Positions 1-64,000 of a DNA stretch of 64,000 bases are shown one piece after another; within the stretch, counting starts at the first letter, position 1; the number at the start of each line of letters is the position of its first letter. The stretch covers positions 50,870 to 114,869 of IMG/VR virus record IMGVR_UViG_3300047462_000400. One strand, written 5' to 3'. A program made the position numbers and the translations under genes. The DNA comes from a virus. Under the pieces are notes generated by a model. That model worked only from the letters and a program-made list of their open reading frames with translations. It made no database searches and had not been told where the DNA came from.

Positions 1-1
1 G

Positions 2-460
2 ACCATCAGCGAGATCGAGGATGGGGTGAGCTACGGCCTCTACGAGATGACCGCGCATGACGAGCGAGCGGTCGTACTCATCGGACGGCTGGTCGTCAAC
101 ACCGCGCTCGCCATGAGCGACCCCGCGAACGTTACCGAGCTCCCGAGTCGGCCCAGCAAGCGCGGCATCAACAGCCCCTTTACGGGTCGTCGGGGGTCCG
201 GTCCCACCGCGCGGACCTACGTGCTTGGCAAGAACATCACCATCAAGACCGATCTGCGGCCCGAGGTGCGCCGGTACTTGGGGGGCGAGCGCCGGAGCCT
301 ATCGGTCCAGGTGCTCGTCGCTGGCCATTACAAGATGCAGCCGCACGGACCGCGGAACAGTCTTCGCAAGCTGATCTGGCGGGAGCCCTACTGGCGCGGT
401 CCCGAGGATGCGCCGATTCCGATTCGTGGTCACAACCTGGAGAAGGTCGATGAAAAGTAG
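2..460 (+). CDS. 5'-truncated protein with C-terminal GHYKxQPxGP...RKxIWxEPxWRGPE motif
   Basis: Frame open to window edge; motif shared with next gene. Confidence 0.8.
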   Translation, partial: TISEIEDGVSYGLYEMTAHDERAVVLIGRLVVNTALAMSDPANVTELPSRPSKRGINSPFTGRRGSGPTARTYVLGKNITIKTDLRPEVRRYLGGERRSLSVQVLVAGHYKMQPHGPRNSLRKLIWREPYWRGPEDAPIPIRGHNLEKVDEK

Positions 461-2072
461 TCGTGGAAAGCAGGCGCTCGTGCGGCGCGCGCAATGGACC
501 CAGGCGATGAGCCGCAACGAGCGCCGCAACGAGATGGCGCGGCGGAGCGTGGGCAGGAGCGACCTCGCGCTGCTCCTATGCTCCATCGACCATACCGCTC
601 GGACCATGCACCAGACGATGCCGGCGGAGCTAAAGCCGCTCCAGGGGGAACCGCTCGTCACTGGGATTGTGGAGCGACTCGAGCTGGAAGACTTCGCCCA
701 GCAGCTCATCGAAGACCCGAGCTGGGTAGCGATGCGCACCCGGTGGATCCGCCTTGGCTGGCGCGGAGCGACTGACGAAACCTTCAACGATACGTTCGTG
801 CGCGCAACTGCCGAACGGATGGCCGAGTTCCACGCCGGCTCGGTCCGCGACATCGTCCTCGACGCCGAGATGGTGAAGCATTCGGCCACCATGCAGAAGA
901 CGATGACCCAAGCGTTCAAAGAGCGGCTGGATGCTGAGTACGCGCGGTTGCCGCGCGCCGCCGACTCGGTGGAGCCGGCGACGGCTCCCATCCTTCAAGC
1001 AGCCGAGACGGCGTTGGCGAGTGAAGGACGAGCCCAGAGAATCGGAGAAGCGCGGGATGCGATAAAGGCGCTCACGCGCGATGAGCAGCTGGAGATCATC
1101 GAGGAGGTCCAGCGGCGAGAGGCGGTGGATGCCAAGATTCGCTCGCTGACTCCACCCGTCGAGACCAGGCAGGTCGAAGTGGACGTCGACCCCGCGCAGT
1201 TCGTCGCCAAGTACACCGACCACGGCCTGATGCGCGCAGGCCGCATTCTATGGGAGAAGACCTATGCCATTGGTCTCACCGACGACCAGGCGCACGACAA
1301 GCTGAACGTCGGCGACGACCACAACGGCCTCATGTCTCGCTTCGCGGCCAAGTGGGCAGTGCACGCCTTCCAGCGCCTGATGACCAGCCACACGTTCGCG
1401 GCGGCGCTCATGTGCTCGGATGTCCAACGGGAGGTGCTCGAAGGCATCGAGAAGCAGTGGGACGCCTTCATGGTGCTGATCCCGAACGGGATGCTGGTGG
1501 CGGAAGGCCACGAGTTCTCGCGCGTGCTTGTCGCTACCTACAGCTATGGCGCGGATCTCATCCTCCTATCGGTGAACGCCACCGGCGTCGTCCGGTCCCC
1601 TTCGCTCAAAGCGAAGAGCCTGCCGGAGCTTCTGGCGTGTCAGGAGAGCGACCTGGAGGACGACAGCAACGTGAGCTCCATGGCACGTCGGTGCCTGGTC
1701 ATGGCGAAGCGCCTCGTCGCGGGGTTGCTTCTGAACCTTCAGCACCCGCCGAACTACAAGATCCGGAAGGTGGAGGAGCGCCCGAAGAGCAAGGGGCGCG
1801 AGGCCGAGCCGGAGCATCGCATCGTCAGCGTCGGCAAATCGCTCGAGATCGACTGCCGGGCAGCCATCAAGGACTACATCGAGCACGGTCCGAAGAAGGG
1901 CCGCAAGCATTCGCCGCCCACCGTGCAGGTCATGGTCCGCGGGCACTACAAGCGGCAGCCGTGCGGACCGAGGGGGATGGACCGCAAGGTCATATGGATC
2001 GAACCTTTCTGGCGCGGGCCGGAAGCGGCGCTCATTCAGACTCGAGCAGCAAAAGTCTCGCAGGAGGGATAG
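450..2072 (+). CDS. Unknown 540-aa protein with the same C-terminal GHYKRQPCGP...WIEPFWRGPE motif
   Basis: ATG 450 after GGAGAAGG; long ORF with genome-typical codon usage. Confidence 0.85.
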   Translation: MKSSRGKQALVRRAQWTQAMSRNERRNEMARRSVGRSDLALLLCSIDHTARTMHQTMPAELKPLQGEPLVTGIVERLELEDFAQQLIEDPSWVAMRTRWIRLGWRGATDETFNDTFVRATAERMAEFHAGSVRDIVLDAEMVKHSATMQKTMTQAFKERLDAEYARLPRAADSVEPATAPILQAAETALASEGRAQRIGEARDAIKALTRDEQLEIIEEVQRREAVDAKIRSLTPPVETRQVEVDVDPAQFVAKYTDHGLMRAGRILWEKTYAIGLTDDQAHDKLNVGDDHNGLMSRFAAKWAVHAFQRLMTSHTFAAALMCSDVQREVLEGIEKQWDAFMVLIPNGMLVAEGHEFSRVLVATYSYGADLILLSVNATGVVRSPSLKAKSLPELLACQESDLEDDSNVSSMARRCLVMAKRLVAGLLLNLQHPPNYKIRKVEERPKSKGREAEPEHRIVSVGKSLEIDCRAAIKDYIEHGPKKGRKHSPPTVQVMVRGHYKRQPCGPRGMDRKVIWIEPFWRGPEAALIQTRAAKVSQEG

Positions 2073-2074
2073 CG

Positions 2075-2512
2075 ATGGAAGAATCCGAAGACTCCGTTGG
2101 CGCGACCGATCTCGCACGTCGGCTCCGCAGAGACGCAAAGAGCAAGGGGCTCGGCAGCCGATACTGGGCAGGCTGGAAGCTCCAGCTGACGTTCGGGCCG
2201 TACGAGAAGGTATTCGACGACGAGACGAAGAAGCTGGCGGACAACGTCGTCGACCAGGTGCTGGGTCCCCCGACGAATGATCCGGTCGCGAAGCAAGTGG
2301 TCAAGGAGCTGACCAAGGACCAGTGGCACCTCTCCGTGAGCTGGCGTGGGGGCTTCCCGATCGAATCCGGCAAGGTGCGGCTCAAGCTGCTCGTCGTCGC
2401 GCTGGGGGTGCCGGAGGACAAGCGCGAGGGGTTTCAGGTCGCGCGGGTCACGACGCCGAGCGGGCAGCCGAGCCCCCAGGTTACCCACTGGGTGTGGAAA
2501 GAGCCGTCGTGA
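2075..2512 (+). CDS. Hypothetical protein
   Basis: GGAGGG RBS, ATG 2075, coupled to neighbours. Confidence 0.75.
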   Translation: MEESEDSVGATDLARRLRRDAKSKGLGSRYWAGWKLQLTFGPYEKVFDDETKKLADNVVDQVLGPPTNDPVAKQVVKELTKDQWHLSVSWRGGFPIESGKVRLKLLVVALGVPEDKREGFQVARVTTPSGQPSPQVTHWVWKEPS

Positions 2513-2820
2513 GCGGTCGCAGCCGAGCCGCACCGTGGTTTCGTGCACCGGGCGAGCGCTACGAGCTGGCCATCGCCCAGCACGAGTGGTCGAAGCGCAA
2601 CCCGGATCGGGTGTTGTTCAAGGGTGGCACCTTCCGGATCCGCACGGAGCTTTTCAACTTCACGGATCTCGACCTCGGTCCGTGCTGCGAAAACTGTCAT
2701 CGTGTGCAGGACGACGTGCGTGAGCGGATTGGAGCGGTCGTGGTCCAGAACGTGGTGCGGCTCCGCGCCAAGCTCTGCGACCGGTGTGCGAGCGCGTTGG
2801 AGGCGTCGAATGGAGCGTAA
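2509..2820 (+). CDS. Small Cys-rich (CxxC...CxxC) protein
   Basis: GTGA overlap with upstream stop; CENC and CDRC pairs. Confidence 0.7.
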   Translation: MSGRSRAAPWFRAPGERYELAIAQHEWSKRNPDRVLFKGGTFRIRTELFNFTDLDLGPCCENCHRVQDDVRERIGAVVVQNVVRLRAKLCDRCASALEASNGA

Positions 2821-3040
2821 GCAAAAGACCAACGGACCCCTCGAGCTGTTCGTCATCTACGAGCGGCCGAAGGACTACCCGGCGCACTTCGTGGTGCGCA
2901 GGTGGTTCGGGATGGAGCCCACGGAGGACTTCGCCATCGCCGACACGCTCGAGGCGGCGCGCAAAGAGCTCCCGCGCGGCCTCTACCGCATCCCCCGTCA
3001 ACCCGGCGAGGACCCGGTCATCGCGGAGACGTGGGTATGA
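2810..3040 (+). CDS. Small phage-type hypothetical protein (IYERPKDYP...EDPVIAETW)
   Basis: GGAGG RBS; globular-looking 76 aa. Confidence 0.75.
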   Translation: MERKQKTNGPLELFVIYERPKDYPAHFVVRRWFGMEPTEDFAIADTLEAARKELPRGLYRIPRQPGEDPVIAETWV

Positions 3041-3228
3041 TCACCAGGCTGCTCCATTGGCTCGCGCATGCGCTCGGCGTCCAGCGGACGCGCACGCGCT
3101 TTATCGATCTCGGCCGTGGCCACGAACACATCATTCGTGAATGCGTCACATGCGGGCAGAGGGTGTCCGCGCCAGAGCACTCGCCTGGGTGCCCTCGGTG
3201 CGCCTGGGACATCGTAAGGCGCGCATGA
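3037..3228 (+). CDS. Small zinc-ribbon protein
   Basis: ATGA coupling; CVTC and CPRC. Confidence 0.65.
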   Translation: MITRLLHWLAHALGVQRTRTRFIDLGRGHEHIIRECVTCGQRVSAPEHSPGCPRCAWDIVRRA

Positions 3229-3539
3229 GCGACGAGGACGGTGGCCGTCATCTCAGTTCGGAGATCACGGCGGGCCTGCGCGTGTGCAAGAAAGCGCTAA
3301 AGAGCCTGCACCGCATCTTCGCGGAGGAGGACAAGGCGAAACCGGGTAACCGACCGAACTTCGCGTTGTTCAACGCGGTCCGCGGCAGCATGCTGATCGC
3401 CGTGGGCTACCTGCACCACGCTACCGATGGGAGGCTCACGGACGAAACGTTCCGCGATACGCTGCATGCGCTACTCGACAAGGCAATCGAAGACTTCCAG
3501 TTCAATGAGCGTCGGCGCACGGCCGGGGAATCTCAATGA
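3225..3539 (+). CDS. Hypothetical helical protein
   Basis: ATGA coupling at both ends. Confidence 0.7.
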   Translation: MSDEDGGRHLSSEITAGLRVCKKALKSLHRIFAEEDKAKPGNRPNFALFNAVRGSMLIAVGYLHHATDGRLTDETFRDTLHALLDKAIEDFQFNERRRTAGESQ

Positions 3540-3778
3540 GCAATCGACGGACCCACCAGTTCGTGCTGCTGCTGAACGACTTCGAGCGGGATGCGCTCGA
3601 CCGGGTCGTCGAGACGCAGGGCTTCCGGGACGCCTCGGAGGCGCTTCGCTACCTCATTCGAAAAGCAGCCGATCCCGAGGGGGCCTACCTGCCTTGCCCT
3701 TCGTGCGGTGGAAGGACCGCCATCTGCTCCCCGGGCTGTCCAGAGGTCGAGCGCCGGAAGGCTGAGGCGGCATCGTGA
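3536..3778 (+). CDS. Ribbon-helix-helix DNA-binding protein with C-terminal zinc ribbon
   Basis: QFVLLLNDFERDALDRVVETQGFRDASEALRYLI pattern; CPSC...C...C. Confidence 0.7.
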   Translation: MSNRRTHQFVLLLNDFERDALDRVVETQGFRDASEALRYLIRKAADPEGAYLPCPSCGGRTAICSPGCPEVERRKAEAAS

Positions 3779-4032
3779 CGGCGGGGCTCACTTACCAGTG
3801 CGTCAGCTGCGAGTCAGCGACCTTCCTCCATCCCGCGGGTGAGGAGTCGAGCTGCGGAGCTATCAAGGGGTCGTGCGCGATCCTGTACCGCGCCGGTTGG
3901 CGCCCCGCGCAGGTGCGGGTCTCGCTGCAAGCCCCGGAGGGGCATCAGGATCAGCACCTTCTCACTCGTGGGGGGTGGGTGTGCCCGGAGTGTGTCGGAC
4001 GGTTTGCGAAGCCCGAGGAGTGGCTGCGGTGA
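3775..4032 (+). CDS. Small zinc-finger protein
   Basis: CVSC and CPEC; GTGA coupling. Confidence 0.7.
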   Translation: MTAGLTYQCVSCESATFLHPAGEESSCGAIKGSCAILYRAGWRPAQVRVSLQAPEGHQDQHLLTRGGWVCPECVGRFAKPEEWLR

Positions 4033-4169
4033 GCTCGTACCGCGTGCCCGAGCGGGTGGCACCCGAGCCCGCGCCGTTCCTGCACCCGCGCGCGGAATGC
4101 CCGCTCTGCCATGTCTGCCCCAACCACCTGCTCCTCCACCGTGAGGACTGCCCATGGTGGCAGGCGTGA
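4029..4169 (+). CDS. Small Cys/His-rich peptide
   Basis: GTGA coupling; CPLCHVC...H...C. Confidence 0.5.
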   Translation: MSSYRVPERVAPEPAPFLHPRAECPLCHVCPNHLLLHREDCPWWQA

Positions 4170-4214
4170 CGCGGTGCCTGACGAGGCCGGAGTTGACGCC
4201 CGCCGAGGGCGCGA

Positions 4215-4362
4215 GTAGAAAATGAACGTTATCCGCTTGACGCCCACGGCCCATGTGTTAGATTGATCGATGTCGGAAGGGGAAACGCTCCCGACAGACC
4301 ACCACCAACCACCACGGAGTCTCCCATGATCATCACCGCCAAGTTCGCTTCTGTCTGCCCCT
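4215..4362 (+). promoter_or_regulatory. Promoter-hairpin-RBS cassette, copy 1
   Basis: TTGACG-16-TAGATT with extended -10 TG; GAAA-loop hairpin 4271-4296; (ACC)n; GGAG RBS. 146/148 identical to 5455-5602. Confidence 0.85.
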
Positions 4363-4364
4363 AG
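4326..4364 (+). pseudogene. 12-codon stub MIITAKFASVCP* (truncated duplicate of the 5566-5835 gene)
   Basis: Same first 12 residues; TAG is supplied by the start of cassette copy 2. Confidence 0.8.
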
Positions 4365-4477
4365 AAAATGGACGGTATCCGCTTGACACCCACGGTTCAT
4401 GTGTTAGATTGATTGATGTCGGAAGGGGAAACGCTCCCGACAGACCACCACCAACCACCACGGAGTCTCCCATGATC
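4362..4477 (+). promoter_or_regulatory. Promoter-hairpin-RBS cassette, copy 2 (TTGACA variant)
   Basis: Same layout with a few substitutions; leads into the pentapeptide gene. Confidence 0.85.
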
Positions 4478-5299
4478 GGCAAGGCCATGATCGAAATCAA
4501 GCGTTGGGATACGGGCGCAGTCATCTACACCAGCGACGAGACCGAGATCGCGTATGCGCTGACCGAGGCGGTTCGCCAGGGCGCGGTCCTCACGGACGCG
4601 GACCTCACGGGCGCGGTCCTCACGGGCGCGGTCCTCAGGGCCGCGGTCCTCAGGGGCGCGGACCTCACGGACGCGGTCCTCACGGACGCGGACCTCACGG
4701 GCGCGGTCCTCAGGGGCGCGGACCTCACGGACGCGGACCTCACGGGCGCGGTCCTCAGGGGCGCGGTCCTCAGGGGCGCGGTCCTCGCGGGCGCGGACCT
4801 CAGGGGCGCGGACCTCAGGGGCGCGGACCTCAGGGGCGCGGACCTCAGGGGCGCGGACCTCAGGGGCGCGGACCTCACGGACGCGGTCCTCACGGGCGCG
4901 GTCCTCGCGGGCGCGGACCTCAGGGGCGCGGTCCTCACGGACGCGGACCTCACGGGCGCGGTCCTCACGGACGCGGACCTCACTCCAATCCGCGACGACG
5001 TATGGTCCATCCTCGACGCGGCGCCCGCGGAGGTGCCGGCGCTTCTCGAGGCGCTGCGCGCTGGCCGATTCGACGGCTCGCATTACGAGGGCGAGTGCGC
5101 CTGCCTCGTCGGGACGCTCGCGAACGCGCGTAAGTGCGATTACGAGTCCATTCCGGGACTCGAGCCGGACTCAAATAGACCCGCCGAGCGCTGGGCACTT
5201 GCGATTCGCAAGGGGCATACGCCGGATAACAACCCCGTCGCTGCGATTACGGCGAAGTGGGTGGAGGAGTGGATGGCGAAGAGGGAGGCTACGCCGTGA
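4472..5299 (+). CDS. Pentapeptide-repeat protein
   Basis: About 30 A(D/V)L(T/R)(G/D) repeats from 15-nt DNA units; IEIKRWDTGAVIY N-terminus; Cys-containing C-terminal domain. Confidence 0.92.
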   Translation: MIGKAMIEIKRWDTGAVIYTSDETEIAYALTEAVRQGAVLTDADLTGAVLTGAVLRAAVLRGADLTDAVLTDADLTGAVLRGADLTDADLTGAVLRGAVLRGAVLAGADLRGADLRGADLRGADLRGADLRGADLTDAVLTGAVLAGADLRGAVLTDADLTGAVLTDADLTPIRDDVWSILDAAPAEVPALLEALRAGRFDGSHYEGECACLVGTLANARKCDYESIPGLEPDSNRPAERWALAIRKGHTPDNNPVAAITAKWVEEWMAKREATP

Positions 5300-5454
5300 A
5301 ACCGTCAGTATGCCCCGCCTGCGGATGCGCGATCGACCGCATCCGATGATGGAGGTGATCGAGTCGCTCGCGGACGTGATCGAGGCCAACGAAACGAAGC
5401 ATGCCTATCCGGTTAGTTCCCATCGGCTATCCTTTCCGCGTGTTTGCGCGACCC

Positions 5455-5602
5455 GTAGAAAATGAACGTTATCCGCTTGACGCCCACGGCCCATGTGTTA
5501 GATTGATCGATGTCGGAAGGGGAAACGCTCCCGACAGACCACCACCAGCCACCACGGAGTCTCCCATGATCATCACCGCCAAGTTCGCTTCCGTCTGCCC
5601 CT
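5455..5602 (+). promoter_or_regulatory. Promoter-hairpin-RBS cassette, copy 3
   Basis: Direct repeat of 4215-4362 at offset 1240. Confidence 0.85.
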
Positions 5603-5835
5603 GCTGTAACTCCCGCATCGTCCCCGGCAGCAAGGTCGAGTGGAGCCAGGGCAGCCGGGCCAAGCACACGGCCTGCTCGGGCGCGGTCGCCTCGACCATC
5701 TCGGCACGCCCCGCCGGACGACGCTACACGTCGTCGCGAGGGCGATGGAACGGCTGCTCGTGCGGCGCTCGCGAGATGCCGGATGGGTCGCTCAGCGCCA
5801 ATGCTTGCGCCTCGTGTCGATTCGACAACGAGTGA
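5566..5835 (+). CDS. Small Cys-rich zinc-binding protein
   Basis: CPCC, H..C, CSC, CASC; cassette RBS. Confidence 0.8.
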   Translation: MIITAKFASVCPCCNSRIVPGSKVEWSQGSRAKHTACSGAVASTISARPAGRRYTSSRGRWNGCSCGAREMPDGSLSANACASCRFDNE

Positions 5836-5907
5836 TTCGCTCGTCGCTTGCGGGGCCTCCAGACGGGGCCTCGCGGGCGGCAATCGAGCCGCGGAAAGAC
5901 CACCACC

Positions 5908-6399
5908 ATGACCACCGACAAGATCAAGATCACGATGTCCGAGCGCCGGCCCCTCACGATCGACCCGGAGCTTTGGCCCGTGATCGCGCAAGCCGATTGG
6001 TACAACGGGCAGCACGAATTTCAGGCCAACACGATCCGTCGAATCAAGGTGCGTCAGCACGCCGACGGGCGCCGCATCGTCTACGGCTTTCAGCGGGCGG
6101 GGAACGGCGGGCAGCCCATCGGGACCCGCAACCCGGAGGCCGGATTTCTTCTCGCGGCTGGCGCGGACGAGGACGAGACGATCCGCGCGATCCGTCGCGT
6201 CGGTGGCGTCATCGACGATGACGGACTGGCCGAGCAGTGCATTGGGGACCTGCCGGCCGAGGAGATTGACGGGGCTCCCGTCGGAGACGGCGTGGCGATC
6301 CCCGTCGAGAAGCTGACCATGCTGCTCGTGCAGGCAAGGCCGCACTGCCCACCGGACCTCCAGGCCGAGATCGTCGCCGCCATCAAGGACGCGCAGTAG
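5908..6399 (+). CDS. Hypothetical protein directly upstream of the transposase
   Basis: ORF with TAG directly abutting transposase ATG. Confidence 0.75.
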   Translation: MTTDKIKITMSERRPLTIDPELWPVIAQADWYNGQHEFQANTIRRIKVRQHADGRRIVYGFQRAGNGGQPIGTRNPEAGFLLAAGADEDETIRAIRRVGGVIDDDGLAEQCIGDLPAEEIDGAPVGDGVAIPVEKLTMLLVQARPHCPPDLQAEIVAAIKDAQ

Positions 6400-7434
6400 A
6401 TGGATCCCCGCGGCTTCCCGACCACGTTGCCCGAGTTTCAGCGGGTGTTTCCTGACGATCGCGCGTGCGCGACGTACCTGGAGCGCCTGCGATGGCCCGA
6501 GCAATTCGACTGCCCCAAGTGCGGGGTGGTCGGGGAGCCGTACCGCTTCGACGCGAGGCCCCACGTGCTCCGCTGTCGCTCGTGCAAGGCCGATGTATCG
6601 CTCCTTGCGGGCACGGTCATGCAGGCGAGCCACACGCCGCTCTCGACCTGGTACTGGGCCGCGTACCTCGTCACGACGCAGACGCCCGGACAGAGCGCGC
6701 TCCAATTCCAGCGCCAGCTCGGGCTCACACGCTACGAGACGGCGTACATGATCCTCCAGAAGCTCCGCGCCGGCATGGTGCGGCCCGACCGCGACACGAT
6801 CGGAGGAGAGCACCATGTCGAGGTCGACGAGACGCTCGTCGGTGGTCGCAAGGGACGGCACCACAAGGTCTACGTGCTTGGCGCCGTCGAGGGCCGCATG
6901 CGCAAGACTGGCGAGCACGCGAGCGCGACGGGCCGTGAGCAGCACCGCGACGGCAAGCCGGTCAAGCGCCCGTACTATGCAGGCAGGCTGCGCCTCCAGC
7001 TCGTGAGCGACCGCCAGGCCGCGACGTGCGAGGGCTTCGTGCGCGAAAACGTCGCGCCGAAGACCAACGTGCGCACCGATGGATGGCAGGGATACGATCG
7101 ACTCGGCGTCATGGGCTACGTGCACCGTCCGATCGTGATGGCCGACCCCGCGATGAACGACGCGCACCTCCCGCTCATCCACCTCGTGTTTAGCAACCTC
7201 AAGGCGTGGATCCTTGGCACGCACCACGGCACGAGCCAGCAGCACTTGCAGGCATACCTGAACGAGTATGCCTTTCGCTTCAATCGCCGGTTCTCCCCGA
7301 TGACGGCGTTCAACTCGATCTTGGGGATCGGCATGAAGACGATCCCGCCGACGTACGCCGCGCTCTACTCGGGCCGCTGGCAGCATCCGGGTTCGCAGCC
7401 TCAAGATCCTCAGACGGAGATGCCGTTCGCATGA
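6400..7434 (+). CDS. IS1595-family (ISXO2-like) DDE transposase
   Basis: N-terminal zinc ribbon (CPKC, CRSC), HTH, VEVDETLVGG, TDGWQGY, HLQAYLNEYAFRFNRR. Confidence 0.92.
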   Translation: MDPRGFPTTLPEFQRVFPDDRACATYLERLRWPEQFDCPKCGVVGEPYRFDARPHVLRCRSCKADVSLLAGTVMQASHTPLSTWYWAAYLVTTQTPGQSALQFQRQLGLTRYETAYMILQKLRAGMVRPDRDTIGGEHHVEVDETLVGGRKGRHHKVYVLGAVEGRMRKTGEHASATGREQHRDGKPVKRPYYAGRLRLQLVSDRQAATCEGFVRENVAPKTNVRTDGWQGYDRLGVMGYVHRPIVMADPAMNDAHLPLIHLVFSNLKAWILGTHHGTSQQHLQAYLNEYAFRFNRRFSPMTAFNSILGIGMKTIPPTYAALYSGRWQHPGSQPQDPQTEMPFA

Positions 7435-7639
7435 TGTCCGCCGGTACGACGTCGAGCAGGGCCGCGAGTCCCTCTGGTGTGACGAGCACCCCGCGTTCGG
7501 TGCGCTGCACATACCCTCGCTCGCCGAGCGGACCGATGGCCCACGGATCGAGTGCGAAGACTGCTGCCGCGTCGCCCTCTGCGTACGCTTGGAGCATGCG
7601 CAGTTCGGGTGCGGTGAGGGGCTCGAAGAGAGTGGGCAT
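7310..7639 (-). CDS. Small convergent protein, possible winged helix
   Basis: LGERGYVQRTERGVLVTPEG; overlaps transposase 3' end on the opposite strand. Confidence 0.45.
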   Translation of the reverse strand: MPTLFEPLTAPELRMLQAYAEGDAAAVFALDPWAIGPLGERGYVQRTERGVLVTPEGLAALLDVVPADIMRTASPSEDLEAANPDAASGPSRARRTSAGSSSCRSPRSS

Positions 7640-7649
7640 GCGGGGCAAC

Positions 7650-8860
7650 CTACGTCAGCCATCGGTGCTCCGCACGGAGAAACGCGATGGGAGAAAACCG
7701 GATAGGCATGGTCTCAACGAGGCGGAGGCCGGCCATGACGATCGCCTGCGTGTCCTGCTCGGGCAGGGTCCCCTCTCCGAAGGTCCCGATGCGCTCCATG
7801 ACGTTGGAGGCCCGCTCGCGCGCGCGGAACTTCCCGGTCCCCTCGAACTTCTTCCGGATGAGCCCTTGCTTGTTCTTGAGCGCAGAGAGGTTGTCCTTCG
7901 CCACGCGCTCGGCCAGCTGGTTGATGGAGTGGCTGACTTGCCAGTCGCGGAACCCGTCGCGGTTCGCGGTCAGGATCTCGATAGACGGCGCGGTCAGCTC
8001 CGCGATGATGAAGCCGGGTACCTCGCCGACGTACTTCTCGAACATGAAGAGCCCGCGCGCGCGGACGTAGATGTCGTTCTGCTTCTTGTCAGGGGGTCGT
8101 CCACCGGCTGCGGGCCACCTCGCGCGTGGACGCGCATCTCGTTGGCACTCCGCCCACGCTCGCGCGCGAGCGGTTTCCAGTACCAAAACTGCTCGACGAA
8201 GTTGGCGACCCCGGTGCCGATGTTCGCGACCGGGTAGCTCGCGAGGAGGTTCCCCTCACGGCTCACCATGCGGAGTCGCCCCTTGCTGACCTCGACGCGC
8301 ACGCCGAGAACCTTGTCGCGGTTCGCGATGAAGTCGTCGTTGGAGAGGAACGCTCCGTAGTGCTCCAGCGCTGCGTTCACGGCCGCGCGTTGCTCCGGAG
8401 TGATCCCCACCTTCGCGCGCGGCGCTTCCCGCGCCTGCACGCCCGGCAGCCGTTGCTGGTCGACCATGTCGCGGTGGACCTGCTCGACCTCGTCAGCGAG
8501 CCAGTTGACGATGGTCTGGTCCCGCGTCCGCTGGTTGAACCCATCGAAGAATGCTTGCCGCGCTTCCTTCGATGGATTGTCGCCGAGCTGGCTGCGGAGG
8601 TCCGCGTCGTGGATGTCCCGGGCGACGTCCCACCGGAGCTGTTGCAGCATGTTCTTGGCGACCTGCTGGTAGTCACCCTTCGTCTCGAGCCGGATGACGC
8701 TGTTCGGGTCGCGCTGCCGCATCTCCTCGGCTTCGTGCATCTGGTCGCGGACCCATTCGAGGAAGTAGCTCCCCGCGAACTGCTCGTCCGCGTAGGCCGC
8801 ACCGGCGGCTTCCGCTTGCTCGAGGGGATCGACGGCGACCGGCTTCTTCTTGCGAGGCAT
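7650..8860 (-). CDS. Multi-module protein split by an apparent -1 frameshift at a C5 run (8093-8097)
   Basis: ORFs 7994-8860 and 7650-8186 join as ...PVDDP/PDKKQNDIY if one C is added. Confidence 0.6.
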
Positions 8861-8869
8861 GAGGACTCC

Positions 8870-10828
8870 TTATCGAGCGCGCGCGCGACGGCGGGTGGAT
8901 GCGGAACGGGTGGGCGGCCGGCGAGCCGTGGTGGTCGGCGCGGGCGGCAAGAGCAGCGGGGTGGGCGCGGGAGGCAGGGCTGGGGGGCCTGCGCGCCGCG
9001 ATTCGTCGACATCCGCGCGGTCGCGGTCAGCTCCCCAGCTCTCCGCGTAGCCGTCCACCGTCTCCCAGACCCACTTGAGGTCAGCGACCATCTCGCCGAG
9101 GTCGACGGTGCTGTAGAGGAAGTGGACGATGTTCTCGTAGCGATCGAGCTCGGAACGGTTCTCGCTCGAGAAGAAGTCGAGCGCGAGAGTGCCGTCCTGG
9201 AAGACGCTGACGAGCACAACGACGACCTGGTTGTACTCCGGGCTGTACGTCACGAAGTACGCGGACTCGTTCTTGTCGCTCCAGCGGTGCCCGCCCGGGA
9301 TGGTTTTCGGTTGGCTGCCGCCGACCCTGCCCGAGAGGTCCCTGGCGATCTTCATGACGGCGTCGGGCGTCATCTGCGGCGCGCGGCTGCTGATGCGGCG
9401 GGTGGACCCCCCACGCGGGGACTTCCTCGCTGCTACGCGACGACTCCGGCGCTCCTCCGTGGCGAACTGGACGTAGCCGCCCGCGCGGTCGGCCGCGCTC
9501 TTGGCGTCGCTGTAATCCTTGAAGGGACCGGCGACCTTGCGGCCGTTCGTGCCGACCGCGATGTAATCGTGGACGGCGTGCTGACCGTGCCGCGGGCTGC
9601 GACGGTGGTGGGGCGATTCGAACGCGACCTTGCCGCGATACGCCTCGTCGATGAACCGGTCGAGCGGCTCCGCGGTCGGAGAGAGTTCCCCTTCGGTCCG
9701 CGCGGACGGCGCCGACGAGTGCCAGTACCCGCGCTCCTCCCACGCCTGCCCGATGGTGTACGCGCGCCGCCTTGCGCCGAACTCCTCGCGGGAGCCTCCC
9801 GGGTAGAAGAACCATACCCCCTGGACCGAGACGAGGATATGCGACGCCCCGTTCTCGTCGCGCTCGTGCTTGGCGAGCGCCGGCAGCGAGGAGAAATCGC
9901 GTGCGACGTGCTGCCGCGTGCTCTCCCGCGTCGTCCGACCAAGGTGGCGACGATGGTGGCGACGTCCGCGCGTGGACTCGCTCGGCACGTGTCGCCCGCG
10001 CCGGACGTCCTCGCGGCGGAACCGCTGCTCCTGGTGCCAGAGCCGCGCGATGTAGTCGGCCGCCTTCTCGCTCGCCTGCTTGATGGTGCGGCCGTACCCG
10101 ATCTGCTCGCGCTCGACGCCGGTGGAACCGTCTTCCTTCTGGTATGGCGTGAGCACGACGGCGGCGAACTCCATGCCTTTCCGGTGACCCATCGGCCGCT
10201 TCGAGCGGATGTCGCTGCCGTGCCGGCCGCTCGCCTGCTCGGGCGTGGGGTCCCGGTAGACCTCGTACTGGATGCCGCGCTGGGCACCGGTGTGGACGAG
10301 CTCAGCGTTGGGGCTGAGCGCACCAGTGACGACGTACATGCGCGGTTCGCCGGTAGTGCGCTTGCGCGCCAGGCTCGGGTGGCGCTTGGCCAGCCACTCG
10401 GGCGGGTTGCGGTACATGTCCGGCGGCGGGCCGTAGATGAGCCCATCGTCGCCGACGTAGAGCTCGAACCCCCCGTAGGATTGCGCGGCCTCGCTGAGCT
10501 CGTCGCCGTGCTTGGGCCATCCGCCGTCCCAGAACCCGCTGCCATGCCCCTCGCGGTTCAGCCAGAAGTCGTGGCCGGCGATCTCCCACCGCCCGTACTG
10601 GTTGAACCGCGCGGAGTCCTGCTCGTCCAAGATGAGCTCACCGAACCGCTCCTGGAAGTCGGCGCAGTCCTCGATCATGAGCTCCAGCGTCTCCGGGGCG
10701 ATGTCCTCCACGCCGTAGTTCGCGTCGAGCGGTTCACCGCCCTGCTCGTCTGCGTTGTCGTTGGTCGACCAGAGCGCTGCCTCGATGTACGCGCTCGTGA
10801 ATGCGTCTAGCTTCTTTCCGCGTGCCAT
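8870..10828 (-). CDS. Multi-module protein with Arg/His-rich linkers; N-terminal AYIEAALWS...AGHDFWLNREGHGSGFWD module
   Basis: ATG 10828 with GGAGG upstream; globular segments separated by basic linkers. Confidence 0.8.
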   Translation of the reverse strand: MARGKKLDAFTSAYIEAALWSTNDNADEQGGEPLDANYGVEDIAPETLELMIEDCADFQERFGELILDEQDSARFNQYGRWEIAGHDFWLNREGHGSGFWDGGWPKHGDELSEAAQSYGGFELYVGDDGLIYGPPPDMYRNPPEWLAKRHPSLARKRTTGEPRMYVVTGALSPNAELVHTGAQRGIQYEVYRDPTPEQASGRHGSDIRSKRPMGHRKGMEFAAVVLTPYQKEDGSTGVEREQIGYGRTIKQASEKAADYIARLWHQEQRFRREDVRRGRHVPSESTRGRRHHRRHLGRTTRESTRQHVARDFSSLPALAKHERDENGASHILVSVQGVWFFYPGGSREEFGARRRAYTIGQAWEERGYWHSSAPSARTEGELSPTAEPLDRFIDEAYRGKVAFESPHHRRSPRHGQHAVHDYIAVGTNGRKVAGPFKDYSDAKSAADRAGGYVQFATEERRSRRVAARKSPRGGSTRRISSRAPQMTPDAVMKIARDLSGRVGGSQPKTIPGGHRWSDKNESAYFVTYSPEYNQVVVVLVSVFQDGTLALDFFSSENRSELDRYENIVHFLYSTVDLGEMVADLKWVWETVDGYAESWGADRDRADVDESRRAGPPALPPAPTPLLLPPAPTTTARRPPTRSASTRRRARAR

Positions 10829-11022
10829 TACCGTCGCCTCCGTCGTGCGGGAGCCCGTTTCTGGGAAGCTCGCCTTCGTCGTGCGTATTCCTTGGCGAGC
10901 GTGTCTTGGATGATGTCCATGTCCTTCTACTCGCCCCACTCGGCGCTGTACTTGATCGCCATGCCGACCGCAGCCAGCTGCGCGCGGGCTGCTGTCAGGG
11001 CACGGGATGCTTCGAGGTTCAT
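10828..11022 (-). pseudogene. Small basic ORF interrupted by an in-frame TAG (10927-10929), or two 30-aa ORFs
   Basis: MNLEASR...EWGE*KDMDIIQDTLAKEYARRRR; coupled at both ends. Confidence 0.45.
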
Positions 11023-11513
11023 CGTCGCCTCCGTACCGGGGGTAGCGCGGGGGGCGCGCGCCGGTGCACGGGTCGCCGTCCCGCCGGCCGAACCGGCACT
11101 TGCAGCGTCCGCGTCATCGGCTGCCGCATCTCGTGGGCGGTGTGGCTCGGTTGCTCACGCATCGGGGGCGGCCGGCGGCGCTCGCCGACGTCCCGCTCCT
11201 CGTTCTCGTCGCGGAGCAGGCCCGCCACGAGCTCTTCGACGTCGCGCTTGTCTTGGATGGCCGCAATCACCCGCTGGAGCTGGTCGGCCTCGTGGAAACC
11301 GATGCCGAACGGTTCGAAACCGATGTCCTCAAGCTCTTCGCCGCCCGGCAGGCTGGCGAGGATGCGGAAGAGCAGCGTGGGGTAGTCGTTTGGCTTGTTG
11401 TCGTAGTTCGGCAGCCAGTTCCGCAGCTCGTCGATCATCGCTGCGACCGGCCGGCGCGGGGCAGGTACGGGTGCGGGTGCTGCCGGCGGTCTACTGCTTG
11501 AACGTCTGGCCAT
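11019..11513 (-). CDS. Acidic core flanked by Arg/Pro-rich termini
   Basis: GAGGAGG RBS, ATG 11513. Confidence 0.75.
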   Translation of the reverse strand: MARRSSSRPPAAPAPVPAPRRPVAAMIDELRNWLPNYDNKPNDYPTLLFRILASLPGGEELEDIGFEPFGIGFHEADQLQRVIAAIQDKRDVEELVAGLLRDENEERDVGERRRPPPMREQPSHTAHEMRQPMTRTLQVPVRPAGRRPVHRRAPPALPPVRRRR

Positions 11514-11515
11514 CG

Positions 11516-12772
11516 TTACCTCCTCACCGTCGTCTCGCGGTTGCGCCCACCGAGCTTCGCGCCACCACTTTTGCGTTTCGCCCAGACCGACGAGTAGCCG
11601 GAGGTTCCCCACGGGATCTCCTCCTGCCACCAGTCGAGCCCCTTGGCGGCCTCCTCGACCTCCTCTTCGGATCGACCGAGCTCCTGCGCGACCGCGCTGA
11701 TGACGTGCTCTGCGGAGGCGTACCCATCGTCGGAGGGGATACGGCCCCCCTTGTCGGTGTCCTCGTAGCCTTCCGCCTCGAGCTCGCCCTCGACGCCGGC
11801 CATGGTCTTCTCGGTCTCGAGGTCCCCGTTGACCGCTACTGCATCGCCGAACTCCGCGATACCGACAGCCGTCTCCGGATCGAACCCTTCGCTCTCGAGG
11901 TCGTAGCGGACCTGGTCACCGATGGTGCTCCAGCCGGTGGCCGAGCTCTCGTCAGCCATTCGCTCGACGACTTCTTCGATTGCGGTCCGGATCTCGTCGT
12001 GTCCGAGCACGTCGTTGCGGAACGCTTCGTCCTCGTCCGAGATGTACTCGGCGCCGGCGACCTTGTCCCCCCACCACTTCACCTTCTCGGGGAGGTCGAG
12101 ATCCTTGGACCAGCCGGACGGTCCCTCGTCGGCCCGGCCGTACCCGAGCAGCGCCTCCGCGATGACGAGCGCGCGCTGCTCCGGCGTGTAGTCCGCCTCG
12201 AGCGTCTCCAGGTCCATACCGATGGAGTCGAGCGCACTCTTGACGTCGCGGCTCTCGACGCTGAGGTCGTTCGCGTCGAAGTACGCGACCCGCGTCCAGA
12301 ACGGGAAGCCCACCTCGGCGGCTTCCTTGTCCCCGACGTACTCGCGAACCGGCTGAATCTGAATGAGTTCGACGGCGTGGCCGTCCGCGGCAGCGATGGT
12401 ACCGCCGGATGCGCCCGGGTCCATGTCGCCGCCGATCTGTTGCCACTCCATCGTGGGAATCGTGATCTCCATCGCGCTGCCTCTTGCCTCTCGCGTGACG
12501 GACGCTCGCCTGCCCGCAGCGGGCGCGCGCCCTTTCTTCATGTGAACCTTGATCTGGACGGTCTCCTGCGGGGAACCGTTGACGAGGGCCGTGAACCGGT
12601 CCCCGTGAGCGTGCTGGAGTTTCACGTCGGCCTTCAGCTCTCGGCTAAGCCACCGCTAGGCGGTCTGGAGCGGCACCTCGCCCCTCCTCAGCGGGAAGTT
12701 CACCGAGTCGGCCAACGGGTATGGGTCGATGACCAGGCTGGCGTCGCCTTCCAGCGGCGTCGTGAGGTCCAT
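11516..12772 (-). CDS. Acidic multi-module protein; in-frame TAG at codon 39 (12656-12658) if started at the coupled ATG 12772
   Basis: ATG 12772 overlaps upstream stop and is in frame with the 11516-12625 ORF. Confidence 0.65.
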
Positions 12773-13461
12773 CAATTCACCCGCCAGTAGACCAATCCGT
12801 TCTTGGTCTCTTCGATGTTGCCGTCGTAGCCCGACAGGAAGTGCCCGGCGCCGCCCGTGCTGACCGCCTCCTCGGCGGCAGCGTTGATGTCGAAGCCAGC
12901 AATCTCGATGGCCTTCGCAGCGGCGTCGTCGCCGTAGATGTCTTCGAGGTATCGCATCGGATCCTCGAGCTCCGAGTCAGCCTGGCTCTCGGCGAGCTCT
13001 TCGATCTCTTCCTGCGTGGGCTCCGGCCGCTCGCCCTCCTCGTCCTCCTCGGGCGCCTCGAATCCCGCTCGCTCGTAGTCGTCCCAGAAGTCGTCAGGGC
13101 GACGCTTGGCCGTGTGGGTGAGGTCTTCGATCCGCATGTCCAGCACGTCGCTATGGAGGTCGCGCCGAAGCCGGTCCATGTTGATGTGCTGCTGGATGAA
13201 GTCCTTGTTGAATATCTCGGGCTCCTGCTCGAGGTCTTGCTTGACGATCGCGGTTGCCAGCTCCTCGGCCTGGTCGTTGTTCTCGACGACGGCCCACTCC
13301 TTGTGACCCCCACCACGGATGGTGATCTCGTAGACCGTGCCGGTGCGGAAGCTCTCGAGCCCGCGGTTGCTCTTGATGCTGATGTCGTCGGGGTCGATGT
13401 CGAGCTCCCGCGCCATCTCCTCGAGCACTGCGTCCTCGTCCTCAAAGTCGATATCAGCCAT
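12772..13461 (-). CDS. Highly acidic protein (GHFLSGYDG C-terminal motif); DNA-mimic candidate
   Basis: AGGAGG RBS; very D/E-rich. Confidence 0.8.
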   Translation of the reverse strand: MADIDFEDEDAVLEEMARELDIDPDDISIKSNRGLESFRTGTVYEITIRGGGHKEWAVVENNDQAEELATAIVKQDLEQEPEIFNKDFIQQHINMDRLRRDLHSDVLDMRIEDLTHTAKRRPDDFWDDYERAGFEAPEEDEEGERPEPTQEEIEELAESQADSELEDPMRYLEDIYGDDAAAKAIEIAGFDINAAAEEAVSTGGAGHFLSGYDGNIEETKNGLVYWRVN

Positions 13462-13463
13462 TG

Positions 13464-13655
13464 TCAGTCCTCCTGGCGCGAGCTGAACTCGGCCTCCACT
13501 CTTTCCCACGCCGCCTGCGCTTCCCGGTCAGTCTCGAACCACTCGGCCTCCACGATGCCGTCCGTGGGCGGCTCTTGGTGTCTGCTCCGCGGCGCCGGCG
13601 GCGCTCGTCTCGGCGCTCGCCTCATCGTTCCCTTCGACCCGAATCGCTTCGTCAT
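13464..13655 (-). CDS. Small protein with basic N-terminus and acidic C-terminus
   Basis: GGAGG RBS; coupled. Confidence 0.6.
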   Translation of the reverse strand: MTKRFGSKGTMRRAPRRAPPAPRSRHQEPPTDGIVEAEWFETDREAQAAWERVEAEFSSRQED

Positions 13656-14047
13656 TACGCCCTCCACTCGAACCAGTCCTGCTCGACTTCGCGCGGCAGC
13701 TGCGACGTCGACACACCCACGGCCTTGAGCACGTCACGCAGCGCGGCGTACTCCTCTCCGGCCACCTGCGCGATGTACTCCTTGTCCGAATCGCTCTCGA
13801 TGCCCCAGAGGCCGGGACTCGTGAGCGTCTGAATCATTCCCTCGATAACGACCTCGGCTTCGACGCGCACGCCGACGAACCCGAACTCGCCCCGCTTGTA
13901 GGCTGCGAGTCGGTCTTCGAACTCGTCCTGCTCCAGGTACGAGACGTCCGGATCCGCATCGTGCTCGATGAGCACGCGGAACCGTTGCACCTGCGGCGGG
14001 GGCCGCTTACGTGCAGCTTCGACGACGACACGCCTTTGCGTGGTCAT
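13655..14047 (-). CDS. Phage-type hypothetical protein (GLWGIESDSD motif)
   Basis: GAGAGG RBS, ATG 14047. Confidence 0.75.
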   Translation of the reverse strand: MTTQRRVVVEAARKRPPPQVQRFRVLIEHDADPDVSYLEQDEFEDRLAAYKRGEFGFVGVRVEAEVVIEGMIQTLTSPGLWGIESDSDKEYIAQVAGEEYAALRDVLKAVGVSTSQLPREVEQDWFEWRA

Positions 14048-14111
14048 TCCGTCACACCTCTCTTGTCCCGGCCAGCTTCTCATGCACCCGGCCAGCGTGC
14101 AAGGACTAGGG

Positions 14112-14344
14112 GTGGACATCGCGCGGCGGCCCATCTTCAAGTTACGGGTCCAGGGCTGGAGTCCGTTCGTGACGGGTCCCCCGCGATTCCAGCACACTGC
14201 GGCGCTGACGTGCCCACGTGCGGGCGGGCATTCCACCTCGGCGACCATCGGATTGACAGTTCGGGCGTCGTCTCGCCGTCAGTCGTCTGCCCGTGGGAAT
14301 GCGGGTTCCACCAGCACGTGCGACTGCTCGATTGGAGCGATTAG
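14112..14344 (+). CDS. Small Cys/His zinc-binding protein, frameshifted at CCC 14213-14215
   Basis: Adding one C restores LTCPTCGRAFHL...PSVVCPWECGFH. Confidence 0.55.
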
Positions 14345-14568
14345 CACTCGCTACAGCGGACGCGCGCCGGTGACTTGAACGCACCAGCCCGATCGAGCGG
14401 CACCATGCGCTGTTCGCAGTGCCCGCAGACGAGACGAAGCCAGAGGCATACGCGACCGTAGCTCGGTCGCGACACGCGCCGGGTCGCACCGAAGCCCTTC
14501 AGCTGCGCGCCTCGTACGCGCGTGCGCCACTCCTCCTCGAAGCTCTCGACTGCCTGGAGTGACGCCAT
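14341..14568 (-). CDS. Small zinc-ribbon protein
   Basis: CGHC and CSEC. Confidence 0.55.
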   Translation of the reverse strand: MASLQAVESFEEEWRTRVRGAQLKGFGATRRVSRPSYGRVCLWLRLVCGHCEQRMVPLDRAGAFKSPARVRCSEC

Positions 14569-14571
14569 CGC

Positions 14572-16071
14572 TCAGACGAGCGTAATCGTTGCCGGCGTCA
14601 CCGGCACCGCGAGCGCGAGCTGGATGGTCTGCGTGAAGAACCCGCTGAGGAAGGTGGGCGGGGGGCTCATCGTCGTTGGCGGTAGCGGCTGGCCAGGCGG
14701 GGGGATGGCAACGCCCGGATTCACGAACTGCGCGAGCGGGCCGGCGAGCTGGTCGTCGCTCGGCGGCGTCGCCGGCTGCGGGGAGATGAGCTGCGCGGCC
14801 GTCGGGAACTCGAGGAGCTCCGTCGAGATGGTGCCGCGCGTGTTCGACCCGAGGCTGGGGAGCTGCGGTCGGTTTAGGCGGTTGATGCCGGTGAACGGAG
14901 TCTCGAGCGTGACGCCGCGTGGGGAGACGGCGCGCAGCGTGTAGAAGGTCTCGACGAACCCGAACGGCGTTGCGTCGCCGAGCTGCACGATGAACTGGAT
15001 GGTGTCGCCAGCCGACAGAACGCCGGTTTGGTCTTCCGTGGTGGGGACGTTCGCGGAACCGGTCGTGACGATGAAGTCGCCCTCGAGCTGGGGCGAGGTC
15101 GCTTGCTGGCCCGCGAGCGCGAAGTACGACGGCGGGATGTAGACGAGCGCGCGGTCGATGAGCGTCTGGAGAAGATCCGTCACCCGCTGGAACTCGGTAC
15201 GGGTCGGCGTTCCGAGCGTCGTGGTCTGCTCGGCCTCGGCGAGGTCTTCTCCATTGAGCTCGCAGAGGGTGATCTGCCCCACGCTGTTGCCGAACGCGCC
15301 GGTCGAGGCGACGTGGAAGTCGAGGATGGTCGTCACGTCGAGGCTGCCGACTGCGAGCGGGATGGGGATGGGCGCCTTGCCGGCGAGCGGAGCAACGATG
15401 GTGAACGGTCCCGCGCCCGTCGAGTCGAGGTAGGTCAGGCTGACCGTCTGCGCGCCGCTGCCCGGGGGGATGGGCACCGGCTGAATCTGCGGGACGCCGG
15501 CCGTGTCGAGCGGCGAGGTCGAGTAGACCGCGATGATCGTTGCCGGCGCCGGCTTCACGATGGCCGCCCCATCGTCATCGGTCGTGCCGAGGTACGGCGT
15601 CGTGAGCGTGATCTGCCCAGAGGTGACCGTGTCGACCTCGTAGAAGACGCCGACCTGGGCATCGAACTGCACCCGGTTGCCGTGCTCCAGCGATGGGATC
15701 TGCGAGACCTCGGTCTGCACGATGTCCGAACCGTTGACGGTGAGGAATGCTCCAGGCAGCGCCTCGAGCGCGATGAGCTCGTAGGGTGGAACGGGCGTTG
15801 TCGCCGTCGTGGGGTTGCAGGGGAAGAACGGCGGGGCGAGGGGCGCGCCCGCGGCAGGCGTCATGTTGAGCGTGAGCGTCCGGGTCGCCCCGTCTGCGGT
15901 CGGCGCCGTGACGTCGGCCTCCACGGTGAGCCCGAAGAGCTGCCCCAGCACCGGATCGGTCTGCGGGTTCTGGTAGAGCATCACCGCCGCGAGCGCAGCT
16001 GCCGTCTTCGCGGGGTTGAAGGACGTGCCGGCGGCGCTCACCGACCAGGAAAGGACGATCTGGTTGGCCAT
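14572..16071 (-). CDS. Beta-rich, Thr/Pro-rich putative virion protein with two internal repeats
   Basis: Repeats ...G(N/D)xxQF...FY(E/T)xx(T/A)V...(I/V)TL(T/E)TP(Y/F)xG. Confidence 0.8.
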   Translation of the reverse strand: MANQIVLSWSVSAAGTSFNPAKTAAALAAVMLYQNPQTDPVLGQLFGLTVEADVTAPTADGATRTLTLNMTPAAGAPLAPPFFPCNPTTATTPVPPYELIALEALPGAFLTVNGSDIVQTEVSQIPSLEHGNRVQFDAQVGVFYEVDTVTSGQITLTTPYLGTTDDDGAAIVKPAPATIIAVYSTSPLDTAGVPQIQPVPIPPGSGAQTVSLTYLDSTGAGPFTIVAPLAGKAPIPIPLAVGSLDVTTILDFHVASTGAFGNSVGQITLCELNGEDLAEAEQTTTLGTPTRTEFQRVTDLLQTLIDRALVYIPPSYFALAGQQATSPQLEGDFIVTTGSANVPTTEDQTGVLSAGDTIQFIVQLGDATPFGFVETFYTLRAVSPRGVTLETPFTGINRLNRPQLPSLGSNTRGTISTELLEFPTAAQLISPQPATPPSDDQLAGPLAQFVNPGVAIPPPGQPLPPTTMSPPPTFLSGFFTQTIQLALAVPVTPATITLV

Positions 16072-16498
16072 GGGCTCGAGGGTATCACCGTCGGGGGCGT
16101 GCTAGGGTGCCCCGCAAGCCGTCGTGAGGCGGCCCGTCGTCCTCTACCTGCTCTCGTTCCCGGATGGGCATTGCGTCCCCCGCGGGCGAGGCGGCCTGGA
16201 CGCCGCGGTGCGACCGTCCCCTGATCCCGGACCCCCAGCCGCTCGCGAGGGCGGCGGGGGCATCGCCAAAGCCTCTCGGGCAGCCAGCAGGGCAGCTTTC
16301 TGGCTGTTCCCGTGGCGATTAGCCTCCAAACGACCTTGTAACTGCTAGTCTGAAGCCACGACGAAGCCTCATAACAGCGCGGGGTGGTCATGATCGCGCG
16401 CGCTCGAATGCAGCGTGGTGGGTGGCCTACCGGTGGCCTCGAGCGCCGTCACGGGGCCGCCGGCAGGCCGCAAGGGGGGATCTGGACGCCGGGACCCC

Positions 16499-16529
16499 CT
16501 TGGCCGATAAGGTATCGTTATCGGACAAG
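16499..16529. other. Candidate tyrosine-recombinase site (12-7-12 inverted repeat)
   Basis: CTTGGCCGATAA ggtatcg TTATCGGACAAG, 11/12 match, ending immediately before the recombinase ATG. Confidence 0.65.
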
Positions 16530-17729
16530 ATGCCGGAAGACGACAATATCCCACACGAGTCGACGGCCCTCGCCCCCACGGCGCGTGCGGAGCTGGCGGC
16601 GCTCGACAAGCGCGCAGAAGAAGCGGCCGACGACGCGGTCCCCGAGAACACTCGGCGGGCCTACGAGCTCGATCTCCACTGCTTCGCGTCCTGGTGTTCT
16701 CGTCATGGGGTCACGGCGATGCCGGCCGACCCAAAGGTCATTCGGGCGCACCTCTTCGAGCTCGCGGACCGCGGGAGGGACCCGCTCGACGTCCCGAGCG
16801 GCAAACCGAAGGGGCCGATGGGGTACAGCGCGATCACGCGCGTGCTGTCCGCCATCTGTCGCAGTCATCGCCGGTCTGGTCACCCAAGTCCGTGGGACGA
16901 GCCAGTTATCATCGAAGCGCGCGACACGCTGGCGCGCCTGAAGGGGACGGCGCCGAAGAAGCAGAAGCGTGAGCTCGGCGCGACCGGCGAGGCGCTACTG
17001 TTCCGCGTGTGCGATCTGATAAGCGACGACGTGCGGGGGATCCGTGACCGCGCGATGCTGCTTATCGGCTGGCAAGGGGGGGGACGACGGCGCAGCGAGA
17101 TCGTCGCCGCCCAGGTCGCCGACTTCCAACCCCTCGACGGGGGGCTCCGGTGGGTCATCCCGCGCGCTAAGGCCGACCAGACCGGCAAGGGGCACGTCGT
17201 CGCGCTGACGCCGGCCTCCGACGAACGGTACTGCCCCGTGCGCTCGCTCCGGCGCTGGCTGGCCGTCTCCAAGATCGAGCGCGGTCCCGTCTTCCGGGGG
17301 GTCGACATGGTCACCGGGGCCGTCATGACGGCGCCGCTCGCCCCCAAGGGGGTCGCCAGGCGGGTGCAGTTCTACGTCAAGCAGCTCGGGCTCGACCCCA
17401 GCGAGTTCGGGGGGCACTCGCTCCGCAGCGGGTTCATCACGAGCGCCTACAAGATGGGGCGCAAGGTCCCCGACATCATGGAGGCGTCCGGCCACCACAA
17501 TCCGCGCGAGGTCTTGACCTACATCCGGCGCGCGGGTCTCGTCGAGGAGTCCGCCGGGCGTGGGCTCATCGACGAGGCGATAGCGCGCCGACCGGACCCC
17601 TCCCCGCCACCAGCTCCGCCCCCACCGCCCCCCAAAGAGACGCCAATCCCCCAACCCGCCCCCCAGGCGACGCCAACGCCAGCGGCCGACGACGACTTCC
17701 TCGCGCGGTTCACTCGAGGATTCCGGTGA
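16530..17729 (+). CDS. Cre/XerD-like tyrosine recombinase
   Basis: N-terminal SAM-like domain (NTRRAY); RRRSE, K, HSLRSG, GH...Y catalytic motifs; Pro-rich tail. Confidence 0.93.
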   Translation: MPEDDNIPHESTALAPTARAELAALDKRAEEAADDAVPENTRRAYELDLHCFASWCSRHGVTAMPADPKVIRAHLFELADRGRDPLDVPSGKPKGPMGYSAITRVLSAICRSHRRSGHPSPWDEPVIIEARDTLARLKGTAPKKQKRELGATGEALLFRVCDLISDDVRGIRDRAMLLIGWQGGGRRRSEIVAAQVADFQPLDGGLRWVIPRAKADQTGKGHVVALTPASDERYCPVRSLRRWLAVSKIERGPVFRGVDMVTGAVMTAPLAPKGVARRVQFYVKQLGLDPSEFGGHSLRSGFITSAYKMGRKVPDIMEASGHHNPREVLTYIRRAGLVEESAGRGLIDEAIARRPDPSPPPAPPPPPPKETPIPQPAPQATPTPAADDDFLARFTRGFR

Positions 17730-18168
17730 GGGGAAAGCGCCCGGTCCGGACTCGCGCGCTCGAGGCCCTTCGCACGCGCGCTGCGGGGCTGCGCTGCGGG
17801 GGGTGCGGCCGGCAGAATGTGATCGCGGTCCGCGCGGACGGGTCGGCGCGGTGTGATGGCTGCGGACGGGTGCCCACGATGGCTCTCCTGCGGCGGTAGG
17901 GTCCCACCGAAGTGCATGGGTGTGGCTTGTCAAGGAAACCGCTCTCCGTCGAAGCTGAGGACCATGAACGACACCGAGCCGAGGCCATCCCCCAACGATT
18001 TAACCCGTCACCGCATCTCGGACGGGGGCGCGTCGCGCGCCGCTGGGCCGGTGCGATCGTGATCGTCCGCCGTATCCAGGGCGTACGCTGCGTCCCGGCC
18101 TGGCCGTGGGAGCCTACCGCATTCGCTCACGACGGCGAGTGGTGGCGCCCGCTCACGCCAGAGGAGCA

Positions 18169-18360
18169 GTGACCTCCGGTCCCACCAAGCCGCACTCAGC
18201 TCGCCAGCAGGCGGGCCGGGTGCGGCTCGACGTGTACCTCTCCCGCGAGGCCGTCGACGCCCTGGACGCCATGGGCGACACGAGGACGGCCACGCTGGAG
18301 CGGCTGGTGCTGGCTGAGGCGAGACGGGCGAGGCGACGTCAGAGAGCTGACACGCCGTAG
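18169..18360 (+). CDS. Small RHH-like DNA-binding protein
   Basis: RVRLDVYLSREAVDALDAMGDTRTATLERLV. Confidence 0.55.
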   Translation: MTSGPTKPHSARQQAGRVRLDVYLSREAVDALDAMGDTRTATLERLVLAEARRARRRQRADTP

Positions 18361-18479
18361 ACCGCTCCTCCCCGATGAGGAGTGGGCGGAGTACCGGGGC
18401 GACGGCTCCGGCCAGTGGATGTGCGTCGCCAGCAGTGGCTAACGGCGAAAAGCCCGCGACGTCTCCGCCGCGGGCTCCT

Positions 18480-18629
18480 GTCACTCGGTATCTACCCGGC
18501 TGGACGGAGCACGATTGGGAGCGCGGACGGCTCACCTACAGCGGCGACAGCACGACGGCCCAGGAGTGTATCTGGTTTTCTCCCGCCTGCCTGCCGCTGG
18601 TGGCCAAGCAGGCGACATTGTTCGGATGA
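18480..18629 (+). pseudogene. Orphan C-terminal tail resembling phage DNA adenine methyltransferases
   Basis: LPGWTEHDW...ECIWFSPACL...QATLF with no catalytic domain upstream. Confidence 0.45.
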
Positions 18630-18680
18630 CGGGCCCCATGCTAAAATAGTGCTTGCGCGGTCTGTACCGCGTGCTAGTCT
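18618..18680 (+). promoter_or_regulatory. Tandem sigma70-like promoters
   Basis: TTGTTC-18-TAAAAT and TTGCGC-16-TAGTCT, both with extended -10 TG. Confidence 0.45.
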
Positions 18681-18720
18681 TCTCTTGTCAGCACGGAGCT
18701 GGCGGAGGAGCGGTAGGACG

Positions 18721-19107
18721 ATGAGCGAGACCGGATCCATCAAAAAAGCCGTAGAGACGCATGCTAATACTCACAATCGATGGGATTGGGAGTATGGCCT
18801 GCGCGTGGACGATCAATTGTATCCATGTGGTTTTATCCTTCCACCAAGCGTGCGATTTGGGGATGATGGCGACGCTGATACGATCTTGCGCGGCACCTCC
18901 GCGATCGCCATCGGCGACGCCGAACGAATCCACGCAGACCGCGTGCACCTTCTCGACTCAGTTGCTTACCGCAACATCCACGGAAAACGTCGCGCGTACC
19001 TGACGCTCCTCGTGGCTCGCAGATACGATGAAGGAGAAGACGCCCACGAAGGCGTCTTCCGCAACGCCGTTGTCGTCGCACAATGGCCGATTGAGTCCCC
19101 GTCGTGA
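18721..19107 (+). CDS. Hypothetical protein, lower GC than flanks
   Basis: RBS and ATG 18721; many A/T-ending codons. Confidence 0.7.
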   Translation: MSETGSIKKAVETHANTHNRWDWEYGLRVDDQLYPCGFILPPSVRFGDDGDADTILRGTSAIAIGDAERIHADRVHLLDSVAYRNIHGKRRAYLTLLVARRYDEGEDAHEGVFRNAVVVAQWPIESPS

Positions 19108-19406
19108 CCTGCCAGGCCCGCCACACGCACGACGGCGAGCGCCTCCAGTGCATGCACGACGATCCGGCCCACGTGGGCCAGCATGCCGCCTGGCCGGACG
19201 GGCACGAGCACGTCGTCCGGTGGAGCCGCTCAGGCCAGCGCAAGGCGCCCCGCGATGGCGTACAGCTGTCCGTGTGGCTCCCGCTCGACGCCGCGCGCGC
19301 CCTCGAGCGCCTCTGCGTCAGGGAGGCCGAGGCGACGGGCCGGCCGGCGACGCAGCTGAGGACGGCCGTCGTCGTTAGGGCGCTGACCGAGGCGGCGATG
19401 CGGTAG
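19104..19406 (+). CDS. His/Cys-rich N-terminus plus RHH-like C-terminus
   Basis: GTGA coupling; QLSVWLPLDAARALERL. Confidence 0.6.
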   Translation: MTCQARHTHDGERLQCMHDDPAHVGQHAAWPDGHEHVVRWSRSGQRKAPRDGVQLSVWLPLDAARALERLCVREAEATGRPATQLRTAVVVRALTEAAMR

Positions 19407-19639
19407 AGGAGGGGCGGCTTTCATCCAACGAAGTCGGCCGCCGAGAGCTACCCGAAAGCCCGTGACATGGTGGCGCACCTGGACGAACTGGCGAGACGCA
19501 AGGCTGTATCCCGCCAGAACCGTACGCTCTCGCAGACCCCGTAAACACGAATCGCCCGCGACCTCGCGGCCACGGGCGACACGTTGTCGGGTTTGATGTC
19601 GCCGCGGCCCGAGCGGAGCCTGCGGTGCAGTTTCAGACG

Positions 19640-19930
19640 ATTGCGGCGGCGGCCCGAGCTGGCGCTGTAGTCCGAGAGCCGTCGCGAAACGTGGGTTCGC
19701 GGGGCCAACGTACTCAAACACCGCTGTATATCGGTCGCCGAACCCCTTGTTGCTGGACGACGAGAAGCCTTGCTCACTCACCGTCTTCCAGATGTCCGGC
19801 TTGCGAGCATGCGCCTCGATGAACGCAGGGTGTGCCGGATAGTTTCGAAGCCGTCGTCCACCCGCCTTGAGCGACGCGCCGAGCGAATGCAGCAGCGCGA
19901 ACGCGAGCCCGAGCCCCTGCCAGGCGCATG
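19640..19930 (-). pseudogene. C-terminal remnant of a GNAT-type acetyltransferase
   Basis: WQGLGLAF...YPAHPAFI...AVFEYVGP without a start or N-terminal half. Confidence 0.45.
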
Positions 19931-19965
19931 ACGTCGAGACCGCCGGCAACACCTTCAAGGAAGCG

Positions 19966-20235
19966 ATGGGGCGGGCGCCGGAGAACGCCCCCGTCGTCGA
20001 CACCGAGGCGTGGATCGTGAAGCAGGGAGCGGACAACCGCAAATGCGGGTGCGGCGCCGTCCATTCCGACTACTGCGTGAACTGCGGGCGCTGGTCGGAC
20101 CTTCCGCTGGACCAGCATGCGACGATGATCGACGGGTACGACGAGCCGTGCACCGCGGGGAAGGTGCCGCACGAGCATACCGACGCGGAAAAAGAGGCCC
20201 GAATCGATCGGTATATCGCGCGCGCCCGGGCGTAG
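19966..20235 (+). CDS. Small Cys-rich protein; start uncertain
   Basis: CGC...CVNC. Confidence 0.5.
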   Translation: MGRAPENAPVVDTEAWIVKQGADNRKCGCGAVHSDYCVNCGRWSDLPLDQHATMIDGYDEPCTAGKVPHEHTDAEKEARIDRYIARARA

Positions 20236-20248
20236 TACACTGTCACGC

Positions 20249-20494
20249 ATGCCGACGACGACCACATCGATCTGCAAGCGCTGCCATCGTCTTCGCCCCG
20301 TCAACGAGGCTCGGTACTGCTTCAAGTGCTACGGCGAGCTGCGCGAGGCGGAGAAGCACCAACACCCGAAGAAGGAGCTACCGGCCACCGCGAAGCCCGA
20401 ACCGTTGCCGCCGCTCGACGAGAGCACGGTCACGACGACGCCGGCTGCGCCCGTCGAGCATCCGGACCTCTACCCCGGTCTCGACGCTTCCTAG
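20249..20494 (+). CDS. Small zinc-finger protein
   Basis: CKRC and CFKC. Confidence 0.6.
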   Translation: MPTTTTSICKRCHRLRPVNEARYCFKCYGELREAEKHQHPKKELPATAKPEPLPPLDESTVTTTPAAPVEHPDLYPGLDAS

Positions 20495-20904
20495 TAGCTG
20501 TTGAAGCCCGCGCACGGCCGCGCGGTCAGCCCGCCGTGCTCCATCGAGAAGAGGTAGAGGATGTTCTGCACGTAACCGCTCGCGGGGGCACCGCCGCTCG
20601 CCTGGAGTAGCCGGCCGGCGACGATGACGAGGTCGGGCGTCAGCGCGACTGGCATGCCCCACCGCGCGCAAGTCTGCGTGGTCGTGTTGGCGTACGGCCA
20701 GGGCCACCAGGGGCCGCCCCACCAGTTGCCGCCCCAGCCACCCCACCCTGGACCGAACCCGCGTCCGAAGAAGCGACGGCCGCCGCCGAACGACGGGTGC
20801 CCCCCGCCTCCGTGCCAGCCGCCGCCGCCACCGTGGCCTCCTCCACCACCGTGGCCGCCGCCGCCTCCTCCGCCCTTGCCGATTGCATCGCCGATGCCGT
20901 CCAT
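20491..20904 (-). CDS. Gly/Trp-rich N-terminus plus small disulfide-type domain
   Basis: GAGGGG RBS; (G)nH repeats, GWGGW. Confidence 0.75.
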   Translation of the reverse strand: MDGIGDAIGKGGGGGGGHGGGGGHGGGGGWHGGGGHPSFGGGRRFFGRGFGPGWGGWGGNWWGGPWWPWPYANTTTQTCARWGMPVALTPDLVIVAGRLLQASGGAPASGYVQNILYLFSMEHGGLTARPCAGFNSY

Positions 20905-20914
20905 GGGGTCCCCC

Positions 20915-23011
20915 TCAGCGGTTCGCTGCGTACGGCCATCCGTGCGCGTACGGGTACGGCGTCCAGTGCGGATGGCCGTGGTGATGGTGTTGGTGCTGCG
21001 GCGGCATCGGCGGTATCGGGGGCCTCGGCGGCGGGGCCACTGCCGGCGACGACGGAGCGGGGGGCTGCACGACCGCGGGAGCGGGAGGCGTCGCCGGCGC
21101 CGGCACCACGGCGGCGTGCTGGACCGGCGCGTTCGGCGCGCGGGCGCCGAGGTTATTGTCGAGCGACTTCGCGTGCGCCTGGATGCCGAGCTTGTTCGCC
21201 TGGAGCGCGGCCTTGAGGTCGCTGATCTGCTTCTGGATGCCGGCGTCGAGCTTTTTCGGGTCGAGCTTGTTCAGCTTGATGATCCCGTTCGTCAGCGCGG
21301 AGAGGTTGTTCACCTTGGCGCCGAGCCCGTTGAAGTCGTGGGCGGCGTCCTTGATGCTGGTGAGCTTCGCCGAGACGTCGGGCGGAAGCTTGCTCATGAC
21401 GTTCTTGAACGCGCCCTCGTACTGACCCTTGATGGCGTCGATGTTGTGCTGGACCTCGGCGGGAATCTTCGTGAGGTCGCCGAACTTCTGGAGCGCCGTC
21501 GACTTCGCGTCCTCGAACGCCTTCTTCAGGTCGTCGACCGGCTTCGTGATCTCGGGCGGGAGCTTGATGGAGGCGCCGGCTGCGCTGATGGCCGTCTGGA
21601 GTCCCTGCTGAAGGAATCCCGTCGCCACCTGCGAAAGCGGCTTGTGATGGAAGATGAGCTGGATGGCGCCGTCGAGCAGGTTGCCGATCAGCTTGAGGAG
21701 CGAGTCGGGTAGGCCCTTGCTCTTCGCTTCGCCCATGATGCCGTCCTTGATGCCGCTGACGAGCGCATCGGAGACGGACTCGTGCTTCTCGATGATGTCG
21801 GCGACGGCGTTGAGGGCAGGCCGCAGGAAGATGTCCCGGATGTCGGGCGGAATACCCGGCACCTCGCCGATGAGGAGGCTGAAGCCAGCCTTGAGCGGGT
21901 TGCCGGTCTCGAGCAGCGTGATCGCGGCGTCGAGCGGCCCGCCGATGACGTTGCCGACGCCGGGGACCATCGAGAGCACGCCCGCCACCATGTGACCGAG
22001 GTCGACGACTTCGGTCTTCAGACGGTTCCAGTCCCCGTGCACCGCAGCATCGACGATGCCCGTCACCATCTTCAGCGGGTCGATGTTCGGGATGAACTTG
22101 GCGATCTCCTTGATGCCGGGAATCTTCTCGAGGAGCTCTTTGGGGTGCGCGATGCCGCGGACGAGGTCAGCGGGGTTGGTGGGCAGGCCCGCCTTCTTGA
22201 GCAGCTCGCCCGGGTCTGGCAGCCCGAGCTTGTGCAGCATGTCGCCCGGCGTGGGGATGCCGAGCTGCTTGAGCAGGGCGTCCGGGTTCAGGATGAGACC
22301 CAGCGGCCCGCTCGTCGCGATCTTCGCGAGGGTGCCCATCGGGTCCTTCACGAAGTTGTTCGCGGCGTCCTGGAGCCACTTGCCGACGTCGCCGCCGGCC
22401 TGCTTGATGAACTTGCCGACGCTGTTGACCGCCTTCTGCGCCTCGTTCGCGGCGTTCTGCGCGACCTTGGCGACGTCCTGCGGTAGGTGCCCCGCGGCGT
22501 TGCCGATGTCGTGGACCGCGTTGCCAACGGCGTGCCCGATGTCGCCGAAGATGTCTGCGAGTCCGATGTCGCCGAGCCCCAGCGCGTAAGCGGTAGCGTT
22601 CGTGCGGGTCTCGTTGAGCCCCTCGAGCCCGTGGATCTTGGTCATCCCGGTGAGGCGGCTGCCCCCTGGCTCCCAGGCCCCGACGTCGCCGACGTCGCCG
22701 GTACCGAATCGCCGCGCGAGCCTGTCGAATGCGCTCTCTGGGGTCGCCCCAACGCCGAAGACATGCTGGAGCCGCGCGAACGCTTCCTGGTGACTGCCAA
22801 CGCCAAACGCGCGGCATAGCGAGTCGCCGGCGAAGCCGAGCGGCACGAAGAGGCGCTCTCCGACCGCGAGCGACCGGAACGTCGGGCAGCCGCCGACGAA
22901 CGTGAGCGGCTTCTGGGGGTTCGCCGCCAGGAGCTCCACGTACCGCCTCGGGTCCCCGCTCAGGGCACCCGCGATGAGCATGGGACTGTCACCGAGACCG
23001 ACTAGGTACAT
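20915..23011 (-). CDS. LysM-variant N-terminus plus long amphipathic helical region and Pro-rich tail (putative virion/membrane protein)
   Basis: GDSP...AANPQKP...TFRSLAVGERLFVP. Confidence 0.85.
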   Translation of the reverse strand: MYLVGLGDSPMLIAGALSGDPRRYVELLAANPQKPLTFVGGCPTFRSLAVGERLFVPLGFAGDSLCRAFGVGSHQEAFARLQHVFGVGATPESAFDRLARRFGTGDVGDVGAWEPGGSRLTGMTKIHGLEGLNETRTNATAYALGLGDIGLADIFGDIGHAVGNAVHDIGNAAGHLPQDVAKVAQNAANEAQKAVNSVGKFIKQAGGDVGKWLQDAANNFVKDPMGTLAKIATSGPLGLILNPDALLKQLGIPTPGDMLHKLGLPDPGELLKKAGLPTNPADLVRGIAHPKELLEKIPGIKEIAKFIPNIDPLKMVTGIVDAAVHGDWNRLKTEVVDLGHMVAGVLSMVPGVGNVIGGPLDAAITLLETGNPLKAGFSLLIGEVPGIPPDIRDIFLRPALNAVADIIEKHESVSDALVSGIKDGIMGEAKSKGLPDSLLKLIGNLLDGAIQLIFHHKPLSQVATGFLQQGLQTAISAAGASIKLPPEITKPVDDLKKAFEDAKSTALQKFGDLTKIPAEVQHNIDAIKGQYEGAFKNVMSKLPPDVSAKLTSIKDAAHDFNGLGAKVNNLSALTNGIIKLNKLDPKKLDAGIQKQISDLKAALQANKLGIQAHAKSLDNNLGARAPNAPVQHAAVVPAPATPPAPAVVQPPAPSSPAVAPPPRPPIPPMPPQHQHHHHGHPHWTPYPYAHGWPYAANR

Positions 23012-23042
23012 GGAGAGACTCCTGGCTATGGGGTCGTTCTAA

Positions 23043-25207
<2,165 letters not shown>

Positions 25208-25211
<4 letters not shown>

Positions 25212-25621
25212 GCTGATTGCCTCTGCCATTCGACCATCGCGCGAAAGTGGGGGTTAGTGAGACCGTTACGGCGAGTGCGGATGCGGTAGACCGCGTGCGC
25301 TGGCGGCATTCCGAGGTCGACGAGCGCGAGCCCCGCAAGCACGCCGGAACGGTTGCGGCCCTGCCAGCACGTGACGAGCACCCGATGGCCCAACCGCACG
25401 TGGTCAGCGATCTGCCGTGCGGTACGCCGGATGCGCATGCGCGTCAGTTTGTCGGGGGGCGGTCCATCGTCGAGCGGCATCTTGATGACATGGTAGCCGG
25501 GCAGGTCCGGCTGGTACTCCATCGCCGACAGCACGATGACGTCGAACGGCAGGCGCACCCCTTGCGGGGGCGCGCTGCCCTGCGCGAGAAGGCCGTTCGA
25601 GGTTAGGTACGAGTAGCTCAT
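25208..25621 (-). CDS. Dual-specificity/tyrosine phosphatase family protein
   Basis: LDD acid loop and VTCWQGRNRS (CX5R). Confidence 0.88.
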
Positions 25622-25866
25622 GATGCGGAAGGGGTGTTGTCGTCGTCGGGTTCCACCGTCTCAACCTCGGCGGCGGCAGTGGCTGCGACGGCAGGCGCCT
25701 TCGACGACGAGAGAATGGAGCCGGTGACGAGGCCGAGCCCCGCCGTCACGACCGACGCGATGAGCGACGGGACGGGGTGCCCGGTGAGGGTGAGCGTGAG
25801 GTCGACGCCGAGCGCAACGACGATGAGCGCGGCGCCGAGCAGCTTGCTATTCACGAGCGCGCTCAT
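25618..25866 (-). CDS. Two-TM membrane protein (holin-like or virion membrane protein)
   Basis: Two hydrophobic helices, acidic tail. Confidence 0.65.
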   Translation of the reverse strand: MSALVNSKLLGAALIVVALGVDLTLTLTGHPVPSLIASVVTAGLGLVTGSILSSSKAPAVAATAAAEVETVEPDDDNTPSAS

Positions 25867-26096
25867 CACGCTCCCTCGGCGGAGCGGTCGATGCCCCACT
25901 TGGTGACGAACGCCACGCCGGAGCCAGCGAGGATGGAGCCCCAGAGCGGCCCCTTGAACGTGTAGACGAGCAGGCCCGCGGTGGCGCCAGCCATCACCGC
26001 GGCGAAGGCGGGAGATGCGCCCGGCGAGCTCACGCCACCGGAGGCGCCCAGCGCGAACCCCTGAACCGGTCGACCGCCGAAAGAGATCGTCTCCAT
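25866..26096 (-). CDS. 76-aa membrane protein with GGRPVQGFALG leader
   Basis: GAGGAG RBS, ATG 26096; two short hydrophobic helices. Confidence 0.75.
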   Translation of the reverse strand: METISFGGRPVQGFALGASGGVSSPGASPAFAAVMAGATAGLLVYTFKGPLWGSILAGSGVAFVTKWGIDRSAEGA

Positions 26097-26107
26097 CCTG
26101 ATACTCC

Positions 26108-27118
26108 TCACTGCATCACTGCGGGTTGGTGTGCGGGCTGCTTCAGCGGTGGCGCGTCGGTACGCCATTCCGCCATCCTCGAGTACGCGGCCCGGAACGC
26201 TGAGTCGTTGCCGAGCAAGCGCTCCGAACACGCGAGCTCCGCCCATGCGCGCCAGGTGTGCGCGGAGATGTCGACGAAGATGGAGTCCGTACAGGGTGGC
26301 AGTTCCGTCGCGTGCTTGGCGAGGTCGCGCGCGCCGGCGACGTCCCCCGCCTCGCGCAAGAGCTTTGCGTGCTCGACGTACGGCTCGGCGCGGGTAGGGC
26401 GCATCGCTCGCGCACGGGCATAGGCGGCCGATACCTCCGCGGACGGTCGCCCAAGCTTCACGATGAGTCGCGCAGCCTCGAGCGCCGCGCAGAACGCCTC
26501 CTCCCCCTCGTGCTTCATGGCGATCCGCTGCTCGAAGAGCTCGAGGGCGCGCACAAGCTCCCCCATCTGCCCGTACGTGAGGGCCAGGTAGAAGATCGAT
26601 CGCGGGTCCTCGCCGCCCTCGAGCAGCGCTGCGTTCCGGCGCGCCGTCGCCACCCGGTCCTTTGGCGGCGTACGCATGTAGTTGACGTGCGGGACGTGCG
26701 GCGCCCCGTCGTACGGGATGTACTCGTGACACTTCTGGACGTACCGGAGATGCGGCTTGAAGAGCCGGATGAATCCCCAGGCCGCGCCCTCGCACACCGT
26801 GATGACCGAGTGCGCTTCGCCGCTGTCCGGCCATCCGCTGAAGGCTGGGCCGAACGCATACACGTCGTCGGCGTCGAGCTGGAGCGCCCATTCCGCGCGG
26901 ACATGGGCCAGCGCTTCGTTCCGCGCGCTCGCGAAGTCCCGGAACGGTCCCCCGCGCACCACGCGCGCGCCGGCTGCGCGAGCGGCCTCGCCGGTCTCCT
27001 CGTCGCTCTCCGCGTTCAGGACGACGACGACGCTATCGACCTGCGCCGACACGCTCGCGATGGCAGCGCCGATGGTGCCCGCGTTGTCCCTCGCGATGAG
27101 CACGCATTCGACTGCCAT
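26108..27118 (-). CDS. GT2 glycosyltransferase with C-terminal TPR-like region
   Basis: LIARDNAGTI, DFASARNEAL, LDADD (DxD), TPR-like helices. Confidence 0.9.
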   Translation of the reverse strand: MAVECVLIARDNAGTIGAAIASVSAQVDSVVVVLNAESDEETGEAARAAGARVVRGGPFRDFASARNEALAHVRAEWALQLDADDVYAFGPAFSGWPDSGEAHSVITVCEGAAWGFIRLFKPHLRYVQKCHEYIPYDGAPHVPHVNYMRTPPKDRVATARRNAALLEGGEDPRSIFYLALTYGQMGELVRALELFEQRIAMKHEGEEAFCAALEAARLIVKLGRPSAEVSAAYARARAMRPTRAEPYVEHAKLLREAGDVAGARDLAKHATELPPCTDSIFVDISAHTWRAWAELACSERLLGNDSAFRAAYSRMAEWRTDAPPLKQPAHQPAVMQ

Positions 27119-27121
27119 GGA

Positions 27122-29159
<2,038 letters not shown>

Positions 29160-29177
29160 TAGACCGAACGACTTTCC

Positions 29178-29402
29178 TTACGTGACGTTGGAGGAAGGCG
29201 GAGGAGGCGGCGCGGAATTCGCCGAGCGGAGGCTGATCGACTGGTCGCGCGGACGCGAGGGATTGCTCCGCCCGCTGTATTGGCTGTCGTAGTTCATCGA
29301 GGCCCGGAACTCGCGGTAGACCGCCTCGTCCACGAGCTGGCGCGGAGCGCCGTTCTCGGAGTGACCGTTCTTGTTCTTGAAGTTCTTGAGCTTCCTTCTC
29401 AC
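29178..29402 (-). CDS. Small basic, disordered protein
   Basis: AGGAGA RBS, GTG start. Confidence 0.6.
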   Translation of the reverse strand: MRRKLKNFKNKNGHSENGAPRQLVDEAVYREFRASMNYDSQYSGRSNPSRPRDQSISLRSANSAPPPPPSSNVT

Positions 29403-29429
29403 GTGGGTTTTCTCCTTTGCAGAAACCTC

Positions 29430-29921
29430 TCAAACCGAGGTGAGGATGACGATGGTCCGAGCGTTCTGCCCCTCGCAGCCGGCGCCGACGTTCGGGATGC
29501 TGACGAACGCCTTGACGTCGAAGGTGTGGAGGCCCGCGGTGAGCTCGTCCGTCTTCGTCTCGAAGAACAAGCTGACGGGGAGAAACGACTGCGTGAACGT
29601 CGTGTCGATGAACGGCAGGAGCGGGTTGATGCTGTAGACCAGCTTCTCGTCCACGTAGATCCCGACGTTGACGTTGCAGCTCGTCGCCACCTCCTCCGCG
29701 TTGGGGTCGAGGAGGTTGCCGGTGAACATGATGATGGCCTTCTCCCCACCGATGACGTCGATGGAGAGCGGACCGTTGAACAGCAGGCTGACCGGCGGAG
29801 TCGGCCCGATCGGGACCGGCGCCTCGTTGTTCGGGTTGGTGAAGGTCCGGATGCCGGTCTTGCCCGGGGGGGTCGAGTAGGCTTCCGGAGACTGTCCCTT
29901 GATTCCGGCGATCTTGCTCAT
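29430..29921 (-). CDS. Beta-sandwich head-like protein with MSKIAGIKGQSPEAY leader
   Basis: Variant leader; alternating beta-strand pattern. Confidence 0.85.
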   Translation of the reverse strand: MSKIAGIKGQSPEAYSTPPGKTGIRTFTNPNNEAPVPIGPTPPVSLLFNGPLSIDVIGGEKAIIMFTGNLLDPNAEEVATSCNVNVGIYVDEKLVYSINPLLPFIDTTFTQSFLPVSLFFETKTDELTAGLHTFDVKAFVSIPNVGAGCEGQNARTIVILTSV

Positions 29922-29935
29922 GGTCCTTCAGCCTC

Positions 29936-30379
29936 TCAGGTCGAGGAGACGATGACGGTGACACTGACGTCGATAACGCTCGCGGTTCCGCGGTCGACCT
30001 CTCCCAGGACCCCCACGGAGGTGGCCGGGTTTGCAATCAGGTCGGGGAGCTCGCCGATGGCGCTGAACGACACCGGCTGGTTCTGCGGCGAATTCGACAG
30101 CGCGACCTCGACCACGCTGATGGTGATCGAGTTGTCGAGCTGAATGAAGAAGCTCGCGAGGGCTGGCGACAGCGAGGGGCCGTCTACCGTTCCCGAGATG
30201 GTGACGATGATCTTGTCGCCGTCCTCCACCGCCACCGTCAGCGGGGTGATGATCGGGGAGGCGGTGGTCGTCAGCGTTACGCCAGGCCCCGGCTCGCCAC
30301 GCGTCGAGACGGAGCCACTGGTCGAGGGGTCGGGGTACGTCTCCGGCGACCGCCCTTTCAGTCCTGCAATCTTGCTCAT
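29936..30379 (-). CDS. Beta-sandwich head-like protein with MSKIAGLKGRSPETY leader
   Basis: Paralogous to neighbours. Confidence 0.85.
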   Translation of the reverse strand: MSKIAGLKGRSPETYPDPSTSGSVSTRGEPGPGVTLTTTASPIITPLTVAVEDGDKIIVTISGTVDGPSLSPALASFFIQLDNSITISVVEVALSNSPQNQPVSFSAIGELPDLIANPATSVGVLGEVDRGTASVIDVSVTVIVSST

Positions 30380-30399
30380 GATCCCTTCCCCATCTCCTC

Positions 30400-30876
30400 T
30401 CAGGTGTTAGCGATCATGACGACCACGCTGGCGTCCGATACTTCTGCCGACGTCATTCCACCGATGCACTGCCCCTTCACTGCGATGGTGTGCAGGCCGG
30501 CGGCGAACGGCGTCGTCTCGTACGTGACGCCGATCGGGTTGGAGGTCCCGAAGGTGATGGGTGGCACCGGCGCGCCAGCCCCCACCTGGGTGGTGATGTT
30601 GTACTGGATGTCCACGCCGTCAATGACGACTCGGACGTTGGCCTGCCCGGCTGCCGGCAGCGCGTTCGCAATCGTTGCGGAGAAGTAGACGATAGCCCTC
30701 TCCCCACCGACCGCCTCGAACGAGACCGGCGGCACGAGATCGACACCGGGGGTGCTCGTGTCGATCGCGCTCGGGGGGAGCGACGTCTCCCCGAACGTGG
30801 CGATGATGCCCGTGATGACGGTGACGCTGTCGTAGGTCTCCGGCGAACGCCGCTTGATTCCAGCTATATGGGTCAT
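30400..30876 (-). CDS. Beta-sandwich head-like protein with [15 protein letters not shown] leader
   Basis: Paralogous to neighbours. Confidence 0.85.
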   Translation of the reverse strand: MTHIAGIKRRSPETYDSVTVITGIIATFGETSLPPSAIDTSTPGVDLVPPVSFEAVGGERAIVYFSATIANALPAAGQANVRVVIDGVDIQYNITTQVGAGAPVPPITFGTSNPIGVTYETTPFAAGLHTIAVKGQCIGGMTSAEVSDASVVVMIANT

Positions 30877-31160
30877 TCCTTTGCCTTCTCGTGCGGGTCA
30901 CCCAGCAAGTGCATCAACATGGCGTCCGCCGCCATGGAGAGGAAGCTCGTCGCACACCCAACGATGACGGCGTCGAGGATGCGTCCGTGGCCAACGCTCA
31001 CTACGCCGCTCGCGCCAGCGACCATGCCGACCCAGGTCCCCGTGCACTGACTGCACTCGAAGAGCGGTGGGTAGAGCCGCTGGAGCGGGCGGAAGACGGT
31101 GCCGCGTACGAGGATGAGCGTCGCACCGATGAGCGCCGAAGTGAGGAGCAGCGCCGTCAT
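30873..31160 (-). CDS. Small membrane protein, DUF1360-like
   Basis: TM helices with [12 protein letters not shown] (CxxC...W). Confidence 0.65.
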
Positions 31161-31975
31161 CCGCTCACCGGGGGCAGCTCGGTGATGTCGACGAAGCAGG
31201 CGTTGGTGCCGTACGAGCCGCCCGCAACGCTCGCAGCCACCTGAATCTGAATCTGCGTCGTCACACCAACCGGCGTCAGGCTCGGGTCCGTATCGAACAG
31301 GAAAGGAATGGTGGCTTGCGTAGCGCTAGTGCCGGCCGGGATCGTCGTCCCCGCGAAGGGATTCAAGACCTCCGTGGCGCCCACCTGCGCAATAGCGGTG
31401 ATGGTCATATCCGTGGCCGGCGCGGAATTGTTCTCGATCTGGAGGGTGGCGAGGATGCGCACCCGCCCCGAGCTCTGCGGTGTGATGGGGATGTTCACGC
31501 CCGAGCCGCCGCTCGCGATGGACGTCCAAGGAATGGCCGTCAACGTTACGGTCGAAATGGCGGTCCCGCCGGTGGGACCAATCGCAGAGTTGTTGGCGAA
31601 TCCAACCGAGGCTGGTCCGGTCGCGCCGGTGCTTCCCGTGGGGCCGGTAGCGCCGGTTGGTCCCGTCCCGGTTGCCCCGGTCGCGCCGGTCGACCCGGTC
31701 GTTCCCGTCGGTCCGGTCGCCCCTGACGGACCGCCGGCAGGACCGGTTGCTCCGGTGCTCCCCGTCGGTCCGGTGCTGCCCGCTCCGGTCGCGCCCGTCG
31801 AACCCGCTGTTCCTGTCGAGCCGGTAGGACCGGTCGCGCCTGTAGCTCCGCTGGGACCGCCCGCGGGGCCGGTAGCACCCGTGGGTCCGGTGATCCCGGT
31901 GAGGCCGAGGCCAACCGTGGGCGCGGTGGGATAAGTCTCCCGCGCGTATCTCCCCCATCCGACGATATGACTCAT
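31157..31975 (-). CDS. Short collagen-like spike candidate with beta head
   Basis: [16 protein letters not shown]; G-X-T tract. Confidence 0.9.
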
Positions 31976-31979
31976 CGGA

Positions 31980-33292
<1,313 letters not shown>

Positions 33293-33295
33293 GAC

Positions 33296-35296
33296 CTATC
33301 TCCTCTTCTTGGGCGCCTTCTTTCGAGCCGCCGGCTTGCGGGCGGCAGGCTTGTGAGCGGCCGGCTTGCGCTTCGCTGGCTTGCGATGCGTCGTCTTCTT
33401 CGCCGGTGCCTTGCGGGTCTTGTATCGCGTGACCGTCTTGCCCGGTCCGCCGCCTCTGCCAGCAGTCGCCGCCATCGCGACGATCCCGACGAGCGCGACG
33501 GCGCCGAGCGCACCAGCCACGATGGCGCCGGTGCTGATTCCGCCCTTCGCCGTGGGGGCCACGACGATCGGCTGACCTCCAGGAGCTCCAGGGGCTCCAG
33601 GAGCACCCGGTGCGCCCGGTGCTCCGCCTCCCGCTGCTGGCAAAGGCAACGGAGCAGGCGCAGGACCCGGTACAGAGAACGGGAGCGGCGCGGGCGCGGG
33701 CGTGAACGGGGCAGGTGCCGGTGAAGGGGCAGGACCAGGCGCAGGTGCCGGTGAAGGGGCAGGACCAGGCGCAGGTGCCGCGCCCGGTTGCACCGCCCCA
33801 GGACCGTAGTTGCTCTGTCCGTGCGGCGCCCACCACGACGGACGCGGGCTGCACCCGCTCGGCGTGGAGGCCCCCATCACGGGGCGAGCTGAGTTGGCGG
33901 AGCCGGAGCCCCACTTGCCATCCGCCGTGATCCCCAGCGCCGCTTGCGCAGCACCGACGATGTTGACGTTCGCGGGATTGCAGGGATCGACCCCGACGAG
34001 CGCCTGTACGGCCGGCGGGAGTGCACCCCCACCACCCGGAGCGGGAGCCGGTGCGGGCGCCGGTGCACCACCTCCGCCACCGCCCCCCCCTCCCCCAGGA
34101 GCGTTACCGGTGATGATCGCAGTCGGCAGAGTGGTCACCCCACCGGACGTGACCGGACCACCGCAGTTCGTCTGACCGGGCGGTGCCCACCAGCTCGGTC
34201 TGGGAGTGCACGGAGGCGGTGCGCCTGGGACGCGCGCTTGCGCAGCGCTCGCCGTACCGCTGCCCCACTTGCCGTCCGGTTGGAGTCCGAGCGCGGACTG
34301 CACCGCGCAGACGTACTGCGCGTTGCCCGGATCGCAGGGACTGCCGGCGGTCTGGAGCGTGCTGACGGCATCGGACACGGCGTCGCCGACGCCGAACCGC
34401 AGGGTGCCGCCTGGTCTGCCCGGTTGCGAGAACGCTTCCCGGTTGGGGAGCGCCGCTGCGATGGAGGGATGGAGCGGGACCCCAGGAGGAGTGCTTGCCG
34501 CCGCCACCGCTGCGTGGAGCATGGGAGCAATTGTCGGGTGGTTGGCGAGCTCCGGTCGCACCGAGAGCAGCGAGTGCACCTCGGGGGGGAGCATCGCTGC
34601 CGCACGGATTGCGACCTGCGGGTGTAGCGGTAGCACTCCAGGCGCGAACGAAGGGTGAAGCCCTTGCGGCGCCAGCGGCAACACCGCGGGCGCGAACGGG
34701 TGCATGATCGACTGCGGGAGCAGCGGCAGCACCCCGGGCTGGAACGGACGCGCAGGGAACGCGGGCTGCGGGATGAGCGGCGCGACGCCAGGCTGGAAGG
34801 GGGGCGCGGGCTGCATCGGCGCGGTCCCGAACTGCTCGCGACCGAACTGGTCACGCCAGAACTGCCGACCGGCTTGGTCCCGGCCGACTTCCCAGCCGTG
34901 CTGGTCGTGCCAGACCTGCCGGCCCATCTGGTCGCGATGGATGCGCCGCCAGCGCCGTCGACCGAACGGGTCGACGAACGACTCCTGCTGGTCCGGCTGC
35001 CCCCACGGGTACGACGGGTACTGGTAGGCGGAGTCGGTCTGCGGCTGCCCGTACTGGGCCTGTCCGTAGTCCGGCGCGTACCCCGGCGACGGCGCCATGT
35101 ACCCGGACGTGTCCATCGCCGGCCCACTGACCGGAACGTTCAGACTTTCGCCGGGTCGGAGGTCGCGCCAGGTACGGACGCCGGCCACCATCATCGTCGG
35201 CTTCATGGGATTGGCCGTGATGAGCTGGTCGAGCGGGATACCGAACCGCTGCGCGATGATCGCGGGGCTGTCCCCGAACTGCACGTGATAGACCAT
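33296..35296 (-). CDS. LysM-variant, Pro/Gln-rich, twin Cys-containing PG-binding-like repeats, C-terminal TM and basic tail
   Basis: YHVQFGDSP...ANPMKP; QSALGLQPDGKWGSGT and QAALGITADGKWGSGS; GISTGAIV-TM. Confidence 0.88.
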   Translation of the reverse strand: MVYHVQFGDSPAIIAQRFGIPLDQLITANPMKPTMMVAGVRTWRDLRPGESLNVPVSGPAMDTSGYMAPSPGYAPDYGQAQYGQPQTDSAYQYPSYPWGQPDQQESFVDPFGRRRWRRIHRDQMGRQVWHDQHGWEVGRDQAGRQFWRDQFGREQFGTAPMQPAPPFQPGVAPLIPQPAFPARPFQPGVLPLLPQSIMHPFAPAVLPLAPQGLHPSFAPGVLPLHPQVAIRAAAMLPPEVHSLLSVRPELANHPTIAPMLHAAVAAASTPPGVPLHPSIAAALPNREAFSQPGRPGGTLRFGVGDAVSDAVSTLQTAGSPCDPGNAQYVCAVQSALGLQPDGKWGSGTASAAQARVPGAPPPCTPRPSWWAPPGQTNCGGPVTSGGVTTLPTAIITGNAPGGGGGGGGGGAPAPAPAPAPGGGGALPPAVQALVGVDPCNPANVNIVGAAQAALGITADGKWGSGSANSARPVMGASTPSGCSPRPSWWAPHGQSNYGPGAVQPGAAPAPGPAPSPAPAPGPAPSPAPAPFTPAPAPLPFSVPGPAPAPLPLPAAGGGAPGAPGAPGAPGAPGGQPIVVAPTAKGGISTGAIVAGALGAVALVGIVAMAATAGRGGGPGKTVTRYKTRKAPAKKTTHRKPAKRKPAAHKPAARKPAARKKAPKKRR

Positions 35297-35790
35297 TAGA
35301 AGCGTCTCCCCATCGGTGGGTGTACGACGACGGTTCGCCCGTACGGGTTGTAGCCGCCGTATGGCGCCGCCGGCCGATAGGCCGCTGGCATCGACGGCAT
35401 CTGTTGTCGGGGCACCCACTGCCGTCCATTCCATGCGAACGGGTTCGGTGCACCGAACTGCGGGAACACGGGCTGCTGCGGTACAGCCGCCGCCTGCTGC
35501 TGCTGCCACGCGAGCTGCCGCTCGCGCCAGTCATGGCGGAGCTGCCAGCGCGCGCCGTCCCACGAGTACGGACTCGGGGGGCTCGGCGTCTGCGGCACCA
35601 CCGGCGGAGTCGGGACACCCGACGCCGGCACGGAGATGGTCTCGCCGGGCGCGAGAGAGATGAAGGTCTGGATGCCGTTGACCCACGTGGTTGGCTTCTG
35701 CGGGTTCGCCGCCAGCATCTGGGCCATCGTGATCCCGAACCTGGCTGCGATTGTGGCGGGGCTATCCCCGTACTGCACTTGGTAGAGCAT
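35296..35790 (-). CDS. LysM-variant protein with Pro/Gln/Trp-rich tail
   Basis: YQVQYGDSPATIAARFG...AANPQKP. Confidence 0.88.
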   Translation of the reverse strand: MLYQVQYGDSPATIAARFGITMAQMLAANPQKPTTWVNGIQTFISLAPGETISVPASGVPTPPVVPQTPSPPSPYSWDGARWQLRHDWRERQLAWQQQQAAAVPQQPVFPQFGAPNPFAWNGRQWVPRQQMPSMPAAYRPAAPYGGYNPYGRTVVVHPPMGRRF

Positions 35791-38078
35791 CAGCGACTCC
35801 TCTTGCGACGACGACCACCTCTACTGCCTTTGCCTCCACCACCGCCGTGCGTGGCGAAGTAGATGACACCCCCGACAACGACCGCGCCCGCGACGCCGAT
35901 GCCAACTATCGCGCCGGTGCTCAGGCCGTGCTTCGTGGCCGTCGCCGCCGGAGCAGGCGTCGTCGTCGTCACGGGAGCAGGAGTAGGCGCTGGTGTTGGA
36001 GCCGGCGCGAGTGTCGCGCTCGGCGCGGGCGTCGCAGGGACGGGGGCGGGGATGGGCGGAGCTGGCGCGTTGCCGCCCGCCGGGAAAGCGTTCGGGAAGT
36101 CTTGCGCGTAAACGTGCGTCGTGTTCTGGAGCGCGGTCAGCGTGTCCTGATCGAGCACACCGTCAGTGCGCAGCGGCGTCGTCGTGATGCCGGCGGTGAT
36201 CGTGGGGAGCTTGGCGTTGTTGACCCAGATCTGGAAGCACGCGACGGCCGCCTGGAGGTTCACGCCCGGGTCCACCCACGTCGGGCACGAGGTCCCGGTC
36301 GCCGAGGTGATCTGGCTGTTGAACGTCGCGAGGCTGTTCCGGATCCACGTCTGCTGGTCCGGCGTGAGACCCGCGAATGCGTCCGGATCGCCAGGACCAT
36401 CGAGCGCAAACCCGCGGCAACCGCAGCCGCCGAGTGAGATGGATTCACCGAGGAACATCGTCGTCTCCTTGTCGCCTACAATTCCGAACCCGGATGGCCT
36501 GCCCGCCCCGCCCGTCATGGCAGCGAGGTCGATCAGGGTGCTCGTGATGGTGTCGAGCCGACCAGTCGGTGACATGCCATGTGCGAGCTGGAACCGTGCG
36601 ATGGCGCCCGCGGTGTTCGCACCGAAGTCGCCGTCGAGTCGGAGTCGCTCGCCGAGCCGGTTCAGCTGCTGTTGCGCCGCCCAGACTGCGGAACGGTCGT
36701 GCGAGAGATCCTGGATGCCGGTCTCCGCAATCCCACCGATTCCGGACGGCACAATCGGACCCCCGCCACGGTTGGCGTACTGGTCACCGCCGGATGGCCG
36801 CGGACCGAAGTAGAGGTTGCGACGGGTCCACTGCGGGATCGGTCCCGTGCAGTCCGCGCGCGGGGCGCACGGCGGCGTCTGCGGCGTCATGTTCTGCGCG
36901 TACCAGCAGGAGGCCGCACGGAGCCCTTCGTCGGTCGGTCCCTGCACCGGCACGTCGGTCACGAAGTCGTACTGACCCGTCGCTTGCGCCGGCGTGAGCG
37001 GCCGACCCGCAGGCGTGATCGTCGGTCGCCCCGGAAACTGGCCGATGTCCAGCGGGAAGCCCGCGACGTCGCGTCCACCGAACACGTCGCGCGCCGACAC
37101 GGGCACCGGCACCGGCACCGGAAGCACCACGAAGACCGGCGGAGGAGGAGGTGGGGGCGGAGCCGGCGGCAAGAACGCCCCCGGCGGCATCCCCGGGACC
37201 ATCCCAGGCGGGAACATCCCCGGAGGGCCAGGCGGCGCCGGATAGTGGGGATGATGCGGAGGGTGGTGCGGGCGATGGTGCGGGTGACCGGGCGGATACA
37301 CGCCCGGCTGCACCGCGACCGGAGGATGGTGCGGGTGGTGCGGATGACCCGGATGATGAGGGTGGTGAGGATGGTGCGGGTGCTGCCCCGGCTGCACGAC
37401 CACTTCCCGTCCATGGTGGGGATGGTGGGGATGACCTGGATGGTGCGGGTGACCCGGATGCACCGCCTGCCCGTGCGGGTGCTGGGGGTGGTGCGGGTGC
37501 TGCGGATGGCCCGGATGATGAGGGTGGTGAGGATGGTGCGGGTGCTGCCCCGGCTGCACGACCACTTCCCGTCCATGGTGGGGATGGTGGGGATGACCTG
37601 GATGGTGCGGGTGACCCGGATGCACCGCCTGCCCGTGCGGGTGCTGGGGGTGGTGCGGGTGCTGCGGATGGCCCGGATGATGAGGGTGCTGCGGGTGCTG
37701 AGGATGATGCCCCGGCGGCGGGTGATGACCCGGCTGGTGCTGCGGATGATGCTGCGCCTGCGGGTGCTGAGGATGGTGCGCCCCATGGTGCTGCGGATGG
37801 TGCGGGTGGGGCGGGACCTGCCCGTACGGCGTCTGCGGCTGCGTCATCGCCTCTTCCTTCTGCGCGAGCGCGTACCCGTGCACCTGGACACCACCCAGCG
37901 AGATGGTCTCGCCGAGGTCGCCGCCGCGACCTTGCGCAGGACTCAATCCTTCGCGTCCTTGCGCAGGCCCAAACCCGGGATTCGCGGGAGTCGGATAGAA
38001 TCCGAACTGCCGCTTGAATCCGTCTCGGTCCGAGCAGTCCGAGCAACCCGACAGCGTTCCTTCTCGAGTGGCCGTCAC
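35790..38078 (-). CDS. His/Pro-repeat protein with PG_binding_1-like domain and C-terminal TM; probable internal starts at 37847 and 36458
   Basis: QQQLNRLG...DGDFGANTAGAIARFQ; GLSTGAIV-TM-RRRKRSR; SD-like sequences before the internal ATGs. Confidence 0.85.
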   Translation of the reverse strand: MTATREGTLSGCSDCSDRDGFKRQFGFYPTPANPGFGPAQGREGLSPAQGRGGDLGETISLGGVQVHGYALAQKEEAMTQPQTPYGQVPPHPHHPQHHGAHHPQHPQAQHHPQHQPGHHPPPGHHPQHPQHPHHPGHPQHPHHPQHPHGQAVHPGHPHHPGHPHHPHHGREVVVQPGQHPHHPHHPHHPGHPQHPHHPQHPHGQAVHPGHPHHPGHPHHPHHGREVVVQPGQHPHHPHHPHHPGHPHHPHHPPVAVQPGVYPPGHPHHRPHHPPHHPHYPAPPGPPGMFPPGMVPGMPPGAFLPPAPPPPPPPPVFVVLPVPVPVPVSARDVFGGRDVAGFPLDIGQFPGRPTITPAGRPLTPAQATGQYDFVTDVPVQGPTDEGLRAASCWYAQNMTPQTPPCAPRADCTGPIPQWTRRNLYFGPRPSGGDQYANRGGGPIVPSGIGGIAETGIQDLSHDRSAVWAAQQQLNRLGERLRLDGDFGANTAGAIARFQLAHGMSPTGRLDTITSTLIDLAAMTGGAGRPSGFGIVGDKETTMFLGESISLGGCGCRGFALDGPGDPDAFAGLTPDQQTWIRNSLATFNSQITSATGTSCPTWVDPGVNLQAAVACFQIWVNNAKLPTITAGITTTPLRTDGVLDQDTLTALQNTTHVYAQDFPNAFPAGGNAPAPPIPAPVPATPAPSATLAPAPTPAPTPAPVTTTTPAPAATATKHGLSTGAIVGIGVAGAVVVGGVIYFATHGGGGGKGSRGGRRRKRSR
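37350..37685. repeat. 162-bp tandem duplication encoding a 54-aa His-Pro unit
   Basis: cacttcccgt at 37401 and 37563. Confidence 0.85.
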
Positions 38079-38923
38079 GGCACGTCCTCCCCCAGGTTCT
38101 CGTCGAAGACGAGCGATCCTGCGACGACGCCGTACTGCGCGAACGCTGCGAACGACGTGAGGAACCGATCCTCACGGGTGAGCGCGGAGAACTGGTCGGG
38201 CGTCAGACCCGTGGTGGTCGGGTTCGTTGCCGGATCGTTCTGCCGAACGCTTGCAAAGAGCGCGACGTCGCACGGCAAGGGGACCGGGATGTCGAGCACC
38301 CGCTCGCTCTGCGAACTCAGCCAGTGGTAGCGGAGGTCGTGGATGTTCCCGAGGCTCGCGTGGAGCGGCGTCCCCCACGGCTTGCCGGCGTTCGGCGGCG
38401 CGTAGGGCGCAGGCACCTGGTAGAGAATCGACGGCGCCGTGCTGGTCTCGTAGATGAAGCCGTCCGTGTTCGCCGGGTTCCGACGGTCACGGAACGTCTT
38501 CGGGATCAGCATCACGTGCCACGAGATGTCGCCGTCCGGCGGATGCCAGAGCGGCTGCCGGATCTCGCGCCGAAACACCGTCGTTGGTGCCGCTTCTCCG
38601 TTGGGGATGCGGGCGACGATCTCCGCGTACTGCCTAATGCCGACCAGACGCGCGCCGACCTCGCCGGTCGAGAACCCCACCCGCGCGAGCAGCATGAGGT
38701 AGCGCGCGTTGCCGATGGCCGCGCTCGGCGTTTGCGGGACGACGAGGCCCGTGCCGACGTTCGTGTTGTACGGGTCGCTCTTGATGAACCCGAACTCGGG
38801 GTTCGGGCCGGCGGTGACGACCTCGTAGCGACCGGCGCAGAGAGACGTGCGGAGGCCATTGGAAACCCCACTGGGTTCCCGCTGAAGCCTGATCACGTTA
38901 TCCGTGCGTTCGCCTCGTCGCAT
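38075..38923 (-). CDS. Beta-rich putative capsid-associated protein (penton/minor capsid candidate)
   Basis: Directly downstream of two jelly-roll-like genes; beta-strand pattern. Confidence 0.6.
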   Translation of the reverse strand: MRRGERTDNVIRLQREPSGVSNGLRTSLCAGRYEVVTAGPNPEFGFIKSDPYNTNVGTGLVVPQTPSAAIGNARYLMLLARVGFSTGEVGARLVGIRQYAEIVARIPNGEAAPTTVFRREIRQPLWHPPDGDISWHVMLIPKTFRDRRNPANTDGFIYETSTAPSILYQVPAPYAPPNAGKPWGTPLHASLGNIHDLRYHWLSSQSERVLDIPVPLPCDVALFASVRQNDPATNPTTTGLTPDQFSALTREDRFLTSFAAFAQYGVVAGSLVFDENLGEDVP

Positions 38924-38929
38924 CGCGCA

Positions 38930-39538
38930 TCACAATCTCGGTCCGAGCAAAAGGGTGAGGTCAGGGACTTCGAAGCCGAGCTTCTTCAGGCGCTGGCGCG
39001 CATCGTCCTCGCTCATGTCATCGATCGTCTTATCGAGGAACTGCCAGCCGAGGAAGGTCAACGTGACGTCGAACGGCACGCTCACCGGCGTCTGCAAGAG
39101 CACCGCGCTCACCTTGACGTTGCTCTGCTTGTAAAGCGGCCAGCCCGCAGGCCAGGTGACCGCGAAGACGTCCACGAGGTTGCCGAGGTCCGTGAACGTG
39201 TCGTTGATGGCGTACTTCGGGCCGCCAAAGACCTGCATCTGGATGCCGACGCCGGTCTGGCCGCTCTGCTTCAACTGGTTGAAGTAGAGCGACTGGAGGG
39301 GGCTACCCGGAAAGCTGTTCTGCTGAAAGAGGTTGTACGAAACTCGCTCGATCAGCGTGTCCTGCGTCAGGTTGTTGTCGAAGCTCTGCACGACCGGCGG
39401 AGCGTTGACCGTGCTCGACGAGAACTGGAGCGGGATATCGACGATGAACGGCACACGCGGAACCCCCGCGAGCATGGCGAACGCCACGCGCGGCGCGTAG
39501 AGCGCGAGGTTCTTGATGTCGTGGTCCCTCGGAAGCAT
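38930..39538 (-). CDS. Candidate small single-jelly-roll major capsid protein
   Basis: TQDTLIERVSY, DLGNLVDVF, WPLYKQSNVKV, VTLTFLGWQF strand pattern. Confidence 0.6.
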   Translation of the reverse strand: MLPRDHDIKNLALYAPRVAFAMLAGVPRVPFIVDIPLQFSSSTVNAPPVVQSFDNNLTQDTLIERVSYNLFQQNSFPGSPLQSLYFNQLKQSGQTGVGIQMQVFGGPKYAINDTFTDLGNLVDVFAVTWPAGWPLYKQSNVKVSAVLLQTPVSVPFDVTLTFLGWQFLDKTIDDMSEDDARQRLKKLGFEVPDLTLLLGPRL

Positions 39539-39560
39539 TCTCAGTCCTCTCTCAAGCAAG

Positions 39561-39607
39561 AGAGCGAGCGCGCCCCCGTCTGACTACGAGTTATGCGCGC
39601 TCGCTCT
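39561..39607 (-). terminator. 13-bp perfect inverted repeat downstream of the large capsid candidate (mRNA stabiliser/attenuator)
   Basis: AGAGCGAGCGCGC-21 nt-GCGCGCTCGCTCT; no U-tract. Confidence 0.6.
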
Positions 39608-39623
39608 TCTCGACTGCTCCGAA

Positions 39624-40907
39624 TCAGGCCGACATCTGCGGCGACATGATCTGCTGCACCGCAGGCGGCGCAGACGGCGACTGGCAGAATGCCTTCCAGC
39701 CGCCGGGCATCTCCCAGCCCTTGATCTTGATGCCGAGCTTCAGGATGCCGCCCTTGAAGACCTCCCGGCAAACGTTGACCGTCTGCGGTATGGGGACCGG
39801 TGCGGGGTCGAGCGTCTGCTCCAGCATCGCGGTCGCACTCGACAGGGTCGGCCCGCAGTTGATGTTCTGGTCCGGGGTGATGTTCGTGCCCAGCGGCTCG
39901 TTCGTGATGGTGAGCGCCTGGAGCATGTTCGCCTGGTGAACGGCGTCCTGCACGGCGAACAGCATGCCGATGGGGATGCCTCGCTCGAGGAAGCACGGGC
40001 TCTCGACGGGCCGGTACATCTGGCCCTTGCACCCGTACCCCTGCCAGCGGAGACCGCCCCAGGTGACCGGCGCGAGGTCGAAGTCGCGCGTCGGGTGGAA
40101 GATGCCGATGTTGCCGGCGACCGGCGACGTCGTCGAGATCGAGCCCACGCGCCGGAAGTTGACCGGGAGGAAGATCGTCCCGGACCCCTTCGAGCGGTAC
40201 TGCGCGTTCACGCTCGCCACGAACTCGATGACGGCGACCTCGGAGGTGCCCGCCGCCTCGGCGTCCGCGAAGGACCCGAAGTAGGAAACGTCAGCCGCCA
40301 GCTCGTTCAGCACGAGCTCGCGCTGGTTCGTCTTCCACTGGAACTGGTAGGCGTTGATGAAGTTCCAGCCCGCCCGCCACACGTCCACACCCCACACGAA
40401 CACGGCGGGGGAGAAGTTGTCGGAATCGGCCGTGACGGTCGCGCCCATCGCGCCGTTGGTGAGGTCGTTCGTCGTGAAGACGTCCGGCGAAGGGGGGGGA
40501 GCCGTCGTCGTCGTCGGCGCGTTGAACGCATTGCCGATGGTCGAGAAGCTCATCGGCTCGCAGAAGACGTGGACGCCGACGCCGTGAGCGAGGATGTCCG
40601 TCTGGAGGATGCCGTTGATGAGGAACGTGGAGTCGATCGACTGCACGCCGGGGACCGCGGAGCTGCCCGAGAGCAGGTTCACGGAGTCACCGAACGTGGA
40701 GGTCGCCTCCTCGAGCGTAAGGGGGAGGGGGACCGTCCAGACCACCTGCTCGATGACGGGGATGTTCCCGAACGAGCAACGCAGGCACTTCTCGGCCGCC
40801 TTCAGGTCGCCAGGCGCCTGACCGAGACCGAAGGGGATGCGGCGAACCTTCTCGCGGTCCTGGCCGAACCGCGAAGTCTTGCGCCCGATGATGCTTCTTC
40901 CAGCCAT
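39624..40907 (-). CDS. Candidate large major capsid protein (jelly roll with insertions)
   Basis: Strong AGGAGA RBS; DILAHGVGVHVF, YQFQWKTNQREL, PCFLERGIPIGMLF, KLGIKIKGWEM strands; basic N-terminal arm. Confidence 0.65.
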   Translation of the reverse strand: MAGRSIIGRKTSRFGQDREKVRRIPFGLGQAPGDLKAAEKCLRCSFGNIPVIEQVVWTVPLPLTLEEATSTFGDSVNLLSGSSAVPGVQSIDSTFLINGILQTDILAHGVGVHVFCEPMSFSTIGNAFNAPTTTTAPPPSPDVFTTNDLTNGAMGATVTADSDNFSPAVFVWGVDVWRAGWNFINAYQFQWKTNQRELVLNELAADVSYFGSFADAEAAGTSEVAVIEFVASVNAQYRSKGSGTIFLPVNFRRVGSISTTSPVAGNIGIFHPTRDFDLAPVTWGGLRWQGYGCKGQMYRPVESPCFLERGIPIGMLFAVQDAVHQANMLQALTITNEPLGTNITPDQNINCGPTLSSATAMLEQTLDPAPVPIPQTVNVCREVFKGGILKLGIKIKGWEMPGGWKAFCQSPSAPPAVQQIMSPQMSA

Positions 40908-41010
40908 GTTCTTTCTCCTGTTTCGCAGGCCGTTTCTTGGTCAGCCGCCTGCTCCGAATCCGTTCACTGCGTTGCGTGGTGGTTGCGAAAAAAGGTGGTC
41001 CCCGAAGGGA

Positions 41011-43398
41011 TCAGTTGTAGAGGCCCTCTTCCTGCTGATCACCGATGAAGCCCAGGAACTGGTCTCCATCGCCGAGGCAGGCGCAGGCCGCCGTGTCGGC
41101 TCCACGGTGCTGCGGGCCGGGGCCGGGCAGCGGGGTGGGGCCGGGCTGCCAGCCGCCCTGCTGAGCTTCCGGTCGCCACGCCTGGTGCTCCATGCCGGGA
41201 GCCCAGTCCCCGGGGGGAGCGCCACCGCCGCCGCCGTGATGGCGATGGTGATGGGGCGCCACGGGAGGCGACACCAGCGGAGGAGGCGCCACCGCAACGG
41301 GCGGAGCGGGAGGAGCCGGCGGAGGAGGCGGCGGAGGCACCGCGCCCGCGGGCGGAGGGGGAGGAGGCGGCGGGGGTGCCGCCGCGGATGCGTCGGGCGG
41401 AGGCGGAGGAGGCGGCGGCGCACCGGCCGTCGGATCCTGGCTCACGCCGGGCGGGAGGTAGCCGTACTGCCCCTGCATCGCCTGCGCACGTGCGATGTGC
41501 GGATGGAGATGCGCTGCGCACTGGTAGAGCGCCTCCTGGGGGACACCCGGGAACGCCGAGGTCAGCGCTCCGTAGATGTTGTTCGGGTTGGCGATCACGC
41601 TCGCCGCTCCCTGCACGGCCTGCTGGGGCGCGATGAAGCGCGGCAGGACCGACGAGATGGTGTGCGTGATGTCGCGGAACAGGTTGCCGACGCCGGTGAT
41701 CCCAGCAATCCCGGGGGGCTCACCTGGCGTGCTCTTGCCGGTCCCCCAGACGTTCTGGAGTGTGGGGAACATGTCCCCCATGCCAGCCGCCTGGTCGAGC
41801 GCTTGAGCTGCCGTGGGGAACATGCCCGTGTCGCTCGGGCTGCCGAGCGCGAACGGACCGACGTCGGGAGCGCCGACACCGGGCTGCGGATACGGCACGC
41901 TGCCGACACCGGGCTGCGGATACGCCTGCGGGTACGCGGGCGGACCAGACAGCGCGCCGGCTCCGCCGCCGCTCGAGACCGCCGTCTGGGGCGGGGTCTG
42001 CTTCTGGTTGATGTGCGCCGCGATCTCGGCCGGGTAGAGCCGCGCGATGAAGCTCTTCTGGAGCCCCGCGCTGCTCGTGTCCTTCGGGGCGAGGAGCGGC
42101 ATGAAGACGCTCGACCAGAGAGTCGAGAAGAGCTTCACGCTGGAGCCGATGGCCAACCCCTCGAGCGTGCTTCGAACGAACGGTTGCTCGACGAAGACGC
42201 TCGCGACGGCGGGGACCGCCGCCAGGCCGACGTTGGCCGCGATGCGGAGGAGGCCGGGGGCCGCCGCCACGTTGAGCGTGTTGGCGAGCGTGCCCGCCCC
42301 ATCGCTCGTGAACTTGTCCTTGGGCTTGTCGGTGGCCGCCGGATCGTAGGTGGCGAGGAATCGGTCGATTCCGTCCGCCAGCACGAACCCGAGGCCGCCG
42401 GCGATGCAGGCCACCGCCATCTCGGCGACGTACATGCCGCGCCCCTCACGCGCGAACATCCTGCGCGAAGTCGAACGCTTGTAGCGGCGGCGCGGGCGCG
42501 AAGCCTCGGCGACCGTCTGCTCCTCACGCGCACGCTGACGACGCCGACGCGGACGGCGCGGCGCTTCGTACGCAAACGTCTCCCGCGCGCGACGCCGACG
42601 GGGTCTCGTGTGCGAGGTGCCCTTCCGGCGACGGCGCGCCCAACCCTTCTTCGCGGCCTTCGCGTGCGCGGCCTTGTCGTTCTTCCACGCCTCGCTCGCG
42701 CGAGTCCGCCGACGGGGGCGAGAACGCGGACGGCGCGTCGTCTCCTCCATCATGTGACCACCGGTCGGAGCGTGATGACGGCGGCGGCGGCGAGCCGGTC
42801 GACGAGCCTCGGCCGCAGCAGCGCGCGCGACCGGAGCCTCGCGAGCTCCGTGCCTCTTGCGCTTGCGCCAGCCCTTCTTTGCGGCCTCGCTGCGCTCACG
42901 CTTGGTCTCGCCCTTTCGGCGCCTCGGCCGACGACGGGGACGAGATGCTTCCTTGGTGGTGGTGGAGCGACGCCTAGCTGCCATGTCTTCCTCTCGTGCG
43001 ACTACGGCGCGAATGCCGTGGCCGAATGTGATGGTCCTCTTGACCTTGAGCCCCTTGGGGTCGAACTGACGAATCCGGATGTACTGATCGGTGACGTGGA
43101 CCTTGCCGTACTTGTAACCGTGCGACTTGGCCCAAGCCTTCGCCTTGCTGTCCGTCCAGCCGGCGCTCCGATCGAAGAGGAGAGACTGGACGTCCATCGA
43201 AGGACGTCGCGCCTCACCAATCGGGGGAGTGGCAGCAGGACGGGCAGGTGCGGATCGTGGTGCAGACGGAGGTCGTGCGACCGCTCCCGAAGAACGCGGA
43301 GCAACCGCCGAGCGTGTCGGTGCCGGCCAGCGATCCGCGACGCGACGGCCACGTCGAGAAGCGCTGAGTTCGGCGAGGCGGTTGTCGTAGAGCCCCAT
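41011..43398 (-). CDS. Arg-rich core/membrane protein (candidate DNA-condensing capsid-membrane linker)
   Basis: Compact N-module, about 200 aa of Arg-rich repeats, hydrophobic helices, Pro-rich C-terminus. Confidence 0.85.
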   Translation of the reverse strand: MGLYDNRLAELSASRRGRRVADRWPAPTRSAVAPRSSGAVARPPSAPRSAPARPAATPPIGEARRPSMDVQSLLFDRSAGWTDSKAKAWAKSHGYKYGKVHVTDQYIRIRQFDPKGLKVKRTITFGHGIRAVVAREEDMAARRRSTTTKEASRPRRRPRRRKGETKRERSEAAKKGWRKRKRHGAREAPVARAAAAEARRPARRRRRHHAPTGGHMMEETTRRPRSRPRRRTRASEAWKNDKAAHAKAAKKGWARRRRKGTSHTRPRRRRARETFAYEAPRRPRRRRQRAREEQTVAEASRPRRRYKRSTSRRMFAREGRGMYVAEMAVACIAGGLGFVLADGIDRFLATYDPAATDKPKDKFTSDGAGTLANTLNVAAAPGLLRIAANVGLAAVPAVASVFVEQPFVRSTLEGLAIGSSVKLFSTLWSSVFMPLLAPKDTSSAGLQKSFIARLYPAEIAAHINQKQTPPQTAVSSGGGAGALSGPPAYPQAYPQPGVGSVPYPQPGVGAPDVGPFALGSPSDTGMFPTAAQALDQAAGMGDMFPTLQNVWGTGKSTPGEPPGIAGITGVGNLFRDITHTISSVLPRFIAPQQAVQGAASVIANPNNIYGALTSAFPGVPQEALYQCAAHLHPHIARAQAMQGQYGYLPPGVSQDPTAGAPPPPPPPPDASAAAPPPPPPPPPAGAVPPPPPPPAPPAPPVAVAPPPLVSPPVAPHHHRHHGGGGGAPPGDWAPGMEHQAWRPEAQQGGWQPGPTPLPGPGPQHRGADTAACACLGDGDQFLGFIGDQQEEGLYN

Positions 43399-43454
43399 GT
43401 CACGACTGTTTCAACAGGCTATCGAGCCAGTTTTTTCATGAGAAGGTTCTCCAA

Positions 43455-43694
43455 TTCACGAATGCACACGCATGCACGTGCACGTGCACACGATGCACGG
43501 TTGCGCACGCCGCAAACGGTGGTTATGCACGCCGCGGATGCACGGCTAGAAGCCGTTAGCGATCAACTACTTATGCATCGGTGCGCGTCGCGTGCATCTG
43601 CATGTGTGCACACGTGCAGCGCGTGCGTGCGCATGCATGCGCGCGTGCATGTCGAATGCACGATTATGGACTCCGCGTGGACTCCGCGCGGAGT
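43455..43694. repeat. Non-coding TGCA-rich alternating purine/pyrimidine tract ending in GGACTCCGC repeats and a 14-bp palindrome
   Basis: About 16 TGCA in about 210 bp; ACTCCGCGCGGAGT at 43681-43694. Confidence 0.8.
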
Positions 43695-44357
43695 TCAACG
43701 GATGCCGGGGTAGAGCAGATCCGGCGCAGTCGCTGGACCGCTGAGCGCGCCGTCGCCGCCGCCGCTCATCCCTACGAAGTCGCCATGCGCGACTGCACGC
43801 TGATCTTTTCCGGGCTCCACCCACCACTCGCGCGCGTGCGGCGCAACGCGACCAGCCGGGTGATTGGTCGTGCCGTCCATCTTCACCCAGTCGTCGAGCT
43901 CGTCCTGGAACGCCATGAAAACGTGCGTCGGAACGTCGACCGGGTCCTTGTAGCTGCTGCCGATAATCATGGCCGGGATGGCGATCGACATCAGCGCGGC
44001 AGCGAGCGCGATGGCTGCCTCGTCGCAGTCGCCGCCGATGATGCAGAGACCACCCTCGTCGAGGCAGAGCAGCTGGTCGGGCGTCGCCATGAACTCGCCC
44101 ATGAGCGGGTCCGCGGCGTACGGAACCTTCTTCCGGAATGCATCGAGGATGCACTGAGCGATCTGGAGCCGACTGCTCTTCGACGGAGAGAGACCGCAGC
44201 TCGCGATCTGTTGCAGCACCCACGCGCGAAGGCGCGGTGACATGCGCGCTTTCCACGCGCGCGCTGCAACCTCCTCGAGCGACATGAGCGCGCCCTTGCG
44301 GCCCGCCGGATGCGGACGTTGATCGAGCTGCACACCAGTGACGGGCTTATCGATCAT
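43695..44357 (-). CDS. Transglutaminase-like (papain-fold) Cys protease/transferase
   Basis: GDCDE (Cys), THVF (His), MDGT (Asp) triad. Confidence 0.85.
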   Translation of the reverse strand: MIDKPVTGVQLDQRPHPAGRKGALMSLEEVAARAWKARMSPRLRAWVLQQIASCGLSPSKSSRLQIAQCILDAFRKKVPYAADPLMGEFMATPDQLLCLDEGGLCIIGGDCDEAAIALAAALMSIAIPAMIIGSSYKDPVDVPTHVFMAFQDELDDWVKMDGTTNHPAGRVAPHAREWWVEPGKDQRAVAHGDFVGMSGGGDGALSGPATAPDLLYPGIR

Positions 44358-45154
44358 CGTCCCCTCCGCGCTGCGCGCCGCGAGCTCGTTCCTCGTCGTC
44401 GTCCGCGTGGAGCTGGCTTGTGGTGGGTCGCGAGGTAGATGATGCCGCCCACCGTGCCGGCCCCGAGGAGGCCCAGGCCGACCATTGCGCCGGTGCTCAT
44501 CCCCTTGTGCGGCGTTGGAGTCGCTGCGGGCGCAGGCACTGGTGAAGGCGCAGGCGTAGGCGCAGGAGCAGCGAGCGCCGGACATGCAGCCGGAGCGTTG
44601 CTCCCGAGCACGGTCGCCATCGCATCGGCGGTCGCCTTCTCGAAGGTGCCGGTGCCGAGCGGCACGGGCAGTGGATTGTTCGGCACCGCGTTCCACGCGA
44701 CCTTGAAGTCGTGCACGGCGGCGTTCACCTTGCTGCCTGCCTGCTGCACCGACTGGCAGAAGTTCGGGTCCGCGGCGATGGCGGCAGCAGCGGCTTGTGC
44801 AGCACCAAGCACGTCCGCAACTGACTGCGGTCCGGTGAACGTGGTCGCGGGCGCCGGTTGGGGAGCGGGCGCTTGCCCAAGCGCGCCCTTACCGGGCGTC
44901 ACGCCGTCTGCGTACGGGAGCGCCGCGAAGTATTCGGGCGGCAGCTGGTCCATCTCGCCGTTGAACCACTTGTCAGGCAGCCAGAGTCGCTCACCGGGAT
45001 GCAGCGACTGGAACGTGATGAAGCCGTTTGGGAACGTGATCGTCGGCTTGTGCGGGTTCGCGCGGATGAGGTCCACCGCGCACTTCGGGCAACCAGCGTA
45101 ACGGACCGCGATGTTCGCCGGGCTGTCGCCCTCGCGTGCTTCGTAGACCTGCAT
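44354..45154 (-). CDS. LysM-variant protein with C-terminal TM and basic tail
   Basis: GDSP...RANPHKP...TFQSLHPGERLWLP; GMSTGAMV-TM. Confidence 0.88.
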   Translation of the reverse strand: MQVYEAREGDSPANIAVRYAGCPKCAVDLIRANPHKPTITFPNGFITFQSLHPGERLWLPDKWFNGEMDQLPPEYFAALPYADGVTPGKGALGQAPAPQPAPATTFTGPQSVADVLGAAQAAAAAIAADPNFCQSVQQAGSKVNAAVHDFKVAWNAVPNNPLPVPLGTGTFEKATADAMATVLGSNAPAACPALAAPAPTPAPSPVPAPAATPTPHKGMSTGAMVGLGLLGAGTVGGIIYLATHHKPAPRGRRRGTSSRRAARRGR

Positions 45155-45183
45155 AGCCTGCTCTCCGGATCCTTTGGGCTGAC

Positions 45184-45208
45184 GATTGCAACCGTCGCCT
45201 TTGCAATC
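45184..45208. promoter_or_regulatory. Inverted repeat upstream of the LysM/protease genes (candidate operator)
   Basis: GATTGCAA-9-TTGCAATC. Confidence 0.5.
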
Positions 45209-45235
45209 CAGCCTACGCGCACACCCCTTGACGGT

Positions 45236-45559
45236 CTAGGGGATGGGCGGGCGCCGTCCGCGCGGGAACGGTGAGGGCATCGGAGGAAAGTGCGGGTGCG
45301 GCGGCAACATCGGCATCGGCGTGAGCATCGCGAGCGATTGCAATGCAACCGCGAGCTGGTCGGCGCGCACGCGCACGTTCTTGCCGCCGAATGCATCCCC
45401 CTTTCCGCGCACTTCGAGCACCGCTCCGACGCTCGGCGTTCCGTCGATGGCCTCGATCGGTACTTCGATGCAACCGAGGCATGGACGAATCTTTCCCACC
45501 TCCTCGAATTCCGCGTTCGCGACTCCGAACACGTCGCCGCCGCCGTCGCCGCCGTTCAT
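45236..45559 (-). CDS. Hypothetical protein with Pro-rich tail
   Basis: ATGA coupling. Confidence 0.65.
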   Translation of the reverse strand: MNGGDGGGDVFGVANAEFEEVGKIRPCLGCIEVPIEAIDGTPSVGAVLEVRGKGDAFGGKNVRVRADQLAVALQSLAMLTPMPMLPPHPHFPPMPSPFPRGRRPPIP

Positions 45560-45744
45560 GTGCCATCTCCATTGCGCTTCGGCATGTAGACCTGCACGGG
45601 GCCGAGCGTCCGGATGCCCTCCGTGTCGATCGCCATCTTCACGAGCGGGTTCTTGAGCAGCTCACCGAGCTTGTTGGCGACGTCGACCGCGTGGTGGTCG
45701 TTCGCTGCGTCGATGTCGACGTGCATGAGCACTCGGTACTTCAT
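45556..45744 (-). CDS. Small hypothetical protein
   Basis: MKYRVLMHVDID; coupled. Confidence 0.65.
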   Translation of the reverse strand: MKYRVLMHVDIDAANDHHAVDVANKLGELLKNPLVKMAIDTEGIRTLGPVQVYMPKRNGDGT

Positions 45745-46175
45745 GACGGCTCGCGCTCGTGCATGGGCGGTTGCTCGTGCGGTCCGGATGCAGGCGGCGG
45801 CGGCGCGATGAAGCAGAACGGGTGACCGCAGTGCCGGCAGCTCGCGCGGTTCGGGTTGTTGAACGTCGCGCACTTGCAACATCCGATGCCGGCCTCTGCG
45901 TGCCGGGATGCTTCGATAGGGAAGCACCGCTGGGCAGGCTCACGGATCGGCCGGACGTTGTCGGGGTCCTCCTGCGCGTACGGTCCCACCGGTTGCGGTT
46001 GCGGGTACGGGCCAGGAACGTATCCCGGTGGCGCACCAGGCGGCACCCAACCGGGAGGAGGTAGAGCAGGCTTTGCACCTCGTGCGGTTGCACCGACCCG
46101 AACGCCTTGTTGATGGCGCGGAAGATGACGCTCCAGCTCGTCGTGGTTGAACTCGAAGTTGATGACCGTTCGCAT
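45741..46175 (-). CDS. Pro-rich protein with RanBP2-like zinc finger
   Basis: CCKCATFNNPNRASCRHCG. Confidence 0.7.
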   Translation of the reverse strand: MRTVINFEFNHDELERHLPRHQQGVRVGATARGAKPALPPPGWVPPGAPPGYVPGPYPQPQPVGPYAQEDPDNVRPIREPAQRCFPIEASRHAEAGIGCCKCATFNNPNRASCRHCGHPFCFIAPPPPASGPHEQPPMHEREPS

Positions 46176-46208
46176 CAGGACGCCCTCCGTACCCCAGGTC
46201 TAGGTCGC

Positions 46209-48248
46209 TCAGCCGCCCATGCCGGGCGGCATCCCCCACGTTCTCCGTTTCGGCTCACCCGCCGCTTCCGAGATTGGGGGGGGCATCTGCGCGGGGGGCT
46301 CCGGGAGCGCCTGCTGTACCGGCGCAGCGGGAGCCGCGGGCGGCTGCGACGCAGCTGGTGCTACTGCCATGGGCGGTCCCACGACGTACCCGGGCGGGGG
46401 CTGCTGGAGTGGGCGACCGTCTGCACCGACCTCGATGTACCCCGCCGGCAATTGCGGTCTCGGTTGCGCGGCAGCGGCCTGCCTCGTCTCCCGTTCCGCC
46501 TGCGCTTTGCGGATCTTGTCGGTCTGCTCGCCGATGAAGTTGAGGAACCGGTCGAGGTTGGCAGCGCCGGTCTCCCAGAGTCGCCCGGACCCGTCGCTCT
46601 TGTTGATGATGACCTTGCCCAGCCCGGTATCGAGGATGCGCACCGGGCTGTCCTCCTCCGGATCGCGCTCCGGTTCTGGAGGGGGAGGAGCGGCTGGCTG
46701 CTGGGGGGGTCGAATCTCGTCCGCGAACTGGACGATCGTCCGGAAGAGGGACATCGACTCACGCATCTCTTCAGCTGCCGACTTCTGGCGCTGGGGCGGC
46801 TGGTACGGGACCGGACCCGGGGGGGCGGTCGGGTCGTTGGCCGGCGGCTGCCCGTAGTAAGAAGGAGGAGGGCGTGGTCCGCCGTACGGTCCTCGGTAGG
46901 GGCCGGCGCCCGGTCGCATAGCCACGCTGCCCCCCTGGACCGCTTGCCGAAGCGATTCTTCGGGCACGAATCCCCATCCGGGCACGAAGACCGTGCCGGG
47001 CGGGGGAGGCGGTTGCTGGACCGGCGCCGGTGCGGGAGGGGGAGCGGGCGCCCCGAACGCTTGCGCGAGCCGTTCGGTCTGGATGAACCCGAAGTTGGGG
47101 ACGTGCGACCAACCGGGAGGCGCCTGCATCTGCGGCGCCGGAGCCGGTTGCGGAGGCGGTGCAGGAGGCGGAGGGGGCGCCGGAGGAGGTACGGCTGCGG
47201 TAGCCGCTGCGACGGCTGCGGCGGCGGTCTGCTGCATCGCGTACTGCGCACGCTGCAAGAAGTCGAACTGCTGCTGCTGCATGAGCTGCATCATCGACCC
47301 GAAGTCCGGCGGTAGGCCCGCCGGTACCGGGCGGCCTTGCTGCGTCGCCGCCGACCAGAGCTCCCACTGCTGGCGCTGCCACGCCATCAGGCCGTTCATG
47401 TCGATGCCGGGAGGAGGCGCAGGCGGGGGCGCGGGCTGCATCACGGCAGGAGCCGGAGCCGCTACCGGTGCGGGAGCGGGCACGGGCGCGGGTGCAGGTT
47501 GCGCGACGGGAGGAGGTTGGGCCGCCATCGGCGGCTGCTGGTAACCCGGGGGCGGGTAACCGCCGGGTGGATAGCCGCCGGGCGGGTAACCGTACGGTGC
47601 TGCCGCGGGCGGGTAGCCAGGCGCCGCAGGAGCGTACCCAGGAGGAGGCTGCTGCGGAGGGTAACCGAACGGGTTGAAAGGGTTCATGGGCGGCTGTCCT
47701 TGCAGTTGCGGCTGGGGCTGGGGCTGCGCTTGCTGCGTGCGCCCGTCCGGCATCGTGATCTTGCCTTTGCCGAGGTACTTCTTGCTGCTCCGGTCGACGA
47801 AGTTGATCGCGTAGTCTGCTTCAGCGTTCGTGCCGTGGAGCTGCCGGAGGCACTCATAGAGCTCGGAACCGTTGCGCGGACCGCTGTTGATGACGTTCTG
47901 CGTGGGCGAACCGGTGATTCGCTTGACGCTGATCTCTATCTCGTTCGGCGCCCAGTACCGCGTGATGTTGCCGTACAGCACGAGCACGTCGTCCACGTTG
48001 AAGTGGACGCCGGTCATGTTCGCGCGCTTCTTGCCGACGATGGTGTCGATGCGCGCGTTCTCGCGGATGCTCTCCGCATCGAGCGCGCCGAGCTCTCGGA
48101 CCTTGGCCTCGTCGATCACGAGCTCGCCGGTGTCCGGGTCCGGCTCTGCACCGACCTCGGCGACGATGTCCGCCTCGTCCTGCTGGATCGGGGTGCTTAC
48201 ACCTTGCTCGGGCTGCTGCTGCTGACGAATTCTTCTGCGTGCCGCCAT
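46209..48248 (-). CDS. 679-aa Pro/Gln/Gly/Tyr low-complexity protein with folded N-terminal domain
   Basis: PPGY repeats, poly-Q/P tracts, short helical islands. Confidence 0.85.
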   Translation of the reverse strand: MAARRRIRQQQQPEQGVSTPIQQDEADIVAEVGAEPDPDTGELVIDEAKVRELGALDAESIRENARIDTIVGKKRANMTGVHFNVDDVLVLYGNITRYWAPNEIEISVKRITGSPTQNVINSGPRNGSELYECLRQLHGTNAEADYAINFVDRSSKKYLGKGKITMPDGRTQQAQPQPQPQLQGQPPMNPFNPFGYPPQQPPPGYAPAAPGYPPAAAPYGYPPGGYPPGGYPPPGYQQPPMAAQPPPVAQPAPAPVPAPAPVAAPAPAVMQPAPPPAPPPGIDMNGLMAWQRQQWELWSAATQQGRPVPAGLPPDFGSMMQLMQQQQFDFLQRAQYAMQQTAAAAVAAATAAVPPPAPPPPPAPPPQPAPAPQMQAPPGWSHVPNFGFIQTERLAQAFGAPAPPPAPAPVQQPPPPPGTVFVPGWGFVPEESLRQAVQGGSVAMRPGAGPYRGPYGGPRPPPSYYGQPPANDPTAPPGPVPYQPPQRQKSAAEEMRESMSLFRTIVQFADEIRPPQQPAAPPPPEPERDPEEDSPVRILDTGLGKVIINKSDGSGRLWETGAANLDRFLNFIGEQTDKIRKAQAERETRQAAAAQPRPQLPAGYIEVGADGRPLQQPPPGYVVGPPMAVAPAASQPPAAPAAPVQQALPEPPAQMPPPISEAAGEPKRRTWGMPPGMGG

Positions 48249-48255
48249 CTACCCC

Positions 48256-48726
48256 TCAAGACGGTGCAGTCTGTCCATTCGTAACTGGCGCCTGCTCGGG
48301 CTCCGGATCTCCGGGCTCCGGCTCGGGCTCTGGCTCGTCCTCCTCGGCGGCGGCGAGCTCCTCCACGAAGACGTCGAGCGGCATCGCTTCCTCGATGAGC
48401 CGCACCCAGCTCATCGGAACGAGGTTGCGCATCCCGGCCTTGCCGTCGTCCGACACCGAGTAAACCTCGACGCCACCCCGGTCGACGAACATCCGCATGA
48501 CCTTCATCTGCGGCACGAGCGGATGCGCCTGCCCGACGATCCACGTGATGGGCTCTTCCTTCGTGCTCTGTTCGAGGGAGATGGACCCCTTGCAGTGCGG
48601 GCAGCCCACGGTCTTGGTCTGCGCTTCCGGGAAGAGTGCGTTCGAGATCATGCGCGTGAGCATCGGGAAGCCCGGCTCCGGCAGTACGACGTTCCTTGTG
48701 GCAGTGGTGCCGGTGGGCTGAGTCAT
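48256..48726 (-). CDS. Hypothetical protein with CPHC and acidic tail
   Basis: GGAAGG RBS. Confidence 0.75.
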   Translation of the reverse strand: MTQPTGTTATRNVVLPEPGFPMLTRMISNALFPEAQTKTVGCPHCKGSISLEQSTKEEPITWIVGQAHPLVPQMKVMRMFVDRGGVEVYSVSDDGKAGMRNLVPMSWVRLIEEAMPLDVFVEELAAAEEDEPEPEPEPGDPEPEQAPVTNGQTAPS

Positions 48727-48771
48727 GAGAAAACTTTCCTTCCGATGGGCAAGCGGAATTGCGAGAACCCT

Positions 48772-49419
48772 TTACAGGGCTCCGTCTTCTGCGAACGAGT
48801 AGTAGCTCGGTCTCTCTACGTCCCCTCCGCAGATGATGTGGTCCATGAGGTCGATGTTCACGATGTCGAACGCCTTCACGAACGCCTTCGTCGTGTCCTT
48901 GTCTGCCTGGCTGGGCTTCGCTTCGACGCCTGACGGGTGGACGTGGAAGAGGATGACGGCGTGCGCACCGTCGATCAGCGCAGCCTGGAGCGTCGGGACC
49001 ATCGGTGCTGCCACGCTCGACGCTTCTCCACGACCGGTCTCCCACGACCCCACGTGAAGCAGATGCAGGTTGAGCGTCACGAGGCCGAAGACCTCGTTCA
49101 CCTCACCGCCGATGAGCTCCTGGATGTACCGGAACGCCTTCTTGGGGTCGTTCAGCGGACCGATACTCTCCGCGAGCGCGTTGCACGCCGCGAACCGTTC
49201 CATGTCCTTCTGGGCCGTGAGGAACGGTCGACACCTTGGCTCTCCGGGCGGATTGAGCGGCATGGCCCCTGGTACCGAGTGCGGGCGGACCTGCTCGGCC
49301 ACCTCTCGTGCACGGATTCCCGCGCCGACCGGCTCGTGGCACCCGCACCCCCCGTTGCCTCGCCGCCGCACGATTGCGTCCGGGTCGTAGACGACCCGAG
49401 CTGTCCGTTGCTGAATCAT
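48772..49419 (-). CDS. RadC-like JAB-domain protein
   Basis: E...HVHPSG...PSQAD...DHII; ATGA coupling. Confidence 0.88.
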   Translation of the reverse strand: MIQQRTARVVYDPDAIVRRRGNGGCGCHEPVGAGIRAREVAEQVRPHSVPGAMPLNPPGEPRCRPFLTAQKDMERFAACNALAESIGPLNDPKKAFRYIQELIGGEVNEVFGLVTLNLHLLHVGSWETGRGEASSVAAPMVPTLQAALIDGAHAVILFHVHPSGVEAKPSQADKDTTKAFVKAFDIVNIDLMDHIICGGDVERPSYYSFAEDGAL

Positions 49420-49787
49420 GCAGCGGCCTCCATCTTCTCGGTCTTCTCGGCCGGCTTGCCGTCGAGGTCGAGGCGGGTCGAGAGCGGGTTGCCGTCGAGC
49501 AGCGTGAAGTCGTCGAGGGTGACGTCGTGCACGCGGTGGATCACCTCGCTGACGAGAAAGGTGACGCGGTGGATGGCGCCGCCGCGGAAGAACTCGTCGT
49601 ACACGGCCTTGCAGACGACGATGTCGCCGACGTTGTAGCCCGCATCGGTCGCTTCCTTGCTGACCGACTCGATGAGGTAGCAGCGCGTGTTGCCCTTCGC
49701 GCCGGCGTTCGGCGTGATGATGGTGCCGAGCATCTTGCTGACGATGGCGTGTCCAACGATCCAACTGTTGACCGGTTCGAGTCTCAC
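49416..49787 (-). CDS. GroES-like co-chaperonin candidate
   Basis: LEPVNSWIV...IITP...IESV...GYNVGDIVV. Confidence 0.6.
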   Translation of the reverse strand: MRLEPVNSWIVGHAIVSKMLGTIITPNAGAKGNTRCYLIESVSKEATDAGYNVGDIVVCKAVYDEFFRGGAIHRVTFLVSEVIHRVHDVTLDDFTLLDGNPLSTRLDLDGKPAEKTEKMEAAA

Positions 49788-50251
49788 GGGGTGGTCTCCT
49801 TGAGTTCTGGGGTGTCCGCCGGGGGCGGTGTTGTTGTCTTTCCGCGAAGCGTTTCGAGCTCGGCCTGCGCTACGACCAGCTCGGCCATGATCTCGCTGAA
49901 GTGCTCGCGGCTGGGCGCAAAGTAAGACGCATCCGCTGGCCGTCGAGCGTCGATGGTAGCGAATTGACGCGCAGAGTTGAGCACGACGAGCGCTGACAGG
50001 CGGAGCTCCCGGTCCGGACAGTCACGGAGGCAGACCTCCGTCTCGCTCGCTTCGCCCGGACAGCCGGCGGTGTGTTTGCAGCCGGCGACCATCTCCGCCG
50101 CCGCGCGCCCTGCGATCTCCCAGGCGACTTTGCTGCGCCAGAGCGCGAGTTTCATCCCTTCCCAGTGCCGGAGCGGGACCTCGACTCGCTGGTCGCCAGG
50201 GTTGTCGAGCCCCATCATTGCTCGGGGATTGGCGCGAGGATTCGGGTTCAT
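49784..50251 (-). CDS. Hypothetical protein with Cys cluster and coiled coil
   Basis: TAATG coupling. Confidence 0.7.
   Translation of the reverse strand: MNPNPRANPRAMMGLDNPGDQRVEVPLRHWEGMKLALWRSKVAWEIAGRAAAEMVAGCKHTAGCPGEASETEVCLRDCPDRELRLSALVVLNSARQFATIDARRPADASYFAPSREHFSEIMAELVVAQAELETLRGKTTTPPPADTPELKETTP

Positions 50252-64000: not shown

Follow-up and report, generated by a model that had tools for sequence, protein, structure and literature searches.

The stretch analysed here (the window) comprises 64,000 nt, positions 50,870-114,869 of IMGVR_UViG_3300047462_000400, and belongs to the 116-kb, high-GC genome of an uncultivated, large, tailless soil virus with direct terminal repeats. 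The minus-strand genes at positions 7650-13509 (Table 1) are real, as judged from the GC3 frame plot and from homologues, and make up an operon with translational coupling, on the same strand as the structural gene array, whose modular accessory proteins are of the "polyvalent protein" type. The modules of this block are small (40 to 150 aa), several of them are very acidic, and none of the block proteins of the window or of the related genome G002 has a match in Pfam. The initial annotation described these genes as polyprotein-like, a description that is borne out by AF2 models, in which short, disordered, Arg-rich linkers connect modules that fold independently, and by the relatives, which carry the same modules as separate genes, in a different order, or with other fusion partners.

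Table 1. Features of the window discussed in the text (positions are those of the window)
Feature	Position	Strand	Description
A245	12772-13509	-	First conserved gene of the block; GC3 frame plot and homologues
39-codon ORF	12654-12773	-	First part of N-terminal module; TAG stop
B369	11516-12653	-	Remainder of N-terminal module, basic linker, acidic core, basic tail
VTREARG	12479-12499	-	Variant site, B369 linker
B369 core	11516-12472		Conserved, acidic, ~300 aa
C203	11019-11513	-	Small module, then basic tail
VGERRRPP	11166-11189		Variant site, C203 tail
PMREQP	11148-11165	-	Variant site, C203 tail
D689 ORF	8870-10939	-	689 codons; five modules in one frame throughout
D689, translated	8870-10828	-	652 aa from ATG at 10828
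D689 modules	M1 10412-10828; M2 10022-10342; M3 9623-9904; M4 9458-9571; M5 9029-9361	-
D689 basic linkers	10343-10411; 9905-10021; 9572-9622; 9362-9457	-
FRREDVRRGRH	9989-10021	-	Linker site
TTRESTRQH	9908-9934	-	Variant site E-S-T-R, three residues ahead of M3 start (HVARDF)
AFESPHHRR	9599-9625	-	Variant site E-S-P-H, start of M3/M4 linker
ATEERRSRR	9437-9463	-	Variant site E-E-R-R, start of M4/M5 linker
D689 tail	8873-9028	-
VDESRRAG	8987-9010	-	Sole fully canonical motif copy in D689
E288, coding part	8180-8860	-	Two helical or mixed domains and linker
QAREAPRAK	8411-8437	-	Canonical site, E288 linker
LARERGRSANEMR	8132-8170	-	Rejected as linker
F178	7650-8084	-	Interior part (residues 271-387) of a GHKL-ATPase-like gene of 599 aa (tblastn and genome search)
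RARERAS	7806-7826	-	Rejected as linker
IS1595 transposase	6400-7434	+	Adjoins F178
Arg-rich membrane protein	41011-43398	-	795 aa; capsid operon; second site of motif clustering
Motif cluster	42436-42957		In Arg-rich membrane protein, followed by hydrophobic segment
IRAREVAE	49294-49317		RadC-like N terminus

A245 is very acidic (net charge -41), does not contain the linker motif described below, and has no match in Pfam or PHROG; its homologues in three complete genomes (G001 to G003) are 57 to 59% identical. The short TAG-terminated ORF that follows it aligns collinearly with residues 1-38 of a 606-aa ORF (L005:9668-11488). In G003, the same N-terminal module runs unbroken into the next gene, and in the window the sequence before and after the TAG has a coding-like GC3. 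Metagenomic proteins of the B369 family number at least 238. Its core carries a net charge of -43, and its AF2 model has a mean pLDDT of 94, with a disordered basic tail. Comparison of this fold with the PDB gave no convincing match (best Z score 6.0 over 62 residues) and revealed no protease-like fold. The tails of the family follow the pattern VWAKRK-x(3-8)-[AT]EE[AS]RRR...RRR-stop.

C203 likely starts with MARRSSS at 11513. The tails homologous to its own have the canonical EVEEARRR or GEVDEARRR in relatives, and its final codons, AGG CGA CGA TGA, are of the Shine-Dalgarno/stop type. In E288, the position of the linker site is occupied by LAHEARRHHARKSP in G002, and the relatives' gene additionally contains module M4 at the C terminus; the part of the window ORF below the coding part, down to 7994, is not coding-like. 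F178 was considered as a cargo module junction and rejected as a gene fragment, the intact G002 homologue of which contains an HATPase_c_3 domain.

D689 is a genuine multi-module ORF, since its GC3 is 0.8-0.97 in a single frame and the protein is recorded from three contigs; on the same grounds, its origin as a frameshift artefact was rejected. A GGAGG sits 7 nt upstream of the ATG. Module M1 matches a stand-alone phage family, phrog_1915 (E value 4e-27). In the AF2 model, M3, M4, and M5 have pLDDT values of 90-98 and the linkers values below 50, confirming three of the five modules as separate folded domains. In G001 and G002 the modules are split across two to three genes and reordered, and in P0003 they come in the order M3-M4-M5-M1. 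VDESRRAG lies directly past the last helix of M5 (weight-matrix score 16.2, pLDDT ~52-56), where relatives have GEVDEARR, GAVDESRR, or GDMDEARR. The place of TTRESTRQH (pLDDT below 50) is taken in relatives by E[AS][RP]R, followed after 0-10 aa by HVADF, and that of AFESPHHRR (linker pLDDT 45-61) by RRAAESPRRGGHAVRDY and RASEAPRRR; ATEERRSRR corresponds to KAAEARRSPRGGSTRRISSRAP in P0008, the closest relative.

All nine peptides that the initial annotation listed as Glu-marked linkers are present on the minus strand, and seven of them (QAREAPRAK, FRREDVRRGRH, TTRESTRQH, AFESPHHRR, ATEERRSRR, PMREQP, and VTREARG) indeed belong to linkers or tails. The remaining two do not: RARERAS is part of a conserved globular stretch of the gene fragment (GKFRAKERAS in the intact G002 homologue), and LARERGRSANEMR begins where the coding-like GC3 of its ORF ends and another frame takes over. 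The x-R-E / A-x-E signature proposed for these joints is compositional noise: among 289 proteins encoded by the window and by related loci, xRE was observed 324 times versus 342 expected, AxE 401 versus 380, and ARE 36 versus 34. What does mark the junctions is a sharper Glu-anchored motif, phi-x-E-[A/S]-[R/P]-R, where phi is A, V, T, M, or L. Composition, which that annotation named (as GC-driven Ala/Arg/Glu bias) among the possible refutations, accounts for the original patterns; the sharper motif is far above shuffles that keep the composition of each protein.

Measured against such shuffles, the excess is 10- to 25-fold. EARR occurs 20 times in the 289 proteins (3.3 expected, z 8.5). The full motif occurs 22 times in the block genes of five complete genomes (G000 to G004; 0.8 expected, with none of 200 shuffles reaching 22), 31 times in 93 database relatives of D689 (2.2 expected, z 19), and 31 times in 119 relatives of B369 (1.3 expected, z 27); E[AESH]RR occurs 41 times in the B369 family, versus 4.6 expected. 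Many of these instances stand at homologous positions, so the independent origins are fewer than the raw counts. Other genes of the five genomes show little excess outside the Arg-rich protein, at an Arg content of 8.9%, compared with 9.6% in the block. A weight matrix derived from relatives only finds 13 matches in the block genes of the window (6.3 per 1000 aa) and 0.45 per 1000 aa in the other genes of this virus; the shuffles yielded 2.0 +/- 1.35. Replacing Glu with Asp or Gln (DARR, QARR) brings the frequency to chance level in the 289 proteins and in the D689 and B369 relatives, which argues for a specific pocket and against charge or helix capping. In 72 non-redundant instances, for which the search itself dictated Glu and [AS][RP]R, the residue after Glu is A in 55 and S in 17; at -2, which was left free, A (23), V (17), T (9), M (6), and L (4) are preferred. 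All synonymous codons are in use, indicating selection at the protein level. The motif is a family-specific, protein-level feature of linkers, N-terminal leaders, and C-terminal tails. The window copies are mostly one-residue variants (ESTR, ESPH, EERR, EARG), suggesting that the site may be decaying here.

The motif flanks modules on both sides, 0-11 aa ahead of their starts and 5-10 aa past their ends, in low-confidence linkers; in the window, the sites lie in linkers or at linker edges (pLDDT <50-60), between domains modeled at 90-98. Single-module genes also carry it, in leaders of ~15 aa and in tails. Some module junctions, such as VWGKKDPNAHVEDGDYVVQG, have no motif. The last three codons of the tails are mostly AGG AGA CGN before TGA-TG, i.e., a Shine-Dalgarno sequence with an overlapping stop/start, so that the terminal RRR is largely an in-frame reading of this signal and not a tag. 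Another peptide conserved at the C terminus, [RP]LL(L)PP[AG]P, resembles a docking motif.

Recurrence of the signature in the Arg-rich protein of the capsid operon was also noted previously, and AAEARRP, YEAPRRP, KEASRP, and VAEASRP are found there. Homologues in G001 to G003 have 1-4 canonical copies each, and the one in G002 contains tandem repeats of ~17 aa, ARETKVVQARRRPKHRR. In the tandem repeats, Gln or Lys often takes the place of Glu, as in VVQARRRP. The instance reported in the RadC-like N terminus, IRAREVAE, departs from the motif and has no Arg-rich stretch behind it.

The five complete genomes contain no recognized protease of the T4 gp21, HK97, or Ulp1/adenain type. For the T4 gp21-type head protease suggested by the initial annotation, PF03420 (Peptidase_S77) had no match in G000 to G004, an absence that is weak, with a divergent homologue possible, because the search matched no control genome either. 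PF04586 (S78) likewise had no match in G000 to G004, nor did C48 (Ulp1/adenain-type) or C5 in the five genomes. An S8 subtilase is found in three of the five (G000 to G002) and a rhomboid protease in two (G000 and G004); no protease family is common to all five motif-bearing genomes, and neither an embedded MPTase of the zincin-like kind nor any other peptidase domain was found.

Polyvalent proteins, which are found in phages and conjugative elements, are single chains with two to fifteen unrelated domains; their repertoire includes ArdC-N, MPTase, RadC, InPase, ART, methylases, and others (Iyer, Burroughs, Anand, de Souza, and Aravind, 2017; PMC5512222). The block resembles this class in having many small unrelated domains in one chain (five in D689) and in their rapid shuffling among related elements, as in G001, G002, and P0003. 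Its assignment to a polyvalent-type context also rests on M1, which is fused elsewhere to RadC (PF04002) and InPase (PF18823), both members of the class repertoire. However, these fusions occur only in distant M1-bearing proteins of other elements, the window modules match no described domain of the class, and its MPTase or another peptidase domain was not found in them. Proteins of the class have been proposed to be processed into units; a conserved junction motif is not described in that paper (PMC5512222). In the window and its relatives, such a motif is present and looks like a cutting or docking site.

Prohead proteases of the T4 gp21 and phiKZ gp175 type process head and ejection proteins, cutting at L/I-x-E and S/A/G-x-E. 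The motif is similar in having a small or aliphatic residue (Ala/Val) at P3, Glu at what would be P1, and Ala/Ser at P1'. The giant-phage prohead protease of SPN3US, gp245, has proven A-x-E|S sites, located, as here, in leaders and between units, with several per protein (PMC10052503). Unlike those sites, the motif adds a strict [R/P]-R after Glu-Ala, and the five genomes have no S77 or S78 match (the S77 search having matched no control). The major capsid genes contain no such sites, and no recognizable tailed-phage head genes are found in these viruses (G004 examined).

The account that we tentatively prefer, at just under an even chance, is a polyvalent-type modular operon in which the motif serves for recognition, most plausibly by an endoprotease cutting between Glu and Ala/Ser. 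The reading as a cleavage site is based on the requirement for Glu, selection at the protein level, the linker position, the 3- to 4-fold enrichment of homology breakpoints within 5 aa of the motif, the enrichment in three sequence sets, the likeness to the SPN3US gp245 sites, the M1 fusions, and the recurrence in a capsid-operon protein. A cut would release the modules and remove the basic leaders and tails, each tail being in part imposed by the Shine-Dalgarno sequence of the gene that follows; from the Arg-rich region of the capsid-operon membrane protein, the same enzyme, either host-encoded or of an unrecognized family, would generate short basic peptides. We infer cleavage at the motif from these sequence patterns. 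Packaging of the block proteins in the particle, which the initial annotation proposed together with delivery into the host, is possible and is hinted at, indirectly, by the strand shared with the structural genes and by the motif copies in a capsid-operon protein. Counting against cleavage are the missing common protease, the B369 fold, the motif-less junctions, the Gln/Lys substitutions in the repeats, the mostly variant copies of the window, and the homologous positions of many instances.

A somewhat unlikely alternative is that nothing is cut and that the Arg-rich segments, headed by E-A-R-R, are nucleic-acid-binding or docking tags of intact multi-domain chains that tether the modules to viral DNA, to the core, or to a common partner, for instance, the acidic A245 and B369 acting as chaperones. 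The motif is always at the head of an Arg-rich stretch, most repeats are in a membrane protein whose basic region probably faces DNA, no shared protease was found in the five genomes, two block proteins have strongly negative net charges, and the [RP]LL(L)PP[AG]P peptide fits docking. However, strict Glu with no tolerance for Asp would be odd in a DNA-binding basic peptide, as would a small or hydrophobic preference two places ahead of it; Pro at the third position interrupts the basic run in a quarter of the copies, and single-module leaders and tails retain the motif where a plain basic tail would suffice.

That the motif has no function, being a by-product of high-GC composition, of in-frame Shine-Dalgarno and overlapping stop/start sequences internalized by fusion, and of common linker descent, appears improbable. 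The chance frequency of the original patterns, the AGG AGA CGN TGA-TG ends of most tails, the fusion and splitting of block genes, and the many copies at homologous positions would all fit. Yet 5-15 residues separate the motif from the Shine-Dalgarno codons downstream of it, and it is written with CGN, not AGR; composition-keeping shuffles do not reproduce its excess, genes of equal Arg content show little of it outside the Arg-rich protein, and the 72 non-redundant instances have unrelated flanks and variable spacing to the modules. Still more remote is a DNA-level recombination joint for exchanging modules between viruses, which we regard as very improbable. Homology between relatives does break preferentially (3- to 4-fold enrichment) within 5 aa of the motif, and module order varies between genomes, but synonymous changes occur at each of the 12 nucleotide positions, homologous recombination would need a longer stretch, the motif is retained in leaders and tails with no exchange partner after them, and the surrounding nucleotides tend to be no more conserved than flanking linker DNA.

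In adenovirus, the Arg-rich, DNA-condensing peptides pVII and pX (mu) are freed from precursors by adenain cuts on both sides, and pX consists of a basic region and then a hydrophobic segment, a layout shared by the Arg-rich membrane protein of the window. Unlike the motif, adenain sites, (M/I/L)xGG|x, are not Glu-based, and no C5 or C48-type protease was found; homology is not claimed. The motif copies in this protein hint that core maturation in an undescribed virus group could be adenovirus-like; if true, bacterial and eukaryotic jelly-roll viruses would be alike in a further respect. A rather unlikely proposition is that a family of large tailless, membrane-containing bacterial viruses matures both modular cargo and an Arg-rich core/membrane protein through phi-x-E|[A/S]-[R/P]-R, using a protease of an unrecognized family or one recruited from the host. 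If true, this would be a bacterial-virus counterpart of adenovirus/ASFV polyprotein and core-protein processing and provide exact cut sites for polyvalent proteins.

Multi-effector polyvalent phage proteins are widely predicted to be processed, and concrete cut sites are rarely known. A sharp, statistically solid junction motif offers exact residues for mass spectrometry or mutagenesis and can be used to parse hundreds of unannotated metagenomic proteins into functional modules. For annotators, Arg-rich C termini in tightly coupled high-GC operons call for caution, being partly Shine-Dalgarno sequences read in frame.

GC3 frame plots place all the real genes of the 7650-13509 block on the minus strand; long spurious ORFs are abundant in the window because of its 67% G+C content. 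D689, the protein with five modules (M1 to M5), has a GC3 of 0.8 to 0.97 in a single frame throughout, and identical copies of a 652-amino-acid (aa) D689 protein are on record from three contigs. D689 is thus a genuine long ORF, which rules out a frameshift or assembly artefact. The virus record comprises 116,275 bp, with direct terminal repeats; a megablast search of the region against deposited phages gave no match.

Features of the window discussed here (window coordinates)
Feature	Coordinates	Strand	Basis	Remarks
A245	12772-13509	minus	GC3 frame plot	
39-codon ORF	12654-12773	minus	GC3 frame plot	TAG end
In-frame TAG	12654-12656	minus		
B369	11516-12625	minus	GC3 frame plot	acidic core, 11516-12472
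C203		minus	GC3 frame plot	likely start 11513, stop 11019
C203-D689 spacer	10829-11018			
D689	8870-10939	minus	GC3 frame plot	likely start ATG 10828 behind GGAGG
Canonical motif VDESRRAG in D689	8987-9010			
Leu/Pro-rich peptide	8936-8959	minus		
E288	7994-8860	minus	GC3 frame plot	coding-like only to about 8180
F178	7650-8186	minus	GC3 frame plot	
IS1595-family transposase	6400-7434	plus		
Arg-rich membrane protein, 795 aa	41011-43398	minus		capsid operon
IRAREVAE of RadC-like gene	49294-49317			

The ORF interrupted by the in-frame TAG is a continuous 606-aa protein in G003, one of the five complete motif-bearing virus genomes compared (L005:9668-11488), and GC3 is coding-like on both sides of the codon; the TAG could have arisen by recent nonsense mutation, mark a split gene, or be read through. 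Of the 139 genes called in this virus genome, 25 end in TAG. The spacer between the stop of C203 and the start of D689 is about 190 bases long and mostly open in the D689 ORF but has a weak GC3 signal; the homologues in relatives overlap as ATGA. F178 retains just residues 271 to 387 of a GHKL-ATPase-like protein of 599 aa, which has HATPase_c_3 and a C-terminal HEATH and is intact in G002 only. The transposase directly adjoins F178, and the E288 ORF leaves its coding frame and enters the F178 fragment, which suggests a deletion and IS insertion in the virus genome.

The initial annotation described these genes as polyprotein-like, and domain parsing with AlphaFold2 bears this out: residues 327 to 689 of D689 (61-row alignment) form three domains with pLDDT of 90 to 98, separated by segments with pLDDT below 50 and followed by a disordered tail. 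Pfam gives no match for the block proteins; the sole PHROGs match is that of D689 residues 38 to 169 to phrog_1915, a 141-position family with no assigned function. A fold search with M5 yields weak matches to a common α/β arrangement (type III secretion chaperones, PsiB; Z 5 to 6.5). In a search of 5.8 billion proteins, 93 others (359 to 1051 aa) match D689, most of them sharing M1 alone, which makes up about 20% of the query; RadC, InPase, or AdoMet-decarboxylase domains are present in some. The remaining modules recur among these relatives in varied order (M3-M4-M5-M1 in P0003). In two complete relatives, the modules are spread over different genes and frames, and M4 (DYIAV...GPFKDYSDAK) instead forms the C-terminal part of the E288 homologue.

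The patterns by which the linkers had originally been marked occur at chance frequency: 324 observed versus 342 expected for x-R-E, 401 versus 380 for A-x-E, and 36 versus 34 for ARE. A sharper pattern emerges from the relatives, phi-x-E-[A/S]-[R/P]-R (phi being A, V, T, M, or L), as in VSEARR, VDEARR, ASEAPR, and VDESRR. EARR is found 20 times in the window and ten loci (3.3 expected, z 8.5). The form [VAILM].E[AS][RP]R has 31 matches in the 93 D689 relatives (2.2 expected, z 19), only in the close, Arg-tailed family members. With Thr allowed in the first position, there are 31 matches in 119 B369 relatives (1.3 expected, z 27) and 22 in the block genes of the five complete genomes (0.8 expected). 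Non-block genes of these genomes, whose Arg content is nearly equal to that of the block (8.9% versus 9.6%), show only a small excess, much of it from one protein; DARR, QARR, EGRR, EVRR, and ELRR show no excess over chance. Every synonymous codon is used at the motif, which indicates a signal at the protein level and rules out a nucleotide signal.

In 72 non-redundant instances, the motif lies 0 to 11 residues ahead of conserved module starts (LDAFT.. in M1, HVADF.. in M3, VRDYIAV.. in M4) and 5 to 10 residues past module ends, such as ..ASWQxDxxGxVD-EARR (M5) and VWAKRK-x-TEEARRR (B). Single-module genes carry it within leaders of about 15 residues and within tails. At distances of up to 5 residues from the motif, internal ends of pairwise alignments are 3 to 4 times commoner than random points. 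The linkers are not explained as fossils of gene junctions that bring internal starts with them, since internal linkers use CGN codons and no start codon occurs at a consistent distance. D689 itself has one canonical copy and E288 has QAREAPRAK; the remaining window copies occupy homologous positions in the linkers and each deviate by one residue (ESTR, ESPH, EERR, ERRR, EARG). Trained exclusively on relatives, a weight matrix gives 6.3 matches per 1000 aa in the block and 0.45 in the rest of the virus, with 13 block matches versus 2.0 +/- 1.35 in shuffles.

The signature was also said to recur in the Arg-rich capsid-operon protein, and AAEARRP, YEAPRRP, KEASRP, and VAEASRP are indeed present there, preceding a hydrophobic segment. 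Homologues have 1 to 4 canonical copies each, and the G002 homologue also contains tandem repeats of ~17 residues, ARETKVVQARRRPKHRR, with Gln for Glu. The IRAREVAE of the RadC-like gene, cited as a further instance, does not fit the motif.

Nearly all block genes in relatives terminate in ...RRR*, encoded by AGG AGA CGN TGA, then TG. Read in frame, these codons are the following gene's Shine-Dalgarno sequence together with an overlapping stop/start. They account for the last three tail residues only; the motif and the remaining basic stretch lie upstream of the Shine-Dalgarno codons and use CGN codons.

Cleavage after Glu had been proposed to release the basic-linked modules. The motif would then be a processing site flanking modules on both sides, a reading that we hold tentatively and that fits best because the motif does flank modules on both sides and its pattern resembles that of the SPN3US prohead protease. 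Proven sites of that enzyme read A-x-E↓S, with a preference for Val or Ala at P4 (PMC10052503); the likeness lies in the required Glu, the Ala/Val two residues ahead of this Glu, and the Ala/Ser that follows. Although the site is like those of giant-phage head proteases, no head protease was found in the five genomes. An uncut tag or docking motif is somewhat less likely than processing, and a functionless by-product seems improbable. The architecture as such belongs with the polyvalent proteins, although the window contains none of the domains described for that class; the 2017 paper on these proteins reports no junction motif (PMC5512222).

Peptidase_S78 and C48 have no match in the five complete genomes, nor does Peptidase_S77, whose profile was silent in the control too. 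Several other candidates were rejected: an S8 subtilase as a kexin-like partner for basic sites (G000 to G002 only), a rhomboid (G000 and G004 only), the GHKL protein, whose HEATH was considered as a sign of an embedded metalloprotease (G002 only, plus the fragment in the window), and a large HEVVH protein, which is a glycosyltransferase/TPR protein. B369, the best-conserved block protein, has a confident AlphaFold2 model (pLDDT 94, pTM 0.79), yet it has no convincing match in the PDB (best Z 6.0 over 62 residues) and no usable one in the ESM Atlas, and it was likewise set aside as the protease. A dedicated enzyme, if it exists, is probably encoded in the block or by the host. The 427-aa subtilase lies outside the window among glycosyltransferase genes (genome positions 8517-9800, minus; L017); its homologue lies within a 557-aa open frame in G001 and a 730-aa one in G002.

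The B369 core and A245 are conserved and extremely acidic (net charges of -43 and -41), and M1 is likewise acidic (-22); conceivable roles for them are DNA mimicry or chaperoning of the basic linkers. The densest canonical motifs are found in the block of G004, a complete record of 75,451 bp (L041-L044). In this genome, BLAST detects no homologues of the three jelly-roll capsid genes and Pfam gives no match for terminase, portal, or HK97, and the block is among the few things it has in common with the other genomes; the block may move between different virus types. Of 94 D-family proteins, 10 have a second conserved peptide, [RP]-L-L-(L)-P-P-[AG]-P (0.5 expected), in about the last 30 residues, past the last Glu-Arg-Arg site (the window copy, P0006, P0010, P0012, P0014, P0029, P0033-P0035, and P0041), and may be a docking motif.
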